Positions 1 to 64,000 of a stretch of DNA of 64,000 nt are shown here, piece by piece. A program made the position numbers and the translations under genes. How positions within the stretch are numbered: position 1 is the stretch's first letter; each line of letters opens with the position of its first letter. The notes beneath the pieces are model-generated. The model was not told where the DNA came from. It saw only the letters and a program-made list of their open reading frames with translations, and did no database searches. The stretch is taken from IMG/VR virus record IMGVR_UViG_3300032323_001214, positions 185,607 through 249,606 of that record; one strand, 5' to 3'.

Positions 1-30
1 ATTTGATACAGTAGCAAACTTACTAAAATA

Positions 31-57
31 AAAAAAGCGACTTAGGTCGCTTTTTTT
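31..57. terminator. Bidirectional intrinsic terminator hairpin
   Basis: A-tract, AGCGAC-TTAG-GTCGCT, T-tract; overlaps the stop of the minus-strand NUDIX gene. Confidence 0.8.
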
Positions 58-458
58 GTTAATGTGTTTAATTTATCTTGTACTACATCAAAATTAACTG
101 TACTGAATAATCCCGGATGTAATGGTTTGGGATATTGATTTCCACCCACCCAAGCATACCCGCAATGTTCTTCATTTAGTGTTGGTGTAAATTCTTCTGA
201 TACTTCACAGAAGAAAGTATGGTATGTAAATGTGTGATTTACAAATTTTTGTATGGGAATCAACTTAGCTTTCTTTGGAAAATATCCAATTTCTTCTTCA
301 CATTCTCTAGCAATTCCCTCAAGTAGTGTTTCATCTGATTCTATTTTACCACCTGGAATTCCCCAATTGCCCGGGTTCTTATTATCAGTTCGTAGTAAGT
401 AAAGGTAACGTTCTGTTTTTTTCGAATAAAAGAAAACACCACCGGACGTATTGTTCAT
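42..458 (-). CDS. NUDIX hydrolase
   Basis: Nudix box GGKIESDETLLEGIARECEEEIG (GX5EX7REUXEEXG). Confidence 0.9.
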   Translation of the reverse strand: MNNTSGGVFFYSKKTERYLYLLRTDNKNPGNWGIPGGKIESDETLLEGIARECEEEIGYFPKKAKLIPIQKFVNHTFTYHTFFCEVSEEFTPTLNEEHCGYAWVGGNQYPKPLHPGLFSTVNFDVVQDKLNTLTKKAT

Positions 459-482
459 TTTTAAATTATAACATTTAGTAAA

Positions 483-1847
483 TTAAATTACAATACTATA
501 ATCACCCTGTCCATACCAACCTTCCCAACTCTTCATCCAAATACCTTCAGTATATCGATACTGCACGTTAGTAGATAAATTAGTCACATATTGTATGTCT
601 GATAAATTAAAACTGTCAAATGCCACAGACCACGCACCTGAACTATATTCGATGATATCGTTTGCATTGGCTACCAGATCACCCCATGCAGTAGTAGTAT
701 CACCCGGACTTCCTATACTCTCAACAATCAAATATCTGCGACCGTTAACTGGTCCGGGTAATCCAGCATTGGGACCAGTAACTAACGGGTTTATCACACC
801 GTCAACCGGATCTAATGTATTTTGTGGTAGTGTGTCTGGATCGATAGTGTATATCAATAATCTATCATCAACTGGATCTGGTACAATAGTACCTACAATC
901 TCAGTATCCATATATGGGTTTTGTAACCATATCTGGCTAATACCGGGTCTTAATGTGCCGTACACGTTCAATAAACTGCTCCAATATAAACTTGTATTGG
1001 GGCTTGGTGGCAAATTCAAATCTTCATTATCAGGGTAAAAATCTTGATTAGCTGGTAATAACTGCAACGTGTTACCTAATAACAATAATTTATAACCATA
1101 TGGTGTAATCTTTTGACGAGTACCTAACAATAAATCATCATCTTGTATATCAGTGAGTGCTGTACCTCTGAATATACTTGCAATAATCTTTTGAATGACA
1201 CCAAACTTTTTAAGTTTAGCTGATGTGCTAATCCATATAGGCATGTAGAATTTCCAAGTTAACACATCGATCGGATTACCTGTGCCTTGTGGAATACTGC
1301 GACTACTGAAAGTTAATCCATCTTGATATACCACACTCAAACTAGTCCAATCAATGAAGTTATCAGTGGATTGAATTTCTAATGAAGGATTGAATAATGT
1401 TCCCAATTGTTCAATCAACTCTAATTTCTGATTGTAATTAGTAGTCCAAAAGTCAACAGTAATACGTAATGTATATGGTACTGGCATTAAACGTTCTACA
1501 GTAAATGCTTGTCCTTGTGTTTGTTCATAGCTTTGTGTATCAGCATTGTAAGCCCTCTGTCTAACGTTTATTCTATCAACAAACGTCGGGTCTTGTGTTC
1601 TTTTTTGATCATACTCTAAACCACTTATGTAGAATGTAATCAGAGGAGCACTTGGTAAGTTACTAGCGGTGTTATCAGCAAGGATAGTACTAGCTTGTCT
1701 ACTACTATCACCATACATAACAGGTACACGAACATAGATATCGTTACCTGCAGGGTCTTTGCCTTTAGTTACTTGCCAGTTGCTAAAGATTTTTGCAAAT
1801 TGAATTAAGAATCTGCGTATTTGATTATCGTAGAAAAATTGTGCCAT
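483..1847 (-). CDS. Tail terminator / sheath stabiliser, T4 gp15-like, with C-terminal extension
   Basis: FYDNQIRRFL...VPVMYG and PVPYTL...Q..EQ....FNP pattern of gp15-like proteins; next to neck gene. Confidence 0.7.
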   Translation of the reverse strand: MAQFFYDNQIRRFLIQFAKIFSNWQVTKGKDPAGNDIYVRVPVMYGDSSRQASTILADNTASNLPSAPLITFYISGLEYDQKRTQDPTFVDRINVRQRAYNADTQSYEQTQGQAFTVERLMPVPYTLRITVDFWTTNYNQKLELIEQLGTLFNPSLEIQSTDNFIDWTSLSVVYQDGLTFSSRSIPQGTGNPIDVLTWKFYMPIWISTSAKLKKFGVIQKIIASIFRGTALTDIQDDDLLLGTRQKITPYGYKLLLLGNTLQLLPANQDFYPDNEDLNLPPSPNTSLYWSSLLNVYGTLRPGISQIWLQNPYMDTEIVGTIVPDPVDDRLLIYTIDPDTLPQNTLDPVDGVINPLVTGPNAGLPGPVNGRRYLIVESIGSPGDTTTAWGDLVANANDIIEYSSGAWSVAFDSFNLSDIQYVTNLSTNVQYRYTEGIWMKSWEGWYGQGDYSIVI

Positions 1848-1850
1848 GTG

Positions 1851-3560
1851 TTAAGTTACCGGTGGTATTGGGTCTGGTGCTATTGTTAATATTGAAGACA
1901 ACGGTTGTGCTTGTGTAGTCGTAGTGCCGTCTGTCAATACAGTAACATTACTGTTATTTATGAAGCTAGAAGTCTGTGACAAATCTCCTGACGTAAATCC
2001 AGTCTGCGTTCTTACATTTTCTGATATACGAACCCACAGTCTTCCGTCCCAGCGATATAATATATTAGGAAGATAATCAATCCGTAAGAAGTAATCACCC
2101 ACTTGAGGATTTTGCGGGAACACTATACCTGCCCCTGTAGGTAATCCGTTAGGAGCAGTACCGTCACCATCTAAATATCCCATTGTATAACCGAATGTTC
2201 TAGGTGTACTACGTGCGATAAATTGGTATGCCGGATCACAGTCTGCTCTAAAGTCCATTTGAGTAGAAATAGTTCCAGTGAAACCTGGCAATTCTGGATT
2301 TTGGTCTGCTGTAGCATAAGTATTATCCGCAGTACCATATGGACCAGTTATTGCGCCTAGTGAATTGACAACTAGTACTCTGTCTCCCTCAACAGGGCCC
2401 GAGCCAGTACCTATTCTAGTGGGCGCCAGTTGCATTGTTTCTAAATTTATTGACTGATATGATTGTAGTTCTGGTATCCCAGTATCTGCTGTCATATCCC
2501 AAATGCTCATTGCAACTTCTCTGCTAATTCTAATAGCCGGGCTAGGATTTTTATAGTTTGGATTACGCATCATTACGACCGTGCCCACAGCCGGAATAGG
2601 CGCGCCACTTGAACTAATATTGATATTGATAGGAGGAGCAGGCTGATTGTACTTTCCTGACAACTCAGTATTAGTTTCATATTCTCCGTAAGTAGGTACT
2701 ACATATAAATTAGAACGATCATAACCTGCTTTAGGAACAAGGCGCCTGGCTTCTTCTAGAATTGCATTATTGACTTGTATATTTTTATTATAGGTTGCCA
2801 TAATATCTTTGAGATTCTGATTTGGATCGAGTTCCCAATAAGTATCATCAGGCGGCGCTATACCTATAGGTACTTCAATTTTACTAGTATAGTTTTTATC
2901 ACCATAGCTAATAACATAACCCGGCGGATATGTTTTAGTACTATCCCATAATCCTAAATAATTATCTTGGTTAATGGGTTCTTGTAATATCTGGCTAAAT
3001 TCTTGACTATCAACTAATGGCTCGCATTTAATACGCCACAAGTGTGGATACCATGTTTGACTAAAACCTTCACTTGCATAATTCGAATCAGTAACTTGAT
3101 AAAATCGTTTTAATGCAACCGGAATAGTATCTCTTAATGGATTGTAATCGACCAAGTGAGGTAATTCTAATACATCGCCTACCATTAGTTTACGACCCAT
3201 TATATCAATCATATCATTATAGTGAACCACTATGAAAATAATATCATTATTTAAAAATAATCCAAACTGTGATAAATCAAAATCTAAATTCTGTACATTA
3301 TAATGTCCGCGCAAACGGTAAATATTCGTATCGTATACTCTATCCCTATTTTCTAAAAATAACAAATCTTGAATATTTTCAGGTCGCAATACATCATACT
3401 GCGGTTGAGTATAATCCACTGACGGAGTAGCTGCACTAGGACCTAAATATTTGTGAATATATAAATCCGTCCCACCTACAGTTAATTGCTCCGATATTGT
3501 TCTATCGAAGAAACGATAATCGTTTTGTTTATTTGGACGGTATAAGGATAATCTTGGCAT
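1851..3560 (-). CDS. Neck / head-closure protein, T4 gp14-like, enlarged
   Basis: LSQFGLFL, GDVLELPHL and W..KCE motifs; late promoter upstream; clusters with gp13/gp15-like genes. Confidence 0.65.
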   Translation of the reverse strand: MPRLSLYRPNKQNDYRFFDRTISEQLTVGGTDLYIHKYLGPSAATPSVDYTQPQYDVLRPENIQDLLFLENRDRVYDTNIYRLRGHYNVQNLDFDLSQFGLFLNNDIIFIVVHYNDMIDIMGRKLMVGDVLELPHLVDYNPLRDTIPVALKRFYQVTDSNYASEGFSQTWYPHLWRIKCEPLVDSQEFSQILQEPINQDNYLGLWDSTKTYPPGYVISYGDKNYTSKIEVPIGIAPPDDTYWELDPNQNLKDIMATYNKNIQVNNAILEEARRLVPKAGYDRSNLYVVPTYGEYETNTELSGKYNQPAPPININISSSGAPIPAVGTVVMMRNPNYKNPSPAIRISREVAMSIWDMTADTGIPELQSYQSINLETMQLAPTRIGTGSGPVEGDRVLVVNSLGAITGPYGTADNTYATADQNPELPGFTGTISTQMDFRADCDPAYQFIARSTPRTFGYTMGYLDGDGTAPNGLPTGAGIVFPQNPQVGDYFLRIDYLPNILYRWDGRLWVRISENVRTQTGFTSGDLSQTSSFINNSNVTVLTDGTTTTQAQPLSSILTIAPDPIPPVT

Positions 3561-3565
3561 AATAG

Positions 3566-3573
3566 TATTTATC
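3566..3573 (-). promoter_or_regulatory. Late promoter box GATAAATA
   Basis: TATTTATC on + strand, 5 nt upstream of the neck gene ATG. Confidence 0.7.
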
Positions 3574-3600
3574 GCAATGTACTTTGGTTAAATACCGCGG

Positions 3601-3629
3601 TTGACAATAAATATGGGCTGTGTTATAAT
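3601..3629 (+). promoter_or_regulatory. Sigma70-type early promoter
   Basis: TTGACA-17 nt-TATAAT with TG extended -10. Confidence 0.9.
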
Positions 3630-3656
3630 GACTAAATCATAGTAAAGGAGTGCCTG

Positions 3657-4814
3657 ATGGCAACACGTAAACGCAATTCAGAAGACCACAGTCAAGTTAA
3701 AGCATTGAATCCACGTGATGTGGATGTGCAATATTACGGTGAAGAACCGTTGTTTGTACTACAACCAGACGAAGATAGACGTAGGGTCGCACTAATGCGT
3801 TCGTTCACTTGGTACAATCGTTTCTATGGCAAGAAAGATGCTAAAGAACTTATGTGCCAATTTCTTGATTTGAATGGCAGACCCAATGACGCAAAAATTA
3901 TGCGTAAGATTCACGAAAATGAATTTTTAATGACATTGTGCTGGCTTGCCCGTATGAAATTGCGTGGACTTTCACTAACCGAGCATGAAGAACTAACACT
4001 TGAAAATGAGATCGGACGGTTGTTGAAGATTGTACACAAACCTGAAGAAATTAAGGTGGAGATTGATACACCTGCAAGACCTAATATTCAGGATATTTTG
4101 CGTGATAAAGCAAAAGATGCTGCCGGTGAACTTGAAGGAATGTTTGATGAATTTATTCTCAATGGCAAATCAAGCTTAAAAACAATGGATGTAGTTGCAA
4201 AGTTTAATGTCATGCCACAGCATATCAGTTTGATTACTGATATTTGGAAAAGGAAACAAAGCGAATTTGAAGAATTGCAAAAAGGGCTTGATAAGCAATT
4301 GAATGAAGGCTATAATCATTTGACAAAAATTCAAGTGCGTAATATCATCAAATACATTGAAAATGTATTGGCTGATTTGAATGCATATATTTCAGTTAAG
4401 AAAGCCTCCAAAGCTCCTCGTCAACGTAAAGCAGTACCCGTTGAAAAGATTGTGGCTAAGCTTAAGTATCTGAAAACATTTAAGGATACTATTACTAAAC
4501 TTGATTTGATTAGTATCAGTCCTGTGAAACTACATGGTGCAAGTGAAGCATGGGTTTATGATACTGCAAAACGCAAATTGCATCACTATATTGCCGATGA
4601 CTACAGTAAAGCATTTACTGTTAAAGGTAATACATTGCTAGGATTTGACACAACAAAGTCAGAGATTAAAACATTGCGTAAACCCGCAGAACAATTGAAA
4701 GAAGTAATGGGTAGCAAACCGGCCGCTCGTAAATATTTCAATGATATTAAAGCAGTCGCTACAACACCAAACGGCCGCTTCAATGAAGGTATGATTATTT
4801 TGAAAGCATTTTAA
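3657..4814 (+). CDS. Hypothetical phage protein (early)
   Basis: 385-aa ORF with AAGGAG SD, downstream of a consensus promoter. Confidence 0.75.
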   Translation: MATRKRNSEDHSQVKALNPRDVDVQYYGEEPLFVLQPDEDRRRVALMRSFTWYNRFYGKKDAKELMCQFLDLNGRPNDAKIMRKIHENEFLMTLCWLARMKLRGLSLTEHEELTLENEIGRLLKIVHKPEEIKVEIDTPARPNIQDILRDKAKDAAGELEGMFDEFILNGKSSLKTMDVVAKFNVMPQHISLITDIWKRKQSEFEELQKGLDKQLNEGYNHLTKIQVRNIIKYIENVLADLNAYISVKKASKAPRQRKAVPVEKIVAKLKYLKTFKDTITKLDLISISPVKLHGASEAWVYDTAKRKLHHYIADDYSKAFTVKGNTLLGFDTTKSEIKTLRKPAEQLKEVMGSKPAARKYFNDIKAVATTPNGRFNEGMIILKAF

Positions 4815-5233
4815 TGAGTAATATTGATTTAAACAAATACAAAAATTTTGTAGAAGCTGTAACAAGCAAAGCAAGTAATGACTTGACTACATTTATGAAC
4901 CGTTGTGATGAACTTGACGGTAATGACGGGGGTCCTGATATCAACGTTCCACTATTGCTTACGGCTTGTCTAGGATTAGCGGCTGAAGGTGGCGAGTTTA
5001 TCGAAGTGCCCAAAAAGATGTTTTTTCAGGGTAAACCACTGACAGAAGCTGAGGTCTTTCACTTGAAACGTGAACTCGGTGATGTTATGTGGTATTGGAT
5101 TAATGCTTGTCGTGCATTGAATCTTGATCCTAATGAAGTAATTGATGAGAATGTGCGTAAACTAGAAAGTCGATATCCCGGTGGCAGTTTCGATGCTCAT
5201 TATAGTGAGAATCGAAAAAAAGGTGATATATGA
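4814..5233 (+). CDS. mazG: MazG-like nucleotide pyrophosphohydrolase
   Basis: GLAAEGGEF.E..KK and KRELGDVMWY motifs; NVRKLESRYP. Confidence 0.85.
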   Translation: MSNIDLNKYKNFVEAVTSKASNDLTTFMNRCDELDGNDGGPDINVPLLLTACLGLAAEGGEFIEVPKKMFFQGKPLTEAEVFHLKRELGDVMWYWINACRALNLDPNEVIDENVRKLESRYPGGSFDAHYSENRKKGDI

Positions 5234-6102
5234 AGGGTCAAAAAATAGTTTTTTCATCTTTGGGAAACACTCAGTACCCTCATTTTAACTATGAAGAATA
5301 CGGGGTAAAGGGATTTGGTAAATTGCGATCCCCTATCATTTCTATGGATCAGTATATTGATCATAGTCAAGATACCGAACTACACATTGAATGTTGTAAA
5401 GGACTTGCACTAACAAATGATTATAAGATGGGAATGGTATATGGTGATTTAATACCTGAGGAAGAAGCAAAGCACAATAATCATACTAGCTGGACAAATA
5501 CATTAAATAATCTTGAAAAAATTGACCCAACCGGAATCCATCACAAAGCATTACTCGAAGTCGCTGAAAGAGCGGGACCTGGTAAAGAAATGCAAGCAAT
5601 GTATAAGTATGCTTATTTTGCTTTAGGTTCAGTCATACCTTGGTTTTTTGCCTGCTACTTAAAGCAAGGTGGGTTCAGTGATAAGAGCAAAGGTAATGAA
5701 AACTGGACACCTGCCGCGGCATATTTTCCTAAATTACTTAAATATATCGAAACGTTACCCTTTAAGGAAATAGGAAGAATAATGTTTTTTACAACCTATC
5801 CTAAATCAGGGGTTGCAGTACACAGAGATAGTATAGTTACAGAGCACAAGGATCATAATATAAACTTGTTTTTTGATGGTGGCTGGAGACCTAGTTTTAT
5901 ATGGGACGAAAAAACTAAAGAAAAACATTATCTTGCGTCTGGCTCTCGCAGTTATTTCTTTAATAATAGAGATTATCACGGTGTAGATCCTGAACCAGTT
6001 TTTAGATATACCTTGAGAATTGATGGAACCTTTACTGATGAAATGTGTGAGAAATTGAATCTTGAGGATGGTTATACTTGGAAATGGTCATATGAAGAAT
6101 GA
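5230..6102 (+). CDS. Putative Fe(II)/2-oxoglutarate oxygenase (AspH-like jelly-roll)
   Basis: HRD ... YHGV ... R facial-triad pattern in the C-terminal half. Confidence 0.55.
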   Translation: MKGQKIVFSSLGNTQYPHFNYEEYGVKGFGKLRSPIISMDQYIDHSQDTELHIECCKGLALTNDYKMGMVYGDLIPEEEAKHNNHTSWTNTLNNLEKIDPTGIHHKALLEVAERAGPGKEMQAMYKYAYFALGSVIPWFFACYLKQGGFSDKSKGNENWTPAAAYFPKLLKYIETLPFKEIGRIMFFTTYPKSGVAVHRDSIVTEHKDHNINLFFDGGWRPSFIWDEKTKEKHYLASGSRSYFFNNRDYHGVDPEPVFRYTLRIDGTFTDEMCEKLNLEDGYTWKWSYEE

Positions 6103-6113
6103 TTTTGTTTCCC

Positions 6114-6121
6114 GATAAATA
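6114..6121 (+). promoter_or_regulatory. Late promoter box GATAAATA
   Basis: Recurrent octamer upstream of structural genes, analogous to T4 TATAAATA. Confidence 0.75.
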
Positions 6122-6139
6122 CATTATCAGGAAACTAAT

Positions 6140-6943
6140 ATGACAACAGCGACAAATCAAACAGCAAGTGTTCTTGCAACGCCGTCAGGCCTTACACTAG
6201 ACGAATTAAAACAAGCAATCTTTAACAATGTAAGATTACGTCTAGGTGATGGTATAATTGATTTAGAATTAGACCCTCAACATTATGAGGCAGCATATAA
6301 CTATGCTATCAAAATATATCGTCAAAGAGCACAAAATGCTACCTCGGAATCGTACACCTTATTTACGGTGGAAAAGAACGTAGATACATATACATTACCT
6401 CAAGAGTTTATTAACGTTAGGTGTCTATATAGAAGAACTGTTGGTTTAGAGACCGGTCCTGGCTCAAGTAGTTTCGACCCATTTTCAAGTGCTATTCTTA
6501 ATACATACCTATTAAATTATAATGTAGCCGGAGGATTAGCAACATATGACTTTTATGCAGGTTATGTTGAACTATCAGCTAGAATGTTTGGCGGATACTT
6601 AACCTACACTTTTGATCCTGTTACAAAAGTCATGCGTATCGTAAGAGACTTTAAAGGTAGCGGAGAGAAGGTTTTAATTTGGGCTGATGTACAAAAACCA
6701 GAATCAGTTTTGTTACAAGATCCGGGTTCGGGTGTTTGGATAGGTGATTGGATTTATGCTACTCTAAAAGGTATTATAGGTGAGGCCCGTGAAAAGTTTG
6801 CTACTATTGCAGGACCTGGTGGCGGCACTAGTTTGAACGGTTCAGCTATGAAGGCAGAATCAAAAGCACTTCAAGAAGGACTTATTGAAGAATTAAAACG
6901 ATATATTGATTATTCACAGCCTCTAACTTGGGTTCAGGGATAA
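6140..6943 (+). CDS. Neck protein, T4 gp13-like
   Basis: RLGDGIIDLEL N-terminus and KF..I.GPGGG.SLNG C-terminus typical of gp13. Confidence 0.8.
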   Translation: MTTATNQTASVLATPSGLTLDELKQAIFNNVRLRLGDGIIDLELDPQHYEAAYNYAIKIYRQRAQNATSESYTLFTVEKNVDTYTLPQEFINVRCLYRRTVGLETGPGSSSFDPFSSAILNTYLLNYNVAGGLATYDFYAGYVELSARMFGGYLTYTFDPVTKVMRIVRDFKGSGEKVLIWADVQKPESVLLQDPGSGVWIGDWIYATLKGIIGEAREKFATIAGPGGGTSLNGSAMKAESKALQEGLIEELKRYIDYSQPLTWVQG

Positions 6944-6944
6944 A

Positions 6945-7328
6945 ATGAAGATTAGCGAATTACTAGAATCGTACAGAGATACAACATTACCTTTAGGTAA
7001 GTATAGAGGCCCATACGATCCTAGGACAATGCAACATTATTCTGATGAACATATCGATTCATCCGAGTTAACTGATATTGTCGAAGAACTAATAGACGAC
7101 GGCTACGAGCCAGAAGTTGTGAGAATGGATCCAAAAAATCTCACTGCAACACAAGACTGGTTAAGTGATTATGGTAGTGATGAAGCAATGTTCCCTGAGT
7201 ACACAGACAGACCAGTGGTTCTGAGAGATGGTCAGCATTTCTATATACTAGATGGGCATCATAGAGTAGCATCAGCATTAAAAGCTAACAAACCGGTAAC
7301 TGTCTATCTGTTTAACGAATTAGATTGA
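6945..7328 (+). CDS. ParB/Srx-like domain protein with MKISELLE leader
   Basis: L.ATQ and P.V...G..YILDGHHR motifs. Confidence 0.7.
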   Translation: MKISELLESYRDTTLPLGKYRGPYDPRTMQHYSDEHIDSSELTDIVEELIDDGYEPEVVRMDPKNLTATQDWLSDYGSDEAMFPEYTDRPVVLRDGQHFYILDGHHRVASALKANKPVTVYLFNELD

Positions 7329-7387
7329 ACCTTATAGCTTTTCTTTTTCACACTCCTGTAGTATACTAAGTACTACGGGAGTTTTTT

Positions 7388-8020
7388 ATGATTATAGGAA
7401 TTACGGGACTAATTTCGAGCGGTAAAGATACAATCGCTGATTATCTTTGCACATTTCATGGATTTAAACGATTGAGTTTTGCGGCTAGTCTTAAAGATGC
7501 AGTGTCAAGTGTATTTGGTTGGGATAGAGAATTATTAGAAGGCTCTACTAAAACTAGCAGAGAATGGCGGGAACAAACTGACTCTTGGTGGAGTACACGT
7601 TTGCAAATGGAAATCACACCTAGGCGTGTTCTGCAATACTGGGGTACAGAAGTGTTCAGAAATCACTTTCATACTGATATCTGGGTTGCAAGTGTAGAGA
7701 ACAAACTACGTCAAAGTACCGATAATATTGTCATCACTGATTGTCGTTTTGCCAATGAAGTTAATGCTATTAAACGAGTAGGTGGAATCACTGCAAGAGT
7801 TGAGCGGGGAAATAAACCCGAGTGGTATGATGCGGCAGTTTCGTTTAACAAAGGTGAATTTGGAAATATGACTTGGTCTTTAAGCAAGTCTAAATTAGAT
7901 AAATTGGGTGTTCATGCTAGCGAATACTCAAGTGTGGGCTTGTCCTACGATCATTATATCGACAATAACAAAACTATTGATGACTTACATAAACAAGTTG
8001 AATCAATAATCAACTTGTAA
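7388..8020 (+). CDS. Deoxynucleoside monophosphate kinase (T4 gp1-like)
   Basis: IIGITGLISSGKDT P-loop, SFA..LK, TPR..LQ.WGTE, ITDCRF.NE, H.SE. Confidence 0.9.
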   Translation: MIIGITGLISSGKDTIADYLCTFHGFKRLSFAASLKDAVSSVFGWDRELLEGSTKTSREWREQTDSWWSTRLQMEITPRRVLQYWGTEVFRNHFHTDIWVASVENKLRQSTDNIVITDCRFANEVNAIKRVGGITARVERGNKPEWYDAAVSFNKGEFGNMTWSLSKSKLDKLGVHASEYSSVGLSYDHYIDNNKTIDDLHKQVESIINL

Positions 8021-8350
8021 ATCCCCACGTTTCCAAGTAACTTCTTTCTTTTTAACAACTTCAACACAGTTAAGACATATACTACGTAGGTTAGTCATCT
8101 TACAGTTATCTAGATCACCGTCTATATGATATACTGTAATTTGACTAGACAATGTGCTATGAAATCCACATAAATCACATGTGGATTTTTTTTTGTATCC
8201 CGCAGTTTTCCATCTAGGACTTCTGGGTTTTAGTTTTTTCTTTTTACGACCACATTCATCACACATACTACGATAGTGTGTTACACCTTCACGGATATAA
8301 TTCACTGCACATTGATTTTTTCCACATGTTGAACAGATAGGTCTTGGCAT
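8003..8350 (-). CDS. Small Zn-binding HNH-like protein
   Basis: Multiple CxxC pairs and HIDGDLDNC...NL.SICLNC. Confidence 0.6.
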   Translation of the reverse strand: MPRPICSTCGKNQCAVNYIREGVTHYRSMCDECGRKKKKLKPRSPRWKTAGYKKKSTCDLCGFHSTLSSQITVYHIDGDLDNCKMTNLRSICLNCVEVVKKKEVTWKRGDLQVDY

Positions 8351-8407
8351 CTATTATTTAGTAGGGACCTTCGAAGGTACGCTAAACCAGTCTTTTTTGA
8401 TTTTTTT

Positions 8408-8415
8408 ACTAAATA
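8408..8415 (+). promoter_or_regulatory. Late promoter box variant ACTAAATA
   Basis: Upstream of tail sheath; a divergent copy lies at 8355-8362 on the minus strand. Confidence 0.6.
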
Positions 8416-8471
8416 ATAATATGCATTTTTAGGTGGTAAACCTCATAATTTTACAATAAAGGAAAAATAAA

Positions 8472-11400
8472 ATGGCACTAACATCTCCAGGCGTAGAAGT
8501 AACGATTACAGACCAAAGTCAGTATTTACCCGCGCCTACAAATTCCGTCCCTCTTGTAGTATTAGCAACAGCACAAAATAAAGCCGATGCTAGTGGTACA
8601 GGGGTTGCAGCCGCTACAACAGCAGCGAATGCAAATAAATTATATCAAGTAACAAGTCAACGTGATCTAGTAAACCTGTACGGTACACCATTCTTCTATA
8701 CAACAGCAAATGGTACACCAATTCAAGGATATGAACTAAACGAATATGGACTATTAGCCGCATACAGCTTGTTGGGAGTTACAAATCGTTGTTACGTTTT
8801 ACGTGCTGATATCGATTTAGCAAGTTTAGTGGGTCAAACAGGACGTCCGACTGGATTACCCGCAAATAATACATATTGGTTAGATACTACTACCTCTACA
8901 TGGGGTATCTATGAATTTAACGCAACTACTGGCGACTTTACGTTACAAACACCTATTGTTATAACTGATGCTAATGATTTGTTAAGTGGCGTTCCTTTAG
9001 CAAGTATCGGTAATATTGGTGATTATGCAGTTGATGCGACACAAATTACCACAGACCCTACAGATACTAGTCGAACATATTGGTATAAAAGTTCTAATAA
9101 CGCTTGGATAATTTTAGGTGCAGGAGACTGGAGAAGAGATATACCTACAGTACAAGGTTCAACATCTAATCCTACTTTAACTACAGGCGAGTCATTTACT
9201 ATAAATGTATCAGATGCATGGTCTACCGTTGTTGTTGTACCTTCAGCTCCTAATAATACTGTAGAAGGTATTGCTAGTGTAATTAATACACCTAACTTTT
9301 CAACTATAAGTGCTGAAGTGCGTAATGGAAAATTATGTCTATTTAGTAATCAATTATTGAGCACACCAGCGTCTATCACATTATCAGAAACATCTGGTAC
9401 ACCATTGGCAGATATGGGTATTAGTACAGGTATTTACTACCAACCAGTATTGCAATATGGCACTAGTGCTCAAATGCCATTATGGACATCAAGTCAAACA
9501 TTTCCTAGACCAACAGGATCTGTATGGATTAAAGTTGGTGCAGCTGGTAATGGATTGAATCCAAAAATATCTCGTTTCAATTCAACCACAGCAGCGTGGC
9601 AATTAAAGAACACTACATTGAGTACATCAGACTGGACTATGACAAGTCAGTTAGATTCAAGTGGTGGTCAAGCTATTCCTGCAGGATCAATATATGGTCA
9701 ATATTCCTATGACGGTACAACAAGCAGTTCTCCGTTGTATTTTTGGGAAAGAATTGCAACTGGACCAACTATTATTACTGGCAGCGCTACATCACCTGCA
9801 TTCAATAGTGGTCCATACTATATGAATGTATTTGTCAGTATACCCGGTTCAACTACAGTGAGCAGTGCGTATAATTTCACATTAGCAGATAACACAGATG
9901 CTATTGATTTTGTAACAGCATGGGCAGCAACAGGTATTCCATATACAACGGCAGCAGTTAACTCTGACGGTGCGATTGTGTTGACTCACACTGAAGGCGG
10001 TGAAATTCTTTTAGATGATACTGTAAATTCATCATTTGTTTCAACAGGTGTGTCTAGCGGACTAGTAACTACTGCTGGTTTTAATATTGGTGTTACTACG
10101 GGTGTAAAATTTGGACCTTCAGTAACCGCAACTTTTACTTCTGCACCACAAACCACGACAACTGGAGTTGGTAGTGGGGCAACATTTAATATAATTTCAC
10201 GATTGAACACGTACATTTTGGGTGGGACAGCTAATCGTGGTGTAACCAGTGGTGGTAGTGGATATGTTGTTGGTGACGCCATAGTTATTGCAGGTACTAG
10301 CTTAGGCGGAACAAGCCCAGCAAATAACTTAGAGGTAAGAGTAACAGCAGTTTCATCTGGTGCAGTAACAGCAGTTACTCTAACAGATGTTGATAGTCAA
10401 CCTAATTCAAAATTCATGACTCAATTGAGTAATTGGGTAGAATTCACATACGAATCAAATGAAGGTGAGCCTGCAGTTGAACCAGTTGATAATACAAATT
10501 GGTTCTGGAGCGTTACTAATCAAGTTGACATTATGGTTCAAAAAGGTAACGCATGGATTGGTTATAGAAATACAGCATATGATTCATCTGGTTTCCCTGC
10601 TGCTAGTGGATCAAATACTACTGATCCAAACGGTCCTATAATCTCGGCAACTGCTCCAACAACGCAAAGCGATGGTACTTCATTGACATACGGTGATATT
10701 TGGATTGATACTACCGACCTAGAAAACTACCCAGTTATATATCGCTGGCAGTTGTCAAGTGGTGTAGATCAGTGGGTGTTAATTAACAATACTGATCAAG
10801 TTAGTTCCACAGGTGTACTGTTTGCAGATGCACGTTGGGCTACATCAGGTTCAGTAAACGTTACAGACGATCCTATTCCAACAATCGTGAGTTTATTGTC
10901 AAGTAACTATCTTGACTTAGACGCACCTAGTCCAACTCTATATCCTCAAGGTATGTTACTGTTTAATACACGCCGTTCAGGTTATAACGTTAAACAATTC
11001 CGCACTAACTATTTTAATGCAACAAGTTTCCCCGGTGAGTCATTGCCTAATGAGACAAATGCATGGGTAACAGTAAGTGGTAATCAGTCAGACGGTTCTC
11101 CTTATATGGGCCGCAAAGCACAACGTGCTATGGTAGTACAAGCATTACGTTCATCAATTGACACTAATACTGCAATTCGTGATGAAGATAACTTCTTCAA
11201 CTTGATGGCATCACCTAACTATCCAGAAATGCAACCTAACATGATTGTATTGAATGCTGATCGCGGTGAAACAGCTTACATTATTGGTGATACCCCAATG
11301 GGTCTACCTGATAATGCAACTGACATTCAAGCATGGGCAAATAATGATGCAGGTGCAACAAGCACAGGTGAAGATGGTCTAGTGACACGTAACACTTATT

Positions 11401-12050
11401 TAGGTCTATTCTATCCAAGTGGTATCGCTAATGACTTGTCAGGTAACGAAGTTGCGGTGCCGGCTTCACATATGATGCTACGCACATTCTTACGTAATGA
11501 CACTATCGCTTATCCTTGGTTAGCGGCTGCAGGTACACGTAGAGGTACAATTGACAATGCATTGAACATTGGTTATCTAGATCGTACAACAGGTGAATTC
11601 CAGACAATTAAAACACGTTTAGGTATTCGTGATGTTCTATACGTTAACTTCATTAACCCACTAGTGTTCTTCAGTGGTGTAGGTTTGTTGAACTATGGCA
11701 ACAAGACAAGTTTCAACTCTAGCTCTGCATTAGACAGAACCAACGTTGCACGACTAATTGCTTATATTCGTAGACAGTTAACATTGGCAGCACGTCCGTT
11801 TGTATTCGAACCTAATGATTCGTTAACAAGACAAGAAATTGCTGGTGTTGTTGAAACATTATTAGTTGACCTAGTTGCAAAACGTGGTATCTACGATTAT
11901 CTAGTAGTTTGTGATGATTCAAACAACACACCTGCTAGAATTGATAGAAATGAACTTTGGATTGATGTTGCAGTTGAGCCAGTTAAGGCTGCTGAATTCA
12001 TTTACATCCCCGTTCGTGTTCTAAACACAGGAGAATTATCTGGAGCATAA
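8472..12050 (+). CDS. Contractile tail sheath protein (gp18-like) with large insertions
   Basis: N-terminal LTSPGVEV; C-terminal PWLAAAG..RG, LDR.NV.RL, FEPND, V.CD..NNTP..ID.NE....P.KA.EFIY. Confidence 0.95.
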   Translation: MALTSPGVEVTITDQSQYLPAPTNSVPLVVLATAQNKADASGTGVAAATTAANANKLYQVTSQRDLVNLYGTPFFYTTANGTPIQGYELNEYGLLAAYSLLGVTNRCYVLRADIDLASLVGQTGRPTGLPANNTYWLDTTTSTWGIYEFNATTGDFTLQTPIVITDANDLLSGVPLASIGNIGDYAVDATQITTDPTDTSRTYWYKSSNNAWIILGAGDWRRDIPTVQGSTSNPTLTTGESFTINVSDAWSTVVVVPSAPNNTVEGIASVINTPNFSTISAEVRNGKLCLFSNQLLSTPASITLSETSGTPLADMGISTGIYYQPVLQYGTSAQMPLWTSSQTFPRPTGSVWIKVGAAGNGLNPKISRFNSTTAAWQLKNTTLSTSDWTMTSQLDSSGGQAIPAGSIYGQYSYDGTTSSSPLYFWERIATGPTIITGSATSPAFNSGPYYMNVFVSIPGSTTVSSAYNFTLADNTDAIDFVTAWAATGIPYTTAAVNSDGAIVLTHTEGGEILLDDTVNSSFVSTGVSSGLVTTAGFNIGVTTGVKFGPSVTATFTSAPQTTTTGVGSGATFNIISRLNTYILGGTANRGVTSGGSGYVVGDAIVIAGTSLGGTSPANNLEVRVTAVSSGAVTAVTLTDVDSQPNSKFMTQLSNWVEFTYESNEGEPAVEPVDNTNWFWSVTNQVDIMVQKGNAWIGYRNTAYDSSGFPAASGSNTTDPNGPIISATAPTTQSDGTSLTYGDIWIDTTDLENYPVIYRWQLSSGVDQWVLINNTDQVSSTGVLFADARWATSGSVNVTDDPIPTIVSLLSSNYLDLDAPSPTLYPQGMLLFNTRRSGYNVKQFRTNYFNATSFPGESLPNETNAWVTVSGNQSDGSPYMGRKAQRAMVVQALRSSIDTNTAIRDEDNFFNLMASPNYPEMQPNMIVLNADRGETAYIIGDTPMGLPDNATDIQAWANNDAGATSTGEDGLVTRNTYLGLFYPSGIANDLSGNEVAVPASHMMLRTFLRNDTIAYPWLAAAGTRRGTIDNALNIGYLDRTTGEFQTIKTRLGIRDVLYVNFINPLVFFSGVGLLNYGNKTSFNSSSALDRTNVARLIAYIRRQLTLAARPFVFEPNDSLTRQEIAGVVETLLVDLVAKRGIYDYLVVCDDSNNTPARIDRNELWIDVAVEPVKAAEFIYIPVRVLNTGELSGA

Positions 12051-12051
12051 A

Positions 12052-12075
12052 TTGATACCCCTTCGGGGGTATCAA
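12052..12075 (+). terminator. UUCG-tetraloop hairpin between sheath and tube genes (terminator or stabiliser)
   Basis: TTGATACCCC-TTCG-GGGGTATCAA perfect 10-bp stem; no U-tract. Confidence 0.6.
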
Positions 12076-12081
12076 GCGAAA

Positions 12082-12089
12082 GATAAATA
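12082..12089 (+). promoter_or_regulatory. Late promoter box GATAAATA
   Basis: Upstream of tail tube gene and its AGGAG SD. Confidence 0.75.
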
Positions 12090-12111
12090 AAGATAATAGG
12101 AGAAATATAAA

Positions 12112-12756
12112 ATGGCAACAGCCTCACAATCATTGTTCAACATGACCGTAGCGTCAGATAACGCTGGTGGAAATCAGGGCTTGTTAATGCCCAAACTACA
12201 ATATAGATTTAGAGTTAATTTTTTAAATTTAGGTATTGGTCAAACTATCGAACTTACTAAACAGGTCGTTGACATTTCACGTCCTCAAGTAAGTTTTGGT
12301 GAAATCACATTACCAGTTTACAACTCTACTATGTATTTGGCAGGTCGTCACGAGTGGCAACCATTGACAGTTAACATCAGAGATGATGCAGGTGGACAGG
12401 TTTCAAAACTAGTAGGTCAACAATTGCAGAAGCAATTAGACTTTGTTGAGCAAGCATCAGCGGCTACTGGTCAAGATTATAAGTTCCAAACAAACATCGA
12501 AATTTTAGACGGTGGTAACGGCACTGCTGTTCCTACTGTACTAGAAACATGGGAATGCTACGGATGTTTCATTCAACAAGCAAACTATAATACATTGAAT
12601 TATGGAACAAATGATGTTGTTACAATTTCGTTGACATTACGATATGACAATGCAATTCAATCTCCATTAAGTTCTGGTGTTGGAACATCTGTTGGTCGTG
12701 CATTATCTGGATCAACAGGCTTGACTACAGGTATTGGCTCTAACCAGAACGTATAA
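12112..12756 (+). CDS. Tail tube protein (gp19-like)
   Basis: Directly follows sheath; RFRV.F, YLAGR..W..L, W..YGCF, L.YD pattern. Confidence 0.85.
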   Translation: MATASQSLFNMTVASDNAGGNQGLLMPKLQYRFRVNFLNLGIGQTIELTKQVVDISRPQVSFGEITLPVYNSTMYLAGRHEWQPLTVNIRDDAGGQVSKLVGQQLQKQLDFVEQASAATGQDYKFQTNIEILDGGNGTAVPTVLETWECYGCFIQQANYNTLNYGTNDVVTISLTLRYDNAIQSPLSSGVGTSVGRALSGSTGLTTGIGSNQNV

Positions 12757-12767
12757 GTTATTAACTT

Positions 12768-13967
12768 ATGAGTTTAGGTAACTGGGGAGTAAACCAATTA
12801 CGTGACGCTGCCGGAGCATTCTTCGGCAGCGATTACCTACGTGATTACACACATGCTAGTAAAACGTTTAGACCTAATTCATACCAATATGCACCTAAGT
12901 TTAAGTTTTTATTTCATGTATATTTTGAAATAAATGAAAATGCGTATTCAAAGGGTTTATCTACTGGTGCAAATTTTGGTCTTGCTGTAAAACAAGTAAA
13001 ATTACCTAGTTACACTTTTACTACACATGAAATGAATCAGTACAATAGAAAGCGTATTGTACAAACTAAAATTAAATATGATCCCATTGATATTAATTTC
13101 CACGATGATAACGGAAATTTAATTAGGGATATGTGGTATAACTATTACACATACTATTATAAAGACGCAACTAAGCCTATTACTCTCAATGCCGGAAGAC
13201 AAACATTGTCGGATGAAGAGATTGTTGCAAGAAATAATACAACAAACTATAATGAGCGAAACATATATAAACCATCAATCACTGGTGATGATGATTGGGG
13301 ATATATTGGAGAAACATCAAAAACTGTTCAAACTAATACACAAGCTGCCATAGGCGCTACTAAAGTACCCTTCTTTAAAAATATTACTGTATTTGGCTTT
13401 AATCAACATAATTTTGTAGCATACACATTAATTAATCCTATCATCACCAACTTTAGTCATGATACATACGACTATGCTCAGGGTAATGGTACTATGGAAA
13501 ATCAAATGACGATTGACTATGAAACCGTAAAATATTTTGACGGCGCTATTGATGGTAGAGCACCCGGTAATATTGTCAAAGGATTTGGCAATGAAGCCAA
13601 TTATGATAGAACTCCTAGTCCTATTGCAAGAGCCGGTTCACAAGGTACTATATTAGGTCAAGGCGGTTTAGTTGATAGTGTGGGTGGGTTTGTTAAAGAT
13701 TTAACAGATGGAAATATTTTAAGCGCAATACAAAAGGGTGGTGTTACTTATAACACGTTTAAAAACATTAATTTAAGACAACTTGCTAAATCAGAAGTTA
13801 TTGCGGCTGCAACAAATTCAATACAACAGACACCTAATAGGAATTTAAACTTTCAGTTTCCTGCATTTGGGCAAACAACAAACTTATTTGGTACTGCTGG
13901 TGCACCCAATAGTTCTAAACAGAACCCTACTGTTATCATAAATAATATACCGGGTAATGGAGTATAA
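12768..13967 (+). CDS. Tail-tube-like baseplate protein (gp48/gp54-like)
   Basis: VK.VKLPSY, NQYNRKR, I.FHDD, MTIDYE tube-fold pattern; follows tube gene. Confidence 0.6.
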   Translation: MSLGNWGVNQLRDAAGAFFGSDYLRDYTHASKTFRPNSYQYAPKFKFLFHVYFEINENAYSKGLSTGANFGLAVKQVKLPSYTFTTHEMNQYNRKRIVQTKIKYDPIDINFHDDNGNLIRDMWYNYYTYYYKDATKPITLNAGRQTLSDEEIVARNNTTNYNERNIYKPSITGDDDWGYIGETSKTVQTNTQAAIGATKVPFFKNITVFGFNQHNFVAYTLINPIITNFSHDTYDYAQGNGTMENQMTIDYETVKYFDGAIDGRAPGNIVKGFGNEANYDRTPSPIARAGSQGTILGQGGLVDSVGGFVKDLTDGNILSAIQKGGVTYNTFKNINLRQLAKSEVIAAATNSIQQTPNRNLNFQFPAFGQTTNLFGTAGAPNSSKQNPTVIINNIPGNGV

Positions 13968-13968
13968 C

Positions 13969-14331
13969 ATGGCAATAAGTATAGATAACAATTTAAATTC
14001 ATTAGATCAAACAGTAAGAATCTTTGATAACTTTTATAATTTTAATTTAGTAGTACCCTCTAATCAGTATGATATTGTGCGTTCATATTTTGTTGAAACG
14101 TGTGATACTAAAACAATTGCAGATAATTTTACAACATTCTTTTTTAAAATTGCGCAAGATACAGGTATACCTGCTACCACATTGTTAGAAAGCATTCAAG
14201 GTCAAACTAAACTTGACATGAATAGAACTATCGCTTATTACTTGAATAGTTTTAAATCTAAGTCTGCACTATATGGTATCAGCTTTATACCACAGCCCAA
14301 TCTTCCAGTCGCACGTAACATAGTGCTTTAA
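13969..14331 (+). CDS. Hypothetical virion-associated protein
   Basis: ORF in tail operon; start taken at the ATG after GGAG. Confidence 0.65.
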   Translation: MAISIDNNLNSLDQTVRIFDNFYNFNLVVPSNQYDIVRSYFVETCDTKTIADNFTTFFFKIAQDTGIPATTLLESIQGQTKLDMNRTIAYYLNSFKSKSALYGISFIPQPNLPVARNIVL

Positions 14332-14334
14332 TAT

Positions 14335-14781
14335 ATGGCTAAGTGGGCACAAGGTAATTTCACTCCATCTAACCCACAGAAATATGTAGGTAAGCACACA
14401 CCTAGATATCGTTCAGGCTGGGAGTTGACCTTTATGCAATTTTGTGATAATAACAAACATATTATGTACTGGGCTAGTGAAGCTATAGCTATACCTTATA
14501 AAAACCCCTTTACAGGAAAACCTACTAGATATATACCTGATTTCTTTGTAGTATATCAAAACAAGTACGGTAAACAAATAGCAGAAGTAGTAGAGATTAA
14601 ACCTAAAAAACAAAGTATCATTGAAAGCAAAGTAGCAAACGCCAAAGATAGAATGGTAGTAGCATTAAATCATGCTAAATGGCAGGCTGCAATGGCCTAC
14701 TGTAAAAGTCAAGGATATACTTTTCGTGTGTTGACGGAGGAAGATATTTTTTACAATGGAAAACCAAAGAATAAAAGATAA
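14335..14781 (+). CDS. Head completion nuclease, T4 gp4-like (TnsA-like fold)
   Basis: YRSGWE..FM..CD, W.SE...IPY, Y.PDF, EIKP..Q, N.AKW.AA, F.V.TE. Confidence 0.9.
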   Translation: MAKWAQGNFTPSNPQKYVGKHTPRYRSGWELTFMQFCDNNKHIMYWASEAIAIPYKNPFTGKPTRYIPDFFVVYQNKYGKQIAEVVEIKPKKQSIIESKVANAKDRMVVALNHAKWQAAMAYCKSQGYTFRVLTEEDIFYNGKPKNKR

Positions 14782-14848
14782 ATAAAAGTGTAGTTCGCGG
14801 ACCTGAGAAATCCCAACTACTCTAATGCCGAGGAGGGCACCAGCAATG
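14777..14848 (+). ncRNA. Candidate structured leader RNA, copy A (late box, two stems)
   Basis: GTAGTT/AACTAC stem with CGC/C internal loop and GGA/TCC inner stem, TCTAA linker, TGCC/GGCA hairpin around GAGGAG; homologous to 38711-38780. Confidence 0.6.
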
Positions 14849-15544
14849 ATATTTATCAATAACAAATATACCACGTGGTATAATTCTATAATCAATAAAG
14901 CCAAAGATAGAACAATTAACGGCTACACAGAAAAACATCACATTATACCCAGTTCATTGGGCGGAAGTAATGGCACCGATAATTTGGTAAAATTAACACC
15001 TAGAGAACATTTTGTTTGTCATTTATTATTAACTAAGATGACAACATGTAATGCTAGGTACAAAATGAATTTTGCTCTATATATGTTGGCAAACATTAAA
15101 AACATAGGTGAAGGTAGATATATTCCTAATAGTAGAATGTACGATTTGGCTAGAAGATTATATAAAGAAACATTAGACAATTATTGGACAGATAAAAAAC
15201 GAAAAGAACATGCAGACAAAATAAGACCAACATCTGTGGGTAGAAAACTAAAAGAATCGTCAAAAGAAAAACTTAGGAATAAAGAATGGACAGAAAAAGC
15301 ACTTAAAAATCGCCTCAACAACTGTTTAAAATCAGCAGCAGCCAGAAAAGGTTCTAAATGGTCTGACGACCGCAAGGAACAAAAGTTTGAACAATATATA
15401 GAAAAAAACAAGCATCTATTTCCTCAAGTGTTCTCCTTATCTGACTCAGGTATTAACACACGACAAATATCTATCAAACTACAAATTTCATGGGATAGAG
15501 TAAAATACATTTTGGACAACAGAGACCGAATAAATAACATATGA
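14846..15544 (+). CDS. Free-standing HNH homing endonuclease
   Basis: EKHHIIP.SLGGSN...NLV.LTPREHFVCHLLL motif; basic C-terminal DNA-binding region. Confidence 0.85.
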   Translation: MIFINNKYTTWYNSIINKAKDRTINGYTEKHHIIPSSLGGSNGTDNLVKLTPREHFVCHLLLTKMTTCNARYKMNFALYMLANIKNIGEGRYIPNSRMYDLARRLYKETLDNYWTDKKRKEHADKIRPTSVGRKLKESSKEKLRNKEWTEKALKNRLNNCLKSAAARKGSKWSDDRKEQKFEQYIEKNKHLFPQVFSLSDSGINTRQISIKLQISWDRVKYILDNRDRINNI

Positions 15545-16026
15545 CCAAAAAACTACAAGAACTGTTTGAAATGCCACTATCTGAAGATGAGATGGGGTTG
15601 ACTGTGCCTATTCCTGCTGACGCACAAGAAATAACAACTGATGCATTGACCAATCTAGAAAAGATTGAGAACGCATTACCGCAAGTTCGTGGATTAGAAT
15701 CAGCAGACATTGAGATGGATGGATTAGCTGACTTAGCTACCAACAGTTATAAAGACCTTATGGAATTGGGTATGCAAGTAGATAGTAGATTTAGTAGCGA
15801 AATATTTGGTGTCGCTGGTACTATGCTGGGACATGCTATCACAGCAAAGACTGCTAAATTAAACAAAAAGTTAAAGATGATTGAATTACAACTTAAAAAA
15901 GCTACATTAGATCAAAAAAATATGGCTAAAACAGAAGAAATTGAAGCCACTCCTTTGGGAGAAGGTAAGAGTTTAGACCGTAATGAGTTGCTTAAGATGT
16001 TGGCAGCTAAAACAGATGATAAATGA
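15541..16026 (+). CDS. Hypothetical protein, possibly terminase small subunit-like
   Basis: Helical acidic 161-aa protein after gp4-like gene; function inferred from size and context only. Confidence 0.4.
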   Translation: MTKKLQELFEMPLSEDEMGLTVPIPADAQEITTDALTNLEKIENALPQVRGLESADIEMDGLADLATNSYKDLMELGMQVDSRFSSEIFGVAGTMLGHAITAKTAKLNKKLKMIELQLKKATLDQKNMAKTEEIEATPLGEGKSLDRNELLKMLAAKTDDK

Positions 16027-16051
16027 TAAATACAGAATACAGGAATAAGAA

Positions 16052-16672
16052 ATGAAGAGCCTAAAACAATACATTGCAGAAAGTGTACATACTTACAATT
16101 ACACTATCAAAATTGCTGGTGACGTGGATAAGAACTGGTTGGACATGTTTAAGTATAATCTTAACAAGTTTGATCCTATACGTATCAGTGAGCCTACAAA
16201 AACACCTATTCAAAAAGATCCATATGGATTTCCTAATTTAGCAAATCAGGCTATAACTATCATTAAGGCAGACTTTCGCTATCCAGCTACAGAGCCAATG
16301 ATTCAGCAGATTGCTCAATTACTAGGTTATAATGTAGATATGGTCAGAGTAATCAGTACAAAGTATGATGACAGTATAAACAGCGAAGTCGAAGGCTATG
16401 CTAATCAAATGAAAAATAGTCCAGTTCTTACACATGAAGAAATGGAAGAACAACCAGGAGCTAAAGAAGCTTCTAAAGCATATGGTGATAGTTATTTGAA
16501 TAGTATTAAGGATCAAACTAAAGATAGTAAGATCAATATTCCTTATGAAGCCAAGAAGACTCCGGATGCGTTTGACCCCTTCAAAATCATTCCACAAGAT
16601 CAAGCTGGTGCCAAAAGTCCAATGAGCACTATAATAAGACAGCCTAAGCCTGCAACTGGCGCAAGTAAATAA
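16052..16672 (+). CDS. Putative head internal protein (MKSLKQYIAE leader)
   Basis: N-terminus resembles T4 capsid-targeting sequence MKTYQEFIAE; late box at 16025-16032. Confidence 0.6.
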   Translation: MKSLKQYIAESVHTYNYTIKIAGDVDKNWLDMFKYNLNKFDPIRISEPTKTPIQKDPYGFPNLANQAITIIKADFRYPATEPMIQQIAQLLGYNVDMVRVISTKYDDSINSEVEGYANQMKNSPVLTHEEMEEQPGAKEASKAYGDSYLNSIKDQTKDSKINIPYEAKKTPDAFDPFKIIPQDQAGAKSPMSTIIRQPKPATGASK

Positions 16673-16688
16673 TTAAAAGGAACACAAA

Positions 16689-19298
16689 ATGGATTTCAAA
16701 AGTTTATTATCACAACTAGACCAGTTGAACGAAGCAGAAAGTACAGTACATAAAGGTACGTATGGTACAAGTTATGGCAAAGAAGATGTTCGTGACCAGT
16801 ATGGTCATAAAATCGGCAAACAAGATAAAGGCGCTGAAACGAAAAAAGATGCACCTAAGAAAGGTCGCGGCCGCCCTAAGAAAGGTGCTGATGATTCCGG
16901 TGAAGTTAAGAGTTATGACTTCAGTGCATTTGGTATTAACAAAGGCAAAGATGTTAAATTACCAGCACATGACAAAAAGAAAACTACTAAACATAGTTTG
17001 AAAGAATATCTTGACCAATTAGAAAGTGCATTGAACGAAGCTGAACAGATTCAAATCAAACCAGCAAGTCAAATGCCTAAAAAGCCTGGTCAAACATCAC
17101 AGCCTGGTCAACAACAAGGTCAGCAAGCACAGAACACACACGTTATTTCCCAGGGTGATAAGACATTAGGTACAGTTAATAACCCACAATTAGCACAACA
17201 GATTAAACAATCTATTGGCAAAGGTGAAATGACTTTGATGCCTGACCAACAAATGAAAGAAGGCGCTGGATACGATGGTTCAGAGCCATTGGATCTCAGC
17301 AAGAATCCATCTGTTAAGGATGTGTTCAAACGTGCTTTGTATATCTATGATTTCGAAGGCTACGGCAACAACATGGACTACAGCGAAGATGATGCTATTG
17401 ACCAGTATGTTGCTAAAAACTTTGGTCTAGATGTACTGGATCAATTGACTAATGCAAGAACTCAAAGTTACTTTGGTAGAGCCGACGGCAAAGGACCCGG
17501 CGGTGGTGGCAGAACTAGCAACCTAGGCACATCCAGTGCTCCAGGTGGTAACTTCCGCACAACTAAGGCTGGTGTAATGAACAAGCAAGATGCTAAGACC
17601 ATGAAAAGTCGTGTAGCTGACAGATTAGGACGTCACCCTGAACCAAATTTACCAGAAGGAGATATCGGTAAACATAACAATGCCACTACAGGTTTTGATG
17701 CATTAGTTAAAAAACTAACACCTAAATATGGTGTTGAAGCCGCAAAGCGTATTGCTGGTGCTCAGTTAAAGAAAATACGTGAAGCAGATATGCCACCTAA
17801 TGATAGTTTAGCTAGTCCGTTGTCTTTAGAAGAGGGCAAGAAGACTATTAAGAAAGATGACAAAGCTGAAAAAGCTGGTAAAAAAGTTACTAAAGACTTA
17901 GAATACGATATGAATCATAAAGGTAAAGATGATGCTAAAGCTGAAAAAGCTGGCAAAAAAGTTACTAAAGACATTGAGTATGATGAGAAGAAAAAAGTCA
18001 AAGAAGATAAAAAGCCTGACGCAAACAAAAATGGTATTCCTGACTATGCTGAAGACGGCAAAGGCAAAAACGATTTGAAGAAAAAGAAAGTTAAAGAAGG
18101 TATGGATCATAGACTAAAGGCAGCCCGCCATATGGGTAAAGCACATGCTCTTACTAAAGAAGGCTATAATTGCCGTTACGATGACATGGAAGAATCAAGA
18201 CAATATCATGAAGGCTACAAAGAAGGTCTAGATGAGTGCTATGGTCAAATGCCAGTACAAGGTTATGTTGGTGAAGCAAATCCTCCAGCAACAGTTCCTG
18301 GCATGGCAAATCAAGCTATGCGTGAGCCTGCTATGGAAGACGATATGTACGAAATGGATAAGACCGCGTACATGAAGCAACAAGCAATGAAGACTCCAGG
18401 TGACACATTTAAGGCATTTGGTCAAACTTTCAAAGATAAAGAAGTATTAGAAAGTCCATTCGCTTTTGAAGCATTAGAGCAACAACTAAATGCATTACTA
18501 GAAAGTAAAGAAGAAGTTGCTGAAGGCATGACTGTTTCTATCAGTAAAGGTCAACAAGGTTCACCTGATTCAGTAACTGTATCAGCACAAGACAGTGAAG
18601 CCGATCAGTTGTTATCAGTAATCAAGCAAGCCGGTTTAGGCTTGTTTGGTGGCGAAGAAACAAATGGTTATGGTGCCACACAAGGTGATGCCCCACAACA
18701 TGGTGGTTTAGATGTTGTTGGTGACCATGACGGTATGATGGCATTGATTAAGAAAGTTACAGGCGGCGAAGCAGGTAACGGCGACTACGCTGACGAAGAA
18801 GGTCATGACGACCATGATCATAATGAGCCATGTGAAACATGCGGTTCTAGTGATTGCGGATGCGATGATAAAGAAATGGTTGGTGAAGTAGAATCAGAAG
18901 ACCAAATGGAATATGAAGTCGCTGAAGAAATCGATCCTAATAACAGCGACGAAGCGAATGAAGTCAACAGTGACGCTGTTCGTGATGCTGCTCTTGCAAC
19001 TGCTGCCAGCACAAACGAAGAAGAAATTCATGAAGACGAGGCTGAAGCTGAAGCAGAAAATGCTGAAGTTGATTTGAATGAGTGGGCTAATGACGCCGGT
19101 AAAAACGGCACAGACACATCATTTGAACAAGATATTGACTTTATGACTAAAGTTATTTCTGGTGGATTGAACAAGCAGAAGTCTACAGGACAATCTACGA
19201 TCCCAGTAGTATCAACTCAATTAAATCGTTTAGGCAATCCTATGCAAGAATCAGTTGATTTGCTTCACGATTGGAAGAAACTAAGCGGTATTAAGTAA
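16689..19298 (+). CDS. Large acidic modular protein, putative prohead core / internal polyprotein
   Basis: Many [ILVM]xE sites (LNE, LKE, VKE, VAE, LEE); duplicated KDD.KAEKAGKKVTKD.EYD; low-complexity linkers. Confidence 0.55.
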   Translation: MDFKSLLSQLDQLNEAESTVHKGTYGTSYGKEDVRDQYGHKIGKQDKGAETKKDAPKKGRGRPKKGADDSGEVKSYDFSAFGINKGKDVKLPAHDKKKTTKHSLKEYLDQLESALNEAEQIQIKPASQMPKKPGQTSQPGQQQGQQAQNTHVISQGDKTLGTVNNPQLAQQIKQSIGKGEMTLMPDQQMKEGAGYDGSEPLDLSKNPSVKDVFKRALYIYDFEGYGNNMDYSEDDAIDQYVAKNFGLDVLDQLTNARTQSYFGRADGKGPGGGGRTSNLGTSSAPGGNFRTTKAGVMNKQDAKTMKSRVADRLGRHPEPNLPEGDIGKHNNATTGFDALVKKLTPKYGVEAAKRIAGAQLKKIREADMPPNDSLASPLSLEEGKKTIKKDDKAEKAGKKVTKDLEYDMNHKGKDDAKAEKAGKKVTKDIEYDEKKKVKEDKKPDANKNGIPDYAEDGKGKNDLKKKKVKEGMDHRLKAARHMGKAHALTKEGYNCRYDDMEESRQYHEGYKEGLDECYGQMPVQGYVGEANPPATVPGMANQAMREPAMEDDMYEMDKTAYMKQQAMKTPGDTFKAFGQTFKDKEVLESPFAFEALEQQLNALLESKEEVAEGMTVSISKGQQGSPDSVTVSAQDSEADQLLSVIKQAGLGLFGGEETNGYGATQGDAPQHGGLDVVGDHDGMMALIKKVTGGEAGNGDYADEEGHDDHDHNEPCETCGSSDCGCDDKEMVGEVESEDQMEYEVAEEIDPNNSDEANEVNSDAVRDAALATAASTNEEEIHEDEAEAEAENAEVDLNEWANDAGKNGTDTSFEQDIDFMTKVISGGLNKQKSTGQSTIPVVSTQLNRLGNPMQESVDLLHDWKKLSGIK

Positions 19299-19311
19299 TA
19301 TTATACTGTAT

Positions 19312-19340
19312 AAAATACCCGACTAGTCGGGTATTTTTTT
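19312..19340 (+). terminator. Intrinsic terminator
   Basis: AAAATACCCGA-CTAG-TCGGGTATTTTTTT. Confidence 0.85.
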
Positions 19341-19390
19341 GGCTATCGCCTTTGTAAAAAGAACGATAAATACTAGATAAGGTGATTTTT

Positions 19391-19954
19391 ATGTTTTATG
19401 TATATGCGTATTTGAGAGAAGATGGTAGTCCTTATTACATAGGAAAAGGAAAGAACAATCGTGCTTGGAAAAAAGGGAAGGGAGAAATCTCCCCACCTAA
19501 AGATATTTCTATGATAGTTATCATGGAAACTGGTTTGTCTGAATTGGGCGCACTAGCTATAGAAAGAAGAATGATTAAGTGGTATGGTAGAAAAGATTTA
19601 GGAACAGGAATTCTTCATAATAAGACAGAAGGCGGTGACGGAGTTTCAGGTGCTCGACAAACAAAAGAACATATACAAAAGCGTATAATTTCAAGTAAAG
19701 GAAAACCGATGGGCATGACGGGCAAGAAACATACAGCAGAATCCAATCACAAAAGAAGTGTTGCTATGTTAGGAAAAAATATCGGGCCACAATCAGCAGA
19801 ACACCGCCTTGCTAGTGGGTTAGCTAAAAGGGGAATGAAATATAAACCACAAGAAATTCTACAATGTTCTTATTGTAATAAATTAGGTGGCGCCGCAAAT
19901 ATGAAAAGATATCATATGGAAAATTGTAAATTAATAAAAGAGGAATATGTATGA
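19391..19954 (+). CDS. GIY-YIG homing endonuclease with NUMOD3-like repeats
   Basis: [20 protein letters not shown]..., N.T.GGDG; GKKHT.E motif; late box at 19365-19372. Confidence 0.85.
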
Positions 19955-22923
19955 GCCAACAAAATATTGACTTTGGTACATTTCCTGATGATCCTGATGC
20001 CGATGCTATAAGAACAGCGTTTCAAAAAGTACAGAATAATTTCAGTGAATTATACACAGTTACATCGGATTCATCAGTAACGTCAGTAAACAGATCCTCA
20101 GGTTCTGGAATAACAGTTAACGCTCCTACGGGAAATGTAGTAGTTAGTGCAAACGTGTATAGGGTAGAAGTTTCTACATCTACACTAAGTATAGGTATAG
20201 GTGCAAACAATTTGCCATCCCCTGCACTATATACGTCCGGTTCACAAACACTAGTTATTGACTTACCGGCTAATATTACAACAAATAATCTTACAACTAT
20301 AGGTAATGCAAATATCGGTGGATATGCAAATGTGTTAGGTAATGTCACTGGTGGTAATTTAAACACAAGTGGTGTAGTGTCTGCTACAGGTAACATAACT
20401 GGTGGTAATTTAAACACAAGTGGTGTCGTGTCTGCTATTGGTAATATTACTGGCGGAAACCTAACAACCGTCGGGGCATTAAGTGTGACCGGTAACGCTA
20501 ACGTAGGAAACATAGGTGCTACTACTGGTGTATTTACAGGAAATATAACTTCTCTTAATGCAAATTTGGGCAATTCTGTATCAGCAAACTATTTTGTAGG
20601 TGATGGTAGTTTATTAACAAACGTCATCCCTACTGCAGGCCCTGTAATTTCAAATGGTACAAGTTATGTTAATGTGGCAACATCCGGTGGCAATATTGTA
20701 TCTAATGTTGCAGGAGCTACAATTTTAACGTTATCTGCATCTGGTTCAAATTTAACAGGCTATTCCAATGTAACAGGTAATATATCTGCATCCAATGCAA
20801 GCTTGGGTAATTCAGTAACTGCAAATTATTTTTTAGGAAATCTTTATGGTGCAGCCAACACTGCGGCAACGGTAACGTCGGCTACACAATCTAATATAAC
20901 AAGCGTTGGTACATTAACATCATTAGGTGTTAATGGAACTATTACTGCTGTTGCCGTCACTGCTAATACAGGTATATTTACTGGTAATGGTAGTGGATTG
21001 AGTGCAATAGCAGGTGCTAATGTTTTGGGGTTTGTTTCAAACGCTAATGTTGCTAATACTGCATATGCTGTAGCAGGTGCTAACGTTAGTGGTCAAGTAG
21101 GCTTTGCCGCAACAGCGAATGCTGTAGCAGGAGCCAATGTAAGTGGTGAAGTAAGCTTTGCCGCAACAGCGAATGCTGTAGCAGGAGCCAATGTAAGTGG
21201 TACTGTTGCTAATGCATCCCATTCAGCTACTGCAAACACTGTAACAACTGCGGCACAACCCAACATCACTAGTACAGGCACATTAATAAGTCTAGATGTT
21301 ACCGGAAACGTAACTGCGGGTAATATATATGCTAACGCAGGTACTATTGGTGCTAATCTGTTAACAGGTACATTAACAACTAATATCCAACCAAACATTA
21401 CACAAGTAGGAACACTAGTAGCACTAAACGTTACCGGTAATGCTGTAGTAGGAAATGTATATGCAAATAGTGGTACTATACAAGCAAACAATTTTGTAGG
21501 TAATGGTGCTGGACTAACAAATATATCAGTGAGTGCGGGAAGTTATATTGAAAACGGCAGTAGCAATATTTCTATTTCTGCGAATAGTAATGCATCATTT
21601 AATATTGCAGGTAACGCAAATGTTATGGTAGTTACTGATACTGGTGCAAACATTAATGGTTATGCTAATGTGTCAGGGAATATTACCGCAGGTAATGTAA
21701 CTGCTACTGGATTAACAGGCGCACTAATAACATCAACTCAATCTAATGTAACATCACTGGGCACACTAACTGGTTTAACAGTAAATGGTATAAGTAATCT
21801 AGGTCCTAATAGCAACGTCACCATTACAGGTGGCGTAGCAAATGCATTCTTGAAAACCAATGGTAGTGGAAGTTTGTCATGGGATACTGCTACATTAGTA
21901 CCGGCTCAAGGGTCCAATACACAAGTTATATTCAATGATGGTGGTTCTACATATGCTGGAAATGCAAATCTAGCATTCAATAAGACAACTGGTGCATTAA
22001 CAGTAGGTGGAAACGTAAACGCAGGAAATGTATCAGGCGGAAATACGGTTACCGCAAACTTTTTACAAGGTGTAATAACCACTGCTTCACAACCCAATAT
22101 AACTGAAGTAGGTTCATTGGGTTATTTAATTGTGTCAGGTAACTTAAATGCAGGCAATATAGTTGGTAATGGTAGTAATCTAACTGAATTGAATGCAAAT
22201 AATATATCAAGTGGTACCTTAGCACAAGCAAGACTTGCAAATAGTTCTCTTACTATTAATGGTTCTAGTATATCATTGGGTGGTTCCGGTACTGTAACCG
22301 CTAACACTACTCAAACATTGACTCTAGGTTCATTCTTAACTGGGACAAGTTTCAACGGTGGCACCGCAGTAACAGCCGCTGTAGATGCTACATCGGCAAA
22401 TACAGCAAGTAAAGTTGTTGCACGTGATTCAAGTGGTAACTTTAGTGCAGGTACAATTACAGCAACATTAAGTGGTGCGGCAACAAGTGCTACTACGGCG
22501 GGTACTGTAACAACAGCAGCACAACCTAACATTACTAGTGTTGGCACTCTATCAAGTTTAGCAGTAACCGGTAACGTTACAATGGCTAATAGTGTTGCAT
22601 CAACATTTACCATAACAGGTGTTACTACAGGTATTACTGCGGCTGGCACTGTTCAAGCAAACGCAACTGCCTTGACTAGAGCAATGAACGTTGTATCAAC
22701 TGTACCATCAGGTACTGGTGTAATATTACCTACAGCAGTTGCAGGTATGGTGGTCTACATTACAAATACTAATGCAAACAGTGTATTCGTTTACCCAGGA
22801 TCAGGTGCACAAATCAATTTGTTAGGAACTAACAATGCGTTCTCTCTTACTTCAAACGCAACAATAACATTTATAGCGCCTACAACAACTCAATGGTACA
22901 CACCAAGTGCCACATATGTATAA
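19951..22923 (+). CDS. Tail fibre / baseplate-associated fibrous protein
   Basis: IDFGT.PDD..D.IR.AF.K...NF.ELY N-terminus; G/N/T/A-rich repeats; repeated [11 protein letters not shown] motif. Confidence 0.75.
20350..20451 (+). repeat. 51-nt in-frame tandem repeat ([17 protein letters not shown])
   Basis: Two near-identical copies. Confidence 0.85.
21101..21201 (+). repeat. 54-nt period in-frame tandem repeat ([15 protein letters not shown])
   Basis: Identical 47-nt blocks at 21101-21147 and 21155-21201; degenerate copies upstream. Confidence 0.9.
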
Positions 22924-22932
22924 GGAAATCAA

Positions 22933-23556
22933 ATGGTAACTATAGAATTATTAACAGCAATATGCCCAAAGACAAAACGCTCTATCTTAGAGGGTTATAT
23001 TGAGCCACTAAACACAGTAGCAGAATACTATGAGATGTTTGAGAATCCACGTAGAGTCGCAGGTTTCTTAGCACAGATTGCACACGAAAGCGGTGGCTTT
23101 ACTGCTGTAGTTGAAAATTTAAACTACAGTGCTAAAGGATTACTGGGAACATTTAAAAAATACTTTCCTACAGAAGAACTAGCAAAACAATATGAACGCA
23201 AACCAGAAATGATTGCAAATCGTGTTTATGCCAATCGTATGAAGAATGGTGATGAGAATAGTGGTGATGGATTTAGATTTAGAGGCCGTGGATTAATTCA
23301 ATTGACCGGTCGTGATAACTATACACGTTTTGCAGAAGCATTAGATATGAGTATTGAAGATACTGTAAAATATCTAGAAACACCAAATGGTGCTGTTGCT
23401 AGTGCTGGTTGGTTCTGGGACAACAATAAACTAAATCAGTTCTGTGATAAGGATGATTTTATTACATTAACAAAACGTATTAATGGCGGTACAATTGGTT
23501 TAGCAGATAGACAACATCATTATCACTTGGCATTACAACAATTAGGCGCACACTAA
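22933..23556 (+). CDS. Glycoside hydrolase family 19 lysin
   Basis: FLAQIAHESGG, ENLNYS, GDG.RFRGRGLIQLTGRDNY, TKRINGG. Confidence 0.9.
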   Translation: MVTIELLTAICPKTKRSILEGYIEPLNTVAEYYEMFENPRRVAGFLAQIAHESGGFTAVVENLNYSAKGLLGTFKKYFPTEELAKQYERKPEMIANRVYANRMKNGDENSGDGFRFRGRGLIQLTGRDNYTRFAEALDMSIEDTVKYLETPNGAVASAGWFWDNNKLNQFCDKDDFITLTKRINGGTIGLADRQHHYHLALQQLGAH

Positions 23557-23557
23557 T

Positions 23558-26050
23558 ATGGCACAACCGATTTGGAACACCTCAGCAGGAAGTTTAGGTT
23601 CGTATCCTAGTCAAATAGCAATGGCTATTCAATTATCTGCTTCTGCGGTATTACCGGCAACATCGGTGCAATATGCTTTGTTAAGCGGTACACTTCCTTC
23701 TGGTATATCAATTGATTCTGAAGGACTTATATACGGAACGCCAACGTTAGTAACACAAGACACAGTAACAACATTCACTGTGCGAGTTACTGATAATCTA
23801 TCTAACATACGTGATAGAACATTTTCTATTAATGTGTCCGGAACTGCTATTCCCCAATTTGTGACCCCAGAAGGCAATATATTAACAACACAGGATAGCA
23901 TCTGGATAGATTTACCTATTGCATACTCGAATCCAGAATCATCGAACCCAGTTATAATTGAAGTTCGTGAAGGAACATTACCACCGGGTTTAGAAATTAA
24001 TGAAGAGGGTATAATTAGGGGTTATGCACAGCCACCTTTAGTTAACATTACATTAAGCCCGGTTACAACAAATGCAACATTAACTCAGAGTGGAACTAAT
24101 TTAATTACATGTACTAGTACTAATTCTTTTACAGTAGGTAGACCTGTTGTATTTTCAGGTGCCACTTTTGGTGATATTGCAGAAGGAACTACCTACTATA
24201 TTAAAACAATAAACAGTACAACTACATTTACTATTACAACAACTCAAAATGGTTCAGTATTTCCTTTAGTGAATGCATCAGGATCTATGGGTGTAACATT
24301 ACCTGCAATATCTCAAGGTGCCCCTACTATCAGAACATATTCATTTACACTGAGACTATTCAGTCCGTTGGGTAGCGATATTGCATCATATTCAATGACT
24401 GTAGTAAATCAAAACACACCGGTGGGTCAAGGCGGCCCGGGCAAGTTACAAAATACTAGAATACCTACTATTTTAAATACAAGACCATTGACTTATAATC
24501 TCAATGATACTGATCCATACTATGGATATTATATTTTACCACCAGTGAGTCCTACAGTTAGCGCACCATTAGGGACATTCATAAGTGGTGATTATTTTGC
24601 ATTTAAAGTAATCGGTTATGACTTTGATGGTAATGTCTTATCTTATTCTTTTTCAGGCTTACCAAGTGAACTTACAGGTGATATTAATACTGGCTGGATT
24701 ACCGGCACTCCCACATTGACTACTCCTGGCATTAGCAATTATAGTTTTAGAGTTACTGTTTGGAAAGCAAGTAACCCTACTATTACTACACAGAATTTTA
24801 ATTTCACTTTTAATCTAAGCAAAGAAATAACAGGTAATATTATTTGGAACACCTTATCTGACTTGGGAACTATATTTAACGGTACTATTAGTACATTAGG
24901 TGTGAGTGCCACGTCCGATGTTCCTTTATCGTATAGAATCACTAGTGGGGCGTTGCCTCCTAATCTTACATTACTAGAAAATGGTCAAGTAACAGGACGT
25001 GTTGCAGACCAACCCACATCAACATTTTTAGAACAAAATGACTCTACTGAATTTACTTTTACTATACAAGCGTATTCGAATGAATATCCAATAGTGGAAT
25101 CTAGTAAAACATTTACACTAACTGTGTTGCAGGAATATAGTCAGCCTACGGATACATTATATATTAAAGCGACACCTAGTATATCTGATAGACAGTTACT
25201 AGAAACATTGTTATTGAACAACACAATCATTCCGGAAAATTATTTGTTCAGACCAAATGATGTGTATTTTGGAAAAGCTACAAGTGTTGTATATGAACAT
25301 GCATACGGTATATATTCTAATTCAATACAAGAATATCTATTAGCAGTTACACAAAATCACTATTGGAGAAATATCACATTAGGTGAAATTAAAACTGCTG
25401 TAGCAAAAAACAGTGCTGGAGAAATTGTGTACGAAGTAGTATACAGTGAAGTTATAGACAATTTAGTTAATCCTGCAGGTACAAGTGTGAGTCAAGAGAT
25501 TGTCTGGCCGCGTGATATTGATTTAAATTTAGGTCCATGGTATACAAGTATAACTGACATTTATACAAGTTATGCGAATGTATTAGGACAAGAGTACTAT
25601 ACTAGTTTGAGTTCAGGTACCGCTAGATATCTATACCCAAACAGTTTATTCAATATGCGTAATCGGGTAGCACAAGTATTGGGTCAAGAGTTTGACAGCA
25701 GATTATTACCATTGTGGATGACAAGCCAGCAAAGTAATGGTAGCACATTGGGTTACACACAAGCTTGGGTAATTGCATATACAAAACCAGGATATGCTGA
25801 AACTATTAAGAACAATATTAATACACTTTGGGTAGACCAATTTGGTAATAATTATAGACTAAATCAAATTAATTTCAACATCGATAGATTTACTGTAGAC
25901 AAGAGTGCAACATATAACTATGATACAAACACTCAACCAGCATCTTGGACTGGATTACCTAGCGGTACACCTGTCCCCTCTCCATTGGATAGTAAAGATT
26001 TCTATGTGTTATTCCCGAGACAAACAATTTTACCCGACGAGTCTCAGTAA
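23558..26050 (+). CDS. Structural protein with putative Ig-like (He_PIG) repeats, baseplate-associated
   Basis: Repeated SG.LPPGL.....G.I.G.P modules. Confidence 0.65.
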   Translation: MAQPIWNTSAGSLGSYPSQIAMAIQLSASAVLPATSVQYALLSGTLPSGISIDSEGLIYGTPTLVTQDTVTTFTVRVTDNLSNIRDRTFSINVSGTAIPQFVTPEGNILTTQDSIWIDLPIAYSNPESSNPVIIEVREGTLPPGLEINEEGIIRGYAQPPLVNITLSPVTTNATLTQSGTNLITCTSTNSFTVGRPVVFSGATFGDIAEGTTYYIKTINSTTTFTITTTQNGSVFPLVNASGSMGVTLPAISQGAPTIRTYSFTLRLFSPLGSDIASYSMTVVNQNTPVGQGGPGKLQNTRIPTILNTRPLTYNLNDTDPYYGYYILPPVSPTVSAPLGTFISGDYFAFKVIGYDFDGNVLSYSFSGLPSELTGDINTGWITGTPTLTTPGISNYSFRVTVWKASNPTITTQNFNFTFNLSKEITGNIIWNTLSDLGTIFNGTISTLGVSATSDVPLSYRITSGALPPNLTLLENGQVTGRVADQPTSTFLEQNDSTEFTFTIQAYSNEYPIVESSKTFTLTVLQEYSQPTDTLYIKATPSISDRQLLETLLLNNTIIPENYLFRPNDVYFGKATSVVYEHAYGIYSNSIQEYLLAVTQNHYWRNITLGEIKTAVAKNSAGEIVYEVVYSEVIDNLVNPAGTSVSQEIVWPRDIDLNLGPWYTSITDIYTSYANVLGQEYYTSLSSGTARYLYPNSLFNMRNRVAQVLGQEFDSRLLPLWMTSQQSNGSTLGYTQAWVIAYTKPGYAETIKNNINTLWVDQFGNNYRLNQINFNIDRFTVDKSATYNYDTNTQPASWTGLPSGTPVPSPLDSKDFYVLFPRQTILPDESQ

Positions 26051-26079
26051 TACTAAATATATGACGGAACATTAAAAAT

Positions 26080-28533
26080 ATGACAAGCGCAATAAACACA
26101 AACGGAATTAATGTAAACTATCCAGTACCCGGAGTTAATAATAACTCACAGGGTTTTAGAGATAATTTTACTGCCATCAGAACTAACTTAAACACTACTG
26201 CTACTGAGATAACAGACTTGCAAAATAAAGTTGTCGTCAAGCAAGCACTAGATGGTACTGTGATTAATAATGATATGGCTAATGCAGTCATTAGCAACGC
26301 AGTAACACGCAGTTTTAGGGCAAGTACTTATAATTTGGGTAACGCACTAAGTGGTACCGTATTAGTAGATGTATCATTGGGTGATGTACAATACGGAACT
26401 ATTGCTGGTAATACGATATTATCATTCGGTGGCTGGGCACCTAGTGGCACACAAAGTTCACTTGAACTAGTATTAGGATTTTCCAATGCACAAGCAGTAG
26501 TTAGTTTCCCCACTACCGTAATAAACAACGCAGATTATGGTTCTACTACTATCGAGAATTATAGTTCTGGTGGAAGCTTTTTAACAGTAACTGTACCATA
26601 CGGAGTCACACAACTAGGTTTTGATTTGTCCACTCTTGATTGCGGTAATTCAATTTATATTGCACCAACAAATCGTCCTAGACAATCAACACAGATATTC
26701 AATCGCACACCTCCGCCAACAGGCCAGCAAGGTGATGTTCAAGGTGCGTTCGCTATTGATCCATTACAAACAGCACAACCAACAACTTGTACTGCGACTG
26801 AAGGTACGTTTGAAATAATTACATGTAATAGTACCGCAGGTTTCTACTTAGATATGCCTATTGTATTTACTGGAAACGTGTTCGGTGGTATTACTGCTGG
26901 TACAACATATTATGTTAGAGTTATACCTTCAAGTACTACGTTTACTATATCTGCGTCTCCGGGTACTGTTTCAGGACCTAGTGCCGCAGTAAATTTAAGC
27001 ACCGCATCAGGTACAATGATTGCATCGCCGGTGCAATATCTATATGCTTCTACAGGTAATTACAATGGTAACATTGTTAGTAAGACAGCAACTAGTACTA
27101 CAGCTTCTTCAAATACACAAGCTGTAACATCAGTTGCGTCAACTGGTAATTTAATAACAGTTACTAGTACAGCAAATTATGCATTGAATGATCCTATTGT
27201 ATTTTCTGGCACAACGGGCGCACAGAATTCATTCATAACTTTCAACTTAGCAAACACTATTCAAATTAGTAGTGTCGCTGACTTTACAGTAGGTATGCCT
27301 GTCACATTTTTAGGCACTATTTGGGAAGGAAACTTAAATCAGGGAAATACTTTCTATGTGAATACTGTTCAACCTACAGTAACTGCAGGATTGATACAAA
27401 TACAAGGTCAATACACAATTGCAACGGCTGGAACAACTAACTTCACATTATTGGGAGCCGCAAACAATAACGTAGGTACTTCGTTCACTGCTACCGCAAA
27501 CGGATTATACACGTCAGGTAATTTTGTTATAGGACAACCATATACTATTGCTACTTCGGGTACTACTAACTTTGTAGCGTTAGGGTCAGCAAGTAATACT
27601 GCAGGCACCACATTTACGGCTACAGGTACAGGTTTAGTTAGCTCTGGTAGTTTTGTGGTAGGTGCAAGCTATACTATTGTTACTCCCGGCACAACAGATT
27701 TTACGTTATTAGGAGCCTCAAATAGTTTAGCAAATACAACATTTACGGCTACTGGAAACGGATTAATAACTGCAGGTAGTTTTGTGACTACAAAATCATA
27801 TACTATTGTTAGTGCAGGGTCAACTAACTTCACATTAATTGGAGCTGCTAATAACAATCCAGGCACTACTTTTGTTGCAACAGGGGCAGGTACTGGTACT
27901 GGAACTGCTAATCAAGGAAATGGTACAGCGGCACAAGGAACTGGAACTGCTGTACAAGGAACTGGCACAGCAGTGGCATCTGGTCAATTCACTGTAGCAA
28001 GTACTTACGGTGGTGCAAATATTGATTTAGCAGGCAATGTTAGTGGTACGCCAATGGTAGTTAGATATGGCGGCGTAATGTCAACTTATGCTAATGGTAA
28101 TATTACTAGTAATATTATATCAGGTACTACTTACTATGTTCAAAGCATTGCGTCAGGTACTACACTCACTATCTCTGCTACACCAGATGGTGCACCAATT
28201 CAATTGTTTAATGCTACTGGTCCAGCGTCAGGTCCTCAGTCTATGAATGCCACTGTGACAACAAATTTTACCATTACTGTCAACAATACTAATTCGTTAG
28301 TAGTGAATGATGCTATCATCTTTACTGGAAACGTATTTGGTAATATAACTGCAAATGTTCCATACTATATAAGTAGCATTGACACTGGAAATTCACAAAT
28401 AACGATATCAAGTACACGTTACAATGGTATTGCTGGACAAATTAAACCTTTAACTACAGCTAGTGGTTCTATGACTGCAAACAGCATTCAGGGAACTAAT
28501 ATTTGGAAAAGATTACCACTCAACAGTTGGTAA
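26080..28533 (+). CDS. Tail fibre / appendage protein
   Basis: YPVPG.NN.SQGFRDNF N-terminus, beta-rich repeats, W.R..L..W C-terminus; late box at 26052-26059. Confidence 0.7.
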   Translation: MTSAINTNGINVNYPVPGVNNNSQGFRDNFTAIRTNLNTTATEITDLQNKVVVKQALDGTVINNDMANAVISNAVTRSFRASTYNLGNALSGTVLVDVSLGDVQYGTIAGNTILSFGGWAPSGTQSSLELVLGFSNAQAVVSFPTTVINNADYGSTTIENYSSGGSFLTVTVPYGVTQLGFDLSTLDCGNSIYIAPTNRPRQSTQIFNRTPPPTGQQGDVQGAFAIDPLQTAQPTTCTATEGTFEIITCNSTAGFYLDMPIVFTGNVFGGITAGTTYYVRVIPSSTTFTISASPGTVSGPSAAVNLSTASGTMIASPVQYLYASTGNYNGNIVSKTATSTTASSNTQAVTSVASTGNLITVTSTANYALNDPIVFSGTTGAQNSFITFNLANTIQISSVADFTVGMPVTFLGTIWEGNLNQGNTFYVNTVQPTVTAGLIQIQGQYTIATAGTTNFTLLGAANNNVGTSFTATANGLYTSGNFVIGQPYTIATSGTTNFVALGSASNTAGTTFTATGTGLVSSGSFVVGASYTIVTPGTTDFTLLGASNSLANTTFTATGNGLITAGSFVTTKSYTIVSAGSTNFTLIGAANNNPGTTFVATGAGTGTGTANQGNGTAAQGTGTAVQGTGTAVASGQFTVASTYGGANIDLAGNVSGTPMVVRYGGVMSTYANGNITSNIISGTTYYVQSIASGTTLTISATPDGAPIQLFNATGPASGPQSMNATVTTNFTITVNNTNSLVVNDAIIFTGNVFGNITANVPYYISSIDTGNSQITISSTRYNGIAGQIKPLTTASGSMTANSIQGTNIWKRLPLNSW
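27385..27900 (+). repeat. Four ~43-aa tandem repeats (YTIxTxGTTxFxLLGAxxNxxGTTFTATG)
   Basis: Visible in the translation of 26080-28533. Confidence 0.8.
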
Positions 28534-28546
28534 ATAAATACATTGG

Positions 28547-28777
28547 ATGGAACATCCTTTTATTAACGATTTATCTGATAAGTCACTTGAAGATTTGCAA
28601 AATGCTATCAGTGACTTAATGGGTAAACTCAACTTTGCACATAGAACCGGCAACGGAGCACTCATTCATCAACTCTATATGGTTATTGATAGCTATAAGA
28701 AAGAGTATAACAAAAAGATGGATGAGTTAATTGCCAAACAAAATATGAGCAACAAAATTAACATTCAAAAAGACTAA
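28547..28777 (+). CDS. Hypothetical protein
   Basis: 76-aa helical ORF after AATAAATA box. Confidence 0.7.
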   Translation: MEHPFINDLSDKSLEDLQNAISDLMGKLNFAHRTGNGALIHQLYMVIDSYKKEYNKKMDELIAKQNMSNKINIQKD

Positions 28778-28778
28778 C

Positions 28779-29378
28779 ATGGCAACTAGAATCCAACGTG
28801 ACTTCACATTCCAAGCAGGCGTATATTTTCAAGAACAATTTTATATGAACGTATATGACATGACATTATCAATGTCAGTTGAAACAGATAATTTATATGA
28901 ACAAAATATTGCTATTAATAGAATCAAATGTTTTTTGGCTGAATGTTTAGAGAACAGCATATTTGTACAAGATAGTGAGAAAAAGGTCATTGACAAATAT
29001 CGTGCGGCCGATCTGAAAGTATCATCACTACCAGAAGAACCATATGATCAAATTATATGTTTGGCATTGATATGCAAATTAAATGCAATTCTTGAAGGTA
29101 GATTAGTTGTCGATGAAATTGAATTTGGATCAGAATTAAGTGACGAAGTTAGATTCACACACTATATTGATGACTCAATTGGACCTTTTGAAAAAGAAGG
29201 CTGGTGGCGTGATTCAGGTACATCTATAAATGACTTCAACAAACTTAATAAAAAAGACAAAATTGTTAAGCTAGTAAAGAATGGGAATAGTGATTGGGCC
29301 GAATTTGGTTTATTGTGGAAAGATAAATCAAAAAAGGACACACCCGAAATTATCTTTACCACAGATATTGACAAGTAA
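28779..29378 (+). CDS. Hypothetical protein
   Basis: 199-aa ORF, tightly packed in operon. Confidence 0.7.
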   Translation: MATRIQRDFTFQAGVYFQEQFYMNVYDMTLSMSVETDNLYEQNIAINRIKCFLAECLENSIFVQDSEKKVIDKYRAADLKVSSLPEEPYDQIICLALICKLNAILEGRLVVDEIEFGSELSDEVRFTHYIDDSIGPFEKEGWWRDSGTSINDFNKLNKKDKIVKLVKNGNSDWAEFGLLWKDKSKKDTPEIIFTTDIDK

Positions 29379-29396
29379 CAATTTACATGTCATAAT
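29368..29396 (+). promoter_or_regulatory. Sigma70-type promoter
   Basis: TTGACA-17 nt-CATAAT with TG extension. Confidence 0.75.
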
Positions 29397-29402
29397 GTAC
29401 AA

Positions 29403-29912
29403 ATGAAGACTGATTTGTACGGGCAACTTATTTTCACAGAACAAGACCTATGTGATTTATATATGTGCGATCCCACACGCACAATGAAGAATACCCTTGT
29501 GGAAACAGCAATAGAATTCAACGGATTCTTATCACTAGAAAACCTACCCGAACTTAAAACATACCAATCACCTAACTTGTCTATTGAGGACTTTGACCAA
29601 ATCAATCAAGACAAATGGTTAATGCCCAAAGAATATTATGACTTAGATATTGCTAAATGGGTACTAGATCAATGCCAGGGTGAAGCTGAACTACAACGTG
29701 CAGGTGATGAACTATTAAAATTTCATGATCGGGGAATATTTACTTTATTAAAGTATCTAAAATATCTAGTAGATACTATGCGCAAACATAATATAGTTTG
29801 GGGAGTAGGAAGAGGATCAAGCGTAGCAAGTTTTGTATTGTTTTTGATCGGTATTCATCGTATAAATAGTTTGTACTATGGTCTTTCCATAGATGAATTT
29901 TTAAAGGATTAA
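29403..29912 (+). CDS. Stand-alone fragment of DNA polymerase III alpha (DnaE)
   Basis: R..EL......YL.YLVD.MR..N.VWGVGRGSSVASFVLFLIGIH matches the DnaE GxGRGS region. Confidence 0.75.
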   Translation: MKTDLYGQLIFTEQDLCDLYMCDPTRTMKNTLVETAIEFNGFLSLENLPELKTYQSPNLSIEDFDQINQDKWLMPKEYYDLDIAKWVLDQCQGEAELQRAGDELLKFHDRGIFTLLKYLKYLVDTMRKHNIVWGVGRGSSVASFVLFLIGIHRINSLYYGLSIDEFLKD

Positions 29913-29915
29913 ATA

Positions 29916-30275
29916 ATGGCTAAATTTAGAACAGCAATGGGAAAAGTAGTTGACATGGCTGCATTGCAGTCACGTAATGAAAAAGTAAGAGCAGTTGGTA
30001 ACATGAAAGTAAACGCCCGCGGTGATACAATCGATGGTTACGGGAGAGTTATCAAACCTGTTACTACCAAAGTAAACGAAGCATATGCTAACACAGTAGG
30101 CAACAGATCATCCCACCAACTCAGATCAAAAAATAAACCAGAACCGGATAAGCCTAAAATTGATATCAGTGAATTGACCGAAATAGAAAAAGAATTAGAA
30201 GCATCATTTGAAGAAGATGCCGAAATCGAAGAAATCAAAGCACAAGAAACCAAAACAAAATCTACAAAAAAATAA
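29916..30275 (+). CDS. Hypothetical protein
   Basis: 119-aa ORF with SD. Confidence 0.7.
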   Translation: MAKFRTAMGKVVDMAALQSRNEKVRAVGNMKVNARGDTIDGYGRVIKPVTTKVNEAYANTVGNRSSHQLRSKNKPEPDKPKIDISELTEIEKELEASFEEDAEIEEIKAQETKTKSTKK

Positions 30276-30643
30276 TGAGCAAACCAGCATTTTCACCAAC
30301 AAAAGTTAATAAATTAACATATTTTAAGGATCATATCATTGTAAGTGATATGAAGTTTGAGGAACGTATCACTCAAGGTGGTATTATCTTAATGGACGAT
30401 GACAAGAAAAGTTCTGGCATCCGTCCCCGTTGGGCAAAGATATATGGACTAGGTCCTGATGTAAAAGATCCTGACTTACAAATCGGTAAGTATATTCTTA
30501 TCAGTCATGGACGTTGGACACGCGGTATTACAGTTGAAACGCCAGTGGGTAAAGTCACGTTGCGCAAAGTAGATCCTAATGATATACTACTTGTATCGGA
30601 CGAACCGATGGAAGATGAAACAATGAGTGATAAGGTATATTAA
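30275..30643 (+). CDS. groES: GroES-like co-chaperonin
   Basis: D.IIV...EERITQGGIIL mobile loop, GLGP, IG..IL, DILLV. Confidence 0.75.
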   Translation: MSKPAFSPTKVNKLTYFKDHIIVSDMKFEERITQGGIILMDDDKKSSGIRPRWAKIYGLGPDVKDPDLQIGKYILISHGRWTRGITVETPVGKVTLRKVDPNDILLVSDEPMEDETMSDKVY

Positions 30644-30957
30644 TGAAATGGTTTTATAGATGGTTGGATAATAAAATTCAAAATTCTCGATATGAGGAAG
30701 ATGATGGACCTGCAACACTGAACAGTGTTCGCCCTAAAAGTCGTAGAGGAATAACAACAGTAAGAGAAAGTGATGACTTTGCAAGCGAGCCAATACAATT
30801 TAGAATGTATAAGGCAGCAGGTGGCTGGGCAATTGAGTTTAGACAATATGATAACAGAAATGATAGAATAGATACATCATTATATGTTGTCAGTGATGAA
30901 GAAGAACTTGGTAAACATATTTCACAAATTATTACTATGGAAGCGTTAAGGCGATGA
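30643..30957 (+). CDS. Hypothetical protein
   Basis: 104-aa ORF coupled to neighbours. Confidence 0.65.
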   Translation: MKWFYRWLDNKIQNSRYEEDDGPATLNSVRPKSRRGITTVRESDDFASEPIQFRMYKAAGGWAIEFRQYDNRNDRIDTSLYVVSDEEELGKHISQIITMEALRR

Positions 30958-31883
30958 AGAATCAACTCTGGGTAGAAAAGTATCGTCCAGAAACAGTAGC
31001 AGACTATGTGTTTGTTGACGATAGGCAAAAGCAACAAGTAGAGGGTTGGATTAAGGATGAGTCTATCCCACACTTGCTATTATCAGGTGATCCGGGTACT
31101 GGTAAAACAACTCTTGCAAAAATACTAATTCATGAACTTGGTGTTGAAGAATATGATGTGCTAGAAATCAATGCTTCACGTGAGAATAGCGTTGACGTTG
31201 TTCGTAACAAGATTGTTAACTTTGTACAAACAATGCCCTTTGGTAACTTCAAAATTGTATTACTTGACGAAGCTGATTACTTGACACCAGCAGGTCAGGC
31301 TGCATTGCGTAATGATATGGAAGCATATCACATGACTGCACGATTCATCTTAACTTGTAACTATCAGCATAGAATCATTCCTGCATTGAAGTCACGATGC
31401 CATGAATTTCATATTACAAAAACAGATAAAACAGAGTTCACTGCGAGAGCGGCAACTGTGTTGGTAAATCAAAATGTTGATTTTGATTTAGATGTATTGG
31501 ATAATTATGTACGTGCTACATATCCAGACTTGCGTAAGTGTTTGAATCAATTGCAAGTTAATAGTAGCACTGGTAAACTTCTTGCACCACAAAGTGTGGG
31601 TTCTGGCGAAGATGAGATATTAGTTGAAGCGGTAAACTTATTCAAGAATGGTAAAATCCTTGAAGGAAGACAACAGTTAATGCAATATCTTGCACTTTAT
31701 CCTACACGCTTAGAAGATACCTATCGCTGGATGTATGAGAACTTAGATTTATGGGGAAGTACTCCTGAAAAGAGAGATGCTAGTATTATTATCATTCGTA
31801 ACGGAATGGCTAATCTAAGTCTTGTGGGAATTCCTGAGATTAGTTTGGCAGCAACTTTAGTAGAATTGACAAGTGAATTATGA
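30954..31883 (+). CDS. Clamp loader AAA+ subunit (gp44 / RFC-small-like)
   Basis: LWVEKYRP, GDPGTGKTT, EINAS, LLDEAD, ALKSRC. Confidence 0.95.
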   Translation: MKNQLWVEKYRPETVADYVFVDDRQKQQVEGWIKDESIPHLLLSGDPGTGKTTLAKILIHELGVEEYDVLEINASRENSVDVVRNKIVNFVQTMPFGNFKIVLLDEADYLTPAGQAALRNDMEAYHMTARFILTCNYQHRIIPALKSRCHEFHITKTDKTEFTARAATVLVNQNVDFDLDVLDNYVRATYPDLRKCLNQLQVNSSTGKLLAPQSVGSGEDEILVEAVNLFKNGKILEGRQQLMQYLALYPTRLEDTYRWMYENLDLWGSTPEKRDASIIIIRNGMANLSLVGIPEISLAATLVELTSEL

Positions 31884-32152
31884 GATATTTATTAATTACT
31901 TTTATGAGAAAGCCCGGGGGGCAGATTGATGAACAAGTTACTATTAGTAAACGTGTTAAAACCAGTGATTTACAAACAGTAAACGTGATCATAGACTACG
32001 CCAAAAAAACAGTTGACAAATGTGTCATTGAAGGTAAGGTAGTTGACACTGATTTTGATAGAATGAATGATTACTATAAAAAGATTTATCCTAATCTTAT
32101 TCAGCAATTAGAAAAAAATTCAACAATCGAAGCCAAAGCAAATGGGGCCTAA
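31880..32152 (+). CDS. Hypothetical protein
   Basis: 90-aa ORF, ATGA overlap. Confidence 0.65.
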   Translation: MRYLLITFMRKPGGQIDEQVTISKRVKTSDLQTVNVIIDYAKKTVDKCVIEGKVVDTDFDRMNDYYKKIYPNLIQQLEKNSTIEAKANGA

Positions 32153-32164
32153 GCCCCATTTTTT
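32141..32164. terminator. Bidirectional terminator between convergent genes
   Basis: AATGGGGC-CTAA-GCCCCATT-TTTT. Confidence 0.8.
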
Positions 32165-32975
32165 ATGCGTATAACTTAAGCACATGCTCAATGATTTTAT
32201 GTCGTTGAACATCTTTCAGTTCAAAGTAGCATAATTGCAACCCTGGGATCACCCCCTTCCTCAATCGATTTTGCAAGTCTAGTAGCCCATTGTCGGCTGT
32301 TTTTCTATCGGTTTGTTCAATGTCACCGGTAATTACAATCTTACTGTTGACTCCGATCCTAGTCATAATCATTTTGAGTTGACCGGGTGTTGCATTTTGT
32401 GCCTCATCTAATACTATCCAACTATTCTTAAAGTTTCTACCTCTACAGAATGCTAGGGGGGCAATTTCTACTATCTGTTCTTCTAGCATATGGGTAATCT
32501 CTGCTGTTGTATAATATTCACGTAGTACGTCCAGCAACGGTCTCGTCCATGGTTCCATTTTTTGATTAATGTCTCCTGGTAAGAATCCATGCTTTTCATC
32601 ATCCACTCCTACAGCAGGTCTAGTCAATATGATTCTATCACACTCCCCTGATCTCATAGCTTTAATTGCAGCCTGCATTGCTAGATAAGTTTTACCCGTA
32701 CCTGCAGGACCAGTGATTACCACAATATCAGTGGAATCATCAAGTAAGGCCATGATATATTTTTCTTGATTTAGGGATTTTGGAACAAGTTCAACAGGTC
32801 TTTTGTTTACCTTATGTTCCCGATGTGCTGAAAAATCTATTGTTTTTGACTCATGTGTGTAAAAAGTTTGTTCAGATTGTCTTTTTGTGTGTGAAAAACG
32901 TGTGTCTGGTGTACGTAATGCGCTAGTTTTTCTTTTGCTCAAGTTAATTCTCCTTTGTAGAGCGTGAGTGCTCAT
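32163..32975 (-). CDS. phoH: PhoH-family ATPase
   Basis: GPAGTGKTYLA, LTRPAV, GFLPGD, RGRNF, LDEAQN, TRIG..SK.VITGD..Q.D. Confidence 0.95.
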   Translation of the reverse strand: MSTHALQRRINLSKRKTSALRTPDTRFSHTKRQSEQTFYTHESKTIDFSAHREHKVNKRPVELVPKSLNQEKYIMALLDDSTDIVVITGPAGTGKTYLAMQAAIKAMRSGECDRIILTRPAVGVDDEKHGFLPGDINQKMEPWTRPLLDVLREYYTTAEITHMLEEQIVEIAPLAFCRGRNFKNSWIVLDEAQNATPGQLKMIMTRIGVNSKIVITGDIEQTDRKTADNGLLDLQNRLRKGVIPGLQLCYFELKDVQRHKIIEHVLKLYA

Positions 32976-33113
32976 AACACTCAGAGATATTTAAGGTGAA
33001 ATATACCCTATATAGTAGTAGAGTTATTATGTAATGTTTGTGCATAAATATTAGGCTCTGCTTATTATTTTTACAAACTACACAATCGTTTGTAAAATGA
33101 TAAATACTTTATC

Positions 33114-33719
33114 ATGGATATAAAAACAGCAGACAAATTTTTTCAAGACGTAGACTACGTTAGCATCATTGATACCGTTAAGGGTATTATGACTAGCGAT
33201 GGTTCTATGGCTACTTTACTTGATTACGAGCGTGTCCTAGACGAAGCAGATGTATATGCTTATAAGAACTGGGAATTAGGCGAACTCGTACAAGGACCAG
33301 ACGTAAAGAGATATACCGTATCATGTATCTTTATGTGGCCTTACAAACTAATGCCCGACCCTAGAGCTTGTAAAAGATTAGCTTCTATAGGATGCAAAAT
33401 TAAGTTTAAAAAAACTCACATCAAAGTACCAGTGGAAGTATTAGATTATGAAGATTTTGTTCCGGGCACACGTTATCCTAAGATGGCAAAAAGACACATA
33501 TGGCTTGTATACATTGAAATGCCTAAGGAATTAATGGATGAAATTCGTGAAGGTTCAATTGATTTAGCCGACCAAACTATTGACTTAGAAGAATTAAGTG
33601 ACTCATATGAAGAAGACTTAGATCAAGAAGATATCAAAGATGATGAATCTGCGGGAACAGATAATTCATCTGGTACAGGGTTAGGAGCCCCGGCATTAGG
33701 CACAACACCGGTAGCATAA
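33114..33719 (+). CDS. Hypothetical late protein
   Basis: 201-aa ORF 7 nt after GATAAATA (33099-33106). Confidence 0.7.
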   Translation: MDIKTADKFFQDVDYVSIIDTVKGIMTSDGSMATLLDYERVLDEADVYAYKNWELGELVQGPDVKRYTVSCIFMWPYKLMPDPRACKRLASIGCKIKFKKTHIKVPVEVLDYEDFVPGTRYPKMAKRHIWLVYIEMPKELMDEIREGSIDLADQTIDLEELSDSYEEDLDQEDIKDDESAGTDNSSGTGLGAPALGTTPVA

Positions 33720-33720
33720 T

Positions 33721-34263
33721 ATGACAAAGATACTTAATGAAGGTTTAGACTATCACGACTTAGAAGGACAAGTTGATCCAACTGTAACTGTGGATGAGTA
33801 TGCCGCGCACATGGGCAAAGATAGTGAAATTGTAACGTTGGCCTTTGTAACTCACAGTGAAGCTGCAGGTAATGATTTGGCTGATTGGTTCGAGCGTGGT
33901 TATGATTATGTACTTGATGCTGAAGTAAGCGACGGTGAAGTTAGCCCGGGAAAATATTTAGTATTTGTAGAAATGAATCGTAGAAGCACTGTACCTGAAA
34001 GAATTATTGAGCTTATTACTGATTTAGAAACGTTAACCGATTTACCACTCAAAGATTGGACAATCACTATTGATGATGAAGAATACGAAACCGATGAATC
34101 TATTCTAAAACAAAAAATCACTATAAGTCCGCACGAATATCGTAAAGACAAAGAAAAAGAAGAAGAATTAAATGAGATGCGAGAAATCGCAGGCTTATCA
34201 ACCAAACCTATTCATCAACAAGATGAGTATATAAGAAAAATAAAATCAATGGCAGGATTATAA
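33721..34263 (+). CDS. Hypothetical protein, possible head-associated (MTKILNEG leader)
   Basis: Acidic; N-terminal LNE; C-terminal I..MAGL. Confidence 0.65.
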   Translation: MTKILNEGLDYHDLEGQVDPTVTVDEYAAHMGKDSEIVTLAFVTHSEAAGNDLADWFERGYDYVLDAEVSDGEVSPGKYLVFVEMNRRSTVPERIIELITDLETLTDLPLKDWTITIDDEEYETDESILKQKITISPHEYRKDKEKEEELNEMREIAGLSTKPIHQQDEYIRKIKSMAGL

Positions 34264-34265
34264 GC

Positions 34266-34886
34266 ATGGCAACTATATTACCTAAGAAAGCTGGTTTCGA
34301 ACAACCAATGGCACTAGATGACGATCATCATGCGGTTTTAGCCGCAGACCCGTCGATACAACAATTCCCTCAGGGTAGTAATTATGGGAGTAACAATGGT
34401 TTCAACTCACCATCAAGCGGGTCTTCAGCATTTGGCTCATCTTCAGCAGGAGGATTCGGTTCATCCAGTTCATTTGGTTCATCAGGATCGTTCTCAAGTC
34501 CAAACTTCAATCAACAATCAAGTTCAGGATTTGGCAGCACACAAAACGTTAATCAATCAAGTGGAAGTCAACCAGTTCTCACAGGAGCAGCACCAACAAA
34601 TGCCGCAAGTGGGGCAGATGTATTAGTAGCCAATGACAACACAGATTGGATAAACAAAAAATGGCGTCCTGCAATGGGCTGGTTGTACATGATAACCTGC
34701 TTCTTTGATTTTGTAGTATTTCCTATTCTTTGGTCACTATTACAGGCAATGAGCAAAGGTACTGTCACAAGTCAATGGCAACCACTAACATTACAAGGTG
34801 CTGGTCTTTACCACATAGCTATGGGTGCAGTTCTTGGTATCGCCGCATATGGTCGTACTAAAGAAAAGATTGAGGGTAAGTCATAA
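34266..34886 (+). CDS. Holin-like membrane protein with Ser/Gly-rich N-terminus
   Basis: WRPAMGWLYM...DFVVFP and GAVLGIAAYGRT.EK, pattern of 3TM GTA-type holins. Confidence 0.6.
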   Translation: MATILPKKAGFEQPMALDDDHHAVLAADPSIQQFPQGSNYGSNNGFNSPSSGSSAFGSSSAGGFGSSSSFGSSGSFSSPNFNQQSSSGFGSTQNVNQSSGSQPVLTGAAPTNAASGADVLVANDNTDWINKKWRPAMGWLYMITCFFDFVVFPILWSLLQAMSKGTVTSQWQPLTLQGAGLYHIAMGAVLGIAAYGRTKEKIEGKS

Positions 34887-34887
34887 T

Positions 34888-34916
34888 TTGACAACTAACA
34901 CACAAAGTGTTATAAT
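34888..34916 (+). promoter_or_regulatory. Sigma70-type promoter
   Basis: TTGACA-17 nt-TATAAT with TG extension. Confidence 0.9.
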
Positions 34917-34922
34917 CATTGC

Positions 34923-35711
34923 ATGAACCATTATCAGACATTGGGGGTAGCTAAAAATGCTACCCCTGATGAAATCAAAAAAGCATATCGCAAATTAGCA
35001 AGTCAACATCACCCTGATAAAGGTGGAGACACCTCGACATTTCAAAAAATAGAAGAAGCATATCGTATTCTTTCTGACCCAAATCAACGTCAACAATACG
35101 ACAACCCTCAATCACAATTTCAAGGGTTCGGTGGTGATCCAAACTTTAACGGAGTTAATCTAGGGGACTTGTTCGCACAGATGTTTGGTCATGCAGGGCA
35201 TCCTCAACACAGGCCACAGCAACCCCATGTGTTTAGAACAGTGATACACATAACATTAGAACAAGCTTTTAATGGAGATACCCAAAATGTAAGACTACAA
35301 ACTCCAATGGGTACTCATGCAATAAATGTCAGTGTTCCCAAAGGTATACAGGATGGTGGACAAGTTCGGTATGAAAAGGTCATTGATGGAGCATCATTGA
35401 TGGTTGAATTCAGGATTCAACCGCATTTGAAATATGATAGAAAGCTTAATGATTTATATGCCAATCATTCTATTTCGGTATTGGATTTGATTGTAGGTAC
35501 TACTTTCGAATTTACTACATTATCTGGAAAAACCCTAGAGGTAAAAGTACCACCAAAAACGCAACCATTTATGCAATTAAAAATAGCAGGTCAAGGAATG
35601 CCTATTAATGGTACTACACAGTATGGAGACCAAATAATATTGCTAAAACCCTTCGTACCTGATATTATCAATACTGAAATAACTGAAAGCATTTTGCGTT
35701 CTAAACTATAA
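34923..35711 (+). CDS. dnaJ: DnaJ-class co-chaperone (J domain plus C-terminal domain, no Zn finger)
   Basis: Y.TLGV...A...EIKKAYRKLA..HHPDKGG; G/F region; G.GMP. Confidence 0.9.
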   Translation: MNHYQTLGVAKNATPDEIKKAYRKLASQHHPDKGGDTSTFQKIEEAYRILSDPNQRQQYDNPQSQFQGFGGDPNFNGVNLGDLFAQMFGHAGHPQHRPQQPHVFRTVIHITLEQAFNGDTQNVRLQTPMGTHAINVSVPKGIQDGGQVRYEKVIDGASLMVEFRIQPHLKYDRKLNDLYANHSISVLDLIVGTTFEFTTLSGKTLEVKVPPKTQPFMQLKIAGQGMPINGTTQYGDQIILLKPFVPDIINTEITESILRSKL

Positions 35712-35738
35712 TAAATATTTTTTTTACAAGGAAACAGC

Positions 35739-38006
35739 GTGAACAATTCACCCGAAATCGAAAGCATCATTGAAGAAGCCATTATTCAGGCAAAAGAGCG
35801 CAGACACCAGTATGTAACTATAGAGCATCTGTTACTGTCATTAATTACACATACTCCTTTCAAAAAATGTTTGGATGGTTTTGGTGCAGATACTGAAAAT
35901 TTAATTAAAGAAGTTGGTGCTTACCTAGATAGTCTACATGCAATTGTAGACAAAACATCTGAGGAAGTTCAACCAAGAAAAACTAATTCACTTGAGCGCA
36001 CAATGAATCGTAGCGTTACTCAGGTGTTGTTTACTGGGCGTAGACAAGTTACTACTATAGACCTGTATCTAAGTATTTCAAGCGAAGGTAATAGCCACGC
36101 ACATTACTATTTGCTAAAATATGGAATTAACAAATCTGAATTTGTTCAGCATTGGCAAAGACATTATAAGGGTGCAGAATTCACTGCTAAGTTATCTGAT
36201 AGCCAAGCTGACGAAATCCTCGAAGAATATACAACAAACTTAACACAACTTGCACGACAGGGCAAACTAGAACCGTTGATCGGTCGTAGTGTTGAAATTG
36301 ATGACATTGTTAATGTATTGGCTAAACGATTTAAGAGTAACGTATTGATGGTTGGTGATCCGGGCGTTGGTAAAACTGCTATTGCAGAAGGTATCGCACA
36401 AAAGATTGTCAATGCAGATGTACCTGAATTCTTAAATGACCATGAAGTCTATAGTCTTGAAGTAGGTGCTCTACTTGCAGGATCAAAATATCGCGGCGAC
36501 TTTGAAGAAAAAGTAAAACAAGTCATTGATGCATTGAATACCAAGAAGAAAGCTATCCTATTCATTGATGAAGCTCACACTATGCAGGGTGCAGGCTCTA
36601 GTAATACTGGTGGACCTGACTTTGCAAATATGATTAAGCCTGCAATTACTAAAGGTACATTGAAAGTTATCGCAAGTACAACTTGGGAAGAATTCTATGA
36701 GTCTTTTGAAAAGGATCGTGCATTGATGCGTAGATTCTATAAAATCTCTATTGATGAACCATCAAATGAAACTACTCAAAGAATCCTTAAAGGCTTGAGC
36801 ACACGTTTAAATGACTTCCATGACGTTAACATCACTGACGAAGCTATTGCATCTGCTGTAGAAAACGCTGCCCGTTACATTCACGATAGAAAGAATCCTG
36901 ATAAGAGTATTGATTTACTTGATGCAGCTTGTGCAAAGCAACGTGTTGCTGGTAATAAAGGAATAGACATTACTAAAGATTTGATCCATGAACAAGTAGA
37001 AAGATACACTGGTGTACCTGCTGACAAACTCAATGGTGATAATTTTTCTCGCATTAATGACCTTGAGTTGAACATCAAGGGGAAATTATATGGTCAAGAT
37101 GAAACAATTGAACAAGTTCTTGAAAGAGTATATGTAAGTTTTGCTGGGATTGGCAATGATAATAAGCCAACTGCTAGCTTTATCTTCTTGGGCCCAACAG
37201 GTACAGGTAAAACAGAATTGGCTAAGTTGTTGAGTAAGAACCTTGACATGCCATTGCTCAAGTACGACATGTCAGAATACGGTGAAAAGCATTCGGTGTC
37301 TAGCTTGATCGGTCCACCCCCTGGTTATGTTGGCTTCGGAGACAGTCAAGTTGGCGGTGGTAGATTGATTAGCGATTTGAGCAAGAATCCTCACAGTATC
37401 TTGTTGTTTGACGAAGTTGAAAAAGCACACCCTGATATCTTTAACATCTTCTTGCAAATGCTTGATGAAGGTCGCATTACAGGATCTAACGGAAAAGAAG
37501 TTAACTGTAAAAATACTATCATTATTATGACTAGTAATTTAGGTTCCAGTGATAGCGAAAGAAACAATATTGGTTTTGGTAATCAAGAAAAAACAGGTGA
37601 AGATGATAAAGCAATTAAAGAATTCTTCAAACCTGAATTCAGAAACCGTGTTGATTTAATTTGTAAATTCAAGAAACTTGATTTGTTGGCTATTAAAAAG
37701 ATTGTAGTCAAGTTCACTGAGGAACTTAAGAAAACACTGATGGACAAACATAATATTAGTTTGAACCTTACTGAGCCGGTAATAGAATACCTAGCTGAGA
37801 ATGGTTATGATAATAAAATGGGAGCACGTCCACTTGCTCGTAAAATTGATGAAATGATTCGAGTTCCTATCTCAAAGAAGATTCTTTTCGAACGCATAAA
37901 AAATGCAACTATCAATGTTACATTAGTAGACGATAAAATCGAGTTTAATTCGGTGCAAAAGCAAACAGCGAGAGTAGGCGAAGATGGGATTATTGAAATC
38001 AGTTGA
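35739..38006 (+). CDS. clpA: ClpA-like Clp ATPase (two AAA+ domains)
   Basis: GDPGVGKT, FIDEAH, GPTGTGKTE, DMSEY, PPGYVG, FDEVEKAH, IGF ClpP-docking loop, MGARP. Confidence 0.9.
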   Translation: MNNSPEIESIIEEAIIQAKERRHQYVTIEHLLLSLITHTPFKKCLDGFGADTENLIKEVGAYLDSLHAIVDKTSEEVQPRKTNSLERTMNRSVTQVLFTGRRQVTTIDLYLSISSEGNSHAHYYLLKYGINKSEFVQHWQRHYKGAEFTAKLSDSQADEILEEYTTNLTQLARQGKLEPLIGRSVEIDDIVNVLAKRFKSNVLMVGDPGVGKTAIAEGIAQKIVNADVPEFLNDHEVYSLEVGALLAGSKYRGDFEEKVKQVIDALNTKKKAILFIDEAHTMQGAGSSNTGGPDFANMIKPAITKGTLKVIASTTWEEFYESFEKDRALMRRFYKISIDEPSNETTQRILKGLSTRLNDFHDVNITDEAIASAVENAARYIHDRKNPDKSIDLLDAACAKQRVAGNKGIDITKDLIHEQVERYTGVPADKLNGDNFSRINDLELNIKGKLYGQDETIEQVLERVYVSFAGIGNDNKPTASFIFLGPTGTGKTELAKLLSKNLDMPLLKYDMSEYGEKHSVSSLIGPPPGYVGFGDSQVGGGRLISDLSKNPHSILLFDEVEKAHPDIFNIFLQMLDEGRITGSNGKEVNCKNTIIIMTSNLGSSDSERNNIGFGNQEKTGEDDKAIKEFFKPEFRNRVDLICKFKKLDLLAIKKIVVKFTEELKKTLMDKHNISLNLTEPVIEYLAENGYDNKMGARPLARKIDEMIRVPISKKILFERIKNATINVTLVDDKIEFNSVQKQTARVGEDGIIEIS

Positions 38007-38697
38007 TAATGTTCCCGGTATTGATTACTATGAATATCGGGACGAAGATTATTATAACAAGTACACTTTCAGAGTTCGTTTTACACTACCGGGAGCACGA
38101 TACACCTGGTATTGTAAAACCCCTGAAGACCTTGATAAACGTATTTCTTATTCTAATATTCGTCCTCAGGATAGAAATGTTGTGCTTACTAAACAGCAAA
38201 TCATCAAAAATTTTATTGCATGGAGAAACTTAAGGCGTAGGGAAAAAACTGCTACTATTCGTGTAGAACATAATACAGTAGCTGTTTTCAGCAATGATTT
38301 GCAAATGCTTAAGGATCTTGAAAAAATTGATCCTACATTAGAGTATGATTATACTCAGGTTCAGAAAGCAGAATATTCTGGTACAAAACATTTTGTCAAT
38401 GAACCTAAATATAAGTTTAGAATTTATTTGAAATCTAGGCGAGTAACTACTGATTTTGCTAAAGATTTATTGGATTTAATTAACAGAACTCCTGCATTAT
38501 ATCCTAGTGATGCTCTTAAAATTTGGTTGAAGGCAGCATCTAAACAAGGAAGTCAATCCAATTGGCGGTATCGTTACTGTAGTTCTAGTTATTCTATCAA
38601 CTATAATGACGAGTCTACTCTGAGTTATCTAGCATTAATGCATGGTGATATGCTTGGAAAACGTTATAAATTAGAAAAGCGTCCCGATCCTATCTAA
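37984..38697 (+). CDS. Hypothetical protein
   Basis: 237-aa ORF overlapping the clpA end. Confidence 0.7.
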   Translation: MGLLKSVDNVPGIDYYEYRDEDYYNKYTFRVRFTLPGARYTWYCKTPEDLDKRISYSNIRPQDRNVVLTKQQIIKNFIAWRNLRRREKTATIRVEHNTVAVFSNDLQMLKDLEKIDPTLEYDYTQVQKAEYSGTKHFVNEPKYKFRIYLKSRRVTTDFAKDLLDLINRTPALYPSDALKIWLKAASKQGSQSNWRYRYCSSSYSINYNDESTLSYLALMHGDMLGKRYKLEKRPDPI

Positions 38698-38710
38698 AAT
38701 GATAAATGCT

Positions 38711-38780
38711 GATAAATAAGTGTGAGTCGCGGCGCTACCAACGCCCACTCACTCTAATGCTACAAGGAGCAATCAGCATG
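38711..38780 (+). ncRNA. Candidate structured leader RNA, copy B
   Basis: GTGAGT/ACTCAC stem, CGC/C loop, GGCG/CGCC inner stem, TCTAA, TGCT/AGCA hairpin over the SD; covaries with 14777-14848. Confidence 0.6.
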
Positions 38781-39311
38781 AATATTTATAACAAATCTAA
38801 TCCTCCCTCAGGATTCTACGTATATGCCTACATAAGAGAAGATGGTACACCATACTATATCGGTAAAGGTATAGGTGATAGAGCATGGTATAAGTCGCCC
38901 ACTGAAATAGGCAAGCCTGCGGACCACAGCCGAATTATAATTATTGAGCAAAATCTTACTGAGTTAGGGTCATTAGCCATAGAACGCCAATTAATACGAT
39001 GGTATGGACGTAAAGATTTGGATACAGGAATACTACGAAATCTAACTGACGGTGGTGATGGAACTAGTGGGAACAAAAGAAGTGTTGAAACAATAGAAAA
39101 AATGAGAAGATCAATGCTTGGAAAAAATACCGGACCCCAATCATTGGAACATAAAACTAATGCCGCAAATGCCAGACGAGGTGTAAAACAAAGCCAAAAA
39201 CACATCCAAGCGAGGGTCAATGCTTGTAAAGGTAAACCCAGATCAGATGAAGTAAAGCTAAAAATTAGTATGAGTAAGACCGGTGTAAAAAGAAGCCAAA
39301 CTATGAAATAA
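38778..39311 (+). CDS. GIY-YIG homing endonuclease (paralogue of 19391-19954)
   Basis: FYVYAYIREDGTPYYIGKG ... WYGRKDL.TGIL.N.TDGGDG; NUMOD3-like repeats. Confidence 0.85.
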   Translation: MNIYNKSNPPSGFYVYAYIREDGTPYYIGKGIGDRAWYKSPTEIGKPADHSRIIIIEQNLTELGSLAIERQLIRWYGRKDLDTGILRNLTDGGDGTSGNKRSVETIEKMRRSMLGKNTGPQSLEHKTNAANARRGVKQSQKHIQARVNACKGKPRSDEVKLKISMSKTGVKRSQTMK

Positions 39312-39341
39312 TTAGATAAATACATTATCTAAGGAAATAAA

Positions 39342-39506
39342 ATGGCTAAAATCATTTCAGAAAATATAGTAATAACATTCAGTAAAATCGTCAAAGATAG
39401 CGAAGAAGGTAGTTCTGTCGCTTCCGCCGACGTTCAGGCAGCTTTAGAACAAGTAGCACAAGAATTAGTAGGTGATACAGTAGTTGTTGAGGTTGTTAAA
39501 GCATGA
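39342..39506 (+). CDS. 54-aa hypothetical protein (not in ORF track)
   Basis: AAGGA SD, late box 39315-39322, MAKIISENIVITFSKIVK...VEVVKA; ATGA overlap with next gene. Confidence 0.75.
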   Translation: MAKIISENIVITFSKIVKDSEEGSSVASADVQAALEQVAQELVGDTVVVEVVKA

Positions 39507-39889
39507 GCCAAACTACAACATTAATACTATTGCCACAGACCACATATGATGGTGGTTCAAACAGTAATGTATATACAGTTACTGGTAATAGTCAGCCGGC
39601 TGCCGCATATTACTTAGGTAATAAAGGTTTGCAAACTGTTAATATTAATTTAACAGAAGTTACTGGTAACATTGAGATTGAAGCAAGTTTAGCAACTACG
39701 CCTAGCAATAGTGATTGGTTTAAGGTATATGAATTAGTAGCCAATGTAAATGCTCCTGCAAACTCTGCTCCTTTGATTGCAAGCAATGCAAGTATATATA
39801 CCAATATAGAAGGCAATTTTGTTTATATAAGAGCAAAAGTTAAAGATTTTGGTCATGGTATTGTTAATTTTGTAAAGTTAAGTTATTAA
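39503..39889 (+). CDS. Beta-rich structural protein (hypothetical)
   Basis: G.I.IEASL...P...DWF and GNFVYIRA jelly-roll-like pattern. Confidence 0.6.
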   Translation: MSQTTTLILLPQTTYDGGSNSNVYTVTGNSQPAAAYYLGNKGLQTVNINLTEVTGNIEIEASLATTPSNSDWFKVYELVANVNAPANSAPLIASNASIYTNIEGNFVYIRAKVKDFGHGIVNFVKLSY

Positions 39890-39901
39890 GAGGAAAATAA
39901 A

Positions 39902-40423
39902 ATGAGTCCGGATCTTTTTAGAAAATATATAGATATTATAAATGAAAATGCAGTAGACATTACTCAAATTGCTAGTCAGTTAAAATTCTTACCAACAAAA
40001 AAGCAACCAAAGCAATATAAATTTGTTAAAGATGGGGTTCCTGGTAAAATGCCAGCAATGACTTATACTGTTTCAGCACAAGAACAACCTGTAGTTACTA
40101 TTACTAGTGATGGTAAAGAAACACAGAACGTTGCGGCTACAAACGATATTATTATGTCAGGGCCTAGTAGAGAAAATTATGTAGTTAAGGGTGCTAAATT
40201 TCCTAAACTATATGATGGTAATATGGGTGGTGTAGTCATTCCGGAACAAAGTCCTCGACTGGTAGCATTGTATACGGGTCAACAACCTATTACGTTTACT
40301 GCTCCTTGGGGAGAAAGTATGATAATGAAGCCAGGTGATTATTTAGTTAAAGACGGGGATGCTGGTTATTATCGTGTAGCAAAAGCTGAATACGAACAAA
40401 CCTACAATCCTCCGGGAAAATAA
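39902..40423 (+). CDS. PGDYG-like protein with IINE leader
   Basis: T..G.E, APWGE.M..KPGDYLV, F/Y..TY motifs. Confidence 0.6.
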   Translation: MSPDLFRKYIDIINENAVDITQIASQLKFLPTKKQPKQYKFVKDGVPGKMPAMTYTVSAQEQPVVTITSDGKETQNVAATNDIIMSGPSRENYVVKGAKFPKLYDGNMGGVVIPEQSPRLVALYTGQQPITFTAPWGESMIMKPGDYLVKDGDAGYYRVAKAEYEQTYNPPGK

Positions 40424-40424
40424 A

Positions 40425-41549
40425 ATGAAAAAGATTGTCATTATGCCGGGAGGCTTTCATCCTTTTCATGCAGGACATATGGCATTATACAATTCTGCTA
40501 AAAAAGCATTTCCTGATGCGGATGTGTATGTTGCTGCCTCTGATTATCAAAAAGATCGTCCATTCCCCTTTGCACTAAAAGAAAAATTAGCAAGGATCGC
40601 TGGGGTAGACGCTGGTCATTTTGTGCAAGTTAAAAGTCCATTTGAAGCAAGTGAAATAACTAGTAAATATGACCCTGATAATACTGTATTGATTTTTGTA
40701 AAAAGTCAAAAGAATGCTAAGAATGGTCCTGATCCTGAAGGTCCGTTTCCCGCAGAAGTTGATCCTACTACGGGTAAATTACCGCTAGTTACTAGAGGTC
40801 CTAGGAAAGGACAACCGGTAAGTAATAGATTGCAGTATTACAAAGGTAATGAAGATAACTTGCAGCCTATGAGTAAACACTCATATTTGGCTTATCTGCC
40901 TACAGTTGAGTTTGGACCTGGAATTACCAGTGCTAGTCAGATTCGTAAAGCATGGCCTACATTAAATGACAAACGCAAGACAGCAATGGTCATGAGTTTA
41001 TATCCAGCTGCTCAAAAGAATCAAAAACTTGCCGCTAACATCGTTGCTATGCTAGATCAGGTAATGGGTGTACAGCAAGATGTGGACGAGGCTAAGAAAA
41101 AGAGAAAGAAAAAATCTTCAAGATCAATGGGGGGCTATTTCTTCCCCGGCTATGCCTATTACGGTGGTAGCGGTGAATACGGAGATGGCGGAGGCGGTGG
41201 AGAAAGTGTGGAAGAAGGCTCTCAGTCAAAGGATGAGCTAATATGGACATTGAACAATTTTGACTATTACACTGACAACGGTAGTATTTATGTAAATGAT
41301 AACGGTGATAAGATTGCTCGTATCGGTTCTAATTGGAAACATCAAAGTGGTAAGATGGGTAGTGGAGCAGAAGAATTGAGTGCTTTTTTGAGTTCACTGC
41401 AAGAGGTGAACGAAGGCTTTGGAATCAACTATCCAGGCACATACGAACAAGAAAACAATATGTTCAAAGGTCAAGGCCAAAGACGTGTCGGAGACTTGAC
41501 TAATGAAACTAGTTTGTCCGAAAGCTTGGATTATCTAGAAGAAAAATAA
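40425..41549 (+). CDS. HIGH-family nucleotidyltransferase domain fused to small modules
   Basis: PGGFHPFHAGH and SASQIR; C-terminal modules bounded by VDE, VEE, VNE. Confidence 0.7.
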   Translation: MKKIVIMPGGFHPFHAGHMALYNSAKKAFPDADVYVAASDYQKDRPFPFALKEKLARIAGVDAGHFVQVKSPFEASEITSKYDPDNTVLIFVKSQKNAKNGPDPEGPFPAEVDPTTGKLPLVTRGPRKGQPVSNRLQYYKGNEDNLQPMSKHSYLAYLPTVEFGPGITSASQIRKAWPTLNDKRKTAMVMSLYPAAQKNQKLAANIVAMLDQVMGVQQDVDEAKKKRKKKSSRSMGGYFFPGYAYYGGSGEYGDGGGGGESVEEGSQSKDELIWTLNNFDYYTDNGSIYVNDNGDKIARIGSNWKHQSGKMGSGAEELSAFLSSLQEVNEGFGINYPGTYEQENNMFKGQGQRRVGDLTNETSLSESLDYLEEK

Positions 41550-41599
41550 TTTGACCCCTCTTAATTAGTGTAAATATTTACATCATTTAAGAGGACCAA

Positions 41600-42523
41600 A
41601 TGGCAACTAAAAAAACAACCACTAAAGCAACTAAAGCTACTACAGAAAAAACAGTACCAGTAGAAAAGGTACAGGAGATTGCGCAACAGGCAGCACAAAA
41701 TACACCTGAAGCACCTGCTGCAGGAACAGTTCAAGTTAATGTAGATTTTTTGCGCACTACTAAAGTACACATAGCAATGCCATGTTATGGCGGTATGCTA
41801 ACAGAATCAACATTCATGAGTTTCATCAAGTGGGCAAACACAGCCCGTCAGCTTGGTATCGATTGGACGTTAGAAACAATGGTCAATGAGTCATTGATTA
41901 GTCGTGCTCGTAACACACTAACTGCAAAGTTCTTGGACATGAAAGACGCAACTCACTTGTTCTTTGTTGACGCAGACATTGGATGGGAGCCATGGCACTT
42001 GTTAGTATTATTGAATCGTGATGTTGATGTTATCGGTGGACTATACCCAATGAAAACTATGCCCATCAAGTGGGTAGTTAACGGCTTTGAAGGTGCAGAA
42101 GAAGGACCAGATGGTCTACAAGAAGTATCTAAAGCAGGTACAGGTTTCTTGTTGATGAAGAAGCATGTATTTGAAAAGATGAATAGTCATCCTGCAGTTA
42201 AGCAGTATAAGAACGACATTGGATTAGATCCAAAGTATGACCAACACTTGAAGACTTACTTTGATACAGCAGTTCGCCAGAATCGTTACTACAGTGAAGA
42301 TTGGACATTCTGTGAAAACTGGCGTGACATGGGCGGTAAGATTTGGGTTGATAAACGTGTATTGTTGCGTCACTCAGGATCATATGTATTCTGCCAAGAA
42401 AATCAGCAGTACTTGATTGACAACATTGGACCAATGTATGTTAGAGAACAAGAAGCTAAGGCAGCGGCCGCTGCTCAAATCACACCCGGACCAGACGGTA
42501 ATGTGACATTGAAAGTCTCTTAA
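41600..42523 (+). CDS. GT-A fold glycosyltransferase
   Basis: IAMPCYGG, ESLISRARN, FFVDADIGW (DxD), GTGFLL, SEDW.FC. Confidence 0.75.
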   Translation: MATKKTTTKATKATTEKTVPVEKVQEIAQQAAQNTPEAPAAGTVQVNVDFLRTTKVHIAMPCYGGMLTESTFMSFIKWANTARQLGIDWTLETMVNESLISRARNTLTAKFLDMKDATHLFFVDADIGWEPWHLLVLLNRDVDVIGGLYPMKTMPIKWVVNGFEGAEEGPDGLQEVSKAGTGFLLMKKHVFEKMNSHPAVKQYKNDIGLDPKYDQHLKTYFDTAVRQNRYYSEDWTFCENWRDMGGKIWVDKRVLLRHSGSYVFCQENQQYLIDNIGPMYVREQEAKAAAAAQITPGPDGNVTLKVS

Positions 42524-42528
42524 AAACA

Positions 42529-42550
42529 AGGCCCCGAAAGGGGCTTTTTT
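42529..42550 (+). terminator. Intrinsic terminator
   Basis: GCCCC-GAAA-GGGGC followed by TTTTTT. Confidence 0.9.
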
Positions 42551-42586
42551 AATGGCTATACTAAATACACTAAAGGGAGATCAACT

Positions 42587-42679
42587 ATGTCCTGGTTCAA
42601 GCACAAGCCCCCAAAATATCCTCCATACAGAGAACCCGTCAAAGAACAAATTCCACAAAACAATCAGCCTAGTAAGTAA
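42587..42679 (+). CDS. 30-aa Pro-rich peptide (not in ORF track)
   Basis: Own ACTAAATA box (42560-42567) and AGGGAG SD; MSWFKHKPPKYPPYREPVKEQIPQNNQPSK. Confidence 0.5.
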   Translation: MSWFKHKPPKYPPYREPVKEQIPQNNQPSK

Positions 42680-42696
42680 GTATTGATAAATACTTA

Positions 42697-44427
42697 ATGA
42701 ACCTAAAAGAGCTAAATTCCTTCAAAATATCCGACGCCGTCACTTTCCATGACAAACTCAACCACAAGTTGTGGAATGGTACTAAGTTACGCCCAGAAGT
42801 CAAACAACAACTAGAAGCAATTGCAGATGATTTTCTGCAAGAGATGGGAATCCATGAGTTAGATGTGAGAGATATTACTATTTCAGGAAGTAATGCTGCA
42901 TATAGTTATACCGATCATAGTGATTTGGATTTGCATATATTAGTGAATGTAAATGATTTGCCTAGTAGTGATGTATATAAAGAATTGTTTCAAGCAAAAA
43001 AGACAATATATAATGATACACACAACATAACCATACGCAAAGTTCCGGTTGAATTATATGTACAAGACGCAAGTGAACCAGTTGTAAGTTTGGGGGAGTA
43101 CAGCATAAAAAATGATAGCTGGATTAAGATTCCTACAAAGCGTAGAAGCAACTTTGATCAAAATGCCACCAAAGCAAAATATAATAAGTTATTAGATATT
43201 GTTGAACGAGCAATAGAATCAAACAATTTAAACAAAATTCAAAAAGTATTAAAGAAGATTAAACAATATCGTCAAGCTGGTTTAGATAAAGGTGGCGAAT
43301 TTGGTCCTGAGAATCTAGCATATAAAGCACTACGTAGTCAGGGCTATATTACTAAACTGTACGATTTGCGTGATAAACTACACAGCAATCGTTTAAGCAT
43401 TGAAGGTATGTATTCTAATATGGATGAAGATTATGATCCCAATGGTCCTCCTCCTGGCCCTGAGTTCAAGCCTACAATGCCAGCTGGTACTGTCAAAGTA
43501 GATGTAAGTGATGTATATGACTGGTACAAGTTAGGTCAACATATTAGTAATATGAAAGGTCTAGGCAAACACGATTTTGGTAGTGGACCCCCTAGTACTA
43601 TATTGTCATTTGGTGACGAAGATACTGAACACAAATATATTGACGCATTACAGAAAACGGGCTTAACAACTACTGATATTGATCCAGTCGATCCTAAACA
43701 ACCTAAAGGTATGAAGCGCCAGAAAGTTGACCCTACATACAATGTTAACGAAACATTTAATAAACCTTATTCAATAACATGGGAAAAAAGTGAGTACGGC
43801 GATTACGATGCTCTGGCCACACTAGAAGATGGCACACACCTAAGCATAATGTTTGAGCACACTACTCCCTACGAAGTTGCTGTTTCTTTTTGGAGAAACA
43901 ACAGTCAAGAAGTCACAGGCGAAGGTGATGCACAACGAGTATTTGCTACAGTATTGTCTGCTATTCAACAGTTTTTAAAACAAGAGCAGCCGGCAAATAT
44001 AACTTTCTCAGCAGTGAAAGCAGATGATCCATCGGGCAGCAGATCCAAGCTTTACGACAAACTAGTTCAGCGTTATGCTAGCGCATGGGGATATCAGTCT
44101 CGCAGTTTTGACCATGATGACAAAGTAGAATTTGAATTATCTAAAATAAACAAGAATGTAAAAGAAGATGAAACAATGCAATATGCGGCTGAAAAAACAC
44201 CGCCAACAAATACATACGGTGGTTTAAGAGATAACCAATATCGAGGCAGTATCTCAGAAGCCTCAGGATACATTCCTAGCGAAAAAGAGAAAAATGACCC
44301 GCGTTTTAAGACGGCATTAACAGTAGATGTTAAGCCAGATAGTATAAAAAAGAACGCAAAAGCTTTTAGCTGGCTCACAGATAGAGCGGGCATTCCACCA
44401 ACATTAAAAGCTAGCGGCAAATTCTGA
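42697..44427 (+). CDS. Pol-beta-superfamily nucleotidyltransferase fused to several small modules
   Basis: ISGSNA.Y.Y...SDLDLH (GS..DxD) and VELYVQD; downstream modules bounded by MDE, VNE, VKE, ISE. Confidence 0.75.
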   Translation: MNLKELNSFKISDAVTFHDKLNHKLWNGTKLRPEVKQQLEAIADDFLQEMGIHELDVRDITISGSNAAYSYTDHSDLDLHILVNVNDLPSSDVYKELFQAKKTIYNDTHNITIRKVPVELYVQDASEPVVSLGEYSIKNDSWIKIPTKRRSNFDQNATKAKYNKLLDIVERAIESNNLNKIQKVLKKIKQYRQAGLDKGGEFGPENLAYKALRSQGYITKLYDLRDKLHSNRLSIEGMYSNMDEDYDPNGPPPGPEFKPTMPAGTVKVDVSDVYDWYKLGQHISNMKGLGKHDFGSGPPSTILSFGDEDTEHKYIDALQKTGLTTTDIDPVDPKQPKGMKRQKVDPTYNVNETFNKPYSITWEKSEYGDYDALATLEDGTHLSIMFEHTTPYEVAVSFWRNNSQEVTGEGDAQRVFATVLSAIQQFLKQEQPANITFSAVKADDPSGSRSKLYDKLVQRYASAWGYQSRSFDHDDKVEFELSKINKNVKEDETMQYAAEKTPPTNTYGGLRDNQYRGSISEASGYIPSEKEKNDPRFKTALTVDVKPDSIKKNAKAFSWLTDRAGIPPTLKASGKF

Positions 44428-44470
44428 TTGAGTAGTATTTTGATAAATACTATATCAAACGGAATTCATT

Positions 44471-45754
44471 ATGAAAATCACACAAATCATCAGCGAAACT
44501 ACTGCGGGCTGTGTTGCTACAGTAGCAATGCCAATGGGCGAAACACAAAAGCGTCCTAAAGTTTCAGGACTAGAGCCAGCGGACAAAGTAATGTTCGGTA
44601 AGTCAAAGAAAAAAGGACCCTATGGAAACAGCCTTAGCGAGGGCAAAATGAAAGACTTGTCTATGGATTTACGAGCAAGCAAAGATGGTTTATCTGATAT
44701 CGACTTTAAAAAGAAGTATGGAAAGACCAAAGAAGAAATGCGTAAATTAATGCAAGATGCACGTAAAGAACAAAAAGTTAATGAAGATGAACTAAGCGAA
44801 CAGGATCTAATACTAGTTCCCGGTCAAGGTCGTAAAATGAAAACTGGTTTCGTGCCACATGGTAAAAGTCGTCTTGACCATGAAGTTGAGATGGCTCGTA
44901 GTGATTTATTCAGTGCCGCACAAAATGCTCAAAAAGTCTATTCGATGATTAAACACACAAGTGAGGAAGAGGGTCTTGAAGGCTGGGTACAAGAAAAGAT
45001 TATCAAAGCCAATGATTACTTAAACACTATCCGTGAATACTTAGAAGGTAAGCAAGTGCAAGGTATGGCGGAAGACATGACACGCAGAGGATTCTTGCGC
45101 GGTCTCGGAGCCGCAGCAGCAGGGGCAGCTGGTATTGGTGCTGCCGGTAATGCTCAAGGTAAAGTGACCTTTGATAAAGACGGTAATCCAATAAAACCAC
45201 CAGACTGGAAGAACTTTCAGGGTTCAGCACCGGCTCAGGGTGCAAAGCCACTACCTGCAGATAATACTGCATCATCAACTGGTTCTGCTTCAGCCTCTTC
45301 TCAGACAGCTAGCGCAGGAAGCTCTCCTAGTTCTGCATCAAGAGCAGCCGCTAATCAAGCCAGTGCCGCGGCAGAAAAGATTAGATATACCAATCCTAAA
45401 TTTAATCAAGAATACGAGCGAATTGAAAAATTCTATCAACAAACTAAATCAAGCATATTGAATAACAAAAGATACAGTCCTAACCCTGATATTGCTAAAC
45501 GACAACACGCTGAATTTGTGAAAATGTTGATAGCAGCAGATACTGAATTTGCTCAAAAGACCAATGAGTTGATGAAAGAATACAGCCGCCTAAAAGAACA
45601 CGGCGTGGCGGAAGGTGCCAAAGTAGATAGAATGATTAAGCACATTACTAAATCTGAAAAGAAATTAGGCAAGAGTAAAGATGAAGCTGAGAACATAGCC
45701 TGGGCGACTGCTAATAAACGTGGCATGTTAGACAACAAGAACAAGAAAGCGTGA
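44471..45754 (+). CDS. Modular putative head polyprotein (MKITQIISE leader)
   Basis: Late box 44442-44449; modules separated by LSE, VNE, GMAE, GVAE. Confidence 0.7.
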   Translation: MKITQIISETTAGCVATVAMPMGETQKRPKVSGLEPADKVMFGKSKKKGPYGNSLSEGKMKDLSMDLRASKDGLSDIDFKKKYGKTKEEMRKLMQDARKEQKVNEDELSEQDLILVPGQGRKMKTGFVPHGKSRLDHEVEMARSDLFSAAQNAQKVYSMIKHTSEEEGLEGWVQEKIIKANDYLNTIREYLEGKQVQGMAEDMTRRGFLRGLGAAAAGAAGIGAAGNAQGKVTFDKDGNPIKPPDWKNFQGSAPAQGAKPLPADNTASSTGSASASSQTASAGSSPSSASRAAANQASAAAEKIRYTNPKFNQEYERIEKFYQQTKSSILNNKRYSPNPDIAKRQHAEFVKMLIAADTEFAQKTNELMKEYSRLKEHGVAEGAKVDRMIKHITKSEKKLGKSKDEAENIAWATANKRGMLDNKNKKA

Positions 45755-47443
45755 TATGAGCAATATTCTAAAAGGTTTAAATGAAAGGTATTTTAGTCGT
45801 GATGATCAAGACCAACAGAATGCCATGGATACACGCCGTAGAAGCGATTTGAGTGGCGAACGAAATGCTGGTCTTAATGAACCAGATGAATTACCTACTA
45901 TACCTCAACAAAGTCGCAATGGCGTTTATGAATACGATGTACCTACTGGTCAAGAAAAAATAGCACAAGAATTAGGATTACAACTGCATAAAGGTCATTG
46001 GTTCTCTCGTGTCCCGGTTCAAAAAGCAAATTTTCAATTTGGTCGTCCTCAATTTCATGAGATTCCAGCAAAAAATGTATATGAAGCAGAACAGGATTAC
46101 GGTCCTGAGTATCAAGATAAAGTAAAGCGTCTAGGTCAGATGGCTAAACAAGGTGAGCGTAAAACTGTTTGGGATCCTGTCAAGCGTGTGTACAAGACTG
46201 TTCCAGTAAATCCAGCTAAACAGCAAGGTGTGGCGGAAGAACAATTAGATGAAAAGTGCTGGGACACTCACAAGCAAGTTGGAATGAAAAACAAGGGCGG
46301 CAGAATGGTGCCTAACTGTGTTCCAAAAGAAAGCGTTGGGGAAGAGCAAGATATTACTGAAGAAAAATGTCCACACTGCGGTGGACCAATGTTCAGTGAA
46401 ATGATTATGAACGAGAAGAAAGATGCTTGCTACTACAAAGTTAAGAGCCGTTATAAAGTATGGCCAAGTGCTTATGCCAGTGGTGCATTAGTTAAGTGTC
46501 GTAAGAGTGGAGCAGACAGTTGGGGCGATGGTGGCAAGAAGAATGAAAGTTCTATACTAGAAGGTATTGAACAAGTAGATGAGAACTTACACAAGTGGTT
46601 CAAAGAGAAGTGGGTTCGTTTTGGTCCCGATGGTAAGATTCGTGGTGACTGTGCTAGAGGTGATGATAGTGAAGGTAAGCCAAAGTGTTTGCCACAAAGT
46701 AAAGCACACAGTCTAGGTAAGAAGGGTCGTGCAAGTGCTGCCTCACGTAAGCGCAGAGAAGATCCTAATCCAGAACGCCACGGTAAAGCAATCAATGTTA
46801 ACACTAAGAAAAAGTCAAATGAAGGTGTGGCGGAAGGCTCTACTTTTCCTGGCTCACTGAGTGGTCGTGAATGGTCAAAAGTTGGTAGACAAATAAAGTC
46901 ATCTCAGGGTCGTGATAGCAGTGTTACAAGTCCACATCAACGAAAAGATTGGTACAATCCAAAAGATCCAAGAAGTAGCAAACAGCAAAAATTGGACTAT
47001 TTAAAATCTATGAAGGCAAAGCAAGGTGTGGCGGAAGACCAACTTGATGAGATTAGTTCTACCACTGCAAAAAATGTATACAACAAGAGAGAACAAGAAC
47101 ACAAAGACCTAATGAACAAGACTTATGGCAATGCTCAAGATCCACAAGTTCGACAAGCTCAACAAAAACTTGCAAAAGCCGCAAAGTCCTATTTCAATCG
47201 TGGTGCCAAAAAAGGCGTAGAGGAAAGTTATGATTTGGACGCCTTCTCCGGGGTCAAGTTTCTTAATCCAGAGACAGGTAAAATGGGATCATTCTACTAT
47301 TGGTCTTCAATGGAAGGTAAGAACGAGGCGTACTCTATGATTACTAATAAAAAATTGGTGCCGGCCCACAATGACGGGACACCAATGACTTGGGATGAAT
47401 ACAAACAGGCTCTAGATGGTGGTAATCAAAGTGTGGCGGAAGA
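45059..47443 (+). repeat. Dispersed in-frame junction repeat, consensus CAAGGTGTGGCGGAAG
   Basis: [GA]TGGCGGAAG at 45065, 45605, 46230, 46827, 47028, 47433; degenerate copies near 41076, 41202, 41400, 46329, 47211. Confidence 0.85.
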
Positions 47444-47576
47444 ACAACTAGACGAAAAGTGGTCAACGAAATATAAAGACAGTATCAACTGTAGTAATCC
47501 TAAAGGATTTAGCCAAAAAGCACATTGTGCTGGTAAACAGAAAAATGAAAGTGCTGTTATGAAAGGTCTTAAATAA
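45756..47576 (+). CDS. Modular putative head polyprotein (MSNILKGLNE leader)
   Basis: About ten short modules (CW...PNCV, CPHCGG, KKDACY...WPSAYASG, LHKWFKEKW, KWS.KYK.SINC) separated by VAE/LDE/VDE. Confidence 0.7.
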   Translation: MSNILKGLNERYFSRDDQDQQNAMDTRRRSDLSGERNAGLNEPDELPTIPQQSRNGVYEYDVPTGQEKIAQELGLQLHKGHWFSRVPVQKANFQFGRPQFHEIPAKNVYEAEQDYGPEYQDKVKRLGQMAKQGERKTVWDPVKRVYKTVPVNPAKQQGVAEEQLDEKCWDTHKQVGMKNKGGRMVPNCVPKESVGEEQDITEEKCPHCGGPMFSEMIMNEKKDACYYKVKSRYKVWPSAYASGALVKCRKSGADSWGDGGKKNESSILEGIEQVDENLHKWFKEKWVRFGPDGKIRGDCARGDDSEGKPKCLPQSKAHSLGKKGRASAASRKRREDPNPERHGKAINVNTKKKSNEGVAEGSTFPGSLSGREWSKVGRQIKSSQGRDSSVTSPHQRKDWYNPKDPRSSKQQKLDYLKSMKAKQGVAEDQLDEISSTTAKNVYNKREQEHKDLMNKTYGNAQDPQVRQAQQKLAKAAKSYFNRGAKKGVEESYDLDAFSGVKFLNPETGKMGSFYYWSSMEGKNEAYSMITNKKLVPAHNDGTPMTWDEYKQALDGGNQSVAEEQLDEKWSTKYKDSINCSNPKGFSQKAHCAGKQKNESAVMKGLK

Positions 47577-47619
47577 TGAGAGACTATGATTTTTATTGGA
47601 ACTTAAAAGGATACCCCAG

Positions 47620-48066
47620 ATGATATTAGCAGACGCATTGAAAACATTACTAGCTACTAGTTATGCATTCGTAATTAAAACTCAAAACTTTCATTGGAAT
47701 GTTGAAGGGCCAGACTTCCCTCAGTACCATGAATTCTTAGGTAATTTATACGAAGAAGTATATGGTAATGCTATTGACCAAACAGCAGAATTGATTCGTC
47801 AATTAGATAGTTATACACCCGGATCTATTAGTAGATTTGCAGAGTTAAGCCAGATACCAGATCAGATTAAAATTCCACGTGCTGAACTAATGATGGCAGA
47901 ATTGTATGATGATAATCAAAAGATTTTACAAATGTGGAAAGAATCATTTCATATAGCAGAACAAGCTGATGAACAAGGTATAGCTGATTTTATAGCAAGC
48001 CGCATTGACGCACATGGCAAACATGGATGGATGTTGCGTAGTATTTTGAAGAAAGCTCGGGCATAA
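47620..48066 (+). CDS. dps: Dps / ferritin-like DNA protection protein
   Basis: NFHWNVEGPDF..YHEF...LYEE....D..AE.IR; H.KH.WML. Confidence 0.9.
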   Translation: MILADALKTLLATSYAFVIKTQNFHWNVEGPDFPQYHEFLGNLYEEVYGNAIDQTAELIRQLDSYTPGSISRFAELSQIPDQIKIPRAELMMAELYDDNQKILQMWKESFHIAEQADEQGIADFIASRIDAHGKHGWMLRSILKKARA

Positions 48067-48082
48067 ATTTAGAGCAAACCGA

Positions 48083-48190
48083 ACCCACCTTAGGGCCGGT
48101 GTCGCTATCGGTTAGAGCGCAAGCTCAGGCGTCAAAGGGGAGGCTGCTGCCCCATATATGAGTTACGCCAGACTCTATATAAAGTGAGCA
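48083..48190 (+). ncRNA. Candidate orphan structured RNA (multi-stem, pseudoknot)
   Basis: GC-rich intergenic island with four hairpins, a GNRA loop and complementarity between single-stranded segments and loops. Confidence 0.5.
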
Positions 48191-48206
48191 TTTATTTTAG
48201 AACATT

Positions 48207-48641
48207 ATGAAAAAAATTATAACAACAATTATGTTAGCACTCGCAACTACTGCATATGCACAAAAGGCTCCTCAGGGTGTAACATATGACGCAAATATAT
48301 TGAGAGTTAGTGATGGTGACACAATTGTAATCGCAGCTCCATTCTTACCACAACCTTTGAAACCAGAACTAGCTATTCGTATATACGGGGTTGATACTCC
48401 TGAAAAAGGATTTAGAGCAAAATGTCCTGCTGAAGATGCTAAAGGACAAGCTGCAAGTAAATTCACAAAAGATGCAGTAGCAGCCGCACAAAAACGCCAA
48501 GTAATACTATATGCATGGGATAAGTTTGGTGGGCGAGTATTAGGTGATATATTATTAAATGGACAAAGCCTTCGCACTATGTTGATTCAAAATGGATTTG
48601 CACGTGAATATTTTGGTGATGCAAAACAAAGTTGGTGCTAA
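48207..48641 (+). CDS. Thermonuclease (SNase-like) with signal peptide
   Basis: V.DGDT, IRIYGVDTPE, DKFGGRVLG, L..G.AR; N-terminal signal ending AYA. Confidence 0.9.
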   Translation: MKKIITTIMLALATTAYAQKAPQGVTYDANILRVSDGDTIVIAAPFLPQPLKPELAIRIYGVDTPEKGFRAKCPAEDAKGQAASKFTKDAVAAAQKRQVILYAWDKFGGRVLGDILLNGQSLRTMLIQNGFAREYFGDAKQSWC

Positions 48642-48676
48642 AAGATAAATATAGTATAAAAGCAACTTTTAATTAA

Positions 48677-49252
48677 ATGAGATTTAACGAAATACTATCA
48701 GAATCAGCAGTAAAACAACTAGCAAAAAAATTGCCTAGTTTAGAAAAACACGACTATAATACCATTGATAAACTAATGAAAACAGTAGCTAAACAACATA
48801 GTATCACTGGTAAAGCACTGCATGACCTTTTTGTTAAAAAATATAATAAAACTCCCGACGACTGGATTAAAAATAAATTAGATGAGAGCAACGTTGATAC
48901 AGAATTACAACAGGAAGTTGATAAATTCTGTAAATGGGCATGTAACAAACTATCTATTAAAGACGAACCCCATATTGAGTTGAGTATGGATACTGAAGAA
49001 GCGCAAACTAATCATCATACCGGCGGACACATAATGGGTGATGATAAGATTTGGGTGTATGCTAAAAATCGTAATTTAGTAGATATATTACGCACAGTAT
49101 TTCACGAATTGGTTCATGTTCGTCAGGGCGAACTAGATATGATTAATCCGGGTGATAGTTATCCGGGCAGTCCAATTGAGGTGATGGCTGACGCCTTGGC
49201 TGGTAAATATATCAAAATTTATGGTGAAAAGAACCATCATATCTTTCAATAA
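48677..49252 (+). CDS. Zincin-like metallopeptidase domain protein (MRFNEILSE leader)
   Basis: RTVFHELVHVRQ (HExxH) plus downstream E..A; late box 48644-48651. Confidence 0.7.
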   Translation: MRFNEILSESAVKQLAKKLPSLEKHDYNTIDKLMKTVAKQHSITGKALHDLFVKKYNKTPDDWIKNKLDESNVDTELQQEVDKFCKWACNKLSIKDEPHIELSMDTEEAQTNHHTGGHIMGDDKIWVYAKNRNLVDILRTVFHELVHVRQGELDMINPGDSYPGSPIEVMADALAGKYIKIYGEKNHHIFQ

Positions 49253-49278
49253 TAAACGATCTATGCTATAATGCATAG

Positions 49279-49875
49279 ATGATTAAACTCACTGTTCCCC
49301 TACCCAAACAAATCACAGTCGCATGTAGCGGTGGCGTAGATAGTATGGCAGTCGTTGACTTTCTTAAACGAAAGCACGAAGTAACGATTGCATATTTTAA
49401 TCATAGAACAGAACATGGTGAAAAAGCTGCCGAGTTTGTTTCTAGGTATTGCAGTGACAATAATATTGTTATGTTATATGGGTCACCTCGAAGAATGCGT
49501 GGTTCAAAAGAATCAATAGAAGAATACTGGCGTAGAGAACGCTATACTTTCCTTGAGGAATTGGGCCCAGTCATTACATGTCATCACTTAGACGATTGTG
49601 TTGAAACATATATTTGGTCAAGTTTACATGGCACACCCAAAGTTATTCCATTAACTCGCAACAACATATTACGCCCATTTTTAACTACTCGCAAAAGTGA
49701 ATTTATTCGTTGGTGTGAGCAACATAATGTTCCCTGGATCGAAGATGATTCAAACAAGAACACCAAATACACAAGAAATTATATTCGCAATGAAATGATG
49801 CCACATGTACTGAAAGTAAATCCGGGCATTCATACTTTGGTCAAAAAGATTGTAGAAGGTAAACAAAATACTTGA
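49279..49875 (+). CDS. tilS: TilS-like PP-loop ATPase (tRNA lysidine synthetase N-terminal domain only)
   Basis: ACSGGVDSM, R..RY, HHLDD..ET, RPFL, W.ED.SN....Y.RN.IR. Confidence 0.75.
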   Translation: MIKLTVPLPKQITVACSGGVDSMAVVDFLKRKHEVTIAYFNHRTEHGEKAAEFVSRYCSDNNIVMLYGSPRRMRGSKESIEEYWRRERYTFLEELGPVITCHHLDDCVETYIWSSLHGTPKVIPLTRNNILRPFLTTRKSEFIRWCEQHNVPWIEDDSNKNTKYTRNYIRNEMMPHVLKVNPGIHTLVKKIVEGKQNT

Positions 49876-49900
49876 CTTTTCTACGCAGTACAAGTACACT
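49872..49900 (+). promoter_or_regulatory. Sigma70-type promoter
   Basis: TTGACT-17 nt-TACACT upstream of the replication genes. Confidence 0.65.
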
Positions 49901-49923
49901 AACTAATTATTTAAGGAGAACCT

Positions 49924-50190
49924 ATGTCAGATTACAACAGAACCTTTAATGGTGACGCAAAAATTAAACTAACACAATTAGTCAATGAGGGTATGACAAT
50001 CCTACATGAGATTGACACATTAAATGGTGGATTAAACGATACTATTAAAGCGGTTGCAGAAGAACTTGAAATCAAGGCTTCTACACTAAAGAAAGCAATT
50101 AAGATTGCACATAAAGCAAGTTTGGGTCAAACTAACAAAGACCACGATGAACTCAACACTATCTTGGAAACAGTCGGCAAAACTCTATGA
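49924..50190 (+). CDS. Small helical DNA-binding protein (DsbA/GapR-like, tentative)
   Basis: 88-aa all-helical pattern L.D.IKAVAEEL.I....LKKAI; immediately before the polymerase. Confidence 0.5.
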   Translation: MSDYNRTFNGDAKIKLTQLVNEGMTILHEIDTLNGGLNDTIKAVAEELEIKASTLKKAIKIAHKASLGQTNKDHDELNTILETVGKTL

Positions 50191-52904
50191 GTTATGTTGA
50201 TGCTATTCACAGTAGGGATGAAGACCGTATCTACGTTGTAGAACGGGACACTAACGGCAAGCGTCAATACAAAGAATATCCTACTAACTACGTATTATAC
50301 TACCCTGACCCTAAGGGTAAACATCGTAGCATCTATGGTGAACCAGTTAGTCGTTTCAGTACACGCAAACGACAAGAGTTTGAAAAAGAAAAGCGTATTC
50401 ATTCTGGCAAGAAATTGTATGAGAGTGATATCAACGTAGTCTTTCGTTGCCTAAGCGAAAACTATCTTAAAGTCGATGCACCTAAACTTCACACTTGTTT
50501 CTTTGACATTGAAGTAGACTTTGATCCTGATAAAGGATTCAGTCCTACTAGCGATCCGTTCAATCCTGTTACAGCTATCAGTTGTTATTTAGATTGGCTT
50601 GATCAGTGTGTTACTCTAGTCATTGCTCCCAAGCATATGACACCAGAGACTGCCAATGAGATTGTAAATGAATTTGAAAACACAATGCTTTTCAAAACTG
50701 AGAAGGAAATGTTTGACGTTTTCTTTCAACTCATTGAAGATGCTGATGTATTGACTGGCTGGAACTCAGAGGGCTATGATATTCCCTATATGGTCAATCG
50801 TGTTACTAGAGTAATGAGTAAGGATGACACACGCAAGTTCTGCTTGATGGGTCAACTACCTAAAGCTAGAGAATACGAACGATTTGGTAAGAGTGAAACA
50901 ACTTATGACTTAGTAGGTCGTATTCACTTGGACTATCTACAATTGTACAAAAAGTATAACTATGAATCACGCCACAGTTATAAACTAGATTCTATCGGCG
51001 AGATGGAAGTTGGTGAAAACAAAACACAATATGAAGGTACTCTTGACCAGTTGTATAACAAAGACTTTAAAAAGTTCATTGAATACAACAGACAAGATAC
51101 TATGTTGTTGGTAAAGATTCATAACAAACTTAAGTTTTTAGAATTAGCTAATCAACTTGCACATGAGAACACAGTACTGCTCCCAACAGTTATGGGTTCA
51201 GTGGCAATGATTGAGATGGCAATTTTTAATGAGGCTCACGAACGTGGGTTAGTTGTTCCAGATAAAAAACGAAAGGTTGAAAATGAAGAAGAAGTCCAGC
51301 AGGCAGCAGGTGCCTTCGTTGCTACTCCGAAACGCGGTATGCACGAATGGGTCGGTGCAGTTGACATCAACTCGCTCTATCCCTCGGTTATTCGTGCCCT
51401 CAACATGGGAGGAGAAACAATCGTTGCACAAGTTAGACAGACCCTCACAGACCAGTACATGAAAGACAAAGGCTTACGCCTTGCTATGGAAAAGAAACGC
51501 TACAAAGATGGCGATGACGATGTTACTGGTGCTATCTTATGGGAAGGTTTGTTTAGTTGTTTAGAATACACAGCAATCATGTCACAAGAACGTGGCACAA
51601 TACTATGGGTAGACTATGAAGATGGTCGCAGTGTAGAAATGAGTGCGGCAGAAATATGGAAGATGATCTTTGATAGTCATAAGCCTTATATGCTAAGTGC
51701 TAATGGCACAATCTTTACTTATGAAAAAGAAGGTGTTGTTCCCGGTCTACTAACTCGTTGGTATACAGAACGTAAAAGTATTCAGAAACAAGCAAAAGAA
51801 GCGTATGGTACTGATATGTATGAGTACTATGATAAACGACAACTTGTTCGTAAGATTTTATTGAACTCTGCATATGGCGCACTGTTGAACGAACATTGTC
51901 GTTTCTATGATAAGCGTATAGGTCAAAGTGTTACATTGAGTGGTCGTCAGATTGTTAAACATATGATGAGTCAAATCAATCAAACTGTTGCAGGTGAGTA
52001 CACCCATGAAGGCGAAGCTATCGTATATGGGGACACTGACTCCTGTTATTTCTCTGCATATACTACACTAAAGCCGCAAATCGATAAGGGTGAATTACAC
52101 TGGGATAAAGATTTGTGCATTGGTTTATACGATAGTATTGCTGACGAAGCTAATAACAGTTTTCCACAATTCATGGAGAAGGCATTTCATGCTCCTCGCA
52201 AGAACGGTGAGATCATCAAAGCTGGTAGAGAACTGATCGGTGATCGTGCCATCTTTATCACTAAAAAGCGTTACGCTATTAACATTTTTGATAAAGAAGG
52301 TAAACGTAAGGACAAAGAAGGACAGCTAGGTGATATCAAAGCTATGGGTCTTGACTTGAAACGTGCAGATACACCTAAATATGTACAAGAGTTTTTATTG
52401 AATGTATTGAGCATGGTCATTCAGCAAGGTAAGGGTCGTGACGAAGTTATCGAGGCAATTAAAGACTTTAAACGTATCTTAACAGCACAAGACAGCTGGA
52501 CTAAAGGTTCTCCTAAGGGTGTAAACAAACTCACATACTATGGTGACTTAGAATCTAAGAGTGCAACAGGTCGTGCTAACATGCCCGGTCACGTTCGTGC
52601 GGCATTGAACTATAATTACTTGCGCAGAGTAAATGGAGATCAATATAGTCAAAAGATTATTGATGGTATGAAGGTTATTGTTTGTAAACTTAAATCTAAC
52701 GCATTGGGTTTTACAAGCATTGCTTATCCCGTTGATGAACTTAGATTACCAAAATGGTTTATAGAGTTACCATTCGATGATGCTGAAATGGAAAAGACAT
52801 TGGTCGATGAAAAAATTGATAACTTGTTGGGTGTACTAGGATGGGATATTCGTAGTAGTACAGATACTAACAGTACGTTTGATGATTTATTTAGTTTCGG
52901 TTAA
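50187..52904 (+). CDS. Family B DNA polymerase with 3'-5' exonuclease (gp43-like)
   Basis: FDIEVD, WNS.GYD, YN..D exonuclease motifs; DINSLYPS, K..LNS.YG, YGDTDS, KKRY. Confidence 0.97.
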   Translation: MSYVDAIHSRDEDRIYVVERDTNGKRQYKEYPTNYVLYYPDPKGKHRSIYGEPVSRFSTRKRQEFEKEKRIHSGKKLYESDINVVFRCLSENYLKVDAPKLHTCFFDIEVDFDPDKGFSPTSDPFNPVTAISCYLDWLDQCVTLVIAPKHMTPETANEIVNEFENTMLFKTEKEMFDVFFQLIEDADVLTGWNSEGYDIPYMVNRVTRVMSKDDTRKFCLMGQLPKAREYERFGKSETTYDLVGRIHLDYLQLYKKYNYESRHSYKLDSIGEMEVGENKTQYEGTLDQLYNKDFKKFIEYNRQDTMLLVKIHNKLKFLELANQLAHENTVLLPTVMGSVAMIEMAIFNEAHERGLVVPDKKRKVENEEEVQQAAGAFVATPKRGMHEWVGAVDINSLYPSVIRALNMGGETIVAQVRQTLTDQYMKDKGLRLAMEKKRYKDGDDDVTGAILWEGLFSCLEYTAIMSQERGTILWVDYEDGRSVEMSAAEIWKMIFDSHKPYMLSANGTIFTYEKEGVVPGLLTRWYTERKSIQKQAKEAYGTDMYEYYDKRQLVRKILLNSAYGALLNEHCRFYDKRIGQSVTLSGRQIVKHMMSQINQTVAGEYTHEGEAIVYGDTDSCYFSAYTTLKPQIDKGELHWDKDLCIGLYDSIADEANNSFPQFMEKAFHAPRKNGEIIKAGRELIGDRAIFITKKRYAINIFDKEGKRKDKEGQLGDIKAMGLDLKRADTPKYVQEFLLNVLSMVIQQGKGRDEVIEAIKDFKRILTAQDSWTKGSPKGVNKLTYYGDLESKSATGRANMPGHVRAALNYNYLRRVNGDQYSQKIIDGMKVIVCKLKSNALGFTSIAYPVDELRLPKWFIELPFDDAEMEKTLVDEKIDNLLGVLGWDIRSSTDTNSTFDDLFSFG

Positions 52905-52911
52905 ATTGATA

Positions 52912-52940
52912 TTGACATACGCAATAAACCCCATTATAAT
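52912..52940 (+). promoter_or_regulatory. Sigma70-type promoter
   Basis: TTGACA-17 nt-TATAAT. Confidence 0.9.
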
Positions 52941-52981
52941 ACACACTATAACTACCTAAATAGTTCTAACAAAGGAAAAAC

Positions 52982-53713
52982 ATGAAAGATTATTTACAAG
53001 ATTTAATTCAACACACACAGGGTCTAGGTAATGTAGACTTGATTAAAGTCACTGGCACTGACCAAGAAACACAAATCAATGCAATCGCAGACGACAAATC
53101 TGTTATTGTAAGCGGTATTCTTGCGAGTCCTATCTCTGACTTCATTGGAGTATTTGGTATGCCTAACCTAGGCAAATTAAAAACTATTATAGGATTTGAT
53201 GATTACGACAAGGATGCTAAGATTAGCGTTGCTACTTCTAACAGAGATGGGGTAGATGTTCCTACTACGATTCACTTTGAAACTAAAGACGGTTCATTTG
53301 TTAATGACTATCGACTAATGAGCAAAGCAATTGTTGAAGAAAAAGTCAAAACCGTTACTTTCAAGGGAACAACATGGAATGTTGAATTTGAACCTACTAT
53401 TGCAGGCATTCAACGACTAAAGAAGCAAGCAAGTGCTAACAGTGAACAAGATCATTTTACAATGACTACTGTTAACGGTGACTTGAAGATTAACTTTGGT
53501 GACCCAAGTACTCACAGTGGTAACTTTGTATTTCACCCAACCGTCACTGGTTCGTTGAGTAAAACATGGAACTGGCCCGTTAAAGTATTCCTAGCTATTA
53601 TGGATCTGCCAGGTGATAAAACTGTGCGTGTTGCTGATGCAGGTGCAACTGAAATTACAGTTAACAGTGGTCTAGCAACATATCGTTATTTGCTTCCGGC
53701 TAATTCAAAATGA
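52982..53713 (+). CDS. Sliding clamp (gp45 / PCNA-like)
   Basis: 243 aa alternating beta/alpha pattern, C-terminal YLLPA, adjacent to PolB; clamp loader present in window. Confidence 0.6.
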   Translation: MKDYLQDLIQHTQGLGNVDLIKVTGTDQETQINAIADDKSVIVSGILASPISDFIGVFGMPNLGKLKTIIGFDDYDKDAKISVATSNRDGVDVPTTIHFETKDGSFVNDYRLMSKAIVEEKVKTVTFKGTTWNVEFEPTIAGIQRLKKQASANSEQDHFTMTTVNGDLKINFGDPSTHSGNFVFHPTVTGSLSKTWNWPVKVFLAIMDLPGDKTVRVADAGATEITVNSGLATYRYLLPANSK

Positions 53714-54078
53714 TTGATTATATCGTTGGTGGTGAGTACCTAAATGTTACTAGTAACAAAGGTGCTCAACCTTATATCAATATGTCTAGCAATCAGCCTA
53801 TGGTAGGAGCATTAAGTTATGATCCTAGTATTGGGCAGATGAAGGTCTACGATGGTAACAGCTGGATGAGTCTTGGAGGTGGTAGTGCTACTGTCAATAT
53901 GAGTCCAAACGCTATCACTATTCTCAAGTGGGCTGAAAAGAAAATGCTAGAAGAAGCTGAACGTGAACGATTAGCAGAAACTAATCCTACTATCAGAGAC
54001 TTAATGGATCAGATTAAGCAAAAAGAAGAACAAATCAAAATTGTTCAAACATTAATAAAAGAAGAAGAAAAAGTTTAA
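53710..54078 (+). CDS. Hypothetical protein
   Basis: 122-aa ORF coupled to neighbours. Confidence 0.7.
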   Translation: MIDYIVGGEYLNVTSNKGAQPYINMSSNQPMVGALSYDPSIGQMKVYDGNSWMSLGGGSATVNMSPNAITILKWAEKKMLEEAERERLAETNPTIRDLMDQIKQKEEQIKIVQTLIKEEEKV

Positions 54079-55670
54079 TGGAACAAGTAAATCTATCAGC
54101 AAGTCACAATGACGATTGGGCATTGTTCTTACCAGCAGTCAGTAGTTTTTATATCTCCGGCTTAGGTAAGCAACGTAAAGGCGAACAATATTTTGATCCT
54201 GCACGTATTCCTGCAAAGTTTAATGGTGATGTAGAGAAACTAAACTTTCTTAATAGTAAGGAAGGTCTCTACTATTACAAGTGGGGATTGTACAGTGCTG
54301 GTCATGCTAACTTAGATACAACAGTTAATGATCCTAGTGAGAGTATCATTAGAGAACGTGAAGCTGGCACATTTATGTTGGGTGACAGTGGTGGATTTCA
54401 GATTCTTAAAGGTCAATGGCCAGCTGATTGGAAAGATCCTAACTGCCCACGTGCTATGGTAAAACGTAAAGCGGTGTTAAACTGGATGGACACATACATG
54501 GATTATGGTATGTGTTTAGATATCCCATCACAATCATTGAGTACGTTTCATATGAAGGATCCTAAAACCATAGAAAAGGATTCAGAGGGTAAACCAATAC
54601 CCGGCACTGGTAAAAGTCTTCATGGCATCAGTACGATTGAAGAAGCTATTGCCGCTACACATATTAATAACGAATACTTTATTAAGAACCGTAATGGCAA
54701 ATGCAAGTTCTTAAATGTGTTGCAAGGTCGTAATCACACACAAAGTGATGACTGGTATGAAGAAATGAAGAAGTATTGTGATCCAAATATCTACCCAGAT
54801 AATCATTTTAATGGTTGGGCATTCGGTGGACAAAACAAGATTGACGTACACTTGATGTTGCGTAGACTTGTTGACATTATCCACGACGGATTGTTAGTTG
54901 AAGGCAAGCATGATTTGGTTCACTGTTTGGGTGTATCTATCTTAGAGTATGCTGTACTCTTCACCGACATTCAAAAAGCTATTCGCAAATATCATAACCC
55001 AAAACTTAAAATCACATTTGACTGTGCAAGCCCATTCTTTAGTGCGGCTAAAGGTCTAGCATACTTTAACAACAGTATTGAACACGATAAGAAATGGTCA
55101 TACAGTATGGAAAAGACTGCTGAGAAAAAGAGTTATGCCAACGATAATCGTAAGTACAGTGATGGGGTATTAGCTGATGGTATACACAAAATATTTACCG
55201 ATAGTCCTGTAACTGACCTTATGACCATGAAGGACCTTTGCTATCGCGGTCAAGGATTCATCGGTCAACATGGTAAAGAAACAAAGACTAGTTGGGATAC
55301 ATTAAGTTATACACTAGTACAAAGTCACAATGTTTACACTCACTTAAGTGCTGTACAAGAAGCCAATCGTAAATATGAACAAGGTATCATGCCAAAAATG
55401 GTTATGAATCAGTTTGATGACGAACATTTCGGTGAAATTGTAGATAAGATATTTGCACAAAAAGATAGACAAAAGAGTATATCTATGATAGAATCTCATA
55501 GTAGCTTCTGGATGCAAATGAAATCAGGTAGTCAAGGTTTCAGTGGTAAAAAAGCAATGAATGCTATGACTATGTTTGACCAATTATTTGATATAAACAC
55601 AGATGAATCGGAAGTTGATGAAATCATTGAAGATAGTGACGATGAGATTTCCAAAGTACTAGGAGAATAA
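54078..55670 (+). CDS. TGT-fold transglycosylase, DpdA-like (7-deazaguanine insertion)
   Basis: LGDSGGFQ, MCLDIP, VLQG, GWAFGG, HCLG, TFDCASP, HN motifs of the TGT/DpdA superfamily; folE and queD nearby. Confidence 0.75.
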   Translation: MEQVNLSASHNDDWALFLPAVSSFYISGLGKQRKGEQYFDPARIPAKFNGDVEKLNFLNSKEGLYYYKWGLYSAGHANLDTTVNDPSESIIREREAGTFMLGDSGGFQILKGQWPADWKDPNCPRAMVKRKAVLNWMDTYMDYGMCLDIPSQSLSTFHMKDPKTIEKDSEGKPIPGTGKSLHGISTIEEAIAATHINNEYFIKNRNGKCKFLNVLQGRNHTQSDDWYEEMKKYCDPNIYPDNHFNGWAFGGQNKIDVHLMLRRLVDIIHDGLLVEGKHDLVHCLGVSILEYAVLFTDIQKAIRKYHNPKLKITFDCASPFFSAAKGLAYFNNSIEHDKKWSYSMEKTAEKKSYANDNRKYSDGVLADGIHKIFTDSPVTDLMTMKDLCYRGQGFIGQHGKETKTSWDTLSYTLVQSHNVYTHLSAVQEANRKYEQGIMPKMVMNQFDDEHFGEIVDKIFAQKDRQKSISMIESHSSFWMQMKSGSQGFSGKKAMNAMTMFDQLFDINTDESEVDEIIEDSDDEISKVLGE

Positions 55671-55671
55671 T

Positions 55672-55884
55672 ATGCCATATGAACAACGTATAAAGATATT
55701 AGAAGAATCGCATAGACTAGTTGATAATCAATTGTTCCAATTAGAGAAGTCAGGTAGCAAAGATTCTGCTAAAATAAAATCTCTACAAGAAATAAAAGAA
55801 AAGTACCTAAGCGAACTACGTGTCTTGCGTAGGGCGCAATGGGATCATGACCACGAAACAGTTAACTTTGATGACGACCGATGA
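55672..55884 (+). CDS. Small coiled-coil protein
   Basis: 70 aa; L.E.H..VD..L..LE pattern; AGGAG SD. Confidence 0.65.
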   Translation: MPYEQRIKILEESHRLVDNQLFQLEKSGSKDSAKIKSLQEIKEKYLSELRVLRRAQWDHDHETVNFDDDR

Positions 55885-56336
55885 ACGAACAACACAATCA
55901 AGCAATTACGGAAAAACGAGTACGCATTAAGCATCATGCCAAGCGTATGATTTTTGTTACATTTCAAAAAGAGGGTATTCATATGTACCCAGCAGCGGCA
56001 ACAGATCCAGCACTTGCAACGGGTGATGAATATGATGTTAGCTTTTTAGGAACTCCACATCGCCATATCTTTCACTTTAACGTGGCGATTGAAGTATTTC
56101 ACAACGACAGGGATATTGAATTCATTCAATTTAAACGCTGGTTAGAGAATCTCTATAAAGGCGGTACACTTGAATTGAATTACAAGAGTTGTGAAATGAT
56201 TAGTGATGACCTCTATGAAGTTATTGCTACTCGCTATCCCGATCGTAACATTGAAATCACTGTCTCAGAAGATAATGAGAACGGTGCAACGATTTATTAC
56301 AACACAACCAAACCTTATCAACAACTAGCTATTTAA
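55881..56336 (+). CDS. QueD-like T-fold protein (second copy, divergent)
   Basis: EGIH.YP, HRHIFHF, DRDIEF, SCEMI, V.ED.ENG: His/His/Glu layout of the PTPS/QueD fold. Confidence 0.55.
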   Translation: MNEQHNQAITEKRVRIKHHAKRMIFVTFQKEGIHMYPAAATDPALATGDEYDVSFLGTPHRHIFHFNVAIEVFHNDRDIEFIQFKRWLENLYKGGTLELNYKSCEMISDDLYEVIATRYPDRNIEITVSEDNENGATIYYNTTKPYQQLAI

Positions 56337-56348
56337 AGGATTATTAAA

Positions 56349-56558
56349 ATGGCAAAACAACAATTTCAACCTAACCCACGCCTCCGTCAAATTTTTGAAG
56401 ACTTGGAAAAGTATCTTGCATTCTGTCAAGACTTTGGTTATAAATTTGACGAAGCAGAAATGTACAACATGCGTAGTTACGTGTATCGTCAATATAATAA
56501 ATTTGCAACTGGCAAGGGTGCAAAAGATCAATGGGCAGAACTACTTGCACGACCATGA
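56349..56558 (+). CDS. Hypothetical protein
   Basis: 69-aa ORF with AAGGA SD. Confidence 0.7.
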   Translation: MAKQQFQPNPRLRQIFEDLEKYLAFCQDFGYKFDEAEMYNMRSYVYRQYNKFATGKGAKDQWAELLARP

Positions 56559-57742
56559 GAAAATTATATTACATGGGTCTTGAACCCTACAAAGCAAGAT
56601 ATACTCTACAACTGCAAGAGTGGAATGTAGAAGTTTTCAAGCGTAGGAAAATCAAGTATGTAGTTGTACCCGGTGAGACACTAAGTAACGATCAAGCGAT
56701 TGTTACTGGGCAAGTATTAGATGCACATGGTCGTTCATATTTCGGTATGAGTCAAATGATGAATCTAGTTAAGATGATGAAAGCAGGGGAAGTTACCAGT
56801 GAAGATGTTATCTATTTTGAAGACATGTTTCAACCGGGCTTTGAAAGTTTGCCTTATATTCTTAATCAAGTTAGTGAAACACATCGCCCTAAAATATATG
56901 TCCGCTGTCTTGCGCAGTCAATCGATCCTGATGACTTTGTTCACGTTTGGGGGATGGCCAAGTGGATGGGTTCCTACGAGAAGATGGTCTGCGAAGCTGT
57001 TAGCCAGAGTGGTGGTGCGATCCTCGCGACTAATGAAGAAATGGTCATGAACATGAAGATTGCAGGTTGGGATGTACCAATCTACAATATCAGTGGTTTA
57101 GCATTTGGTAAGAGCGAAGTAATGAATAGAGTAAATAAAATTATTCCATTCCATGATCGCAAAAACCGAGTGGTATTTTCAGCACGATGGGATCAAGAAA
57201 AACAACCAGACTTCTATATGGATGTTATTGAGGGCTGGAATAAACGGCACCCAAACAACAATGTAGAATTTTGTATTTGCAGTGGTGCTAAACTACGTAG
57301 CAATAACGACAGTTACATGAAACGCACACATAATCTAGTTGAACGTGATCTATTGCGTATCTATGAGGATCTAGAAAAAGATGACTATTATGATATTGTC
57401 AATAATAGCCGTGTTGTGTTTAACTGTGCTTTACAAGATTGGGTGTCAAACACAGTATCAGAAGCAGATGCTCTTGGATGTAATGTATTGTATCCGGCGT
57501 ATCGTAGCTTCCCTGAAACGTTTGCTAACGATCCGGAAAGATTATACATTCCATGGTCTGTAACAGATGCATTGGATAAACTTGAAAAGTTATTGAAGAA
57601 ACCCCATACTGATATCGGAAAAATAAGTGATTACAACAACGGTACAATTGATCGTATTGTTGATATCCTTCAAGGCAATGGACAGAGTATGTTGAGAATG
57701 TCCACTGACTATAGAAAACATACTCGCAATTCTAAATTTTAA
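56555..57742 (+). CDS. GT-B fold glycosyltransferase
   Basis: ARWDQEKQP and QDWVSNTVSEA.ALGC..L.P...SFPE (GT4-like C-terminal motif). Confidence 0.75.
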   Translation: MRKLYYMGLEPYKARYTLQLQEWNVEVFKRRKIKYVVVPGETLSNDQAIVTGQVLDAHGRSYFGMSQMMNLVKMMKAGEVTSEDVIYFEDMFQPGFESLPYILNQVSETHRPKIYVRCLAQSIDPDDFVHVWGMAKWMGSYEKMVCEAVSQSGGAILATNEEMVMNMKIAGWDVPIYNISGLAFGKSEVMNRVNKIIPFHDRKNRVVFSARWDQEKQPDFYMDVIEGWNKRHPNNNVEFCICSGAKLRSNNDSYMKRTHNLVERDLLRIYEDLEKDDYYDIVNNSRVVFNCALQDWVSNTVSEADALGCNVLYPAYRSFPETFANDPERLYIPWSVTDALDKLEKLLKKPHTDIGKISDYNNGTIDRIVDILQGNGQSMLRMSTDYRKHTRNSKF

Positions 57743-57751
57743 GGAGAAAAT

Positions 57752-57946
57752 ATGAGCGCACATAATGATATTGAAACAAGTTTGGCAACATACAATGCTG
57801 AGAATGATAAGTTTAACAAAGGTAATGCGGCAGCAGGTACACGTGCCCGTAAAGCATTAGCAGAACTAGCAAAAGCAGTTAAAGCACGCCGTAATGAAAT
57901 TACAGCAGAAAAAGCCGCACGTGCAGAAGCAAAAACTAAGGCTTAA
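57752..57946 (+). CDS. Histone H1-like Hc1-type nucleoid protein
   Basis: KGNAAAGTRARKAL.EL....K..R.EI. Confidence 0.7.
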   Translation: MSAHNDIETSLATYNAENDKFNKGNAAAGTRARKALAELAKAVKARRNEITAEKAARAEAKTKA

Positions 57947-57948
57947 TC

Positions 57949-58191
57949 ATGGCTCGCAAGAAGATTCAACTTGGAGAAGTGATCTCATTGCCTACATCAA
58001 TAGAAAAGGGTAGTCACTTAACTGTGACTACCTTTCCTGATGGTCGCACTGAATTAAAATGGGATGATGAAGCACTGCTTAGTGAAGTAAGAAATGCTAT
58101 ACTAAAAGCAGAAAGTGTTATGCCCGTGACGAATGAAGTCAAGCCTGCAGTTAAGGCTAAATCAAAAAAATCAGTTACTAAATCAAAGTGA
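57949..58191 (+). CDS. Hypothetical protein
   Basis: 80-aa ORF in operon. Confidence 0.6.
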   Translation: MARKKIQLGEVISLPTSIEKGSHLTVTTFPDGRTELKWDDEALLSEVRNAILKAESVMPVTNEVKPAVKAKSKKSVTKSK

Positions 58192-58256
58192 TAAATACTT
58201 GTGCTACACAACGGTAGCACAATGTCAAAACAAAACCATCACAAAGGAAGGTTATC
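58190..58256 (+). promoter_or_regulatory. Late box plus hairpin leader of folE
   Basis: GATAAATA then GTGCTAC-ACAACG-GTAGCAC stem-loop. Confidence 0.5.
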
Positions 58257-58943
58257 ATGAGTTATAATAAAACAAAAACAGACCCAGAGTTGGGCAAACA
58301 AGTTCACTTACATTTATTGAACATGGGTGTAGAAACACCTATCGATGACACAATTTATTTGGGTGATCGCAAAGAAAGAATTGAAAAGATTGAAGGTCAT
58401 TTCAAAGCCATCATGGAAACAATGGGTCTTGATTTGTCCGATGATAGTCTAATTGAGACACCTAAACGTGTTGCTAAGATGTATATCAATGAAATCTTTT
58501 GGGGGCTTGACTATGAAGCGTTCCCTAAATGTACAACAGTTGACAACAAGATGCAATACAATGAAATGGTTGTAGAGCGTAATGTTAATGTTCAATCTAA
58601 CTGCGAACATCATTTTGTAGTCATTGACGGATTGGCTACTGTAGCTTATGTCCCTAAACAAAAAGTTTTAGGGCTTAGTAAGATTAACCGTATTGTAGAA
58701 TATTTCAGTAAGAGACCTCAAATTCAGGAACGCTTAACAGAGCAAATATTTCACACCTTACAGTTCATCCTTGATACAGAAGATGTTGCAGTTATGATTG
58801 ATGCACAACACTATTGTGTTAAGAGTCGTGGTGTAGAAGATACGGGTAGTAGCACAGTTACTTGTCGCTTAGGTGGCGGATTCAAAACAGATCCTGCGGC
58901 ACGTGCAGAGTTCTTGCAGATTGCCAACAAAGGCTGCAAATGA
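58257..58943 (+). CDS. folE: GTP cyclohydrolase I
   Basis: ETPKRVAKMY, SNCEHHF, GLSKINR, RPQIQERLT, HYCV.SRG. Confidence 0.97.
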   Translation: MSYNKTKTDPELGKQVHLHLLNMGVETPIDDTIYLGDRKERIEKIEGHFKAIMETMGLDLSDDSLIETPKRVAKMYINEIFWGLDYEAFPKCTTVDNKMQYNEMVVERNVNVQSNCEHHFVVIDGLATVAYVPKQKVLGLSKINRIVEYFSKRPQIQERLTEQIFHTLQFILDTEDVAVMIDAQHYCVKSRGVEDTGSSTVTCRLGGGFKTDPAARAEFLQIANKGCK

Positions 58944-59071
58944 GTACTATACTTATTCTAGTTATAGTAGCTGTTATTGTGATTAGACTTAATCGTTTAC
59001 TTCCAAAGAGTAGTTGTACAGGTGATTGTAATCAAGGACGCAACTGTGACTGCAAATACAAACAACCTTAA
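58940..59071 (+). CDS. 43-aa membrane-anchored Cys-rich peptide
   Basis: Hydrophobic N-terminus then CTGDCNQGRNCDC; ATGA overlap with folE stop. Confidence 0.6.
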   Translation: MSTILILVIVAVIVIRLNRLLPKSSCTGDCNQGRNCDCKYKQP

Positions 59072-59072
59072 C

Positions 59073-59312
59073 ATGACAGCCAACGAGGCTAGGGCATTCA
59101 TTCGTAAAGTAATGGGCCCTACTCGAAGAATATTAGAAGGTAATGAGCGTGAACATATGCTTACTGTGTTCAGTTTAGTAGAGCCTATTAATGTTAGCAA
59201 CAACCAAAGGTCATTCACTGAAGAATATGAACATGCAGGTAAGAAATATGATGTTCATTATTTTGAAGACGAGACAATAGTAGAGGAAATATTGCCAGAT
59301 GATTTTCAATAG
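59073..59312 (+). CDS. Hypothetical protein
   Basis: MTANEARAFIRK start right after the previous stop. Confidence 0.6.
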   Translation: MTANEARAFIRKVMGPTRRILEGNEREHMLTVFSLVEPINVSNNQRSFTEEYEHAGKKYDVHYFEDETIVEEILPDDFQ

Positions 59313-59766
59313 GATTAAAGAATTAAAACATCAAGGGCTAAGAATAGGTATAACTTTTAGTCAATTTGATTTATTACACGCAGGACATGTCGCAATGCTT
59401 AGTGAAGCTAAGAATCATTGCGACTATCTCATTTGTGGATTACAAAACAATGCTAGTTGGGATCGTCCTGAAAAGAATGCACCTATTCAAAGTATTGTAG
59501 AAAGACAAATTAGTTTATCTGCCGTTCGATTTGTAGATGAAATCATTATATACAACACAGAGAAGGATCTAGAAGATATTCTACTTACACTTCCAGTTGA
59601 TGTTCGTATACTAGGGGTAGAGTATATGGAAAAAGATTTTACGGGTCGTGCTATCTGTGAGAAGCGAGGTGTTGAATTAGTATTCAACGGACGTGACCAC
59701 AGTTTTAGTAGTTCAAGTCTACGCAAACGTGTAGCAGAAGCTGAACAAAATAAAAGGATACAGTGA
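59299..59766 (+). CDS. Cytidylyltransferase (TagD-like)
   Basis: FDLLHAGH, ER...L.A.RFVDE, R.H.FSSS.LR. Confidence 0.85.
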   Translation: MIFNRIKELKHQGLRIGITFSQFDLLHAGHVAMLSEAKNHCDYLICGLQNNASWDRPEKNAPIQSIVERQISLSAVRFVDEIIIYNTEKDLEDILLTLPVDVRILGVEYMEKDFTGRAICEKRGVELVFNGRDHSFSSSSLRKRVAEAEQNKRIQ

Positions 59767-60065
59767 TGAACAGCTATGATGACTTTCTGAATAGGTTTAG
59801 AGTTCGAAACGTACAAGTATCACGAGACTATGATTACAAAAATTTCAACTATAATTATAATCAGACTGCAAGTTATTACGCTGACCGTGAAGAACTTATC
59901 GATATGCAACTTTCACGAGATGGGTTTGAACAATTGGTCAATGTAGACCGTGAGTATGATTTACTAACCCAAAACCAGCGTGATGAAGCATGGATGCGTA
60001 GACAATACCCGGCGATCAAAGAAGCGTATGAAAAATATTTAATGTTATTGGAGTTATACAGATGA
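59763..60065 (+). CDS. Hypothetical protein
   Basis: 100-aa ORF, coupled. Confidence 0.65.
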   Translation: MMNSYDDFLNRFRVRNVQVSRDYDYKNFNYNYNQTASYYADREELIDMQLSRDGFEQLVNVDREYDLLTQNQRDEAWMRRQYPAIKEAYEKYLMLLELYR

Positions 60066-60853
60066 AACGAATTTTAATTATGGGCTTGCCGGGTGCAGGC
60101 AAAACTTATCTAGCACAACATGTACTAGAACATTTACAAAACGAAAAGAAAAAAGTGGGTTGGCTCAATGCCGATGATGTTCGTAAAAAATACAACGACT
60201 GGGATTTTACTGAAGCAGGACGCATACGTCAAAGTTTACGTATGCGTGAACTAGCAGATGCAATGACCGAGTATGATTATGTTATCTGTGACTTTGTTGC
60301 ACCATTAGTTGAAATGCGTAATAACTTCAAGGCAGATTGGACTGTATGGGTTGACACTATCGACAAAGGTCGATACGAAGATACCAACAAAGCCTTTATT
60401 CCACCAGAAGTCTATGATTTCAGAATCACAGAACAACACGGTGAAAAGTGGGGAGAGTTTATTGCTGCACACATTTTAGATGATAGACGCAGACCAGTAT
60501 TTGATTGGAAAAAAGAAACTGTTCAAATGCTAGGTCGTTGGCAACCATGGCATCAAGGACATCGTAAGTTGTTTGAACGTGCTATTGCTAAAACTGGGCA
60601 AGTTGTTATTCAAATCCGTGACTGTCAAGGATGGCAAGGAAGTAATCCATTTGCTATAGAACAAGTAAAGAATTTTATCAAACGTGATTTAGATATGTTA
60701 TATCAAGGTCAGTATGAGATTCAAATTGTTCCAAATATAGTAAATATTACATATGGACGTGATGTTGGATACAAGATTGAACAAGAAGTGTTTGATGATG
60801 CTACACATAGTATTAGTGCTACCAAAATTCGAAAACAACTGGGGATGCAATGA
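60062..60853 (+). CDS. Adenylylsulfate-kinase-like domain fused to HIGH-family nucleotidyltransferase
   Basis: GLPGAGKT, LNADDVR...DF...GR.RQ..R (CysC-like); GRWQPWHQGH and SISATKIR. Confidence 0.7.
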   Translation: MKRILIMGLPGAGKTYLAQHVLEHLQNEKKKVGWLNADDVRKKYNDWDFTEAGRIRQSLRMRELADAMTEYDYVICDFVAPLVEMRNNFKADWTVWVDTIDKGRYEDTNKAFIPPEVYDFRITEQHGEKWGEFIAAHILDDRRRPVFDWKKETVQMLGRWQPWHQGHRKLFERAIAKTGQVVIQIRDCQGWQGSNPFAIEQVKNFIKRDLDMLYQGQYEIQIVPNIVNITYGRDVGYKIEQEVFDDATHSISATKIRKQLGMQ

Positions 60854-61608
60854 TTGCTCATAGAATCTGTATTATTTGTTTACCTAGAACAGGTAGTCAG
60901 TTATGTGAACAATTAGCTAGTGAGGTAACCTCAGGAATTCAATTGGGTGAGTATTTTGAAAATTGGAATCGTAGCGAATACGTTATACATAATGATAATA
61001 TAAAATTAAAAAATTTTGTGAGTATAGCGTCAAGATTTAAATTGTTTGAAAATTTTCAGGAAAGACTTGATTTATTAAAAAACACAGATATAAATCAGCC
61101 ACTAACTCTGAGAATATTTTTAATGGATCATTATGATAAAACTACATTATCTAATATAATAATAGAACTAAAAAATATAGGTTTTGAATTTATCACATTG
61201 ACAAGAGATATAAAAGAACAATTACTAAGTTACATGATTGCCCGCACATATGAACAAAATATGCAAAATGTGTTTGATATTAATAGCGAAATAAATAAAC
61301 CTGTACATATTAATCTTAATCATTTGAATAGCGTGTTAAATCAAATTTATGTTAGTCATCTGTTATGGGAAAAAAATCTGTCTATACTATTACAAAATAT
61401 TGAATACCAAAAAGTAAAATATGAATCTATCTATTCGGACATGGAAAAAATCTATAATACAAAATTCAAATATTTGGGAGAAAAATCTATAAAAACTGAT
61501 CCATTTGATTTAATTACCAATAAAGAAGAAGTTATGCGTTTTTTATCAAATAAAATAAGCGGTCTTGGCGTCATTCCCGCTTTACAAACTCTGCCGCCTG
61601 TGCTATAA
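60850..61608 (+). CDS. Sulfotransferase-like protein
   Basis: LPRTGS 5'-PSB-like loop, E.F, I.LTR....Q.LS, V.YE; very AT-rich. Confidence 0.55.
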   Translation: MIAHRICIICLPRTGSQLCEQLASEVTSGIQLGEYFENWNRSEYVIHNDNIKLKNFVSIASRFKLFENFQERLDLLKNTDINQPLTLRIFLMDHYDKTTLSNIIIELKNIGFEFITLTRDIKEQLLSYMIARTYEQNMQNVFDINSEINKPVHINLNHLNSVLNQIYVSHLLWEKNLSILLQNIEYQKVKYESIYSDMEKIYNTKFKYLGEKSIKTDPFDLITNKEEVMRFLSNKISGLGVIPALQTLPPVL

Positions 61609-61620
61609 TTAACATAGGAG
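61557..61620 (+). ncRNA. Candidate preQ1-I-like riboswitch / structured leader of queD
   Basis: AAGCGG/CCGCTT stem, 14-nt loop, A-rich linker, loop GGCG complementary to downstream CGCC, CCTGTG/CATAGG hairpin over the SD. Confidence 0.45.
61581..61609 (+). promoter_or_regulatory. Possible sigma70-type promoter overlapping the queD leader
   Basis: TTTACA-17 nt-TATAAT with TG extension. Confidence 0.55.
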
Positions 61621-61626
61621 AAAAAC

Positions 61627-62154
61627 ATGGCAAAATATCTTTCAACAAAAACTTACGGTAACGACAGGGGTCTGAGTTGCTGTTTTAGACAATGGCGAAG
61701 TACACATAGTCATTGCAGTTTGTTACATGGATACTCAATTGGTATCAAACTAATCTTTGAATCAGAAACACTAGACGACCGCAACTGGGTTATGGACTTT
61801 GGTGGACTCAAAGCATTTAAAGAATGGGCTGATTGGCAATTCGATCACACAATGGTCATCGCTAAAGATGATCCTGAGCGTGGTACGTTTATAGAACTAA
61901 ACAAAATACAAGGCGGCTTCAAAAACATGGGAATTATTGATCTACGTATTGTAGATGGCGTAGGATGTGAAAAATTTGCAGAACTAGTTTACAAAACTAT
62001 GAATGAAATCTTGGGTGCATACCAAGCAGGTATAGGTTGGATACATCCAGATGGTAGAATCTTTGAAGCACGTTATCCAGTGGGACAAGGTGTTCACCTA
62101 CGTTCAGCAGAAGTGTTTGAACATGCTGGTAACTCAGCAGTTTACGAAGGATAA
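61627..62154 (+). CDS. queD: 6-carboxytetrahydropterin synthase
   Basis: SHCSLLHGYS, WVMDFGGLK, FDH, CE.FAE, V.EH..NSA.Y. Confidence 0.9.
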   Translation: MAKYLSTKTYGNDRGLSCCFRQWRSTHSHCSLLHGYSIGIKLIFESETLDDRNWVMDFGGLKAFKEWADWQFDHTMVIAKDDPERGTFIELNKIQGGFKNMGIIDLRIVDGVGCEKFAELVYKTMNEILGAYQAGIGWIHPDGRIFEARYPVGQGVHLRSAEVFEHAGNSAVYEG

Positions 62155-62155
62155 T

Positions 62156-62812
62156 ATGTTAGAAACAATTTGCGACACACTAGTTGAAGCATACAGACGC
62201 AACTGGATAACCAGTCGTGATGGCAATGTAAGTATTCGTCATCACGACCGTGATCACTTTTATATCACACCTAGTGGCGTCCGTAAGCAAACTATGCAAC
62301 CTGATCAGTTCAAGAAGATCAGCATTGACAAAAGTATACACAGTGGCTTTGGTTCTGCCGCTTTTAACTATAGCTGGCAAGACTTGCCGTATACCGATAT
62401 CAGTGCTAATCTAAAGCCTAGTGGAGAGATTCCATTGCATTTTGGACTTCAGCGTGAAATGGGTCAACATAAAAACGATGTTCGTGTAGTGGTACACTTG
62501 CATCCTACTTACTGTGTTGCCGCTATGCATCGCGGTATTGAATTGAGCAGTCTTGCCAATGACTTTCCTGAACTTAGTCGCTACACAAAAGTAGCGCCTA
62601 ACGTAGGAGATGTACCACCTATAAGTCAAGAACTTGCCGATCGGTGTCATGAAAATCTACAGTTAGATGATTGCGGTAATGTTAAATATGATATTGTCGG
62701 TATCAAGGGTCACGGAGTAGTTGCTATTGATACTAGTCCATGGCGAGCCTTTGAACATATTGAACGATTAGAACATATTTGTCAAATTGTATTGGCATCA
62801 GGAAAATATTAA
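62156..62812 (+). CDS. Class II aldolase / adducin family protein
   Basis: DGNVSIR, ITPSG, PSGE..LH, VVHLHP, GHGVVA. Confidence 0.9.
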   Translation: MLETICDTLVEAYRRNWITSRDGNVSIRHHDRDHFYITPSGVRKQTMQPDQFKKISIDKSIHSGFGSAAFNYSWQDLPYTDISANLKPSGEIPLHFGLQREMGQHKNDVRVVVHLHPTYCVAAMHRGIELSSLANDFPELSRYTKVAPNVGDVPPISQELADRCHENLQLDDCGNVKYDIVGIKGHGVVAIDTSPWRAFEHIERLEHICQIVLASGKY

Positions 62813-62822
62813 GGAGAAAATT

Positions 62823-63512
62823 ATGATTGAAACAACTTATGAAAATGGAACGTCATATCGTTCTGCTAGTGAACTTAATTCAGCAATGGGTCGTGTCTAC
62901 GGGCATATGAGCCTTGCTGTTATTGTATCAATGTTTGTCAGTTACTTTGTGGGAACTAGCCCAGAGTTGCTGGCATTCTTTTTTACAGGCGTTATGAAGT
63001 GGATTGTGATATTTGCACCACTAGCGGCGATCTTTGGTGTTAGCTATGTACTAGGCAATAATCCCAGTAAGAGTGTAGCACAGTTATGCCTGCATGGATT
63101 TGCAGCATTGATGGGATTGAGTTTTGCTACAATATTTGCCATATTCAATATGGGCAGTATAGTTAGTGCATTTATGGGTGCTGCTATCTTGTTTGCTATA
63201 ATGAGTGTATATGGATACTTTACTAAACAAAGTTTAGACAGTGTTGGCAAGTTTATGTTTGTAGGATTAATTGCTATCATTATTGCCAGTATTGTTAACA
63301 TCTTTATTGGTAGTACTGTAATGCAAATGGTCATTAGTGCATTAGCTATTATTATCTTCCTTGGACTAACAGCTTATGATACGCAAAAGATTCGAGAAGA
63401 ACTCAGTGTAGAAGCCAGTGATGTTGCTGAAGTCCGTGGCGCACTAACATTGTATATGGACTTTATCAACTTGTTCATTAACCTGTTACAACTTTTTGGC
63501 GATAGAAAATAA
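62823..63512 (+). CDS. Bax inhibitor-1 / YccA family membrane protein
   Basis: Seven hydrophobic segments; LTAYDTQKI and AL.LY.DFINLF..LL. Confidence 0.9.
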   Translation: MIETTYENGTSYRSASELNSAMGRVYGHMSLAVIVSMFVSYFVGTSPELLAFFFTGVMKWIVIFAPLAAIFGVSYVLGNNPSKSVAQLCLHGFAALMGLSFATIFAIFNMGSIVSAFMGAAILFAIMSVYGYFTKQSLDSVGKFMFVGLIAIIIASIVNIFIGSTVMQMVISALAIIIFLGLTAYDTQKIREELSVEASDVAEVRGALTLYMDFINLFINLLQLFGDRK

Positions 63513-64000
63513 TGAGTTTTTTAGTAGCAAATTTACCACCAGTAAAATGCTTTGTTCGTAGAGAATTTTTGTATGACTTTGAAAAAGGTCACGGCGAACT
63601 TGAACCTTGCTGGTGGATATCAATAAAATCTCAACGTAGCCAAGCATTTCGTATTGAATCGTATTTAAATCAATATGGTGCATTATATGACAAACTGCCA
63701 TTACACGCATATTGTTGGAAACCCATAGAAGGTGATCCGTATCCTCTAGACTTTTTACAACTATGGAACAGTATGTCTTATGATATCACTGTAATTAAAA
63801 AAGCAATGATTGCTAACATGAGATGTAAAATTAAAATGAAGGATGGATCTTGGTTAGAAGGTGAATATCTTTTTACTGTTGATTCTGCACATCCAGATTT
63901 TAATACAATAGATTGCGGTCATAGTGAAGACGTCGAGGATCACAAAAGTTTTAACTTTATCAAATGTGACAATGGGCAATTTGCCGCACAACCAAATAAC
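63512..64000 (+). CDS. Hypothetical phage protein, truncated by window end
   Basis: Open frame MSFLVANLPPVKCFVRREFL...GQFAAQPNN to the window end. Confidence 0.7.
   Translation, partial: MSFLVANLPPVKCFVRREFLYDFEKGHGELEPCWWISIKSQRSQAFRIESYLNQYGALYDKLPLHAYCWKPIEGDPYPLDFLQLWNSMSYDITVIKKAMIANMRCKIKMKDGSWLEGEYLFTVDSAHPDFNTIDCGHSEDVEDHKSFNFIKCDNGQFAAQPNN

Follow-up and report, generated by a model that had tools for sequence, protein, structure and literature searches.

The gene encoding a QueD-like protein of an uncultured phage, a gene for making 7-deazaguanine precursors, is preceded by a GC-rich stretch that can fold into a small pseudoknot, and the question addressed here is whether this stretch is a regulatory RNA and, if so, of which kind. 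The DNA analysed (the window) comprises 64,000 nucleotides of the IMG/VR record IMGVR_UViG_3300032323_001214 (positions 185,607 to 249,606), and all coordinates refer to it. In the initial annotation, made from the sequence alone, the stretch was described as a pseudoknot resembling the class I preQ1 (preQ1-I) riboswitch, with a hairpin that blocks the Shine-Dalgarno (SD) sequence, directly upstream of queD. That observation proved to be exact in every position and letter. The stretch has 54% G+C as compared with about 34% for its surroundings, and the features are listed in Table 1.

Table 1. Features of the queD leader and its surroundings in the window.
Coordinates	Strand	Feature	Sequence and observations
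61557..61582	+	P1 hairpin with the additional sixth pair	AAGCGG (61557-62) pairs with CCGCTT (61577-82), encloses loop TCTTGGCGTCATTC and is followed by TACAAAC; pair A61557-U61582 is possible in the window alone
61558..61562	+	P1 5' strand	AGCGG; pairs with 61577-61581; 3 of the 5 pairs show changes on both sides in relatives
61563..61566	+	L1	UCUU; family pattern N-C-U followed by 0-9 further bases; C and U at positions 2-3 invariant in the alignment of queD-anchored leaders, with deviations in a few hits of the covariance model
61567..61570	+	P2 5' strand, in the hairpin loop	GGCG; complementary to 61595-61598 and, with one G-U, to TGCC 61592-95
61571..61576	+	L2	UCAUUC; ends in invariant C61576 immediately 5' of the P1 3' strand, the position of the class I preQ1 'specificity' cytosine
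61577..61581	+	P1 3' strand	CCGCU
61582..61594	+	L3	UUACAAAC plus invariant UCUGC; invariant A at positions 3, 5 and 7
61595..61598	+	P2 3' strand	CGCC; also part of the anti-RBS strand; overlaps P3 by C61597 and C61598
61597..61618	+	P3 hairpin	CCUGUG (61597-602) pairs with CAUAGG (61613-18), loop CUAUAAUUAA; covers AGG of the SD; predicted in the MFE fold and in the consensus fold of 42 window-type leaders
61592..61632	+	Outer extension of the RBS-sequestering fold	UGCCG (61592-96) pairs with UGGCA (61628-32), the UG of the start codon plus the GCA codon; MFE fold of the window leader; analogous pairing with the start codon is the consensus in the other two platform types
61616..61629	+	SD and start codon of the queD-like gene	AGGAG (61616-20) and ATG (61627-29)
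61581..61609	+	Sigma70-like promoter within L3, the P2 3' strand and the P3 loop	TTTACA(61581)-17-TGcTATAAT(61609); 11 of 12 positions matched, best site in 58-64 kb; transcripts starting from it would lack the aptamer
61627..62154	+	QueD-like 6-pyruvoyl-tetrahydropterin synthase (PTPS) family gene, 175 aa	Pfam PTPS 6.3e-13; PHROG 2389 'QueD-like' 1.9e-32; 45.6% identical (tblastn) to QueD of Pseudomonas phage Iggy, which lies in a QueE-QueC-QueD-FolE-DpdA cluster
60850..61608	+	Orphan ORF, 252 aa	Last 17 or so codons run through the aptamer; no Pfam or PHROG family, no phage tblastn hit, no homolog in any of about 165 related loci
58257..58943	+	GTP cyclohydrolase I (FolE), first enzyme of the same pathway	Pfam 1.1e-61; upstream of, and outside, the regulated unit; within 3 kb upstream of the element in 49 related loci

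Taken alone, the sequence does not fold better than expected by chance: the MFE is -19.0 kcal/mol with z = -1.53, and 11 of 200 shuffled sequences fold as well. The significance comes from comparison, as the same architecture recurs with compensatory changes in more than 250 related loci on uncultured freshwater phage contigs. A covariance model built from relatives matched the window once, at 61556-61605 (54.6 bits, E about 1.5e-17), and nowhere else in the 64 kb. The element, of roughly 50 nt, is found once per locus.

Both helices covary. P1 occurs as AGCGG/CCGCU, AGAGG/CCUCU, AGUGG/CCACU, UGCGG/CCGCA and ACCGG/CCGGU, and P2, which links the loop and the tail, as GGCG/CGCC, GGUG/CACC, GGCU/AGCC, GGCA/UGCC, GACGU/AUGUC and GACUGU/ACAGUC. 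Hence, of the two registers proposed for P2 in the initial annotation, covariation supports GGCG/CGCC. In 46 distinct leaders, P1 was 100% paired and 5 of 7 P2 pairs were changed on both sides. In 94 distinct aptamers, P1 was 99.4% and P2 81.6% paired, none of 500 shuffles reached the observed values, and slid controls gave 34-58%. The result held on an independent sample of 101 hits aligned by a model of P1 only, in which P1 was 98.7% paired, the P2 core pairs were 86-99% paired, 8 of 11 pairs showed changes on both sides, and again none of 500 shuffles reached the observed values. Absence of conservation or covariation in related queD leaders had been named beforehand as grounds for rejecting the element, and the outcome was strongly the opposite. 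P2 contains many G-U pairs, which would be C-A mismatches on the other strand, and this indicates an RNA on the + strand.

These data bear on the possibility that what matters in the window is at the DNA level, namely a sigma70 promoter for queD together with the coding 3' end of the upstream ORF, the hairpins being due to chance. Both the overlapping promoter-like site and the ORF that reads through the structure, given as caveats in the initial annotation, are real, and the fold of the single sequence is not significant. However, covariation in two crossing helices with G-U pairs cannot be explained at the DNA or protein-coding level. The ORF is an insertion specific to this genome and is absent from all relatives examined, which retain the element; in two related loci, L001 and L103, the kinase gene (93% identical) ends 12 nt before the aptamer. 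The -35-like ACA in L3 and the TATAAT-like loop co-occur only in leaders of the window's platform type (see below), whereas leaders of the other two types, A and C, lack the internal promoter and place the element downstream of a promoter. This explanation is therefore refuted as the sole one, though the predicted promoter may co-exist with the RNA element in the window type, where it could produce queD transcripts that bypass the element. A terminator or attenuator reading of P1 was also rejected, as there is no U-tract after P1, no terminator-like site on this strand was found, and in types A and C the element follows a promoter directly.

Sigma70-type promoters end 6-9 nt before P1 in types C and A. 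A phage heptamer, ATAA[AG]TA, lies 4-12 nt before P1 in most of the 40 of 101 leaders that carry it within 30 nt, and it is enriched before the element and before ORF starts. In contrast, the T4-type late promoter TATAAATA is not enriched in the window, with 2 sites against 8.4 expected. In the window, no recognisable promoter lies just upstream of the element because the orphan ORF was inserted there. Public metatranscriptomes yielded only contigs of relatives that cover the leader; these gave no transcript ends and may derive from DNA.

The element is followed in nearly all cases by a PTPS/QueD-family gene of at least five divergent subfamilies, and QueE and the preQ0/preQ1 transporter family YhhQ (PF02592) are often next. 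A scan of genome contigs for bacterial copies gave 5 true hits, all of which are on phage-like contigs binned into MAGs and precede queD-like genes; three further hits were chance matches in GC-rich coding DNA. The covariance model found no copy in the que cluster of phage Iggy. Among cultured phages (INPHARED), no nucleotide relative of the region, no homolog of the 252-aa ORF and no blastn match to the aptamer of the window type or type A were found, and no cultured host system was identified. The element has been found only on phage-like contigs, which include jumbo contigs of 281-382 kb.

The relation to the preQ1 riboswitches was examined next. Searches with Rfam models at gathering and permissive thresholds, on the window and 21 loci, found no preQ1 family: at the gathering score there was no match to preQ1-I (RF00522), preQ1-II or preQ1-III in the window or in 20 related loci, and there was none at E<=10 on 351-nt and 131-nt stretches. 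The E. coli K-12 yhhQ leader, intended as a positive control for RF00522, also gave no hit, but the published type III 'Eco' element is evidently not in that leader (PMC10622847), and the control therefore says nothing on the sensitivity of the model. The only nearby hit was freshwater-2 (RF02980) at 18 bits (E = 1.6), which aligns mainly the SD and AUG and is regarded as chance.

The resemblance to class I preQ1 aptamers, as described in PMC11625349 and PMC10622847, is nevertheless specific. Both are H-type pseudoknots with a 5-bp P1 closed by a conserved G-C pair and a P2 formed between the hairpin loop and the 3' tail, and both are linked to queuosine-precursor genes, including yhhQ, which is controlled by type III of class I. 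The cytosine immediately 5' of the P1 3' strand is invariant in queD-anchored leaders. It is preceded by U in about 75%, C in about 15% and A in about 9% of copies, of which those with C fall outside the rule of U (type I) or A (types II and III) at this position. L3 is A-rich, and its positions 4 and 6 track whether the middle P1 pair is of the G-C or A-U type, without distinguishing A-U from U-A, in 197 of 200 distinct sequences. This is the behaviour expected of minor-groove triples if L3 docks on P1; however, L3 has 13 nt (NNANANAY-UCUGC) with alternating rather than contiguous A's, and the invariant UCUGC at its end is lacking in class I.

Further differences from class I are the size of the aptamer (about 48-56 nt, against about 34 nt), a P2 of 4-7 bp, and L1. 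Class I has a conserved U or UU at the start of L1 that contacts the ligand, whereas the first L1 base here is variable (U 71, C 65 and A 64 of 200) and is followed by a conserved C-U; the U at L1 position 3 might substitute. The preQ1-II and preQ1-III riboswitches share the pathway association, are pseudoknotted and use a cytosine to read the ligand, but they have a different (HLout) topology and a larger size, bury the SD and are OFF switches. Other small H-type pseudoknot riboswitches (SAM-II/SAM-V and guanidine-III) are of similar size, share the H-type fold with loop-groove triples and control translation, but their consensus sequences are unrelated, they sit next to different genes, and no Rfam hit to them was obtained.

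In class I the P2 3' strand contains SD bases, so that ligand binding represses expression. In the present element, the P2 3' strand lies 18-40 nt upstream of the SD and is complementary to the SD or start codon. One aptamer is joined to three different expression platforms, and in all three the P2 3' strand can pair with the RBS or start codon, so that P2 and P3 compete for the same strand. Type C uses UGYCAUUG/CAAUGGCA, type A uses GYCRUC/GAUGGC and the window type uses CCUAUG/CAUAGG, with the compensatory variants CCUAUA/UAUAGG and CCUUAU/AUAAGG in relatives. Blocking the P2 strands in silico removed 1.3-9.7 kcal/mol (median about 5) of RBS-sequestering structure and left no strong conserved alternative. 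The wiring thus predicts an ON switch, i.e. logic opposite to that of class I. However, this inference rests on nearest-neighbour energies that cannot model the pseudoknot, and in some type C leaders a 6-bp remnant of P3 could stack on P2 and give OFF logic instead. ON logic is also unusual for a biosynthetic gene, and preQ1 riboswitches are described only as repressing in the review consulted (PMC11625349).

A constitutive structural element without sensor function, which would simply keep the RBS open, set mRNA stability or act as a ribosome standby or enhancer site, with P3 an incidental alternative fold, is considered unlikely. P3 is weak in type A (6 bp with G-U pairs and a loop of about 37 nt), where the pseudoknot might dominate without any ligand. 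On the other hand, an anti-RBS strand overlapping the P2 3' strand has been maintained with compensatory changes in three unrelated platform designs, which argues that the alternative fold is under selection, and P3 of type C is strong (8-10 bp; -13 to -18 kcal/mol for the leader).

It is also unlikely, though slightly less so, that the pseudoknot is a translational operator for a phage or host protein, such as QueD itself, a RegA-like repressor or ribosomal protein S1, which would bind the conserved loops and shift the balance between P2 and P3. The precedent is the pseudoknot in the T4 gene 32 leader that nucleates autoregulation, likewise a phage 5' leader pseudoknot placed before an RBS that controls translation. 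That operator works through cooperative binding of a single-stranded nucleic acid binding protein, and has no conserved pocket-like loops and no link to a metabolic gene. The invariant unpaired bases (UCUGC, N-C-U and A.A.A) could equally be a protein-recognition surface, the strict linkage to one gene family fits an autoregulatory operator as well as an aptamer, and the phages are large myoviruses with many unknown genes. However, the RNA core stays nearly constant while the downstream proteins belong to at least five divergent PTPS subfamilies, which is hard to reconcile with co-evolving autoregulation. In addition, the conserved bases sit where class I preQ1 aptamers contact ligand (PMC11625349), and one aptamer joined to three interchangeable platforms is the classic riboswitch pattern.

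The analysis thus indicates that window 61556-61629 is the 5' leader of a phage queD-like gene and carries a conserved cis-regulatory RNA, which is shown to be an H-type pseudoknot followed by a platform in which the P2 3' strand and its neighbouring bases can pair instead with the SD and start codon. The RNA is genuine and riboswitch-like, and it looks like a relative of the preQ1-I riboswitch. That it is a riboswitch, with the ligand binding and translational control this entails, is inferred, with a probability of about 0.6. In this view, a small molecule bound at the P1/P2 junction would lock the pseudoknot and withhold the anti-RBS strand, so that the ribosome-binding site stays open and QueD is translated, along with downstream QueE or YhhQ where they are present; without ligand, the more stable P3 would form and translation would be off. 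By analogy with class I aptamers, the ligand most likely has a guanine-like Watson-Crick face read by C61576. The leading candidates are the 7-deazaguanine intermediates preQ0, CDG or preQ1, whereas a pterin or guanine compound such as the QueD substrate would fit ON logic better.

The interpretation in the initial annotation, a phage riboswitch variant sensing preQ0/preQ1 or another pathway intermediate to tune the supply of DNA-modification precursors, is therefore supported only in part. The pseudoknot, the SD-covering hairpin before queD and the class I resemblance were upheld, but membership in Rfam preQ1-I, II or III was not supported, and a role in DNA modification is not shown. Searches by tblastn with proteins of phage Iggy found no DpdA or QueC in the window and no DpdA and almost no QueC within the 3-14 kb around about 280 loci, and a Pfam search of 10 further window ORFs found no TGT-like or QueC domain, though divergent DpdA families could have been missed.

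A further reading, which is possible but judged less likely than not, is that of a distinct, so far phage-only riboswitch class that re-uses a preQ1-I-like pocket as a translational ON switch for a ligand other than preQ1, i.e. a 7-deazaguanine pathway intermediate such as CDG or preQ0, the pterin substrate of QueD, or guanine released during DNA modification. Through it, jumbo freshwater phages would time the supply of 7-deazaguanine precursors.

Riboswitches encoded by phages are rare, and no description was found of one that governs the 7-deazaguanine (queD/queE/yhhQ) genes that many phages carry. The element is abundant: in addition to the more than 250 distinct environmental phage loci, nearly 600 or more confirmed QueD relatives per query were found. 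It is small enough for direct biochemistry and crystallography, offers a natural experiment in how a class I-like pocket can be rewired from OFF to ON, and would add a compact ON switch to the toolbox for synthetic biology. Identification of its ligand would show which intermediate these phages monitor, and would help to say what their FolE-QueD-QueE modules, near which no DpdA and almost no QueC was found, actually make.

[quoted passage not shown] The stretch has 54% G+C in a region of about 34%. The two caveats raised in the initial annotation also hold, as the sigma70-like site overlapping the structure is the best such site between 58 and 64 kb, and the upstream ORF does read through the structure. 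Considered alone, the fold is unremarkable (-19.0 kcal/mol, z = -1.53).

Coordinates of features in the window and, where indicated, in other loci
Feature	Coordinates	Sequence or remark
P1, 5' strand	61557-62	AAGCGG
P1, 3' strand	61577-82	CCGCTT
P2, strand in the P1 loop	61567-70	GGCG
P2, 3' strand	61595-98	CGCC
P3, 5' strand	61597-602	CCTGTG
P3, 3' strand	61613-18	CATAGG
Shine-Dalgarno sequence	61616-20	AGGAG
ATG of the 175-aa ORF	61627	
Additional pairing in the MFE fold, 5' strand	61592-96	UGCCG
Additional pairing in the MFE fold, 3' strand	61628-32	UGGCA
Sigma70-like site	61581-61609	TTTACA-17-TGcTATAAT
252-aa orphan ORF reading through the structure	60850-61608	
Weak match to freshwater-2 (RF02980)	61539-61629	
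Cytidylyltransferase-like gene	59299-59766	PHROG 'heptose 1-phosphate adenylyltransferase'-like
APS-kinase-like P-loop fused to a cytidylyltransferase	60062-60853	
Class II aldolase/adducin-family gene	62156-62812	
Bax1-I/YccA-like membrane protein gene	62823-63512	
DnaJ gene	34923-35711	J domain plus C-terminal domain
Clp/AAA+ 'ATP-dependent protease' family gene	35739-38006	755 aa
Heptamer ATAA[AG]TA, examples on the + strand	3607, 6115, 12083, 13938, 14778, 15530, 16026, 19366, 33100, 35711, 42686, 44443, 48645, 58191	
Canonical QueD gene after the aptamer, related locus L055	L055:2576-2998	141 aa
YhhQ/Vut_1 family transporter gene, related locus L123	L123:3525-4145	
Degenerate second aptamer copy, related locus L176	L176:6-56	24 bits
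Intact aptamer copy, related locus L176	L176:1000-1051	
E. coli K-12 yhhQ leader	L290:9000-9260	

The window is part of a large myovirus-like phage genome carrying tail sheath genes, a family B DNA polymerase, a clamp-loader-like ATPase, and a DnaJ gene next to that of a Clp-like protease. No close relative exists among 50,697 deposited phage genomes, and only freshwater metagenomes hold this sequence. The gene downstream of the element belongs to the PTPS/QueD family, as judged by matches to Pfam PTPS (6.3e-13) and PHROG 'QueD-like' (1.9e-32) and by 45.6% identity (tblastn) to the QueD of Pseudomonas phage Iggy, which lies in a QueE-QueC-QueD-FolE-DpdA cluster. GTP cyclohydrolase I (FolE) is encoded 2.7 kb upstream. 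QueE, QueC and DpdA are not detectable in the 64 kb; in close relatives QueE lies 0-3 kb downstream of queD, which in the window would be just past its end. The cytidylyltransferase-like gene and the kinase/cytidylyltransferase fusion gene sit between FolE and the queD leader and are syntenic in 21 and 7 related loci, respectively. They might belong to the same pathway, for example by nucleotide activation of an intermediate. The aldolase/adducin-family and Bax1-I/YccA-like genes follow queD in the window, but in related loci L033 and L078 the Bax1-I gene instead precedes queD directly and the aptamer is absent.

Related loci were collected by similarity of the QueD protein, not of the RNA. 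The first set comprised 80 IMG/VR loci at 72–95% identity, and the second 80 loci obtained with a divergent QueD as query. The stretch of about 80 nt before the start codon is conserved in 74 of the first 80 loci and in 71 of the second 80, with one copy per locus. In locus L176, however, a second, degenerate copy lies about 1 kb upstream of the intact one. A pattern scan of species-representative genomes gave 5 true hits, all on small or phage-like contigs binned into MAGs and all preceding queD-like genes. A pattern scan of IMG/VR gave at least 113 more. In all, 200 distinct aptamer-plus-platform sequences were obtained. No cultured phage was found to carry the element.

P1 covaries at three of its five pairs, with the forms AGCGG/CCGCU, AGAGG/CCUCU, AGUGG/CCACU, UGCGG/CCGCA and ACCGG/CCGGU, plus AGUCG/CGACU in related locus L169, and is 99.4% paired in 94 distinct sequences. 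The loop-tail helix P2 covaries at five of six pairs, with forms that include GGCAU/AUGCC, GGCAU/AUGUC, GACGU/AUGUC, GACGC/GUGUC, GACAU/AUGUC, GACUU/AAGUC, GACUGU/ACAGUC, GGCG/CGCC, GGUG/CACC, GGCU/AGCC and GGCA/UGCC. None of 500 column shuffles reached the observed pairing or covariation, and sliding the 3' partner by 1-3 columns reduced pairing from 90% to 34-58%. The many G-U pairs place the structure in RNA of the + strand. In an out-of-sample test, 101 hits from the pattern-fetched loci were aligned with a covariance model that knows only P1, and P2 was then counted. The result was the same: P1 was 98.7% paired, P2 core pairs were 86-99% paired, 8 of 11 pairs showed changes on both sides, and 0 of 500 shuffles reached the observed values. 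P1 variants occur across all platform types, so the changes are not a single inherited event. Thus, absence of conservation or covariation in related queD leaders, which had been set beforehand as a ground for rejecting the riboswitch proposal, was not observed.

The pattern-fetched set was selected for GG/CC, CCC, A.A.A and UCUGC, and the invariance of these bases should therefore be read only from the protein-anchored alignment. There, the invariant features are G4, G6, G7, the L1 C-U, the CCC, the three L3 A's, UCU.C and two P2 positions. Mutual information revealed a further, tertiary signal. When the middle P1 pair is C-G, L3 reads A-Y-A-A-A, and when it is A-U or U-A, L3 reads A-A-A-Y-A, which holds in 197 of 200 sequences. 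Sensitivity to the class of the pair, but not to its orientation, is what minor-groove docking of L3 on P1 would produce, although lineage effects cannot be fully excluded.

In type C leaders and many type A leaders, a near-consensus TTGACn-16/17-TATAAT promoter ends 6-9 nt before P1. In window-type leaders and the remaining type A leaders, the heptamer ATAA[AG]TA lies before P1. It occurs within 30 nt upstream in 40 of 101 leaders, mostly 4-12 nt before P1, against 0.008 expected per 30 nt, and is about 47-fold enriched just upstream of the aptamer in relatives. In the window the heptamer occurs 26 times on the + strand and 10 times on the - strand and often lies 10-60 nt before ORF starts; hence, it is probably a promoter element of this phage group. 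The full T4 late consensus TATAAATA is not enriched. Either way, the element begins at or near the 5' end of the mRNA, as inferred from these upstream signals. Freshwater metatranscriptome contigs of relatives do span the leader and queD, but they give no 5' ends and may contain DNA. In the window itself the upstream signal is missing, because the orphan ORF, which has no Pfam, PHROG or phage homolog, has been inserted between the kinase/cytidylyltransferase gene and the element and removed whatever promoter signal preceded the aptamer in relatives. In related loci L001 and L103 that gene, 93% identical, ends 12 nt before P1, and no related locus has the ORF. The reading-through of the ORF is therefore an accident of the insertion and not evidence of protein-coding constraint.

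Three expression platforms follow the same aptamer. In the window type, CCUAUG/CAUAGG covers the SD, with the compensatory forms CCUAUA/UAUAGG and CCUUAU/AUAAGG, and the window has CCUGUG with a G-U pair. The first two C's are the last two bases of the P2 3' strand, and the MFE fold of the window includes an additional pairing that extends beyond P3. In type A, G(U/C)C(A/G)UC pairs with GAUGGC, that is, with the start codon. In type C, UG(U/C)CAUUG(UU) pairs with (AA)CAAUGGCA, giving 8-10 bp over the start codon. In every case the strand that sequesters the RBS contains the P2 3' strand, so P2 and P3 cannot form together. Blocking the P2 strands removes 1.3-9.7 kcal/mol (median about 5) of RBS-sequestering structure and leaves no strong conserved alternative. 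The simplest reading is that the pseudoknot is the ON state and P3 the OFF state, and that a ligand stabilising the P1/P2 junction would activate translation. This is inferred from nearest-neighbour energies without pseudoknot terms, and since in some type C leaders a 6-bp remnant of P3 could stack on P2, OFF logic is not excluded. An ON-type switch is only somewhat more likely than not.

The -35-like (T)TACA in L3 and the TATAAT-like P3 loop co-occur only in the window's platform type. This suggests a real second promoter there, whose transcripts would bypass the aptamer. However, this internal promoter cannot explain the element, because types A and C lack it and the helices covary as RNA.

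Class I preQ1 riboswitches are H-type pseudoknots in which a cytosine directly before the P1 3' strand, preceded by U or A, pairs with the ligand, a conserved G closes P1, a U in L1 and an A in the A-rich L3 complete the pocket, and L3 adenines line the P1 minor groove (PMC11625349). Type III controls yhhQ (PMC10622847). The phage element shares the topology, the cytosine, the closing G-C pair, an A-rich L3 coupled to P1, and the gene neighbourhood. On the other hand, L1 starts with a variable base, L3 is 13 nt with a UCUGC of which UCU.C is invariant in the protein-anchored alignment, the aptamer is about 50 nt, and the P2 3' strand is an anti-RBS strand rather than the SD. No Rfam model scores the element, although the preQ1 model could not be validated on a known example: the E. 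coli K-12 yhhQ leader gave no Rfam preQ1 hit even at E<=10, and K-12 apparently lacks such a riboswitch there, although type III preQ1-I riboswitches are reported to control yhhQ in gamma-proteobacteria. A weak match to the freshwater-2 motif (RF02980; 18.2 bits against a gathering score of 49.9; E = 1.6) aligns a GCGG/CCGC hairpin and the AAGGAGAAAA..AUG stretch. It was judged to be due to chance, but that motif also comes from freshwater metagenomes. No paper in the literature searched describes a riboswitch before phage queD or together with dpdA.

The element is therefore not assigned to preQ1-I; it probably works like a class I aptamer, but with inverted output. Hence, the proposal in the initial annotation of a preQ1-I-like phage riboswitch variant is supported in part. 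The comparative data show a conserved pseudoknotted RNA in which P2 and the RBS-sequestering helix draw on the same strand, whereas ligand binding, the direction of switching and the activity of the internal promoter are inferred from sequence alone. That this is a real, conserved, pseudoknotted cis-regulatory RNA is held with high confidence, and that it is a metabolite-sensing riboswitch has a probability of roughly 0.65. Identification of the ligand as a 7-deazaguanine-type compound is tentative, being slightly less likely than not.

The gene immediately downstream of the element is a PTPS/QueD-family gene in nearly all distinct cases. The subfamilies are the 175-aa and 168-aa FRQWR types, a 149-aa FRQPN type, a 195-aa type, and the canonical CxxxHGH QueD, which is followed by the 175-aa QueD-like gene in related loci L055, L163 and L279. 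In the latter gene the motif reads CxxxHGY and the first zinc histidine seems to be replaced, and the two may therefore not be redundant enzymes. A gene for a phage-encoded transporter of the YhhQ/Vut_1 family (PF02592), the bacterial preQ0/preQ1 importer family, follows queD directly in 11 + 5 loci, L123 among them. QueE is nearby in about 46 + 38 loci and FolE in about 49 + 43, whereas with Iggy proteins as queries QueC was found in only 3 loci and DpdA in none, and the end use may be either DNA or tRNA modification. The regulated unit is thus early 7-deazaguanine precursor synthesis and uptake.
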